Source: Actinomycetota bacterium (GTDB lineage: Bacteria; Actinomycetota; Actinomycetes; Nanopelagicales; Nanopelagicaceae). From it: a DNA stretch of 40,080 bases. Shown piece after piece: positions 1 to 40,080 of the stretch; the first letter of the stretch is position 1; each line of letters opens with the position of its first letter. The DNA lies in contig WLIM01000001.1 of assembly GCA_009702205.1 (NCBI GenBank), positions 1 through 40,080 of the forward strand. The letters are read 5' to 3'. The notes under the pieces were generated by a model. That model saw only the letters and a program-made list of their open reading frames with translations, had not been told where the DNA came from and did no database searches. A program made the position numbers and the translations under genes.

Positions 1-2
1 TC

Positions 3-224
3 AAGGGAATTACTGGCAAGCAATTTCGTGGAGTTTTTATACGAGCGCCTTGGGTGGAGAGTTATGGGGCTGACGTAGAAGTTCTCGCGAGCGTAAATTA
101 TGGGGGAGCCGAGCATCCAGTGGCTGTTGCAAGCGGGAAAGTCCTTGCCACCGCTTTTCACCCAGAACTAACAGGGGATAACCGCGTTCATAGATACTTC
201 ATAGAAGAGCTTTGTAAAAAATAA
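3..224 (+). CDS. pdxT: Pyridoxal 5'-phosphate synthase glutaminase subunit, 3' fragment (begins before window)
   Basis: Manual translation of frame 3: [19 protein letters not shown]...[32 protein letters not shown] and FHPE are PdxT/SNO motifs; pdxT-yebC-ruvCAB is standard actinobacterial synteny. Confidence 0.93.
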
Positions 225-266
225 TTCAAGTTAAACTACGTTAATTGATTTATAGGGGGTTCGACC

Positions 267-1016
267 GTGTCAGGCCATTCCAAGTGGGCAACGACAAAGC
301 ACAAGAAGGCAATCATTGATTCACGCCGTGCTAAAAACTTTGCAAAGTTAATTAAGGGAATCGAAGTTGCAGCTAGAAATGGCGGCGCTGATATTTCCGG
401 TAACCCAACACTCTTTGATGCGATTGCAAAAGCTAAAAAGAGCTCAGTACCGGCAGATAATATCGATCGCGCAGTAAAACGCGGTGCCGGTTTGGAATCC
501 GGTGGTGCAGATTGGCAGACAATTATGTATGAGGGTTATGGCCCTAATGGCGTTGCCCTACTTATCGAATGCTTATCCGATAACCGTAACCGTGCGGCAT
601 CCGAAGTTCGTGTAGCTGTAACCAGAAATGGTGGATCGATGGCAGACCCAGGCTCGGTCTCTTACATGTTTAATCGCAAAGGTGTAGTAATTGTTAATAA
701 AAGTGGAAGCATCACTGAAGATAAGATTTTGGAACAAGTGCTTGATGCAGGTGCTGAAGAAGTAAATGACTTAGGTGAATCATTCGAAATCGTTAGCGAA
801 CCAAGTGATTTGGTCGCAGTCCGTAGCGCACTTCAAGGTGCAGGAATTGATTATGAATCGGCTGATACCTCTTTCCTTCCTACAGTTTCAGTTCCTCTTG
901 ACGCTGAAGGAGCAACTAAAGTTTTCGCACTTATTGATGCAATCGAAGAGTTAGATGACGTGCAAAACGTCTTCGGAAACTTTGATGTATCAGATGAGGT
1001 AATGGCTAGCCTTTAA
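267..1016 (+). CDS. yebC: YebC/PmpR family protein
   Basis: MSGHSKW N-terminus, [13 protein letters not shown] and GSVSYMF motifs; GTG start with GGGGG SD. Confidence 0.97.
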
Positions 1017-1017
1017 G

Positions 1018-1554
1018 ATGCGTGTTCTTGGGGTCGATCCTGGTTTAACTAGGTGCGGTCTCGGAATTGTTGAAAATGGAGTGGCGCAGAAACTTGTGAT
1101 GGTTGGTGTTGGCGTGATCATGACCCCCAGCGACTTAGAACTTTCCAAACGATTGCTTGCATTGGAAACTGAATTGATTTCCTGGATTACCGAATTCAAG
1201 CCCGATGTGATTGCTGTAGAACGCGTGTTCTCGCAACTCAATATTCGCACTGCAATGTCCACTGGCCAAGCAGCTGGAGTTGCATTGCTCATAGCTGCAA
1301 GGCTTGGAATTCCCGTAGCAATGCATACGCCCACAGAGGTCAAAGCTGCAGTTACCGGTTCAGGTCGCGCAGATAAGAAACAAGTGGCCCTTATGGTCGC
1401 AAAACTTTTATCGTTAAAAGAAATTCCAAAACCCGTAGACGCCACCGACGCACTTGCACTGGCTATCTGCCATCATTGGCGAGGTGCCGGAAACGCGCGA
1501 GTCGAAGCCGCAATGGCTAAAGAGAAAGCGCGATTAAAGAAAGCGACAAAGTAA
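1018..1554 (+). CDS. ruvC: Holliday junction endodeoxyribonuclease RuvC
   Basis: [42 protein letters not shown] motifs. Confidence 0.97.
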
Positions 1555-2156
1555 TGATTGCCTCGGTCTCAGGAGTTGTTAAAGCAACAACTCTTAGTTC
1601 TGCCGTAATAGAAGTAGGCGGTGTTGGATTATCGCTCTCGTTGCCAGCACGATTTGCGGCATCGTTAACAGTTGGGACTCACGCCGAAATTTTTACAACT
1701 CTTGTTGTGCGCGAGGACTCCTTAACGCTATTTGGATTTGATAGAGCGAGTTCGAGAGATTTCTTTGATCTACTTCAGACGGTGAGTGGAATTGGTCCAA
1801 AAGTTGCGCAGTCTGCGCTATCAATTTATGAGCCAGAAGAGATTGCCAGCGCGATTGCTAGTGAGAATGCTGCTGCGCTTGAACGAATTCCGGGGTTAGG
1901 CAAGAAGGGTGCACAGCGAGCTGTTCTAGAATTGAAAGATAAAGTTTCTGCACTCAACATCGCGCAGAAATCTAATTCGCAAAGTAAGAGCAATTGGCGA
2001 AATCAATTATCAAGTGCGCTAATTGGACTTGGGTTTTCAGCAAAAGATGCGCAGTCAACTATTGATTTAGTATCAAATGAATTGGGATCGCAAGTTGAAT
2101 CAACGGATATTTCGCAGCTTCTAAAATTGGCGCTTCAAAGTCAAGGGCGTAATTAG
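1554..2156 (+). CDS. ruvA: Holliday junction branch migration protein RuvA
   Basis: [11 protein letters not shown], HhH motifs VSGIGPK and [12 protein letters not shown]-terminal ALIGLGF. Confidence 0.96.
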
Positions 2157-2158
2157 TA

Positions 2159-3223
2159 ATGAGCGAAGAGAAACGAATTATCGATACTGGTGGCGATGAA
2201 CTGGAGCGCTCCCAAGAACTTGCACTTCGCCCTAAAACACTTGGTGAATTCGTCGGACAAAAACGCGTTGCAGATCAATTAGATTTATTGCTCTCTGCCG
2301 CACGTAATCGAAATAGTCCTGCAGATCACGTTCTTCTTTCCGGGCCTCCAGGTTTAGGAAAAACAACTCTGGCGATGATTATTGCCGCAGAAATGGGCGC
2401 GCCAATTCGAATTACAAGTGGACCAGCAATTCAACATGCTGGAGATTTGGCTTCAATCCTCTCTTCACTTGTTGAAGGAGAGATTTTGTTCTTAGATGAA
2501 ATTCATAGAATGTCCCGGCCAGCTGAAGAGTTACTTTATTTAGCAATGGAAGATTTTCGAGTAGATGTGATTGTAGGAAAAGGAGCGGGTGCCACGGCAA
2601 TCCCGTTAGAGCTTCCGCACTTCACATTGGTAGGCGCAACAACTCGTGCTGGTCTCTTGCCGAGTCCGTTGCGCGATCGCTTTGGATTTACAGCACAACT
2701 AGATTTTTATGAAGATAATGAATTATCAGTAATCGTTGAACGAAGTGCGGATTTGCTTGGCGTAAAAATTGATAAAGCGGCCGTAGTGGAATTAGGTTCA
2801 AGATCTCGCGGCACACCTCGAGTAGCTAATAGATTGCTTCGTAGAGTTCGGGACTATGCCCAAGTTCATGGCGATGGAAGTGTTGGAATTGCCGACGCTA
2901 AAGCGGCTCTCCAAATGTATGAAGTTGATGCAATCGGACTCGATCGATTAGACCAAAGTGTTTTGGAAGCTCTTGTTAAGAGATTCAACGGGGGACCGGT
3001 CGGTATTTCTACACTAGCCATGGCGATCGGAGAAGAGAGCGAAACGATTGAGTCATTGGCCGAACCATTCCTAGTTCGGATGGGATTTATCTCACGAACA
3101 CCTCGGGGGCGCATAGCAACTGCAGCAGGATTCGAGCATCTGGGCGTGACACCACCTCTTGGAGCCTCAGATTTACTGCCAAATGCGATCAGCATTTTCG
3201 ACACACCCGCCTCTGATGCCTAG
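2159..3223 (+). CDS. ruvB: Holliday junction branch migration helicase RuvB
   Basis: [12 protein letters not shown], Walker [41 protein letters not shown]. Confidence 0.98.
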
Positions 3224-3234
3224 ACTTGCGTCCC

Positions 3235-4794
3235 ATGTCTGCCATTAATAATTCTCAAAGCTCATCCCAAAGTCCAAAGGGTGCAAAGTCTTCGGCGAAA
3301 TCTGCGAAGTCAATTGCGATACTCGCGCTAGCTTTAATTGCATTTAGTGCAGTCGCCGTAGTTCAAGGCGCAACTAAAGTTAAATTAGGACTCGATCTGC
3401 GAGGCGGTACCAGCGTCACGCTGACTCCGCGCGCAAGCGAGGGATCTAAGGTAACTACTGAAGCAATTGATCAAGCTGTTGCAATTATTAGACAGCGTGT
3501 TAACTCTTTAGGTGTTGCAGAGAGCGAAGTGGCGGCTCAAGGTTCTGGAACGAATCGCCAAATTGTTATCTCAGTTCCCGGACAGACCGGCGAAAAGATT
3601 GTGCAGTTAGTTGGACAGACTGCAGAACTTAGATTCCGTCAGGTTTTAGTTGAAGGTGCGCCAAATGCAACAACTGCAGCTGCAGATGCAAAGAGTGCAA
3701 CGCTTCCAACTGGTGTTACTCCAGATCTAAATGCAAAGTACGCAGCTCTTGACTGCTCAAAGAAAGCGAATTTGCAGGGTGGCTCTACGGAATCTCCAGA
3801 TATCGCAGTTGTTTCTTGCGATCGCAATGGAACGCAAAAATATATTCTGGCACCGGCTCAAGTTCTTGGAAGCATGATTTCTAAAGCCAGCGCAGCGATT
3901 GACCAACAAGGTGCAGCAGGTTGGTATGTTTTAGTTTCATTTAACGGTGAAGGCACTAACAAGTTTGGAGCACTAACAACTTCTGTAACAAAATTAGCTG
4001 CACCTCAAAATCAAGTGGCTATTGTTCTAGATGGACTCGTTGTCTCAGCTCCTAGAATTAATGAAGCAATCAATGGGGGAAGCGCCCAGATCACTGGAAG
4101 CTTTGGACAAGAAGAAGCATCAAACTTGGCAAATGTTTTGAAGTATGGCGCCCTGCCGTTGGCTTTTGATCAAGGCGAAGTTCTGCAGGTTTCACCAACA
4201 CTTGGCTCTGACCAACTACATGCTGGATTGCTAGCGGGATTACTTGGATTCTTGCTTGTATTCCTTTATTCATTCATTTATTACAAGGGTCTAGGAATCG
4301 TGACCGTAGCATCGCTACTAATCGCTTCAGCAATTACTTATCTCTCATTCCTATTACTTGGCGAATGGATTGGTTTCACTTTGACGCTCGCTGGTATCGC
4401 CGGCGCAATCGTTGCTGTTGGTATTACAGCAGACTCATTCGTTGTCTTCTTCGAACGTCTTCGTGATGAAGTTCGTGAAGGTCGTTCACTTCGCTCAGCG
4501 GTAGAAACAGGTTGGGTAAAGGCTCGTCACACAATCATCGTGGCGGACACTGTTTCGATGATCGCTGCAGTTCTTCTCTATTTCTTTGCTGTCGGCGGTG
4601 TTCGTGGTTTCGCCTTCACACTCGGCCTAACAACTTTAATCGACCTACTGGTTGTCTTTGTCTTTACACATCCGTTGGTAGCGCTACTTGCAAGAGTTTC
4701 ATTCTTTGCAAATGGAGACAAATTGTCCGGATTTTCAGCGAAGAGCTTAGGCTTGAAAATCAAAACAGATGGCACAGAAAACTTGAAGGGTTAA
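3235..4794 (+). CDS. secD: Protein translocase subunit SecD
   Basis: LGLDLRGG, RVNSLGVAE, QVAIVLDG, LKYGALPL, GITADSFVVFFERLRDE, VRGFAFTL. ATG at 3235 preferred over TTG at 3226. Confidence 0.96.
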   Translation: MSAINNSQSSSQSPKGAKSSAKSAKSIAILALALIAFSAVAVVQGATKVKLGLDLRGGTSVTLTPRASEGSKVTTEAIDQAVAIIRQRVNSLGVAESEVAAQGSGTNRQIVISVPGQTGEKIVQLVGQTAELRFRQVLVEGAPNATTAAADAKSATLPTGVTPDLNAKYAALDCSKKANLQGGSTESPDIAVVSCDRNGTQKYILAPAQVLGSMISKASAAIDQQGAAGWYVLVSFNGEGTNKFGALTTSVTKLAAPQNQVAIVLDGLVVSAPRINEAINGGSAQITGSFGQEEASNLANVLKYGALPLAFDQGEVLQVSPTLGSDQLHAGLLAGLLGFLLVFLYSFIYYKGLGIVTVASLLIASAITYLSFLLLGEWIGFTLTLAGIAGAIVAVGITADSFVVFFERLRDEVREGRSLRSAVETGWVKARHTIIVADTVSMIAAVLLYFFAVGGVRGFAFTLGLTTLIDLLVVFVFTHPLVALLARVSFFANGDKLSGFSAKSLGLKIKTDGTENLKG

Positions 4795-4798
4795 TCAC

Positions 4799-5860
4799 AT
4801 GAGTTCACTGTCAGGCATCGGCGGCCGTCTTTATCGCGGCGAAACTTCTATTGATTTTATTGGCAAGCGTCGTCGTTGGTATGCGCTTTCTGGAATCGTA
4901 ATCATTATTTCTGCAATTGTTCTTGGAACTCAAGGTTTACATCTTGGCATTGAATTCAAAGGTGGATCAGAATTTTCAGTTACTAAAGTAGGAGCAACTG
5001 TTGAAGATGGTCGTGCGGCGATAGCTAAAGCCGGAGTAACTGGTGAAACTGTTGTTCAAAAAGTGGGTAATGACAGATTACGCATTCAAACTGGTGCACT
5101 TGATTCGTTTGCAACAGTTAAGCAATCTTTAGCAGACACTTTCGGCGTAAATGTTGATGATATTGATACCCAAATTATTGGTCCATCATGGGGCAAGGAA
5201 ATCACTAAGAAGGCGCTATATGGCTTGATTGGTTTCATTCTTGTAGTGATGCTCTTCTTAACTATGGCATTTGAGCCGAAAATGGCCCTTGCCGCGATCA
5301 TTGCAACGATGCACGACGTATTCATTACTGTTGGAATTTATGCGCTTGTGGGCTTCGACGTTACGCCAGCTACCGTTATTGGTTTTCTAACGATTCTTGG
5401 TTACTCCCTTTACGACACAGTTGTTGTGTTCGACAAAGTTCGCGAGAATACAAAATCTATTACTAGCACCGGAAAGATAACTTACTCCGCAGCTGCAAAC
5501 CTAGCCGTGAACCAAACATTGGTTAGATCTTTCAATACTTCACTTATTGCGCTGCTTCCAGTTGCATCAATTCTCTTTGTCGGTGCTGGATTATTGGGTG
5601 CAGGAACTTTGAAAGATCTTTCGCTCGCACTATTCGTTGGACTTGCTACTGGAACATATTCATCCATCTTTATTGCGACCCCAATACTTGCTCAACTTCG
5701 CGAACGCGAACCTGCGATGCGTGCACTTGCAAAGCGAGTGGCACAACATGCACCTGGTTCAGTAACTATCGAAGCTAAAGGTTCAGTTGATGCTGGATCT
5801 AGCGAGAAGAGTGGTTGGGCGCGTGGTCCACGTAATCAACCAAAACGTAAGCGTCGCTAA
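4799..5860 (+). CDS. secF: Protein translocase subunit SecF
   Basis: LGIEFKGG, IGPSWG, LTILGYSLYDTVVVFDKVREN, GTYSSIFIATP. Confidence 0.97.
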   Translation: MSSLSGIGGRLYRGETSIDFIGKRRRWYALSGIVIIISAIVLGTQGLHLGIEFKGGSEFSVTKVGATVEDGRAAIAKAGVTGETVVQKVGNDRLRIQTGALDSFATVKQSLADTFGVNVDDIDTQIIGPSWGKEITKKALYGLIGFILVVMLFLTMAFEPKMALAAIIATMHDVFITVGIYALVGFDVTPATVIGFLTILGYSLYDTVVVFDKVRENTKSITSTGKITYSAAANLAVNQTLVRSFNTSLIALLPVASILFVGAGLLGAGTLKDLSLALFVGLATGTYSSIFIATPILAQLREREPAMRALAKRVAQHAPGSVTIEAKGSVDAGSSEKSGWARGPRNQPKRKRR

Positions 5861-5896
5861 TCTCGCACCTGCTTCTTAACTAGTTAAGATAGAACC

Positions 5897-8071
5897 ATGA
5901 ATCCGGTTCTAGATGTGTTAGCAAAGTCTTTAATTGCTCATCACCCTGGCGCCTCAATTCCCGAGTTAGAGCGCGCATATGCCATTGCAGCAGATGCTCA
6001 TGAAGGTCAACTCCGAAAATCGGGAGAGCCTTATATAACTCATCCGCTTGCTGTCTCAGAAATTCTCGCAGATATCGGTCTGGACTTAGAGACAATTATC
6101 GCCGCACTTTTACACGACACTGTTGAAGATACTAAATATTCACTCGACGCCCTTAAGCGAGATTTCGGGAAAGAGGTAGCAAGTCTTGTAGACGGTGTTA
6201 CAAAACTTGATAAGTTGAATTACGGTCCGAATGCCGAGGCCGAAACTCTGCGCAAAATGGTTATCGCAATGTCGAAAGATATTCGAGTACTTGTTATTAA
6301 ATTGGCGGACCGATTACATAATGCGCGTACCTGGAAATATGTTTCAGTTGAATCCGCCCAGCGCAAAGCGCGTGAAACTTTAGATATTTACGCACCACTA
6401 GCTAACCGTTTAGGTATGAGCGCGATTAAGTGGGAGCTTGAGGATCTCTCCTTTAAGACACTAGAGCCTAAAAAATATGAAGAGATCGAACGATTGGTTC
6501 AAGATCGAAATCCAGCTCGTGAAGCTATGACTTCAGAGGTTTTAGGTTTGGTTGAGAAAGATTTGTTAGCTGATGGAATTAGCGCCAAAGTTTTGGGGCG
6601 CCAGAAACATTTATATAGTGTTTATCAAAAGATGGTGATTCGCGGCCGTGATTTCAACGAAATTTATGACTTAGTAGGTATTCGAGTTTTAGTTGAGAGC
6701 GTTAGAGATTGCTATGCCGTCCTCGGAGCTATTCACGCAAGATGGAGCCCTATTCCGGGCCGATTCAAAGATTACATTGCAATGCCAAAGTTCAATTTGT
6801 ATCAATCCCTCCACACAACTGTTATTGGTCCCAATGGAAAAGCAGTAGAGATCCAGATTAGAACTTTTGATATGCATGCGAGAGCCGAGTATGGAATTGC
6901 CGCGCACTGGAAATATAAATTGGCCAGTGTTGGAGATGCAGCGACGGAAAAACCAGAGATGATGTGGTTAAAACAGTTGCATGAATGGCAGCAAGAGACC
7001 GAGGATGTTGGCGAATTTCTGGATACTTTGAGATATGACTTGCGCACTCCAGAGGTATTTGTTTTCACGCCGAAAGGGAGTGTTATCGCACTGCCTTCGG
7101 GTTCAACTCCAGTCGATTTTGCTTATGCAGTTCATACACAAGTGGGGGACCGTTGTGTTGGCGCTAAAGTAAATGGAAAATTAGTCCCGCTCGAATCGAT
7201 ACTTTCTAACGGAGATGTTGTCGAAGTTGTTACGAATAAGAGTCCAAGCGCGGCTCCGAGTCGGGACTGGCTTAACTTCGTCTCTTCACCAAGAGCGCGA
7301 TCGAAGATAAAAGCGTGGTTTAGCAAAGAACGAAAAGAAGAGGCGATTGAAGCAGGAAGGGAATCCATTGCTCGACAGATGCGCAAAGTCGGTCTTCCAC
7401 TTCAGAAGATTTTTGCGGGTCAAGCTTTCCTTGAGCTTTCCCACGATCTGCATTATCCAGATATTGAAAGCATGTATGCCGCAGTTGGAAACGGACATAT
7501 CAGCGCGCAATTTGTAATTGAGAAATTGGTTGCAAATACTGATTTGCATGAACCAGATGCCGAGATTGAAAGTCACGCGATTCCGGCAATTCACTCTTTT
7601 GAACATTTGCGCCGAAATACTTCAGGTGTAGATATTGAGGGCGTTGATGATGTTCTAGTTAAATTGGCTAGATGTTGCACACCTGTCCCTGGTGATGAAA
7701 TCGTAGGTTTCATAACGCGGGGTAGTGGGGTCTCGGTTCACCGAATTGATTGTATAAATGTCACTGATCTCAAACTGCACCAAGGCGATCGAATCGTAAG
7801 CGTTAAATGGAATCACTCAGCAAAAACTGCATTCTTAGTAAATATCCAAGTCGAAGCGCTAGATCGCGCCCGTCTGCTTTCAGATGTAACTCGAACATTG
7901 TCTGATCAGCATGTAAATATTTTGAATGCGGCAGTTAGCACTTCTAAAGACCGAACAGCGATTTCAAGATTTACTTTCGAAATGGCGGATGCTTCGCACC
8001 TAGATGCTGTTCTAGCAAGTGTTAGATCTGTTGAAGGCGTTTACGACGTTTATCGCGTGACTAATAATTAA
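5897..8071 (+). CDS. rel: Bifunctional (p)ppGpp synthetase/hydrolase (long RSH: HD, SYN, TGS, ZFD, ACT)
   Basis: RKSGEPYITHP, intact HD motif LLHDTVEDT, KLADRLHN, RFKDYIAMPK, EIQIRT, TGS VFTPKG...DFAYAVHT, CCTPVPGD, C-terminal ACT domain. Confidence 0.97.
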   Translation: MNPVLDVLAKSLIAHHPGASIPELERAYAIAADAHEGQLRKSGEPYITHPLAVSEILADIGLDLETIIAALLHDTVEDTKYSLDALKRDFGKEVASLVDGVTKLDKLNYGPNAEAETLRKMVIAMSKDIRVLVIKLADRLHNARTWKYVSVESAQRKARETLDIYAPLANRLGMSAIKWELEDLSFKTLEPKKYEEIERLVQDRNPAREAMTSEVLGLVEKDLLADGISAKVLGRQKHLYSVYQKMVIRGRDFNEIYDLVGIRVLVESVRDCYAVLGAIHARWSPIPGRFKDYIAMPKFNLYQSLHTTVIGPNGKAVEIQIRTFDMHARAEYGIAAHWKYKLASVGDAATEKPEMMWLKQLHEWQQETEDVGEFLDTLRYDLRTPEVFVFTPKGSVIALPSGSTPVDFAYAVHTQVGDRCVGAKVNGKLVPLESILSNGDVVEVVTNKSPSAAPSRDWLNFVSSPRARSKIKAWFSKERKEEAIEAGRESIARQMRKVGLPLQKIFAGQAFLELSHDLHYPDIESMYAAVGNGHISAQFVIEKLVANTDLHEPDAEIESHAIPAIHSFEHLRRNTSGVDIEGVDDVLVKLARCCTPVPGDEIVGFITRGSGVSVHRIDCINVTDLKLHQGDRIVSVKWNHSAKTAFLVNIQVEALDRARLLSDVTRTLSDQHVNILNAAVSTSKDRTAISRFTFEMADASHLDAVLASVRSVEGVYDVYRVTNN

Positions 8072-8074
8072 TTA

Positions 8075-9409
8075 TTAGTTTGTTTTAAAGTCAGAAAGTC
8101 CCTTTTGTGCTTCAGCTAGCCAAACTTTACGAGCTTCGGCAGCTTCACGAGCTACCTTAGCCTTTGCAGTATTTCCGGCAGCTTCGGCCTTTTCAGCAGT
8201 TGCTTCATATCCTGCGATTGCATCAATCAAACCTTGGACTACGTTATTAGCACGAGCGATAGCAGTTGGGTCGGTGCGACGATTCTGTTCTTCTACAAGA
8301 ACTTGGATTTCATCTTCAACTCTAGCGAGTCGAGTATCTAAAGCAGCGCGTTTGCTTCGTTCTGTCATGCCGATCTTTTGCCATTGTTCCATTAGTGCGC
8401 GGAAATTCTTGCGAGCTGTGTTCACATCTGAGATTGGAAGAAGCTCTTCAAATTTAACGATTAGCTCTTCGCGCTTAGCTAAGTTTGCAGCCATTGTTAC
8501 CTGGCGCTTATCTAGATCAGCGTTCTTAGCTTTAAAGAATTGATCTTGCGCAGCCTTAAAGCGGCCCCAAAGTTTGGCATCAACGCTTGCTTTACCTCGG
8601 CCAGATGCTTTCCACGAATCCATAAGTTCTTTAAATTTGTGGGCAGTTGGTAGCCATTCTTTAGAAGTTGCGAGCGCTTCTGCTTGCTTAACGATCTCTT
8701 CCTTCTTAGCGGCTACATCATGTTGAACAGATTCAAGTGCTGCAAAGTGGGTACGGCGGCGCTTATCAAATTTGTTGCGAGATGATGAGAAACGCTTCCA
8801 AAGTTCAGTATCTGTAGTTTTATCTAGTCTAGGAGCAGCTTTCCATTCATCTAGCAGAACCTTTAAGCGTTCGCTTGTAGCCTTCCAACTTTCAGATAGC
8901 GCTAACGACTCAGCTTCAACTACTAATTTTTCCTTAACCAGAAGTGCTGCGGCACGTTTCGCTTCACGAACGGCCGATTCAATATCTTTGCGCTCTTGGT
9001 AGGCGGCGCGATGATCTTCAATTAAATTTGGAATTTGATCCACAGATGCAGCGAGAGTTGCCAAGTCGCCAACTCCATTTAGGTTTGCAACAGTTTCTCG
9101 TAATTTAATTACAGCTTCAGCGGCGTCAGAAGGCACCATCGCACCGCTCTTAATGCGCGCGGCTAATAGTGCAACTTCAGAGGCAACTGCCTCAAATTTA
9201 CGAACGAAATAAGCAAGAGCTTCTTCGGGAGTTTTACCTGGGTATGAACCAACCGCTTTCTCGCCAGATGGTGTTAAGACATAAACAGTTCCATCGGGAG
9301 CAACTCGACCAAATTTGGATGGATCTCCGATTAGGGCAGATGCGGCGCTTAGATTTGATTCACCGGTTGTTACTGCGGCTGCTACTTCGGTTGGTTTGAT
9401 ATCCATCAT
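8075..9409 (-). CDS. DUF349 domain-containing helical/coiled-coil protein
   Basis: FGRVAPDGTVYV N-terminus and repeated units (L..EWK...R.....D..LW.RF.....F) typical of actinobacterial DUF349 proteins; usual position between rel and hisS. Confidence 0.85.
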   Translation of the reverse strand: MMDIKPTEVAAAVTTGESNLSAASALIGDPSKFGRVAPDGTVYVLTPSGEKAVGSYPGKTPEEALAYFVRKFEAVASEVALLAARIKSGAMVPSDAAEAVIKLRETVANLNGVGDLATLAASVDQIPNLIEDHRAAYQERKDIESAVREAKRAAALLVKEKLVVEAESLALSESWKATSERLKVLLDEWKAAPRLDKTTDTELWKRFSSSRNKFDKRRRTHFAALESVQHDVAAKKEEIVKQAEALATSKEWLPTAHKFKELMDSWKASGRGKASVDAKLWGRFKAAQDQFFKAKNADLDKRQVTMAANLAKREELIVKFEELLPISDVNTARKNFRALMEQWQKIGMTERSKRAALDTRLARVEDEIQVLVEEQNRRTDPTAIARANNVVQGLIDAIAGYEATAEKAEAAGNTAKAKVAREAAEARKVWLAEAQKGLSDFKTN

Positions 9410-9528
9410 TTTCTCGCTTTCGTTGCGCGTTGGGTTCGCATTGTTGCGGACCGTTCGTTATTTCTAATTAGTACCAGCCATAAATTCTGAAATTTGTGGT
9501 GGTGGTAATTAGTTATGCGTGTTGGCTA

Positions 9529-9556
9529 AAGATACCCTTAACCGTTGAGTTGGCAA
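9529..9556 (-). promoter_or_regulatory. Putative sigma70-type promoter for the DUF349 gene
   Basis: Minus strand TTGCCA (9556-9551) -N16- TATCTT (9534-9529), implying a leader of about 110 nt. Confidence 0.45.
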
Positions 9557-9639
9557 AAGTCAGGTCAGAAATAGCTAAGAATTTGGGCAAGGCGCAGGCG
9601 ATTGCATCGCATTTACGCGTGAGGAGAAGGGGTGAGGAA

Positions 9640-10341
9640 ATGATTCTTGAAGTTATAGCCGCCCCGTATTTCGCCACCAACTGTTGGATTTTTGCGCCAT
9701 CCAAGAACTCCGAATGTTTCATTGTCGATCCAGGAATGGCTAATCCAAATCTAGTTTCGCAAATTAAGAGCGTAGTAAATAAATTTAATTTAAAGCCCAT
9801 TGCGGTACTCGTTACACATGGGCATCTTGATCACACTTTCTCGGTTCAACCATTTGCTAATGAATATGAAATTCCAGCTCTCATCCACTCGACCGATCGC
9901 AAACTTTTAGCTGATCCATATAGGGCTCTGACGCCTGGCGGTGAGAGCTCACAAATTATGGCCGCCTTTGGTGTAACTAAGTTTGAAGAGCCAAAGATTG
10001 TTCGCGAATTAATTGATGGCGAACGGTTTGCAATCGCCGGCTTTGACATCGAAGTTTCCCACGCCCCAGGGCACACTGCTGGGTCGGCTATTTTTAAAGT
10101 TAATGATGAGTTTTTGATTTCGGGTGATGTTTTATTCGCTGGCGCCATTGGGCGGACAGATTTACCCACAGGCAGCGCTGTGGCAATGCGAAATTCCCTT
10201 ATTTCCAAAATCTTGCCACTTGATGATGAATTAATTGTGCTTCCAGGCCATGGCCCACAAACTACAATTGGGCGCGAGCGAAAAGCTAATCCATATTTGC
10301 AAGAGCATTTCTTGCAATCGAAACCGGAACGGGGGGAGTAA
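9640..10341 (+). CDS. MBL-fold metallo-hydrolase (glyoxalase II/YcbL-like)
   Basis: THGHLDH, APGHTAGS, SGDVLFAGAIGRTD, PGHGPQTTIGRER. Start moved to ATG 9640, preceded by a GAGGA SD. Confidence 0.92.
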   Translation: MILEVIAAPYFATNCWIFAPSKNSECFIVDPGMANPNLVSQIKSVVNKFNLKPIAVLVTHGHLDHTFSVQPFANEYEIPALIHSTDRKLLADPYRALTPGGESSQIMAAFGVTKFEEPKIVRELIDGERFAIAGFDIEVSHAPGHTAGSAIFKVNDEFLISGDVLFAGAIGRTDLPTGSAVAMRNSLISKILPLDDELIVLPGHGPQTTIGRERKANPYLQEHFLQSKPERGE

Positions 10342-11600
10342 TGCGCGAACTATCCGCCCCTAAAGGCGTGAGCGAATATTTTCCACCGCGGTCTCAATAT
10401 TTTGAATTTGTTCGTGAAACTTTAATTAGTGCTGCAAAAGTTTCTGGATATCAGTTAATGGAATTGCCAGCTTTCGAAGATACTGAATTGTTTAAACGAG
10501 GTGTTGGCGAATCAACGGATGTAGTTTCTAAAGAGATGTACACCTTTGAAGATCGAGGTGGTCGCTCAATAACTTTGCGACCCGAGGGCACTGCAGGCGT
10601 TATGCGAAGCGTCATCGAACATAACTTAGACAAGCTAACGCTTCCAATAAAAGTTTGGTATTCGGGAGCTTTCTTTAGAGCTGAGCGCCCACAAGCTGGA
10701 AGATATCGCCAGTTTTACCAAGTTGGCATTGAAGCTATTGGACTAAATGATCCTGAAATTGATTTCGAGGTTATCGCTGTCGCCGATAGAGCATTTAAAG
10801 CTTTGGGCCTAAAGTCTTATCGCTTAGATATAACTTCACTCGGAGATAGCAAGAGTCGCGCTAGTCATCGCAAAGATTTACAAATTTTCTTGGACACTTT
10901 GGATTTAGATGAAGCTACGCGAGCACGGGCCGCAATTAATCCGCTTCGACTTTTTGATGACAAGCGGGTTGAGATTCAAAGGGTAATGGAGAAGGCTCCG
11001 CTGTTGCTGGATTATTTGTCAGAGGAGAGCGCAGCTAATTTTGCAAAGGTCCAAGAACTTTTAACTGGCGCTGGAATTGCTTTCACCATAAATCCAAGAA
11101 TGGTTCGTGGATTGGATTACTACACCGGAACCACATTTGAATTCGTGAGCGACAAATTAGGTGCGCAATCAGGCATTGGTGGCGGCGGACGGTATGACGG
11201 CTTAATGGCCGAACTCGGCGGCAATGACTTATCTGGAATTGGTTTTGGGTTAGGTGTTGATCGAATTTTGCTTGCTTGCGAAGCAGAGGGAATATTTGAT
11301 TCGACTGAAGTTAAATCTGAACTTGAACTTTTCGTTGTCGCACTATCAAGTGCCGAGAAAAATTTTGTTGCGGGGCTTGTAAATGAGCTACGAAACAAGG
11401 GAATTAAGTGCGACATGGCATATGGAGATCGTGCCCTCAAAGGTGCGATGAAGTCTGCTGATAAGAGTGGTGCCAGATTTAGTGTGGTCATTGGGAGCGA
11501 TGAGATTGAGACTGGGAAAGTCGCGCTTAAAGAGATGAAAACAGGCACTTCAAAAGAAGTTAGAATCTCGGCCTTGAGTGATGAAATCAAAGCTAACTAA
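10341..11600 (+). CDS. hisS: Histidine--tRNA ligase
   Basis: [48 protein letters not shown]. Confidence 0.98.
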
Positions 11601-11623
11601 GAAACTATCGGAGCCAATTAAAG

Positions 11624-13384
11624 ATGATTAGAACGCACACTGCAGGATCATTGCGTAAGAGCGATGTTGGTTCGAAGGTAGTACTTGCGGGCTGGGTTGC
11701 AAGACGACGCGATCATGGTGGAGTTGCATTCATAGATTTACGTGACTCATCAGGCGCGGCGCAAGTTGTAATCAATGACGAATCTTTGGCCGGCTCTTTG
11801 CGTGCTGAATGGTGTGTACTTATCACGGGAATTGTTCGCATTCGCCCTGCTGGTAATGAGAATTCAAATATTCCAACAGGTGAAATTGAAGTTGTCTGCG
11901 AGGAACTTCAAGTTCTCAGCGAAGCAGCGCCACTCCCTTTTCCGGTTGATAGTGGAGACTTGAATACAATTAGCGAAGAAGTTCGCCTTAAGTATCGTTA
12001 TTTAGATTTACGTCGTGAAGGACCGGCAAAAAATCTTAGACTCCGTTCAAAAGTGACTTCAGTAATCCGTTCAGTTATGGATGAAGAAGATTTCTTAGAA
12101 ATTGAAACACCTTACCTAACTAGGTCTACACCAGAAGGAGCTCGCGATTTCTTAGTGCCGGTTCGCCTTCAACCTGGCAGCTGGTATGCGCTCCCTCAAT
12201 CACCACAGTTGTTCAAGCAATTATTGATGGTTGCAGGTATGGAACGTTATTACCAAATTGCGCGATGTTTTAGAGATGAAGATTTCCGCGCAGATCGTCA
12301 GCCAGAATTCACACAATTAGATATTGAAATGTCTTTTGTGGACCAAGAAGACATTCTTCATGTAGCAGAACGAATTCTCTCAAGAGTCTTTGAAAAAGTA
12401 GCAGATTACAAGATCTCACTACCGATTCCACGTATGACTTATTGGGAGGCGATGCGCCGATACGGTTCAGATAAGCCAGATCTGCGTTTTGCAAATGAAC
12501 TAGTTGATTGCACAGAGTTTTATGCAGATACGACTTTTAGAGTTTTCCAAGCGGATTATGTTGGCGCAGTCGTAATGCCTGGTGGCGCAGATTCACCAAG
12601 GCGCGAGTTAGATGCTTGGCAAGAGTGGGCTAAGGCACGGGGTGCTAAAGGATTGGCCTACATACTTGTCGCAGCCGATGGCACGCTAGGTGGACCAGTA
12701 GCCAAGAATTTATCCGAGAAAGAAGCGAATAGCATCGCAACTCACGTGGGGGCAAAGCCCGGAGATGCAATCTTCTTCGCAGCTGGTGATCGCATTTCAT
12801 CACTTAATCTTCTTGGCGCAGTGCGTTTAGAAATTGGAAAGCGTTGCAATCTAATTGATGAGAAAGCTTGGAATTTCCTCTGGATTGTAGATGCACCTAT
12901 GTTTGAGCAGATTGATAGTTCTGATTCAAATAGCGGATGGACTGCGGTTCACCATCCATTTACAGGACCTAAACCCGAGTTTGCGGAGTCATTTGATAAA
13001 GATCCTGCAAACGCGCTTGCTTATGCTTATGACATAGTTTTGAATGGAAATGAAATTGGTGGCGGATCGATTCGTATTCATGATCGAAAGATGCAAGCTC
13101 GCGTCTTCGACACGATTGGTCTGTCAAAAGCTGAAGCAGAAAGTAAGTTTGGTTTCCTACTCGAAGCATTTAATTATGGTCCACCACCACACGGTGGAAT
13201 TGCACTCGGACTTGATCGACTTTGTGCACTTCTTGCCGGAGCAGAATCAATTCGTGAAGTAATTGCATTCCCTAAAACCGCAAGTGGTGGCGATCATCTC
13301 ACCGGAGCTCCAACCCCCATTACGGCGCCGCAGCGCAAAGAAGCTGGTGTCGATTTTGTTCCAGAGAAGAAACCTCAGGATTAA
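11624..13384 (+). CDS. aspS: Aspartate--tRNA ligase (probably non-discriminating Asp/Asn)
   Basis: [76 protein letters not shown]. Confidence 0.98.
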
Positions 13385-14043
13385 TGCGCGCTCTGCCAAA
13401 ACGCTTTGCAATTGCATCGCTTCTGGCATGCTCGTTATTTGTTTTAACTAGTTGTTCGCAATCTCAAATTTACGCCGCCGATAAATCGAGTGGCGTTTAT
13501 GTTGCTATTCCAAATGGCTGGCACAAAATTTCAAGCGCTGATCTAGGGAAAGCAGAGTCCAAGTCAACTGCGCCAGGCGCAGCTGAAAGATTAGCTAACG
13601 TAATTTGGCAAGAGGCTTATACAACTTCAATTAAGACAACTCCAGCTTCGGCTTTGAATCTGAGTTCGCCCGATGGCGCCGTAGTTTATGTTCGAGTCCG
13701 AGATTTGAACTATGACGACATGAATTCAATTTCTTATAATGCACTTCGCGATCTGATTCTTCCGCTCAGCACATGGTTGTCGGATCCTACAAAGGCCAAT
13801 TCGAAATTCGTCTTACACGACGACTATGAAAGAGTTGAGAAGATCGCCAGGGGAGTGCGCACGATTTTCACATTCGCAGACCCAAATGGAATTTCGGAAA
13901 CTGTTGACCAGACCTCGTTAGTTTCTGATGATCGCTCAAGAATATATATCTTGATTGTGCGAGCTCCTACTAATTATTTCAAAAAGCATGCCAAAGTTCT
14001 TCAGGCAATCGGTGATTCATTCACAGTGAGAGGCAACAAATGA
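13384..14043 (+). CDS. Hypothetical lipoprotein (possible PsbP/DcrB/LpqN-like fold)
   Basis: Basic N-terminus, hydrophobic stretch and lipobox-like LTS-C; YVAIPNGW and a C-terminal IYILIV...IGDSFTV pattern. Overlaps the aspS stop (TAATG) and the next start (ATGA). Confidence 0.7.
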   Translation: MRALPKRFAIASLLACSLFVLTSCSQSQIYAADKSSGVYVAIPNGWHKISSADLGKAESKSTAPGAAERLANVIWQEAYTTSIKTTPASALNLSSPDGAVVYVRVRDLNYDDMNSISYNALRDLILPLSTWLSDPTKANSKFVLHDDYERVEKIARGVRTIFTFADPNGISETVDQTSLVSDDRSRIYILIVRAPTNYFKKHAKVLQAIGDSFTVRGNK

Positions 14044-16319
14044 GTGAGCAAAGCAGACCTAGAGATACCGATCGCAAGACGCGTATCCACCTAACTTTTT
14101 ATGATCGCACGAAGTTTTTAATTTTATTTGCGATCGTATTTTTTGTTTTAGCTTGGGCCAGCATGGCAGACAACCCGCTGCTCTCTTTCTCTGACGCACT
14201 TACTAGAACAGCCTCCGATAGAAGTTGGCTGTTGATACTTGCTGGTGTAGAAGTGGTCCGCCAATTGCATTTTCTTCTCTCTGAATTATTGGCTCCGTAT
14301 CATGGAATTTGGTTACGTTACTTCTCATTTATTGATCGTCTTCTTCATAAGTTAAGTGATTGGAATCGCTACCGATTAGGTCGAGTAATCAAATGGTTGC
14401 TCTTCGTCGCACTGCTTTCAGTCGTCCTAGGGGCTATCTATAAAGAGACTCCTGTGCGCGCACTCTTCTTTGCACCAAAAGCTTTATGGTCAGCGCTGCC
14501 GATGTTGGGACAACTGCTATTTGCAGTTTTCTTTGTAGTAATTCAGTTCGCAGCAATTTTTTGGTTCCTAAGTCGTGGTGGAATGGACACTTATTTTCCA
14601 GATGATATTCGGACTAGATTCTCCGATGTCTGGGGCCAAGACCACGTTTTAAATCGCATTCGCGAAAATCTTCTCTTTTTAGAATCACCTGAACTAATTG
14701 AAAAACACGGTGGTTATGTTCCTGGCGGAATTCTGCTCTGGGGACCTCCAGGCACCGGCAAAACACTGATGGCTGAATCGATGGCTGGTGAAACCGGAAA
14801 GCCTTTCGTTTTTGTCGATCCAGGTGCATTTACCAATATGTTTATGGGCGTTGGAGTCTTGAAAGTTAAATCTCTTTTTCGTAAGTTGCGCAAACTAGCT
14901 CTGCGCTATGGCGGGGTAGTCGTTTTCTTTGATGAAGCAGATTCTCTTGGAAATCGTGGAATTAGCACACCAAGCATGTTTAAGAGCCATTTAGAAAATT
15001 CAATATTTGCAACACCATGTAACGGCGGAAATTACTTATCTGATCCAGGAAAATCTCTAGTCACTGCAAGCGCAATTTCAAGCAACAAGTTGAGTTCGAA
15101 ATTTGTTGTTGGAGGAGGTGGAGGAGGTGGCGGTGGTGGAATGGGAACGCTACAAGCTCTGCTAACTGAGCTATCTGGCCTAAAGAAACCTCGTGGCTTT
15201 ATAAACCGAATAGTTCGTCGCGCTCTTGGTATGCGTCCGAAGAATCCACCTAAGTATCGAATTCTTGTTGTTATGGCTACGAATATGCCAGAAGCTTTGG
15301 ATGAAGCACTACTTCGCCCAGGCCGAATTGATCGAATGTATAGAGTTGGATATCCAAGCAAAGCAGGTCGCATTAGAACTTATGAAGGTTATTTGGCAAA
15401 AGTTTCGCACTCGCTTACTACGGAAGAGATTGATAAGTTAGCAACAATTACGCCATATGCAACAGGTGCAATTATCAAGGACACCATTAACGAAGCACTT
15501 ATTATGGCAATTAGAAATGGCCGCACATCAATAACTTGGACCGATGTTATAAAAGCAAAGCAATTAAAGGATTTAGGTCCAGCCGAGGATGTTGAATATA
15601 TTGAACGAGAGCGACATGCGGTAGCGGTTCACGAGGCCTGTCATGGTGTGATGGCATATCTAGTTCGCCAACACATGGCAATTGATTTGGCAACAATCGA
15701 GAAGGGATCTGACTACTTAGGTATGGTTGCAAGCATTCCACCTGATGATCAGTTCACAAGATGGCGAACTGAATATGAAGCAGACATTTTGGTTTCAATT
15801 GCATCCCTTGCTGGCGAACGAATGTTCTTTGATGGTGATAACTCTTCCGGAGTCTCTGGTGACCTTGAAAGTGCGACAACAATTGCTAGTTTTATGGAAG
15901 GTCATTGGGGAATGGGATCCACCATCTCTTCACATGCATCGAATCGTCGTAATGAAGTTGGAGCCCCTGGTGGCAATCGTGGCAAGGAAGATGGCGCGAA
16001 AGATTTGCGCATGGCTCTTGGCGATCGCATTGAAAACAATTTGACTTCACTACTTGCGCGCGCTGAAGAAATACTGCAAGAGAATAAATTTAAGGTCCTA
16101 TCACTCGCGCATGCATTGGAAACACACAAGACCATTTCAGGAGACGATGTAATCGCGGTAATGAATGGGAACACTGGTCCATTGGTTGATGGGCGTCCGT
16201 ATTTGAAGCAGGAGAATCTTGATGCCATATGGAAATATCATCAGGCCGCTGTGGTCGCTCATAAAAAGCACGAACGACCAGAGGTTTCTATTCCAGTATT
16301 TGAAGCCCCGCAAGCGTGA
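14040..16319 (+). CDS. FtsH-like membrane AAA+ ATPase / M41 zinc metalloprotease (atypical paralogue)
   Basis: Three to four N-terminal hydrophobic segments; RFSDVWG, Walker A GPPGTGKT, pore loop FTNMFMGVG, Walker B FFDEAD, SRH ATNMPEALDEALLRPGRIDR, HEACH zinc motif, GVSGD third-ligand region. Confidence 0.88.
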   Translation: MSEQSRPRDTDRKTRIHLTFYDRTKFLILFAIVFFVLAWASMADNPLLSFSDALTRTASDRSWLLILAGVEVVRQLHFLLSELLAPYHGIWLRYFSFIDRLLHKLSDWNRYRLGRVIKWLLFVALLSVVLGAIYKETPVRALFFAPKALWSALPMLGQLLFAVFFVVIQFAAIFWFLSRGGMDTYFPDDIRTRFSDVWGQDHVLNRIRENLLFLESPELIEKHGGYVPGGILLWGPPGTGKTLMAESMAGETGKPFVFVDPGAFTNMFMGVGVLKVKSLFRKLRKLALRYGGVVVFFDEADSLGNRGISTPSMFKSHLENSIFATPCNGGNYLSDPGKSLVTASAISSNKLSSKFVVGGGGGGGGGGMGTLQALLTELSGLKKPRGFINRIVRRALGMRPKNPPKYRILVVMATNMPEALDEALLRPGRIDRMYRVGYPSKAGRIRTYEGYLAKVSHSLTTEEIDKLATITPYATGAIIKDTINEALIMAIRNGRTSITWTDVIKAKQLKDLGPAEDVEYIERERHAVAVHEACHGVMAYLVRQHMAIDLATIEKGSDYLGMVASIPPDDQFTRWRTEYEADILVSIASLAGERMFFDGDNSSGVSGDLESATTIASFMEGHWGMGSTISSHASNRRNEVGAPGGNRGKEDGAKDLRMALGDRIENNLTSLLARAEEILQENKFKVLSLAHALETHKTISGDDVIAVMNGNTGPLVDGRPYLKQENLDAIWKYHQAAVVAHKKHERPEVSIPVFEAPQA
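15111..15140 (+). repeat. (GGN)10 poly-glycine tract inside the FtsH-like gene
   Basis: GGA GGA GGT GGA GGA GGT GGC GGT GGT GGA. Confidence 0.9.
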
Positions 16320-16338
16320 CATCAGGTAGGCTTTAGAT

Positions 16339-16740
16339 ATGGGTCCAGGTGGAATCGCAACAATAATTGCAGCGCTATCGCTATTGGTTATTGCCGTGGC
16401 CATCGGATATGCAGTTGTTCGAGTAGGCAGATTGGTTGATCAAGCTGGTGCCGCAATTACCGATTTAACTGCTGAAGTGACGCCACTTCTTGAAGAAGTA
16501 ACTTTGACTGTTGAATTGATTAATGGTCCGCTGCAGAGCATCAACAAAGTTACAAAGACCGTCGAGGGTTTAACAACTAAAATTTCGGATTCAACCGAAG
16601 GCTTCTTAGATAAGAACAAGATGGCCATGAACGCTGCTGGAGCGTTGCTCGCTGTATCAAAGCTCAAAAAGCAGAGCGATATTAAAGCGAAGAAGGCTAG
16701 TAAGTCGAAGCGTAAAGTCGCTGACGAGGAGTTCGAGTAG
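16339..16740 (+). CDS. DUF948 domain-containing membrane-anchored protein
   Basis: N-terminal TM helix followed by a heptad-like segment ([12 protein letters not shown]); conserved position upstream of alaS in actinobacteria. Confidence 0.75.
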
Positions 16741-16744
16741 TCGC

Positions 16745-19429
16745 GTGAATTCTGCAGAAATCAGATCGCGTTGGCTTAATTTTTTCGAATCAGGAAATAG
16801 CCAAGGCCTTAAACATACTGTTGTTCCATCAGCGTCGCTAATTGCTGACGATCCAAACCTTCTGCTTGTAAATGCGGGAATGGTTCCATTTAAGCCATTT
16901 TTCTTAGGGGAAGTTACGCCGCCATATCCAAGGGCTACTTCAGTTCAAAAATGTGTTCGAACTTTGGATATTGATGAAGTTGGTAAAACTACTCGTCACG
17001 CCTCGTTCTTTCAGATGTGTGGAAATTTCTCTTTCGGAGATTATTTCAAAGAGGGAGCAATAGCACTTGCTTGGGAACTTCTAACTAAACCAATCGCGCA
17101 GGGCGGATATGGTTTTCCAGAAGAGAAACTTTGGGTAACTGTTTTCCAGAATGACGATGAAGCTGCAGATATTTGGCATAAAAAAATCGGTGTTCCTAAA
17201 GAACGGATCCAGCGCAGAGGCATGGAAGATAATTTCTGGTCAATGGGTGTTCCTGGTCCATGTGGACCATGCTCTGAAATTTATTACGACCGTGGTCCGC
17301 AATATGGCCGCGATGGTGGTCCGGTTGCAGATGAGGACCGATATTTAGAAGTTTGGAATTTAGTTTTCATGCAGAATGAACGTGGAGCTGGTGCTGGAAA
17401 AGATGATTATCCTATTTTGGGTGAACTTCCAGCAAAGAGTATTGATACTGGCTTAGGTTTAGAGCGAATGGCTGCGCTCTTGCAAGGCGTTGAAAATATT
17501 TATGAAATTGATACGACGATGCAGATTCTAAATACTGCTTGCGAACTTACGGGAGTTAAATACGGCGCAAGTGAAAAGAGCGATGTAGCGCTCCGAGTTA
17601 TCGCTGACCATGCTCGCACTTCGATGATGTTAATTGGCGATGGCGTCTTACCCGGCAACGAGGGTCGTGGCTATGTTTTGCGGCGAATGATGCGCAGAAC
17701 CATAAGAAATATGCGAATTCTTGGAGCGGGCGATCCAACTTCTCGTGAATTAGTAAATGCTGCTATTGGCGCAATGGGACCTCAGTATCCAGAACTTGTT
17801 GAAGGTCGCGAACGGATAACTGCTGTAAGCGTTAATGAAGAAGAATCATTTCTCTCAACACTAAAAAGTGGAACTCAGATATTTGATATCGCAGCCGGTG
17901 GTGTTAAAAAATCGAATTCAACAAAATTGGATGGCGATACTGTTTTCAAACTTCATGACACATATGGTTTTCCCTTTGACCTAACGCTAGAAATGGCGTC
18001 AGAGCAAGGTCTTTCGGTTGATGAAGATGGTTTTAGACGTCTTATGAAAGAGCAGAAAGATCGCGCTAAAGCCGATGCTCGTGCAAAAAAGACAGGCCAC
18101 ACGGATGTCAGTGAATATCGCAAGATTCTAGATTCCAAAGGCGCTACTTCTTTTACTGGATATGCTGAAACGAGCAGTGAAGCAAAAATTTCAGCAATTA
18201 TGATCGACGGCAAGAGCGTCAATGAAGCCGATGTAAATAGTGATGTAGAAATTATTTTGGATCGCACACCGTTTTATGCCGAGGGCGGCGGTCAACTACC
18301 TGATGGTGGCCTGATCACACTTTCAAATGGCGCAATAGTTGAAATTGATGATGTTCAAACGCCAGTACCTGGTCTCTTTATCCACCGCGGGCAAGTAATT
18401 TCTGGTTCCGTTGATTTGAAGAGTTCAGCGCTTGCAACAATCGATATCGAACGTCGCTTAGCGATTTCCAGGGCTCATACCGCAACACATATGGTGCATA
18501 AAGCATTTCGTGAAATTCTTGGCGAAACTGCAACACAAGCCGGTTCTGAAAATTCTCCTGGTCGTTTCCGTTTTGATTTCCCAGCAACTGGTGCTGTGCC
18601 AGTGGGCGTGCTTGAAGAAGTCGAAGGCCGCGTAAACGCACTTCTCCTCGATAATTTAGCTGTTACGGCAAAAGTAATGACTCAACCTGAGGCTAAAGCT
18701 ATGGGTGCGATGGCGTTATTTGGGGAAAAGTATGGCGACCAAGTTCGAGTTGTAAGTGTTGGCGATTGGGCACACGAATTGTGCGGGGGAACGCACGTTA
18801 AATCTTCCGGCGAATTGGGTGTTATTAAGTTGCTTTCCGAATCATCTATTGGCGCTGGTGTCCGTAGAGTCGAAGCTCTGGTCGGGCGAGATGCATATGG
18901 TTTCTTGGCAAAAGAGCACGTTCTTCTAAATTCGCTTACGCAGATTATTAAGGGCGCCAGAGTTGAAGAATTGCCATCAAGAGTCTCTGATTTAATTGAG
19001 AAGCTAAAGGGAGCCGAAAAAGAACTTGCAGGTTTTAAGACAGCACAAATTCTCCAAAGCGCGACCGCTTTGCTAAAGAGCACAACAAAGATTGGCTCAC
19101 TAGAAATTCTTGGCGCAGAACTACAAGCTGGTATTTCTGGTGATGATCTTCGAACGATTGCCCTCGATTTACGTAATCGATTAAGTGATGGTGTCGTAGT
19201 ACTGGCATCTGCTGGGACAGAACGATCAACAATCGTTGTTGCTTCGAGTCCAGCTGCGATTTCTAAGGGAGTTAAAGCAGGTGCGTTAGTAAAAGCTGGC
19301 TCCGAAATTCTTGGTGGTGGCGGAGGTGGCAAGGATGACTTCGCACAAGGTGGCGGAGCAAATCATGCGCTAATTGGTGATGCGATCAATTTTATAATTA
19401 AATCAATAGGTCAAACTGCAGGTAATTAA
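16745..19429 (+). CDS. alaS: Alanine--tRNA ligase
   Basis: [61 protein letters not shown]-terminal GGGGGK. Confidence 0.98.
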
Positions 19430-19879
19430 ATGAAGCCGGGCAGACGAATCGGTTTTGATTTCGGGGATGTCCGAATTGGTGTCGCAGTATCCGATCAATC
19501 AGGGCTACTTGCTTCCCCTTTGGATTTCTTGCCAAATATTTCAGGAGAAGTTAACGAGAAGATCGCAGAATTACTGTCGGTTTACGATCCAATCTATATT
19601 GCAATTGGTTTCCCACTTCATCTTTCAGGTAATGAAAGCGCAAAGAGCGAGAGTGTCTCGGGGTTTGCCAGGGAAATTTCCAATTTAACAACAGCTCCTA
19701 TCTATTTCATTGACGAGCGGATGACTACTGTTTCAGCAAATCGCTCTTTGCGGGAGGCTGGTCACAATTCGAAATCTGCACGCAGTGAAGTTGATTCAGT
19801 AGCCGCAGCAGCTATTTTGGAGTCGGCGCTAAATCAAGAACGAATTCAAGGGCAGCCATTGAATAGATTTCATCCATGA
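19430..19879 (+). CDS. ruvX: Holliday junction resolvase-like / pre-16S rRNA nuclease YqgF
   Basis: GFDFGDVRIGVAVSD, IGFP, DERMTT, VDSVAAAAILE. Confidence 0.95.
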   Translation: MKPGRRIGFDFGDVRIGVAVSDQSGLLASPLDFLPNISGEVNEKIAELLSVYDPIYIAIGFPLHLSGNESAKSESVSGFAREISNLTTAPIYFIDERMTTVSANRSLREAGHNSKSARSEVDSVAAAAILESALNQERIQGQPLNRFHP

Positions 19880-20877
19880 AATATCAGAAGAAGAGCGCTG
19901 TCGTAACTCTTGTTTTAGCAATTGCACTTTTCGGGTTTTTCAAATTACAGCCATCTAATGATTTTCCTAAGAGCGCGGCAGGCAGTGAGATTGAATTTCG
20001 GATTTCTGATGGTGAATTAGGTAGTTCAATCGGTGCGAATTTGGAGAAACTTGGAGTTATCAAGAGTGCGAAAGCATTCATCGAGGAATTCAATTCAAAT
20101 CCGAAGGCAGCAGGTATTAGCCCGGGTTCGCATCAGATAAACACACATATTCCAGTTAAAGAGGCTATTACCCAACTTCTGGACTCGAAGCGGCTAAATA
20201 ATTTGGTTGTCGTTCTAGAGGGCTCGACATTTAGTGACGTTCTGCAAACACTTAAGAAGAATGATCATATTTCTAAGAGCAATATAGATTTCAGAAGCGT
20301 TGAAGCACTTTATCCAAAATCTACTAAGTCTTTAGAGGGATCTCTTTTCCCAGCGCATTATTCGTTCGAGGCGCAAACTCCACTCGCTATCGCCTTATCT
20401 TCAATGGTGAGAAAAGCGAGAGTGGAAAGTCAGGGCAACGGATTGAATAAAGGGTATGACAAATATTCGCCATATCAAGTTCTAACGGTCGCATCCATGG
20501 TGCAGATCGAGGGAGATCCAAGTAATTTTTCAAAGGTGGCTCGAGTTATTTACAACAGATTAAAGATTGGAATGGCTCTTCAATTGAATTCAACCGTGCA
20601 ATATGCCGCTAATTTGCGCGGAAAGATAACTCTCTCTAATAAGGCAACTCAAATTAACTCGCCATACAACACCTATAAACGAGTAGGCCTACCACCAACA
20701 CCAATATCGAATCCAGGCAACGATGCAATTAAGGCGAGTCTCAACCCGGCGAGCGGGGATTGGCTCTATTTCATTACAGTTGCCCCTGGAGATACCAGAT
20801 TCACCAAAGATTTCGCGGAATTCTCAAAATGGAATACGCAATTCAATGAAAATGTAGCGGCGGGGAAATTTAGATGA
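19876..20877 (+). CDS. mltG: Endolytic murein transglycosylase MltG
   Basis: N-terminal TM, LEGSLFP, ASMVQIE, VIYNRL, SPYNTY..GLPPTPISNPG, WLYF. Confidence 0.93.
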   Translation: MKYQKKSAVVTLVLAIALFGFFKLQPSNDFPKSAAGSEIEFRISDGELGSSIGANLEKLGVIKSAKAFIEEFNSNPKAAGISPGSHQINTHIPVKEAITQLLDSKRLNNLVVVLEGSTFSDVLQTLKKNDHISKSNIDFRSVEALYPKSTKSLEGSLFPAHYSFEAQTPLAIALSSMVRKARVESQGNGLNKGYDKYSPYQVLTVASMVQIEGDPSNFSKVARVIYNRLKIGMALQLNSTVQYAANLRGKITLSNKATQINSPYNTYKRVGLPPTPISNPGNDAIKASLNPASGDWLYFITVAPGDTRFTKDFAEFSKWNTQFNENVAAGKFR

Positions 20878-21662
20878 TTAGAGCAGGGGTCGCGGGTTCA
20901 CCGATTTCACATTCACTTTCGCCACGAATTCATCGTAAAGCTTTAGAAATTCTTGGCCTTGAAGGAGAATACGAAGCCTTTGAAGTAGGTCAGAATGAAT
21001 TCACGGAATTCTTAGCGGCGCATTCAATAGGTGATTGGAATGGATTTTCATTAACAATGCCACTAAAGGAGTCTGCTTTTGGATTGATCGAAAATATAGA
21101 TCAAGATGCAACTCGAATTAATTCGGTAAATACTATCTATCGTTCTGATTCGAAATGGTGTGGAACTTCGACAGATTACCTAGCCTTTAAGAAACTACTT
21201 AAAGTTTCGAAAGATTCAAAAGTCGCAATCATCGGAGCTGGTGGAACTGCAAGAGCGGCTCTGGGTTCACTTGATAGTCGAATTGGTGTGGCAGATGTAT
21301 TGATACGTAATGAATCAAGAAAAAGCGCTATGTCGAATTCTGCTCCGCATGTAAGGATAAATTTCCTTGAGATGAACGCGCCGCTAGATGGCTATGATTT
21401 AGTCGTTCAAACAACCCCTGCCGGCGCTTTCGATCCTTACGTTGACTCAATTGCTAAGCTTTCTGGATCCCTAGTTGAAGCACTTTACAAACCAGCACCA
21501 ACTAAATTAGCCATGAAATTCTCAGAATTAAATTGCTCAGTTATAACCGGTAAAGAGTTGTTAGTAGAACAAGCCCTCTATCAGATCGAACTTTTCTCAG
21601 GCTCATCTATCAACTTTGATGAAATGCGAAGCGCACTTCTTGCAGAGATTTCCGAGCTTTAG
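20874..21662 (+). CDS. aroE: Shikimate dehydrogenase
   Basis: GSPISHSLSPRIH, SLTMPLKE, SVNT, GAGGTARA. Confidence 0.93.
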   Translation: MIRAGVAGSPISHSLSPRIHRKALEILGLEGEYEAFEVGQNEFTEFLAAHSIGDWNGFSLTMPLKESAFGLIENIDQDATRINSVNTIYRSDSKWCGTSTDYLAFKKLLKVSKDSKVAIIGAGGTARAALGSLDSRIGVADVLIRNESRKSAMSNSAPHVRINFLEMNAPLDGYDLVVQTTPAGAFDPYVDSIAKLSGSLVEALYKPAPTKLAMKFSELNCSVITGKELLVEQALYQIELFSGSSINFDEMRSALLAEISEL

Positions 21663-21715
21663 CCTTATCCACATCGAGATAATTAAGACTGTTAGAAAGC
21701 AATACCCTTGCAAAT

Positions 21716-22129
21716 GTGTTGCGAAGCCTAGAGATAGCTCTCTATCTTTATTTTGCAATTACGATTTCAATTTACGACTGCAAATCTCACCTTATTCGTA
21801 ATCGTGAACTAGTAAAATTTCTCGCCCTAAGCGCAGCACTCAATATATTTTCAGGCCATTTTCAAGGTTTCGCAATTGCGGCAGCTCTTCTTCCAATAGC
21901 TCTTCTAGTGGTATCAATTTTTGGCAACAAGATCGGTTCCGGTGATCTAAAGCTCTATTTAGTTCTAGCAATATGGTGTTGTGATATACAGAGCTGGTTT
22001 ACCTATTTTGCTTACTCCTGGATATTGGGCGGCATCTATGGCGTTCTTCTTATTTTTCGGGGAAAGGGGCGCCTTCAAAGAATTGCTTTCGCCCCTTTTA
22101 TTTTTCTCGGTTTTTTACCGGCCATTTAG
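21716..22129 (+). CDS. Short A24-family prepilin peptidase (TadV/CpaA-like)
   Basis: Hydrophobic; first Asp in IYDCKSHLIRN, second in IGSGDLKL, C-terminal IAFAPFI; usual position between aroE and aroC. Confidence 0.75.
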   Translation: MLRSLEIALYLYFAITISIYDCKSHLIRNRELVKFLALSAALNIFSGHFQGFAIAAALLPIALLVVSIFGNKIGSGDLKLYLVLAIWCCDIQSWFTYFAYSWILGGIYGVLLIFRGKGRLQRIAFAPFIFLGFLPAI

Positions 22130-22222
22130 CGCAAATAGTGTGCGAGTCAAGATGGTTTTCTGCCACAATAGGCTATGTAACTAAGCGCGGTTGTTGCGCC
22201 AAATTTATTGAGGAGATAGCCC

Positions 22223-23407
22223 GTGATTCGATGGTTAACGGCTGGCGAATCGCACGGACCTGCACTTACTGCAATCCTCGAGGGCATGCCAGCGCATATT
22301 GAAATAACGAAAGAGATGATTGATGCAGATCTCTCTCGCCGCCGTCTTGGCTTTGGACGTGGTGCTAGACAAAATTTTGAAGCCGATCTGGTCTCCATTC
22401 TTGGTGGCGTACGACATGGTGAATCACAAGGTGGACCGATTTCACTTCAAATTGCCAACTCTGAATGGCCAAAGTGGGAGAAGGTTATGTCTCCTGGAAT
22501 CGTTGATAAGAAAGAATTAAGCGAATTGGCGCGCAATGCACCACTAACTAGACCGCGACCTGGGCATGCTGATTTAGTTGGAATGCAGAAATATGACTTT
22601 GACGATGCAAGGCCTATTTTGGAACGTGCAAGCGCTCGAGAAACCGCAGCCAGAGTTGCACTCGGAGCAATAGCTCGCGCATTTTTAGAACAAAGTGTTG
22701 GAATTAAAATCATGAGCCATGTTCTTTCGATCGGCAGCGCCACTGCTGGCGTTGATTACAAATTGCCTCAATTTGAAGAGAAAGCTGCAATCGATTCTGA
22801 TCCAGTTCGCGCAGCTGACAAAAAACTAAGCGAAGCAATGGTTGCAGAGATTGAGGCTGCACATAAGGATGGCGATACTTTAGGTGGGGTAGTAGAAGTA
22901 TTGGCATTCGGAGTTCCAGTAGGGCTTGGATCTCATGCACATTGGGATCGTCGCTTGGACTCGAAACTTGCTGGCGCACTAATGGGAATTCAAGCTATTA
23001 AAGGCGTAGAAATTGGCGACGGATTTGAATCAGCAAAGCGTCGCGGATCGAAAGCCCACGACGAAATAGAAAAAGATGCTTCAGGAAAAATTGTTCGCCG
23101 AACAGATCGAGCAGGTGGAACTGAAGGTGGTATGACTAACGGTGAAATCCTGCGTGTAAGAGCAGCGATGAAACCAATATCTACCGTGCCGAAAGCGCTC
23201 GACACAATCGACACAGCCACTGGCGCCGCTGCGAAAGCAATCAATCAGAGATCTGATGTTTGCGCTGTACCAGCTGCCGGAATTGTTGCTGAAGCTATGG
23301 TCGCTCTAGTTCTTGCTGATGCAGTTTTAGAAAAATTCGGCGGAGATAGCGTTGCTCAGGTAACTCGAAACTACAAAGCATTTATCGAAAATCTGGAAAT
23401 CGTCTAA
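22223..23407 (+). CDS. aroC: Chorismate synthase
   Basis: [48 protein letters not shown]; GAGGAG SD. Confidence 0.98.
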
Positions 23408-23916
23408 TGCCAAGGGCGGTTCTAATTGGCCCGCCAGGAGCGGGAAAATCTTCAGTTGGCAGGCAGTTAGCAAAGATTCTTGAATGTGAAATTCTAGATA
23501 CTGATTTAGAGATAGAAAAGAAGTCAGGAAAGAAGATTGCAGAAATTTTTACAGAAGATGGTGAACCAGCGTTCCGTGCGTTAGAGCGAGAAGTTGTCTT
23601 AGCTGCGCTTACTACGGCTTCTGGAGTTGTAGCACTTGGTGGCGGTTCTATTCTTGATAATGAAGTGGCAGATTACTTAAGCAAAAGTTCGATTCCGATT
23701 GCTTATTTAGAAGTATCTATTTCCCAAGCTGCTCCTCGTGTTGGTTTTAATAAAGAACGTCCACTGCTTGCGCTCAACCCAAGACAACAATGGATGTCAC
23801 TGATGGAAAAACGTCGGCCAATTTATGAATCGCTTGCAACCTTTAAAGTTGCAACTGATAATCGCAAGCCTGCGGAAGTTGCACAAGAAATTGCTAGCTC
23901 GATTGGAGCGAAGTAA
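23407..23916 (+). CDS. aroK: Shikimate kinase
   Basis: GPPGAGKS, DTD, GEPAFRALE, LGGGS, RPLL. Confidence 0.96.
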   Translation: MPRAVLIGPPGAGKSSVGRQLAKILECEILDTDLEIEKKSGKKIAEIFTEDGEPAFRALEREVVLAALTTASGVVALGGGSILDNEVADYLSKSSIPIAYLEVSISQAAPRVGFNKERPLLALNPRQQWMSLMEKRRPIYESLATFKVATDNRKPAEVAQEIASSIGAK

Positions 23917-24947
23917 TGGAGTCGATAAAGATCAGTGCCGAACATGAATACGAGATATTTTTTGTTGATGACTGGAGAAGTGAATTAGCAAAGATTTCGG
24001 ATTCTTACGAGAAGGTATTAGCCCTAATCCCGCAATCCCTCTATAGCCTCTTTGAAATTTCGAAGATGAAGTTAGAGAACGTGCAATTCTTAGCTACCCC
24101 TGAAGGTGAAGCCGCAAAGAGCCAAGAATTCTTGGCTAAAGTCTGGCTTGAATGCGGGAATTTCGGATTAACAAGAAGTGATTGCATCGTGGGAATCGGT
24201 GGTGGATCCACAACTGACTTAGCTGGATTCGCTGCCGCATCTTGGTTGCGCGGTATTAATTGGTATGCAATACCAACTTCATTGGCTGGAATGGTTGATG
24301 CAGCAATTGGCGGCAAAACTGGAATCAATAGCGGACATGGTAAAAATTTGATTGGAGCTTTCCATTCACCAAAGGGTGTATATATTGATTTAGAATTCTT
24401 AACGTCACTAAGTGAGCGAGATATCAATGCTGGCATGGCAGAGGTATTGAAGGCTGGCTTTATCTCGGATTCGAAAATTTTAGATTTAGCTCAAGATGCG
24501 AAATCCAATATTGCAGAGTTGATTTGGCGGGGAGTGAAGGTAAAAGCTGAAGTAGTTAGCGCAGATTTCAAAGAGAGCAAACTGCGAGAAGCCCTTAATT
24601 ATGGACACACTCTCGGACATGCAATTGAAAAGAATGAAGAGTACAACTTGCGCCATGGTGAAGCGGTTGCGATTGGTTTAGTGTTCGCCGCCGAATTGAG
24701 CAATATCACTGGAAATTTGGCGACTGAGATTGTGACCAAACATCGTGAGCTATTAGCATCTTTCAATCTACCTATTACTTACAAGCAAGGGGAGTTTGTC
24801 CGACTTGTGGAATTGATGGCCGGTGACAAGAAGAGCAGAGGCTCAAAGCTCAGATTTATTGGGTTATCGCAAATTGGAAAAGTTATCTGGTTAGAGTCAG
24901 TAACATCCGACCAACTAAAGCAGGCTTATGAGAGAATTTCTTCATGA
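23916..24947 (+). CDS. aroB: 3-dehydroquinate synthase
   Basis: GGGSTTDLAGF, MVDAAIGGKTGIN, KNLIGAFH, LNYGHTLGHAIE, HGEAVAIG. Confidence 0.97.
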   Translation: MESIKISAEHEYEIFFVDDWRSELAKISDSYEKVLALIPQSLYSLFEISKMKLENVQFLATPEGEAAKSQEFLAKVWLECGNFGLTRSDCIVGIGGGSTTDLAGFAAASWLRGINWYAIPTSLAGMVDAAIGGKTGINSGHGKNLIGAFHSPKGVYIDLEFLTSLSERDINAGMAEVLKAGFISDSKILDLAQDAKSNIAELIWRGVKVKAEVVSADFKESKLREALNYGHTLGHAIEKNEEYNLRHGEAVAIGLVFAAELSNITGNLATEIVTKHRELLASFNLPITYKQGEFVRLVELMAGDKKSRGSKLRFIGLSQIGKVIWLESVTSDQLKQAYERISS

Positions 24948-25384
24948 AAATATTAGTTCTCAATGGTCCTAATTTGGGGCGACTAGATCTTCGAGATTCA
25001 AAGATTTATGGAGATATAGATTTTGCAGGTCTAACGAATTTCATCATCAAAAGTGGGGAAGAATTGGCTCTAACTTGTGATGTTAGGCAGAGCGATAGCG
25101 AAGTAGAAATAATTTCGTGGTTGCATGAAGCAGCAGATAAGAACCTTCCTGTCATTATCAATCCAGCAGCTTTCACGCATTACTCATATGCGATTAGAGA
25201 TGCGGCCGACATGGTCACCGGACCGCTAATTGAAGTGCACTTATCTAACCCAATGTCTCGTGAAGAATTCCGTCATACCTCAGTAATCTCTGGTGTTGCG
25301 GATGGGACTATCGCTGGTTTTGGTCCAAATTCATATCGGTTGGCGCTAATTGCCATCAGCGATTTAATGAAGGCTGCTAAGTAA
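24944..25384 (+). CDS. aroQ: Type II 3-dehydroquinate dehydratase
   Basis: LNGPNL, NPAAFTHYS, EVHLSNP..REEFRHTS. Confidence 0.96.
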   Translation: MKILVLNGPNLGRLDLRDSKIYGDIDFAGLTNFIIKSGEELALTCDVRQSDSEVEIISWLHEAADKNLPVIINPAAFTHYSYAIRDAADMVTGPLIEVHLSNPMSREEFRHTSVISGVADGTIAGFGPNSYRLALIAISDLMKAAK

Positions 25385-25467
25385 CTCGGATTTTTCTAGG
25401 GTATTCTTGGCCACTTACGGCGGCCGCAAATCGCAGGTTAGCTTTTTCTTGAAATGGAACTTTGATT

Positions 25468-26028
25468 ATGGCAACAACAAATGATCTCAAAAATGGCATG
25501 ACTCTAGATATTGAAGGTCAATTGTGGAACGTCGTTGAGTTTCAACATGTGAAACCAGGTAAGGGACCAGCATTCGTTAGAACCAAGCTGAAGTCAGTTA
25601 CAACTGGCAAAGTTATCGATCGCACTCTTAATGCCGGAGTAAAGGTCGACGTCGCAGTTCTTGAAAAGCGCGACATGACTTTCCTTTATCGAGATGGCGA
25701 TGACTTTGTTTTTATGGATCAAAAAACTTTCGACCAGATGAATATCAGCGCCGCAATTGTTGGAGATAGCGCCGATTACATGTTGGAAAATTGCGAGGCC
25801 AACGTTGCAATTCACGAGGGTAATCCACTTTATATAGACCTTCCTGCATCGGTAGAGCTTACGATTACTTATACCGAACCTGGATTGCAAGGAGATCGTT
25901 CATCTGGTGGCACCAAACCAGCAACTTTGGAGACCGGGATCACTGTTCAAGTTCCACTCTTCATCAAACAAGATGAGAAAGTTTTGGTTGATACTCGCAC
26001 TGGAGCTTATCTAGGTCGAGCAAACTAG
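25468..26028 (+). CDS. efp: Elongation factor P
   Basis: [55 protein letters not shown] at 25468 preferred. Confidence 0.97.
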
Positions 26029-26435
26029 TGAGCGCACGCCGCAAGGCGCGCAAGCGTGCTTTAGATTTTCTATACGAAGCTGATATTCGTGGTGCTAGCG
26101 CTTTAGATTTACTTGCATCTCGCCCAGCCGAAGAACTTTCCCAAGGAGATTATGTAGGGCAGTTACTGCATGGGGTAGAAGAGCATCGCCTAAAAATTGA
26201 TGAATTAATTACGACATATGCCCAAGGTTGGGATATGGATCGAATGCCGGCTATAGATCGAAATATTTTGCGAATCGCACTACTAGAAATACTGTGGCTA
26301 GAAGGTTTAGATGATCAGATTGCGATCTCGGAAGCTGTTGAAATTGCGACCGAACTTTCAACTGATGATTCAGCAAAATATATAAATGGTGTGCTCGGTC
26401 GCATTGTTATTTTAAAGCCATCATTTGCACTTTAG
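26028..26435 (+). CDS. nusB: Transcription antitermination factor NusB
   Basis: ARRKARKRA, WDMDRMPAIDRNILR, EAVEIATELSTDDSAKYINGVL. Confidence 0.96.
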   Translation: MSARRKARKRALDFLYEADIRGASALDLLASRPAEELSQGDYVGQLLHGVEEHRLKIDELITTYAQGWDMDRMPAIDRNILRIALLEILWLEGLDDQIAISEAVEIATELSTDDSAKYINGVLGRIVILKPSFAL

Positions 26436-26917
26436 CGCTTAACTAATAACAATCTATTAGCGGCAAGAAATTCATATGCCCCATTTTCATCCTTATTGAT
26501 TAATAGTCCGATGGTTCCGAGGTCACTATTTCTTATGGATAAAACCTCGCCATTCCAATCACGCCTCCTGGCGCAAATCAAGGTTGCAAAATTTCTGATT
26601 GCCTCAAGTTCGGGAAGATAGGGGTTGGGATTACTTGTCGCTCTAATATCTAAAGTTATTTTGCCGCCCAGACTAGAGCTTTCTACCTTGGCTATACCTA
26701 GAAGTTGCTCCAGCGGGACTTGGTAGAAATTGGCGAGTGAAACTGCTTTCTTCACCGAAAGCGCTCGATCGCAGCGTTCATAAGAGCCGATAACGACGGC
26801 TTTCCAAATTCCATTTGATTTAATCTCGACCTCCATAAGTGTTAGGCCCTTGGCTTTCCTTACAGCCTTTATAGAAGCTGCGATTTCTTCAATTGAACGT
26901 TCTGGAATATTTAGCAT
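26432..26917 (-). CDS. bldD: BldD-family XRE transcriptional regulator
   Basis: VE.KS.G.WKAVVIGSYERCDRA...LANFYQVP matches the Streptomyces BldD HTH as I recall it (WKAVVVGSYERGDRA...LADFYGVP); CTD KITLD and RRDWNGEVLSIRNSD; same nusB/pyrR-divergent position as bldD. Confidence 0.88.
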   Translation of the reverse strand: MLNIPERSIEEIAASIKAVRKAKGLTLMEVEIKSNGIWKAVVIGSYERCDRALSVKKAVSLANFYQVPLEQLLGIAKVESSSLGGKITLDIRATSNPNPYLPELEAIRNFATLICARRRDWNGEVLSIRNSDLGTIGLLINKDENGAYEFLAANRLLLVKR

Positions 26918-26967
26918 GTAGTGAGGATAGGCAGCGAGAGTCGCAGATGGATTTGTCTATCCACAGG

Positions 26968-26976
26968 TGGTATCTT
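26968..26976 (+). promoter_or_regulatory. Putative extended -10 of the pyr operon promoter
   Basis: TG-G-TATCTT about 25 nt upstream of the PyrR site. Confidence 0.4.
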
Positions 26977-27000
26977 TTCCCCGCCCGAGAGGCAAGAAAG

Positions 27001-28522
<1,522 letters not shown>

Positions 28523-29824
28523 GTGAAATACACAATTAAGAACGCTCGCATGTTGGATGATGCAATTGTTGACATTGAAATTGCTAATGGAGTTATAGCA
28601 AATATTGGAAAAGAGATAAGTGCTGGCGAGATCGTTGATGCGCAAAAGTCTCTAGTCATTCCAGGACTTGTAGATCTACATACGCATTTGCGAGAACCGG
28701 GTCGTGAAGACTCAGAAACCGTAGCAACTGGAAGCGCGGCTGCTGCTAAAGGTGGCTTTACTGCTATTTCAGCTATGGCAAATACTTTTCCAGTTGCTGA
28801 CACTGCTGGAGTAGTAGAGCAAGTATTTAGACTTGGACAAGAAGCTGGCCTATGCGATGTATTCCCAATCGGCGCAGTGACTGCCGGACTTGAGGGTAAG
28901 AAACTCGCTGAACTTGGGGCAATGGCAAATTCAAAAGCACAGGTAAGAATATTTAGCGATGATGGTAAATGCGTTTCAGATCCGCTTTTGATGCGTCGCG
29001 CTCTGGAATATGTAAAAACATTTAACGGAATTATCGCGCAGCATGCCCAAGAACCAGCTCTCACTGTAGGTTCGCAAATGAATGAAGGTCTAGTTTCCTC
29101 GAAGTTAGGTTTAACAGGCTGGCCAGCAGTCGCAGAAGAAGCGATAATTGCACGCGATATTCTTCTGGCAGAACATGTTGGAAGCCGTCTTCATATTTGT
29201 CATCTGACAACAGCGGGTGGCGTCGATTTAGTACGGTTTGCGAAATCACGCGGAATTAACGTTACTGCTGAAGTGACCCCTCATCATCTTCTGTTAACTG
29301 ATGAGTTGGTTAGTAATTACGATCCAGTCTTCAAAGTTAATCCACCTCTTCGCACTGAAAAAGATGTTATGGCGTTACGAAAAGGCTTAGCCGATGGAAC
29401 GATCGATATTGTTGGCACAGACCATGCTCCTCATCCAACAGAAGATAAAGATTGTGAATGGCAAAGTGCAGCGTTTGGAATGGTTGGGCTTGAAACTGCA
29501 CTATCGGTCGTAGTCAAAGCGATGATTGAAACCGAGCTAATGAGCTGGGAGACCTTGGTTGAGCGAATGTCGATTGCGCCTGCAAAAATTGCAGGTTACG
29601 CCAAACACGGTCAGATTGTGGCGAAAGGCTCACCCGCAAATCTCGCAATTATCGATACTTCGGCGACATGGATTGTCGACCGTAATACACTCGCTTCAAA
29701 GAGCAAGAACACTCCTTTTGCCGGCATGACAATGCCTGCACAAGTTCGCCACACCTTTCTCAACGGTGATCTTGTTTTGAAGAATGGGCAAATTGTTTCG
29801 AAAATGAATGGGGGAAGCAATTGA
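28523..29824 (+). CDS. pyrC: Dihydroorotase
   Basis: [41 protein letters not shown]. Confidence 0.97.
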
Positions 29825-30942
29825 GTAAGGCTTACCTCGTCCTTGATGATGGTTCAATTTTTGAAGGAGAAAGTTGGGCTCTCGAAGGCGAAACTTTTGG
29901 GGAAGCAGTATTTTCAACTGGAATGACTGGTTACCAGGAAACCCTTACCGATCCTTCGTATCACAAGCAAGTTGTAATCATGACTGCGCCACATATTGGT
30001 AATACTGGAATGAATAGTACGGATGAAGAGTCATCGAAAATTTGGGTGAGTGGATTTGTTGTTCGAAATCCATCTCCTGTTGTAAGCAATTGGCGTGCGA
30101 CTAGAAGTTTAGAAGACGATCTAATTTCCAACGGTGTCGTCGGAATTCGTGGTGTGGACACCCGCGCGATCACTCGACATTTGCGCGATCTTGGCTCCAT
30201 GCGAGTTGGAATATTTTCGAACACGCAATTATCGCGTGAAGAGATGGTTATAAAAGTTCGAAAGTTGCCACAGATGGCTGGTTCGTTTTTGGCGGATGAT
30301 GTTTCTACAAAATCTACATATGTGGTTCCAGCAATTGGTGAAAAACGCTTCAAAGTGGTTGCACTTGATATGGGTATAAAAGCAGCGACTCCACGTTCAA
30401 TGTCGGAGCGTGGAATAGAAGTGCATGTAGTGCCATCACGAATAACTTTCGAAGAGATTGTTGCCATGAAGCCAGATGGTGTCTTTCTTTCAAATGGTCC
30501 TGGTGATCCCGCAACTATGGTCGATATGGTTTCTTTGGTTCGTGAAGTTCTTGCAGCCAAAATCCCACTCTTTGGAATCTGCTTCGGACATCAAATAATC
30601 GGGCGAGCACTCGGCTTTGAAACTTATAAGTTACCTTTTGGGCATCGCGGAATTAATCAACCAGTGAAGAATCTGCGTAGTGGAGTTGTTGAAATTACAG
30701 CTCACAACCATGGTTTTGCTGTTGCAGCGCCAGTTGAAGGAAATTTCAATACTATCTATGGTGCCGGTTTTGTTAGTCACGTTTGCTTAAATGACGGAGT
30801 GGTTGAAGGCCTAGAACTTCTCGAGACACCGGCTTTCAGCGTTCAATATCATCCAGAAGCTGCTGCAGGCCCGCACGATGCGAGCTATCTATTTGATCAA
30901 TTTGTAACACTAATGGCGAATGCGAGTGTTGCTAATGCCTAA
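29821..30942 (+). CDS. carA: Carbamoyl-phosphate synthase small subunit
   Basis: [47 protein letters not shown]. Confidence 0.98.
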
Positions 30943-33900
30943 AGATAATTCAATTGAAAGCGTTCTTGTAATAGGAAGTGGTCCGATTGTTATTGGCCAG
31001 GCTTGTGAATTCGATTATTCTGGAACTCAAGCTTGCCGCGTACTTAGAAGTGAAGGCATTCGAGTTATTCTTATAAATTCAAATCCTGCAACAATTATGA
31101 CTGACCCGGAATTTGCTGATGCAACTTATATCGAACCGATAACACCTGAGATTATTGAACAGATAATAGTAAAAGAAAAGCCAACAGCAATACTCGCAAC
31201 ATTGGGCGGACAAACAGCGCTAAATGCTGCCATGCAACTCTATGAACGTGGTTCGTTAGAGCGGCTTGGCGTTAAATTGATCGGTGCAGATATTCCAGCA
31301 ATAAAGCGCGGCGAAGATCGGGAAACCTTTAAGGAAATCGTCGAGAAAATTGGCGGTTCATCTGCGAAATCAATCATTGCTCATACGATGGCAGAATGCA
31401 TTGCAGCTGCTGCCGAACTTAAGTATCCAGTTGTAGTTCGACCTTCTTTCACAATGGGCGGACTTGGTTCTGGTATTGCGCACAATCAAAGTGATCTTGA
31501 ATTGATAGCTGGGGCGGGGCTTCGCCATAGTCCAACAACCGAAGTTTTGTTAGAGGAATCTATAATTGGGTGGAAAGAGTTTGAACTCGAAGTTATGCGA
31601 GATCACAAAGATAACGTTGTGATTGTTTGCAGCATTGAAAATATTGACCCGATGGGGGTTCATACTGGTGATTCAATCACTGTCGCTCCTGCGTTAACAC
31701 TTACTGATGTGGAATATCAGAAACTTCGGGATCTATCTATCGACATCATACGTGAAGTAGGCGTTGCAACTGGTGGATGTAATATTCAATTCGCGGTTAA
31801 TCCGGCAGATGGCCGAATTATAGTTATTGAAATGAACCCTCGCGTTTCAAGATCTTCCGCACTTGCATCCAAGGCAACTGGTTTTCCAATTGCTAAAATA
31901 GCTACAAAGTTAGCCATTGGTTACACTTTGGATGAAATTCAAAACGATATTACTAAATCCACACCAGCTTCTTTCGAGCCAACCCTCGATTACATTGTTG
32001 TTAAGGTCCCTCGTTTCGCCTTTGAGAAATTCCCAGAAGCTGACACAAAGCTGACAACAACAATGAAGAGTGTTGGCGAAGCGATGGCAATTGGAAGATC
32101 TTTCCCGGAAGCGCTCCAGAAAGCTCTTCGTTCTGTTGAGAAAAAAGGTACAAGTTTTCATTGGAATACTTCCGGCGTCACTAAGGAATATCTGCTTTCA
32201 GCTATGTCTATTCCAACGGAGCATCGTCTGCAACAGATTCAGCTCGGGCTATATCTCGGTCTGAATATGCAAGAAGTGTTTGACGCAACAAAGGTAGATC
32301 CTTGGTTTCTCACACAAATTGTTGAAATAAATGAGGTAGCAAGTGCAATTAAGAATGAGAGTCCACTATCGGATGAACTTCTGCGTAAAGCGAAAACTTA
32401 TGGATTTTCAGATCAACAAATTGCTGAGCTAACGAATCAAAGTAGCTCTGATGTAATGGCAACACGTCATAGAATTGGCTTGCGGCCAGTTTATAAAACG
32501 GTTGATACCTGTGCTGCAGAGTTTGAAGCGCACACGCCATATCACTATTCGAGTTATGACTTGGAGACTGAAGTTGTAGCGCGGACAAAGCCTGCCGTTA
32601 TTATTCTTGGAAGTGGCCCAAACCGAATTGGTCAAGGTGTGGAATTCGATTATTCATGTGTTCATGCTGCATTTGCACTTAAGGATGCAGGCTTTGAAAC
32701 GATAATGATTAATTGCAATCCGGAGACTGTTTCTACTGATTACGATACTTCAGACCGGCTTTATTTCGAACCTTTAACTCTTGAAGATGTTCTAGAAGTT
32801 ATTCGGGCAGAAGAAAACGCGGGACCCGTAATTGGTGTAATTGCCCAACTAGGAGGACAGACACCACTTGGCTTAGCAAGAGGCTTACAAGAAGCTGGAG
32901 TCAAAATTTTAGGAACCTCGCCTGATGCAATCGATATGGCAGAAGATCGTGGCCAATTCGGTGAATTGCTAAATGTTAACTCTCTCATCGCGCCAACATT
33001 TGGAATGGCGAACACTTTCGATGAAGCTGTAGAAATTGCGCATCGAATAACTTACCCAGTTCTTGTTCGACCATCATTCGTATTAGGTGGTCGTGGCATG
33101 GAAATTGTCTACGACGATGAATCACTTGCAGAGTTCATACGAAAGGCAACTGAAATCACTCCGAATCATCCAGTTTTAATTGATAAATTTTTAGATGATG
33201 CTATCGAGATTGATGTTGACGCGCTTTTTGATGGGGAAGAGCTTTATCTTGCAGGTGTAATGGAACATATTGAAGAGGCAGGCGTGCATTCTGGAGATTC
33301 AGCTTGCGTGTTACCGAGCTATTCAATTAGTTCAGCTTTAGCTAGTGAGATCCGAGTTGCAACAATGAAGCTGGCAAGAGGTATCGGAGTTCGAGGTTTA
33401 ATTAATATTCAGTTTGCGGTTGCAAATAACGGATCTCCCAATGAAAAGCTCTATGTATTGGAAGCAAATCCAAGAGCATCAAGAACGGTGCCATTTGTAA
33501 GCAAGGCAACGGGGAATCCTCTGGCAAAGTGTGCTGCTCTAATATCCACCGGAAAAACGATCGCAGAATTGCGTATTGGTGGTTTTCTGCCAAATCTCGG
33601 AGACGGAGTTCCTAAGGGAATCTCGGTAAAGGAAGCGGTTCTTCCTTGGAATCGATTCCGCAGAAATGACGGAACCGGCGTTGATTCAGTACTTGGTCCA
33701 GAGATGCGTTCAACTGGCGAAGTTATGGGAATAGCAAGAACATTTGGTGAAGCTTATGCAAAGAGCCAGACTGCCGCATTTGGCGCGCTGCCATTAAGTG
33801 GTGCGGTCTTCTTGTCGCTCTCAGAGCGCGATAAGCAATCCGCGCTTTATCCTGCGCGGATATTGAATGATCTAGGATTCAAAATTTTTACTACACAAGG

Positions 33901-34216
33901 AACCCATGATTATTTAGCTAGCAATGGAGTTCAATCGGAGTTAGTTAGAAAACATTCACAAGGTCGTGGCCCACAAGGTGAATTCACTGCCGTTGATTTA
34001 ATAACGGAGGGCGTCGTAGGTTTAGTGATAAATACTCCTCTTGGCAGAGGAACTCGGTTAGATGGCTGGATGATTAGAACTGCAGCAATCCAACGTGGAG
34101 TCCCATGCATTACAACTATCGCTGGTTTCAAGGCGGCAGTGGCCGGCATCTCTGATCTTCAAGGAAAAAGTTTTGGAATTAATTCGATTCAAGAGTGGTT
34201 GGCGACCGCCGAATGA
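30935..34216 (+). CDS. carB: Carbamoyl-phosphate synthase large subunit
   Basis: MPKD..., [62 protein letters not shown]. Start at ATG 30935. Confidence 0.98.
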
Positions 34217-35070
34217 TGGGAATCAATAAGAACGCCGTTCAAGTTATGGCTGAAATCGTAAGCAATAAGAAAGTTGGCGCGTATAACCATATTGTTTTCT
34301 CGGTAGGCGATATAGCAAATCACGCTAAGCCGGGAAATTTTGTTGCTATTGCAGTGGGCGGAGCTAATAGTGCAATGGTTCTGCGTAGAGCTTTCGCTAT
34401 CTACCGAACTTTTGATAAAGGAAATAGCGGAGGATTGCTAGAAATAGTTGTGGCACCTCATGGCGCCGGTAGTACATGGTTAACTAACCAAGCTCCGGGA
34501 TTCAAAGTTGATTTGATCGCACCACTAGGAACGGCATTCGGAATTCCCACGCAACCAGTTCGAGCACTTCTAGTTGGGGGCGGATATGGAAGTGCACCGC
34601 TATTTGGTTTGTCTGAAGTCCTAAAGAATCGGGGCTGCAGAGTGGACATGGTTCTTGGAGCAAGCACTGCTATGAAGATATATGCACCATTGGATGGAAA
34701 ACGTTCTGTTAATAGCCTAACTATTGTCACCGAAGATGGAACAACAGGTTTAACTGGAAAAGTTACCGATGTTCTTGGTGACATTATTGAAACTAATGAA
34801 ATAGACATTATTTATTCTTGTGGACCTATGGGGATGTTGGAAGCAATTAATCAAATATCTTCTAATTTTGGCGTTGTGCATCAATGCGCAATCGAAGAAT
34901 CCATGGCCTGCGGGATTGGTGTCTGCATGACCTGCGTTCTTCCAATCAAAGGCGAAGATGGCGTTGTTCGCATGCTTAGATCATGTATCGATGGGCCGGT
35001 AGTAGATGGTGACACTGTGATTTGGAATTCTAAGAGAACGATCCCAGATGGAACTTGGGGCGCTCACTGA
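34213..35070 (+). CDS. pyrK: Dihydroorotate dehydrogenase electron transfer subunit
   Basis: LRRAFAI FAD motif, VGGGYG, CGP.GML, [2Fe-2S] motif [11 protein letters not shown]...CIDGPV. ATG 34213 overlaps the carB stop (ATGA). Confidence 0.92.
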
Positions 35071-36005
35071 TGTTTAACTTCGAAACTAGTCTTGGTCAAG
35101 CTTCCTTTGCGAATCCAATTTTCACTGCGAGCGGCTGTGCGGGTTCTGGACGCGAGTTAAGTCAATTCTTTGAGTTGACCGAATTGGGGGCAGTCGTAAC
35201 TAAATCAATTATGTTAAAGCCACGATCAGGACGGGCAACTCCACGTATGGCTGAAACTCCTAGTGGCATGCTCAACTCAATTGGATTACAAGGACCTGGT
35301 ATAGATATTTTCTTAGAGAAAGATATTCCGTGGTTGCGAGATCAAGGTGCAAATATTGTTGTAAGCATTGCAGGGGAAAGCGTTGAAGATTATGCAGTTC
35401 TAGCTCGCAAACTTAGATCTGTATCTGGGATCTCAGCTCTTGAAGTAAATATCTCATGTCCAAATGTTGAAAACCGTGGCCAAGTTTTTGCCTGTCATCC
35501 AGAGACAGCTCGTGCGGCAATCGAAGCTGTTCGCAGAAATATTGGCGGCGAACTTCCTATCATCGCGAAATTGACTCCAGATGTAACTAGCATCGCAATG
35601 ATCGCGGAGGAAGTTGTTGCAGCGGGGGCTGACGCCTTAGCTCTGATTAATACTGTTCTGGGAATGGTTATCGATACAAACACAATGAGACCTAAATTGG
35701 CAGGCAAAACAGGTGGACTCTCTGGCCCAGCAATAAGGCCGGTGGCTGTGCGTGCGATTTATCAAGTTCATGAAGCAATGCCGCAGGTAAAAATTCTAGG
35801 AATGGGTGGCGTCGCAACGGGCCGGGATGCCTTCGAATTAATCCTTGCTGGTGCATCTGCAGTCTCTATTGGTACAGCAACTTTTGGAAATCCAACTGCT
35901 GTAATGAAAATTAAGGAAGAATTGAAGGCAGGGCTAATAGCTCACGGCTTCGATTCCCTGAAAGAAGCGGTTGGCTACGCTCATAGAGTTGAGGGGAATT
36001 TATAG
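35070..36005 (+). CDS. pyrD: Dihydroorotate dehydrogenase class 1B catalytic subunit
   Basis: TASGC, VTKS, MLNSIGLQGPG, EVNISCPN, INT, GGLSGPAIRP. ATG at 35070. Confidence 0.96.
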   Translation: MFNFETSLGQASFANPIFTASGCAGSGRELSQFFELTELGAVVTKSIMLKPRSGRATPRMAETPSGMLNSIGLQGPGIDIFLEKDIPWLRDQGANIVVSIAGESVEDYAVLARKLRSVSGISALEVNISCPNVENRGQVFACHPETARAAIEAVRRNIGGELPIIAKLTPDVTSIAMIAEEVVAAGADALALINTVLGMVIDTNTMRPKLAGKTGGLSGPAIRPVAVRAIYQVHEAMPQVKILGMGGVATGRDAFELILAGASAVSIGTATFGNPTAVMKIKEELKAGLIAHGFDSLKEAVGYAHRVEGNL

Positions 36006-36703
36006 TGCCAAAATCACCAATCATTCTTGCCCTTGATACTAAAGATTTAGATGTTGCGAAGAGCTGGATAAGTGCTACAAATGAGTCGATTGATATTTAT
36101 AAAATTGGCTTAGAATTTTTCTTGAAATTTGGGGCGGCCGGATTAAAGGAACTGCGGAATAGTGGAGATTTTGCAGTATTTCTCGATTTAAAGCTTCACG
36201 ATATTCCCAATACCGTCGCAGGTGCCGTCGCATCAGTTGCTGATTTGAACCCTAAATTTCTAACAATTCATGCGAGCGGCGGCGCAGCGATGATCAAAGC
36301 AGCTGCGGATAGTGGGCCAGAAATTTCGATCACAGCGGTAACTATTCTTACTTCATTGACTGAAAGCGACGTTACTGAAATCGGCTTTTCTAAAGATGCC
36401 AAAACAAGTGCGATTAATCTTGCAAAGCTAGCCGCTGAAAATGGAGCCCGCTCGATTGTCTGTTCACCCTTTGAAGCGGCAGCAATTCGCAGCGCCATTG
36501 GGGCTCATATCGAAATCATTACTCCTGGAGTCCGACCAATTGGTGGCGATGTTGGCGATCAAAAGCGAGTTATGACTCCTGAAGAAGCAATTAGCGCTGG
36601 CGCTAATTATCTAGTTATTGGACGCCCGATAACAGATTTGGCAAGGCAATCGCTCTCTGCAATGTCATCGGGCGCTGCAAAAATTCTTGCTAGCCTTCAA
36701 TAA
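36005..36703 (+). CDS. pyrF: Orotidine-5'-phosphate decarboxylase
   Basis: ILALD, FLDLKLHDIPNTV, VTILTS, TPGVRP, DQKRVMTP, VIGRPI. Confidence 0.97.
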   Translation: MPKSPIILALDTKDLDVAKSWISATNESIDIYKIGLEFFLKFGAAGLKELRNSGDFAVFLDLKLHDIPNTVAGAVASVADLNPKFLTIHASGGAAMIKAAADSGPEISITAVTILTSLTESDVTEIGFSKDAKTSAINLAKLAAENGARSIVCSPFEAAAIRSAIGAHIEIITPGVRPIGGDVGDQKRVMTPEEAISAGANYLVIGRPITDLARQSLSAMSSGAAKILASLQ

Positions 36704-36705
36704 AT

Positions 36706-37587
36706 ATGGCTAACTTTCCGCCAAAGCTCTCCAGAGAAGCGCTAGCCGCAGCTGGGGAGAAGGCGATCGCATCTAGACGTGAACGTGCTTTGGTAAAGAA
36801 GATGTTAGCTGATGGCTCGCTCAATATTTTCGAGGCAATAAATGACGCCCGCGATTCAATTCAAAGAATGCGAGTTCGCGACCTATTGGATGCAGCTCCG
36901 GGAATCGGAGAACGAAGAGCCTTTACAATTATGGAGAAGGCGGGCATATCTCATTCGCGTAGAATTGCGGGACTGGGGGCACACCAATTACGCAAACTAC
37001 GAGATGAGATGATTTTGAATAAAGTTCCGATTAATGAAGGAACCCTAATTGTTATGTCTGGCCCCGGCGGTGTTGGAAAGAGCACGATTACTTCTCACCT
37101 TAGAAATCATCCATCTGTTTTAGTTTCTGTTTCGGTCACCACTCGTGAGCCACGAGAAAATGAAATTGATGGCCGCGATTATCATTTTATTACTGAAGAA
37201 AAATTCGATCAGATGATTGCGCGAAATGAATTTCTCGAATGGGCCGAGTTTGCAGGTGCGAGATATGGAACGCTGCGAAAGAGTGTTGAAGATGGAAGAT
37301 CAATAGGAAAACATGTTCTTCTGGAAATTGAAATCGCTGGCGCTAGGCAGATTCGCAAGGCTGAGCCCGAGGCTCTTCTAGTTTTTATCTCACCGCCTTC
37401 TTGGGAAGATTTAGTAGAGCGCCTAACCTCCCGTGGAACAGACTCGCCTGAGCGAAGAGCAGCCCGATTGGCCTTAGCGGAAGAAGAGATGGCTTGTGCA
37501 AGTGAATTCGATGAAGTTCTCGTAAATCACCGGGTCGAAGATGTAGCCGCAACACTGCTATCCTTGGCCTCTTCGAGGAGCAAATAG
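36706..37587 (+). CDS. gmk: Fusion protein: actinobacterial integration host factor (mIHF/sIHF, aa ~1-102) plus guanylate kinase (aa ~113-293)
   Basis: N-terminal [25 protein letters not shown]...[36 protein letters not shown] is mIHF-like; C-terminal [36 protein letters not shown]...YGT, FISPPS is Gmk. No stop codon between them. Confidence 0.9.
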
Positions 37588-37636
37588 CCTCCAATATTTA
37601 GATAACCAGAAGTTCAAGATTTCAGGAAGGCTCGTT

Positions 37637-37915
37637 ATGACAACAATGGATGGCATTACTAACCCACCAATCGATCAATTGCTTGATGCTGCTGGTTCAA
37701 AATACAGTTTGGTTCTATACGCGGCTAAGCGCGCGCGCCAAATCAATGCATATTATTCACAACTAGGCGAAGGCCTTCTTGAATATGTAGGGCCGCTAGT
37801 CGAGACCTATGTTCACGAGAAGCCACTTTCAATTGCGCTTCGTGAAATCAACGAAGGATTATTGACTATCGAAAATCTGGAGCCAGTGGCACCAGAGGCA
37901 AGTCCTGCTGAATAA
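37637..37915 (+). CDS. rpoZ: RNA polymerase omega subunit
   Basis: [11 protein letters not shown]...[20 protein letters not shown]...[11 protein letters not shown]. Confidence 0.97.
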
Positions 37916-37943
37916 TTTTTTATCCTAGAAAATATCAATCTCC

Positions 37944-39134
37944 ATGACACTCCAAGGTCGAGAACTTATTCTTGGCGTTGGTGGCGGAATCTCAGCTTAT
38001 AAATCTGCCGACCTTCTGCGCAGGCTTCAAGATCTAGGCTTTGGCGTAACTGTTATACCAACTCGGTCTAGTTTAAATTTTGTTGGAACTTCAACTTGGG
38101 AAGCACTATCGGGTCGAAGCGTAAATCCAAGTCTCTGGAACAATGTTCACGAGGTCCCTCATATCAAAGCCGCAAGATCTGCAAACATAATTGTTGTTGC
38201 ACCTGCGACGGCGGATCTTCTAGCGAAAATTGCAAATGGTATTTGTGATGACTTATTGACAAACACTATAAGCGCTAGCAAAAGCCCAATAGTTTTGGTT
38301 CCAGCCATGCATCCTGAAATGTGGCTGAATCACGCAACCGTAGCTAACGTAGAAAGATTGCGAAGTCGTGGTTTTTTGGTAATTGAACCTGATGAAGGTC
38401 GAATGACGGGTGATGATTTTGGTGTTGGAAGATATCCGGAAGTCTCAAGGATTGTCTCCGAAATATCGAAATTTGCTGAACTAAATTCTGATCTTCTTGG
38501 AAAGAAAATACTAGTAACTGCAGGTGGCACACGAGAAGCAATTGATCCCGTGAGATTTATCGGCAATATTTCAAGTGGCAAACAGGGCTATGCCCTAGCT
38601 AAAGCCGCGAGAAATAGGGGAGCAGAAGTTGTTTTAATCGCGGCGAATACGAACCTTCCACCTATTGATGGCATCAGAACGATTAACGTTGTCAGCGCGT
38701 TGGATATGCAACGTGAGCTTGCAGTGGAGTTCGAGAAATGCGACGCGATATTCATGACAGCTGCTGTTGCTGACGCAAAACCCAAAGAACGTAATACCGA
38801 GAAAATTAAGAAGATTAATTTAGATAAAATTGAGTTAGAAGAGAATCCAGATCTATTAGTTGAAATAGCAAAAAGAGCGAAGGCCGAACAAGTCCTAGTT
38901 GCTTTCGCAGCTGAAACCGGAGAAGTTGATCTAGGTGCGGCAACCGAAAAACTCAGAAGAAAAGGCGCTGCACTTCTATATTTGAATAATGTAAGTGGTG
39001 GCGCGATTTTTGGGTCGGATAGAACCAGCGGTTATATTTTGGATGCTAATGGGTTGCAAATTCATTGTCCAGATCAAGATAAAGACACGCTCGCTGATCT
39101 ACTGTTAGATCAAGCCCGAATTAAGTTAGGCTAA
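37944..39134 (+). CDS. coaBC: Bifunctional phosphopantothenoylcysteine decarboxylase / ligase
   Basis: [66 protein letters not shown]. Confidence 0.97.
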
Positions 39135-39138
39135 ACCA

Positions 39139-40080
39139 ATGACAAAACGACTCTTTACTTCTGAATCAGTTACCGAAGGCCATCCAGACAAGATGGCAGA
39201 TCAAATTTCGGATGCAATTCTCGATTCACTGTTGTCTCAAGATGCTAAGAGCCGCGTCGCAGTAGAAACACTCATCACTACAGGACAAGTTCACGTAGCT
39301 GGAGAAGTTACAACAGATGGCTATGCAGATGTAATGTCGATAGTTCGCGATACTGTTTTGAATATTGGTTATGACTCTTCTGAAAAAGGTTTTGATGGCA
39401 ATTCCTGCGGCGTCTCACTATCAATCGGTCAGCAATCAAGTGACATCGCACAAGGTGTTGATTCAGCGTTCGAAAAACGTGTCTCGTCTTCAGTTGATCC
39501 GCTCGACTTACAAGGCGCCGGTGACCAAGGCTTGATGTTTGGATATGCGTGTGATGACACTCCCGAATTGATGCCACTTCCAATATCACTTGCACACAAA
39601 CTTTCATTACAACTATCTGCAATTCGCAAAGCTGGGGCCGTTGATTACCTACGTCCCGATGGAAAAACTCAAGTAACGATTGAATATAACGGAGATAAAG
39701 CGGTAGCGCTTAACACGATCGTTATCTCTACTCAACATGCACCAGATGTGGATCTGGAGAAGACACTTGCACCAGATTTAAAGAAACTTGTTATCGATCC
39801 AATTATTTCTGGTCTAAATATTGATACATCTGATGTTCGAATATTGATAAATCCGACTGGCCGCTTTGTTATTGGTGGACCGATGGGCGATGCTGGTTTA
39901 ACAGGACGCAAAATTATCGTTGACACTTACGGGGGAATGGCACGCCATGGTGGTGGTGCCTTTTCAGGTAAGGATCCATCTAAAGTTGATAGGAGCGCAG
40001 CCTATGCGATGCGCTGGATTGCAAAGAATGTCGTTGCTGCTGGTCTTGCCACAAGATGTGAAGTTCAAGTTGCATATGCA
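39139..40080 (+). CDS. metK: S-adenosylmethionine synthetase, 5' part (runs off window)
   Basis: Manual translation from ATG 39139: [29 protein letters not shown]...[10 protein letters not shown]...RPDGKTQV...[21 protein letters not shown]...[19 protein letters not shown]. Confidence 0.98.

What the first reader, a model, noticed from the sequence alone, without database searches (positions are those of the whole stretch)
36706..37587. Nucleoid-associated protein mIHF fused in frame to guanylate kinase
Seen: one 293-aa ORF whose first ~102 aa carry the mIHF/sIHF (H2TH) pattern, joined by a short linker ([12 protein letters not shown]) to a full Gmk. Known: pyrF-mihF-gmk-rpoZ are normally separate neighbouring genes in actinobacteria, and Gmk is a (p)ppGpp target in several Gram-positive lineages. 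Inference: the fusion could tether GDP supply to the nucleoid, or couple chromosome compaction to guanine nucleotide/(p)ppGpp state, with Gmk oligomerisation making mIHF multivalent. Against the sIHF sequence as I recall it, two basic positions are changed (GVGK to GIGE, RRVRGLG to RRIAGLG), so DNA binding may be retuned. The in-frame ATG at 37009 could also give a free Gmk isoform.
Basis: partly seen in the sequence, partly recalled or inferred. Interest (0 to 1): 0.78.

Follow-up and report, generated by a model that had tools for sequence, protein, structure and literature searches.

The report
Nucleoid–kinase fusion hiding a second gene
In this freshwater actinobacterium the genes for a DNA-packing protein (mIHF) and the enzyme guanylate kinase form one uninterrupted reading frame shared by many relatives, and a conserved promoter-like motif and start codon hidden inside it likely let the cell also make the kinase on its own, so the fusion is real but is probably a tolerated merger of neighbours rather than a new regulatory device.

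Summary
Confirmed: the 293-aa ORF has an actinobacterial IHF domain (aa 6-101) and a guanylate kinase (112-287), both above curated cut-offs. It is no artefact: 24 of 24 genus relatives cross the junction without a stop, as do contigs from 4 studies. The fusion occurs in 11 of 18 genera of the family and, separately, in Microbacteriaceae; databases call it only 'guanylate kinase'. This scan found it before in two other genomes.

New here: in 65 related loci from four genera, a -10-like TANNNT sits frozen in the R85-R86-I87 codons (60 of 65), and exactly one start codon is kept at codon 104 or 105 (64 of 65), behind a GAG. The likely free-kinase start is TTG 37015, not ATG 37009. The full-length start has no Shine-Dalgarno sequence and lies 2 nt after pyrF.

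Best reading: a two-product gene, giving mIHF-Gmk as the tail of the pyr operon plus free Gmk from an internal promoter (inferred, no transcript or protein data). I found no support for multivalency or (p)ppGpp control of DNA packing. Lid residue R88 is lost in 126 of 126 genome-derived fusions, but two database fusions keep it.

The parts
36706..37587 (+). mihF::gmk fused ORF, 293 aa (32.5 kDa)
36721..37008 (+). Actinobacterial IHF (mIHF/sIHF, S13-like H2TH) domain, aa 6-101; aa 1-103 has pI 10.8, net charge +7
   Evidence: NF041260 90.1 bits; 4ITQ and 6TOB hits
37009..37038 (+). Linker, aa 102-111; predicted flexible (pLDDT under 50 at 104-108); sequence and length vary between genera
37039..37566 (+). 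Guanylate kinase domain, aa 112-287; P-loop and GMP/ATP-site residues invariant; no long C-terminal tail
   Evidence: TIGR03263 213 bits
36960..36965 (+). Predicted internal -10 promoter hexamer TAGAAT within codons R85-R86-I87; transcript start predicted near 36971-36972
   Evidence: TANNNT in 60 of 65 clade-A loci, 7 of 46 clade-B, 0 of 21 unfused family, 0 of 18 outgroup; 5 codon changes each at R85 and R86 against 30-39 at 9 other Arg columns; second-ranked site of an unbiased scan
37006..37008 (+). Predicted Shine-Dalgarno core GAG (codon E101), 6 nt before the internal start; weak in this genome (-3.0 kcal/mol)
   Evidence: GAG in 60 of 65 against 49% background; mean -5.75 against -2.32 kcal/mol at other in-frame start-type codons
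37015..37017 (+). Predicted internal start codon TTG (codon 104) for a free 190-aa, 21-kDa Gmk
   Evidence: exactly one ATG/GTG/TTG at codon 104 or 105 in 64 of 65 loci, never both; 0 codon changes in 41 Leu104 rows
37009..37011 (+).
   Evidence: 19 of 65 loci; mean Shine-Dalgarno energy -1.56
36005..36703 (+). pyrF; its stop lies 2 nt before the fusion ATG (predicted translational coupling)
36691..36696 (+). TAGCCT hexamer 9 nt before the fusion ATG; a possible short-leader promoter, only partly conserved
   Evidence: 13 of 29 genus loci have TANNNT here
37556..37564 (+). Predicted extended -10 promoter (TG-n-TATCCT) for rpoZ inside the last gmk codons; serves as an internal control for the frozen-codon method
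   Evidence: 64 of 64 clade A, 23 of 23 g33, 15 of 15 g21
26998..27040 (+). PyrR-binding-loop-like hairpin whose 3' strand covers the pyrR ribosome-binding site, at the head of the gap-free pyrR-pyrB-pyrC-carA-carB-pyrK-pyrD-pyrF-fusion run
   Evidence: Rfam RF00515 27.3 bits, below gathering score 54, E 0.045; no hit at gathering threshold; fold and gaps; gene names
37637..37915 (+). rpoZ, downstream neighbour
   Evidence: PF01192

Best explanation
The ORF joins mIHF and guanylate kinase in one frame, and it likely works as a two-product gene: a full-length mIHF-Gmk predicted to be translated by coupling to pyrF at the end of the pyrimidine operon, and a free 190-residue Gmk predicted to come from an internal promoter (TAGAAT, 36960), a GAG ribosome site and TTG 37015. 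Shown: the frame, both domains, intact active-site and lid residues, one copy of each domain in complete relatives, and the conservation pattern of the three internal signals. Inferred: the fusion arose by loss of the stop between two abutting genes, which has happened repeatedly in Actinomycetes. In the fusion, mIHF would bind DNA non-specifically and carry an active, probably monomeric Gmk on a flexible linker as a tolerated passenger. This clade appears to have lost the leaderless mihF promoter seen in genera g33 and g21, so the internal signals would keep essential Gmk supplied independently of the PyrR-led operon.
For: Start codon: 64 of 65 clade-A loci have exactly one ATG/GTG/TTG at codon 104 or 105. 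Leu104 is TTG in 41 of 41 loci lacking a start at 105 and in 0 of 6 that have ATG at 105; background TTG use for Leu is 21.5%. Leu104 shows 0 synonymous changes against 14-26 at 11 of 13 other Leu columns (the two exceptions flank the predicted rpoZ promoter), and start identity or position changes 11 times on the tree without being lost, apart from one locus. Promoter; the hexamer survives amino-acid changes (TAGACT, TAAGAT in g20). TANNNT marks promoters in this genome: it lies exactly 6 nt before the first ATG in 109 of 689 ORFs, against about 2 expected from internal ATGs. 5' end: TANNNT 5-7 nt before a candidate start in 22 of 23 g33 and 12 of 15 g21 loci, against 4 of 29 g1, 1 of 14 g18, 2 of 9 g20 and 3 of 13 g24; a Shine-Dalgarno of -3.5 or stronger in 2 of 29 g1; no pyrF position exceeds 39 of 65. 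Passenger: pLDDT 86 but pTM 0.62 with a low-confidence linker; linkers of 26-42 aa between lid and P-loop across genera; M. smegmatis IHF stays functional when fused to EGFP at its native locus (PMC10028186 section 13). Easy origin: unfused relatives have overlapping or directly abutting stop and start codons; in M. tuberculosis, deleting mihF is polar on gmk-rpoZ (PMC6155035 passages). Repeated origin: fused rows are not one clade (RpoB AU p 0.00045; Gmk AU p 7e-7).
Against: There are no transcript-start, ribosome-profiling or proteomic data; the RNA runs were contigs of mostly 85-95%-identical relatives and cannot show starts. This genome's internal Shine-Dalgarno is weak (-3.0; only 59% of 29 g1 loci reach -3.5). 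E261 is nearly as frozen as E101 (6 against 5 changes), so GAG conservation alone is not unique. A two-hexamer sigma-70 scan reports neither internal promoter. A TAGCCT 9 nt before the full-length ATG could be its own promoter (13 of 29 g1; spacing 9 is mildly enriched genome-wide, 15 against about 4), which would undo the pyr-operon dependence. The PyrR site is below Rfam's gathering score. The contrast between 5' and internal promoters rests on one or two evolutionary events. Four of 13 g24 loci lack the internal hexamer. The passenger reading does not explain why R88 is lost in so many fusions.
Confidence: 0.6

Rival explanations
1. The fusion is selected for function: it ties GDP synthesis to the nucleoid, or lets GMP, ATP or (p)ppGpp binding to Gmk tune DNA packing, with the loss of R88 retuning the DNA-binding lid.
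For: The fusion recurs in at least three separate lineages, and ten further 50%-identity representatives span both domains. It looks obligate in clade B (no conserved linker start; any start codon in 12 of 46) and in family f48. R88 is lost in 126 of 126 genome-derived fusions and kept in 18 of 18 outgroup genes; it is G in 118 of 120 Cryobacterium-like hits, with 2 unparsed. A Rel enzyme is encoded in the window at 5975-8056.
Against: The model gives no fixed domain orientation. Linkers are unconserved. The Gmk lacks the dimer tail. Unfused genera g34 and g27 nest among fused ones and mostly lack R88 too. P0243 and P0244 keep R88 and P0250 has K. Clade A keeps signals for a free Gmk. Diffusion in a very small cell makes local GDP supply of little value (inference).
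Confidence: 0.2
2. Only the full-length fusion is made; the conserved start codon and hexamer are remnants of the ancestral stop/start overlap or reflect some other constraint on the RNA or DNA.
For: 54 of 64 internal starts read NTG-A, like the ancestral ATGA overlap of unfused relatives. No expression data exist here.
Against: Synonymous sites elsewhere are saturated, so neutral remnants should have decayed. The start moves between codons 104 and 105 with exact compensation. The hexamer is absent from all 21 unfused family members, so it is not an ancestral remnant.
Confidence: 0.1
3. The junction yields free mIHF, by a +1 ribosomal frameshift into the TGA that overlaps the internal start or by linker proteolysis, so the cell rebuilds the two ancestral proteins.
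For: A +1-frame stop lies within 6 codons of position 101 in 61 of 65 clade-A loci against 37% background. A follows the start in 54 of 64, against 77 of 175 Shine-Dalgarno-led starts in this genome. mIHF is among the ten most abundant proteins in M. tuberculosis (PMC6155035 passages), so a 1:1 tie to Gmk is odd.
Against: Ten loci keep the start codon but lose the overlapping TGA. Codons 102-103 vary freely, so there is no conserved slippery site. Clade B shows no such stop (15 of 46 against 32% background).
Confidence: 0.07
4. Assembly or sequencing artefact that removed a stop codon.
For: The window comes from a 70.6%-complete assembly. Twelve genomes of other families and seven of this family have the two genes in frame with only a stop between them.
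Against: 118 fused loci in 11 genera, including single-contig genomes; 4 of 4 DNA runs bridge the junction.
Confidence: 0.01

Closest known systems
sIHF of Streptomyces (SCO1480, PDB 4ITQ/6BEK) and mIHF of mycobacteria (Rv1388, PDB 6TOB); NCBIfam NF041260, Pfam PF22525
   Same: Sequence family, helical H2TH fold, long N-terminal helix, basic lid (R85, R86, G89, G91, Q94 kept), position between pyrF and gmk-rpoZ.
   Different: Carries a C-terminal Gmk; lid R88 is Ala and K69 is Glu; no Shine-Dalgarno or conserved leaderless promoter of its own; its lid codons hold a predicted promoter.
Actinobacterial guanylate kinase (M. tuberculosis Rv1389, PDB 1ZNW/1S4Q; TIGR03263)
   Same: Best sequence and fold matches; P-loop and substrate-site residues invariant; short C-terminus.
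   Different: N-terminally fused to mIHF; predicted to be made in two forms; position 260, equivalent to the mycobacterial phosphosite Thr169, is Glu (alignment; PMC5686395 passages).
Oligomeric GMKs of E. coli (2ANB) and S. aureus (4QRH)
   Same: Same fold and active site.
   Different: They have a C-terminal tail that contacts the neighbouring lid and sets (p)ppGpp sensitivity (PMC6783271 section 11); this protein lacks it.
mIHF-Gmk fusions of Microbacteriaceae (Cryobacterium, Glaciibacter, Microterricola; a 304-aa Tropheryma record), annotated only 'guanylate kinase'
   Same: Same domain order PF22525 + PF00625, similar length, R88 lost.
   Different: Separate origin; Shine-Dalgarno-led 5' start in 7 of 7, no internal hexamer in 7 of 7, no conserved linker start.
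In-frame two-product bacterial genes with an internal start, such as infB, clpB and cheA (recalled, not checked here)
   Same: One frame giving a long and a short product that share the C-terminus.
   Different: Here the long form is a fusion of two unrelated housekeeping proteins, and the short form appears to have its own promoter inside the first domain's DNA-binding codons.

Membership tests
Actinobacterial IHF (mIHF/sIHF) | Passes the curated family model NF041260 / PF22525 | tested here: met
   90.1 bits against cut-off 60; 64 bits against 27
Actinobacterial IHF (mIHF/sIHF) | Long N-terminal helix plus four short helices with H2TH motif and lid | tested here: met
   Predicted helices 10-36, 41-45, 50-53, 57-63, 68-79, 92-104; described in PMC3627587 section 24
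Actinobacterial IHF (mIHF/sIHF) | Basic lid residues that contact the DNA backbone | tested here: inconclusive
   R85, G89, G91, Q94 invariant and R86 is R or K in all groups; R88 lost; net charge +7 against outgroup median +8
Actinobacterial IHF (mIHF/sIHF) | Small stand-alone protein of about 105 aa | tested here: not met
   No stop after the domain; no second copy in this genome or in 3 complete fused relatives
Actinobacterial IHF (mIHF/sIHF) | Binds and compacts DNA, locates to the nucleoid | not testable with these tools
   Needs EMSA and imaging
Guanylate kinase (Gmk) | Passes TIGR03263 / PF00625 | tested here: met
   213.2 bits against 160.45; 162.4 against 25.2
Guanylate kinase (Gmk) | P-loop and GMP/ATP-site residues intact | tested here: met
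   G119, G124, K125, S143, R147, R150, Y187, E207, R239, R243 invariant in all groups; R254 in all rows that reach it
Guanylate kinase (Gmk) | Only gmk gene in the genome | tested here: met
   One match in each of 5 of 5 fused genomes that are 99-100% complete
Guanylate kinase (Gmk) | Converts GMP and ATP to GDP | not testable with these tools
   Needs an enzyme assay
Oligomeric, tail-regulated GMK (E. coli / S. aureus type) | C-terminal tail contacting the neighbouring lid | tested here: not met
   12 residues follow the match to E. coli 2AN9, which has 31; median domain length 181
(p)ppGpp-inhibited GMK | Inhibition by (p)ppGpp | not testable with these tools
   The primary paper was not held; Rel is present
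Two-product gene with internal initiation | Conserved in-frame start codon with ribosome site | tested here: met
   (comparative evidence only)
Two-product gene with internal initiation | Both products seen in cells | not testable with these tools
   RNA runs were contigs only; no proteomics

The most novel reading that the evidence does not exclude
In this clade of streamlined freshwater actinobacteria, the cell's only mIHF is made as a kinase-bearing fusion at the tail of the PyrR-controlled pyrimidine operon, so nucleoid packing follows nucleotide supply, while a promoter written into the protein's own DNA-binding arginine codons releases free Gmk. The repeated fusion with loss of R88 in unrelated families would then mark a nucleotide-responsive nucleoid protein.
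Probability: 0.15. Interest if true: 0.8.

Novelty: new variant of a known kind. Interest (0 to 1): 0.52.

Why it matters
Annotation calls these proteins 'guanylate kinase', so the only mIHF of most genera in this freshwater family and of the Microbacteriaceae sampled goes unnoticed. The fusion has arisen several times and has two regulatory layouts: an apparently obligate fusion from a leaderless promoter (g33, g21), and a fusion coupled to pyrF plus an internal promoter and start (g1, g18, g20, g24). That gives a natural test of how a very abundant nucleoid protein and a modest housekeeping enzyme can share one frame, and of whether nucleoid packing can be tied to nucleotide metabolism. The predicted sites are exact, so one 5'-end RNA or tagging experiment can test them.

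Tried and rejected
ATG 37009 as the internal start: rejected (19 of 65, weak ribosome site). K69E as a mark of fusion: rejected (E in 9 of 21 unfused family members; K in 43 of 46 clade-B fusions). R88 loss as universal in fusions: rejected (P0243, P0244 keep R). One clade of fused genes: rejected. The first RpoB tree held two rows whose longest ORF was evidently not RpoB (G025, G034); they and 9 redundant rows were dropped for (31 of 42 rows). Changes on the tree (minimum 2) cannot tell one fusion plus re-splitting in g34/g27 from three fusions. 'Single match' as proof of fusion: rejected, since 7 family and 12 other genomes had an in-frame stop. Conserved TTG as a -35 box: rejected because GTG and ATG replace it and ATG at 105 compensates. 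Low RNA structure at the internal start: not distinctive. Homodimer prediction: score 0.00, no verdict, not evidence either way. RNA runs: small shares and contigs only; one 86%-identical relative contig overlaps the junction; uninformative. No 16S 3' end was found in the genome by motif, so a generic anti-Shine-Dalgarno was used. HU was not found in this 70.6%-complete genome but is present in 4 of 4 complete relatives. Start-finding failed to anchor many rows and was redone. Papers not held: PubMed 26067376 and PMC4336630.

Full report
Observation. The ORF at 36706-37587 (+) is 293 codons with no internal stop. Residues 6-101 pass the actinobacterial IHF model (90.1 bits, cut-off 60) and 112-287 pass the guanylate kinase model (213.2, cut-off 160.45); Pfam agrees. 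The N-terminal part matches sIHF 4ITQ and mIHF 6TOB, and the C-terminal part matches M. tuberculosis Gmk best by sequence and by fold. It lies 2 nt after pyrF at the end of a gap-free run pyrR-pyrB-pyrC-carA-carB-pyrK-pyrD-pyrF, and before rpoZ-coaBC-metK (carB was named from its sequence, not scanned). Close homologues (75-82%) lie in records titled 'actinobacterium SCGC AAA044-D11' and in Actinomycetota MAGs, and the runs that hold the DNA best are lake, river and other freshwater or aquatic metagenomes. That this is the acI lineage (Nanopelagicaceae) is my recollection, not a call result.

It is not an artefact. Contigs from 4 of 4 laid DNA runs, from 4 studies, bridge the junction with no indel. 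All 24 genus relatives cross it without a stop. Among 200 family genomes, 198 matched. I inspected 139 family loci, chosen to cover the 18 genera and biased to the best-scoring rows: 118 were fused (g1 29, g18 14, g19 2, g20 9, g21 15, g22 6, g24 13, g25 4, g28 1, g30 2, g33 23) and 21 separate (g23, g26, g27, g29, g31, g32, g34); no genus was mixed. Two further family loci reached only gmk. In 3 complete fused genomes the fusion holds the only mIHF and the only gmk; HU and Rel are present.

The fusion recurs. Among 328 class genomes outside the family, the listed rows show a full-length stop-free match in 12 of 13 genomes of family f48 and in G625 of f51; 536 weaker rows were not listed. Seven f48 loci and G625 were confirmed fused by script, and the other five f48 genomes by a family search in the same open frame. 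An f48 protein finds Cryobacterium and allies (Microbacteriaceae), all named only 'guanylate kinase'. Ten further 50%-identity representatives hit both models, six above the IHF cut-off. Fused rows are rejected as one clade on an RpoB tree of 31 rows (AU p 0.00045) and on a Gmk tree of 52 rows (p 7e-7); both are quick LG+G4 trees. Within the family, unfused g34 and g27 sit among fused genera, so either one fusion was undone or it arose about three times. Unfused relatives have overlapping or abutting stop and start codons, so one small change suffices.

Both halves look functional. R88 is absent from 126 of 126 genome-derived fusions and present in 18 of 18 outgroup genes, but it is also lost in 11 of 21 unfused family members, and two database fusions keep it. 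That this arginine matters for mIHF DNA binding is recalled; the paper was not held. The mIHF domain diverges 1.4-2.7 times faster than Gmk in fused and unfused family groups alike, against 1.1 in the outgroup.

Multivalency is unsupported. The predicted structure has two confident domains and a low-confidence linker (pLDDT 86, pTM 0.62). GMK dimers of E. coli and S. aureus use a C-terminal tail (PMC6783271, passages and section 11), which this protein lacks, as does the M. tuberculosis enzyme; that the latter is monomeric is recalled. M. smegmatis IHF tolerates an EGFP fusion as its only copy (PMC10028186, passages and section 13). Sensitivity to (p)ppGpp could not be assessed.

A second gene is hidden inside. 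In 65 loci of g1, g18, g20 and g24 (clade A), exactly one ATG, GTG or TTG stands at codon 104 (52) or 105 (12), never both, with one exception. Leu104 is TTG in 41 of 41 loci without a start at 105 and in 0 of 6 with one; background is 21.5%. On a tree built without the linker, those 41 rows show no synonymous change at 104, against 14-26 at 11 other Leu columns. E101 is GAG in 60 of 65 (background 49%), and pairing to a generic anti-Shine-Dalgarno averages -5.75 kcal/mol against -2.32 at 914 other in-frame start-type codons; this genome's own site is weak, at -3.0. ATG 37009 is present in only 19 of 65.

Fifty bases upstream, codons R85-R86-I87 spell TANNNT (TAGAAT, 36960-36965) in 60 of 65 clade-A loci, 2 of 2 g30, 7 of 46 clade B (g33, g21, g22, g19), 1 of 4 g25, 0 of 21 unfused, 0 of 18 outgroup and 0 of 7 f48. 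R85 and R86 change codon 5 times each, against 30-39 at nine other Arg columns. An unbiased scan of the ORF ranks only one site higher, an extended -10 at 37556-37564 ahead of rpoZ, kept in 64 of 64 clade A, 23 of 23 g33 and 15 of 15 g21. TANNNT behaves as the promoter motif in this genome: 109 of 689 ORFs have it exactly 6 nt before the first ATG, and it is the common -10 of M. tuberculosis (PMC6155035, passages). A scan needing a -35 box finds neither site.

The 5' end is the mirror image. g33 (22 of 23) and g21 (12 of 15) have TANNNT 5-7 nt before a candidate start, a leaderless signature, and no conserved internal start. Clade A has it in 10 of 65, rarely has a ribosome site, and in g1 starts within -8 to 13 nt of the pyrF stop in 22 of 23 anchored rows. 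No pyrF position is conserved beyond 39 of 65. A PyrR-like hairpin covers the pyrR ribosome site (27.3 bits, below gathering); PyrR repression of translation in actinobacteria is recalled. Caveat: this genome has TAGCCT 9 nt before the full-length ATG, and 13 of 29 g1 loci have a hexamer there, so a short-leader promoter is not excluded. The contrast rests on one or two evolutionary events, so it is suggestive only.

Mechanism. Most likely (0.6) the gene gives two products: mIHF-Gmk, coupled to pyrF, in which Gmk rides as a tolerated passenger; and free Gmk from the internal promoter and TTG 37015, which keeps an essential enzyme independent of the pyrimidine operon. Rivals are functional nucleoid-nucleotide coupling (0.2), fusion only with remnant signals (0.1), and free mIHF by frameshift or cleavage (0.07). 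The last draws on a +1 stop near the junction in 61 of 65 loci, which the start codon plus a following A largely explains.

Prior knowledge. Ten full-text searches of the open library found no description of the fusion: mIHF + guanylate kinase + fusion, 0 papers; Planktophila + guanylate kinase, 0; mihF + gmk, 1 paper, on separate genes; searches listed nothing on it by title or abstract start. Subscription journals are mostly missing, and I read no supplements. PMC5686395 was seen as passages. This scan noted the same fusion in two other genomes; a word search of earlier findings for the internal start and promoter returned none.

Verdict. The fusion is real, widespread and uncharacterised in the literature searched, and it is built of two known families. 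The nested promoter and start are the new, testable element. New variant of a known kind; interest 0.52.

Noticed in passing
window 37556-37564: Extended -10-like motif (TG-n-TANNNT) inside the last gmk codons, kept in all 102 loci of clade A, g33 and g21 that reach it; likely the rpoZ-coaBC-metK promoter.
   Followed up: partly
window 26998-27040: PyrR-binding-loop-like hairpin that pairs with the pyrR ribosome site; below the Rfam gathering score.
   Followed up: partly
genome G000, all contigs: Strong leaderless signature: TANNNT exactly 6 nt before the first ATG in 109 of 689 long ORFs.
   Followed up: partly
L098, L131 (genus g30), linker: Both g30 loci have the internal hexamer, and AAGGAG 6 nt before an ATT at codon 104 with no ATG/GTG/TTG in the linker; possibly a non-canonical ATT start.
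   Followed up: no
L095, L096, L169, L170 (genus g25), linker: All four g25 fusions have a longer linker with ATG or GTG at one position shortly before the first Gmk strand; possibly a separately retained internal start.
   Followed up: no
L053, L064, L073-L075, L090-L092 (genus g34), L063 (g27), upstream of mihF: A TTTAAT hexamer sits about 6 nt before the mihF start in most g34 loci and in g27 instead of TANNNT; perhaps a variant promoter.
   Followed up: no
P0406 and P0407: The Tropheryma whipplei gene is on record both as a 304-aa protein and as a 193-aa Swiss-Prot guanylate kinase; the short record leaves out the mIHF domain.
   Followed up: no
window 37486-37491 (codons E261-M262): E261 is almost always GAG in clade A (6 codon changes against 14-21 at most Glu columns); unexplained.
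   Followed up: no
window 26432-26917 (-): A 161-codon ORF on the opposite strand between nusB and the pyrR leader; not annotated here.
   Followed up: no
window 5897-8071: Rel (RelA/SpoT) gene, 834 bits, in the same contig.
   Followed up: no
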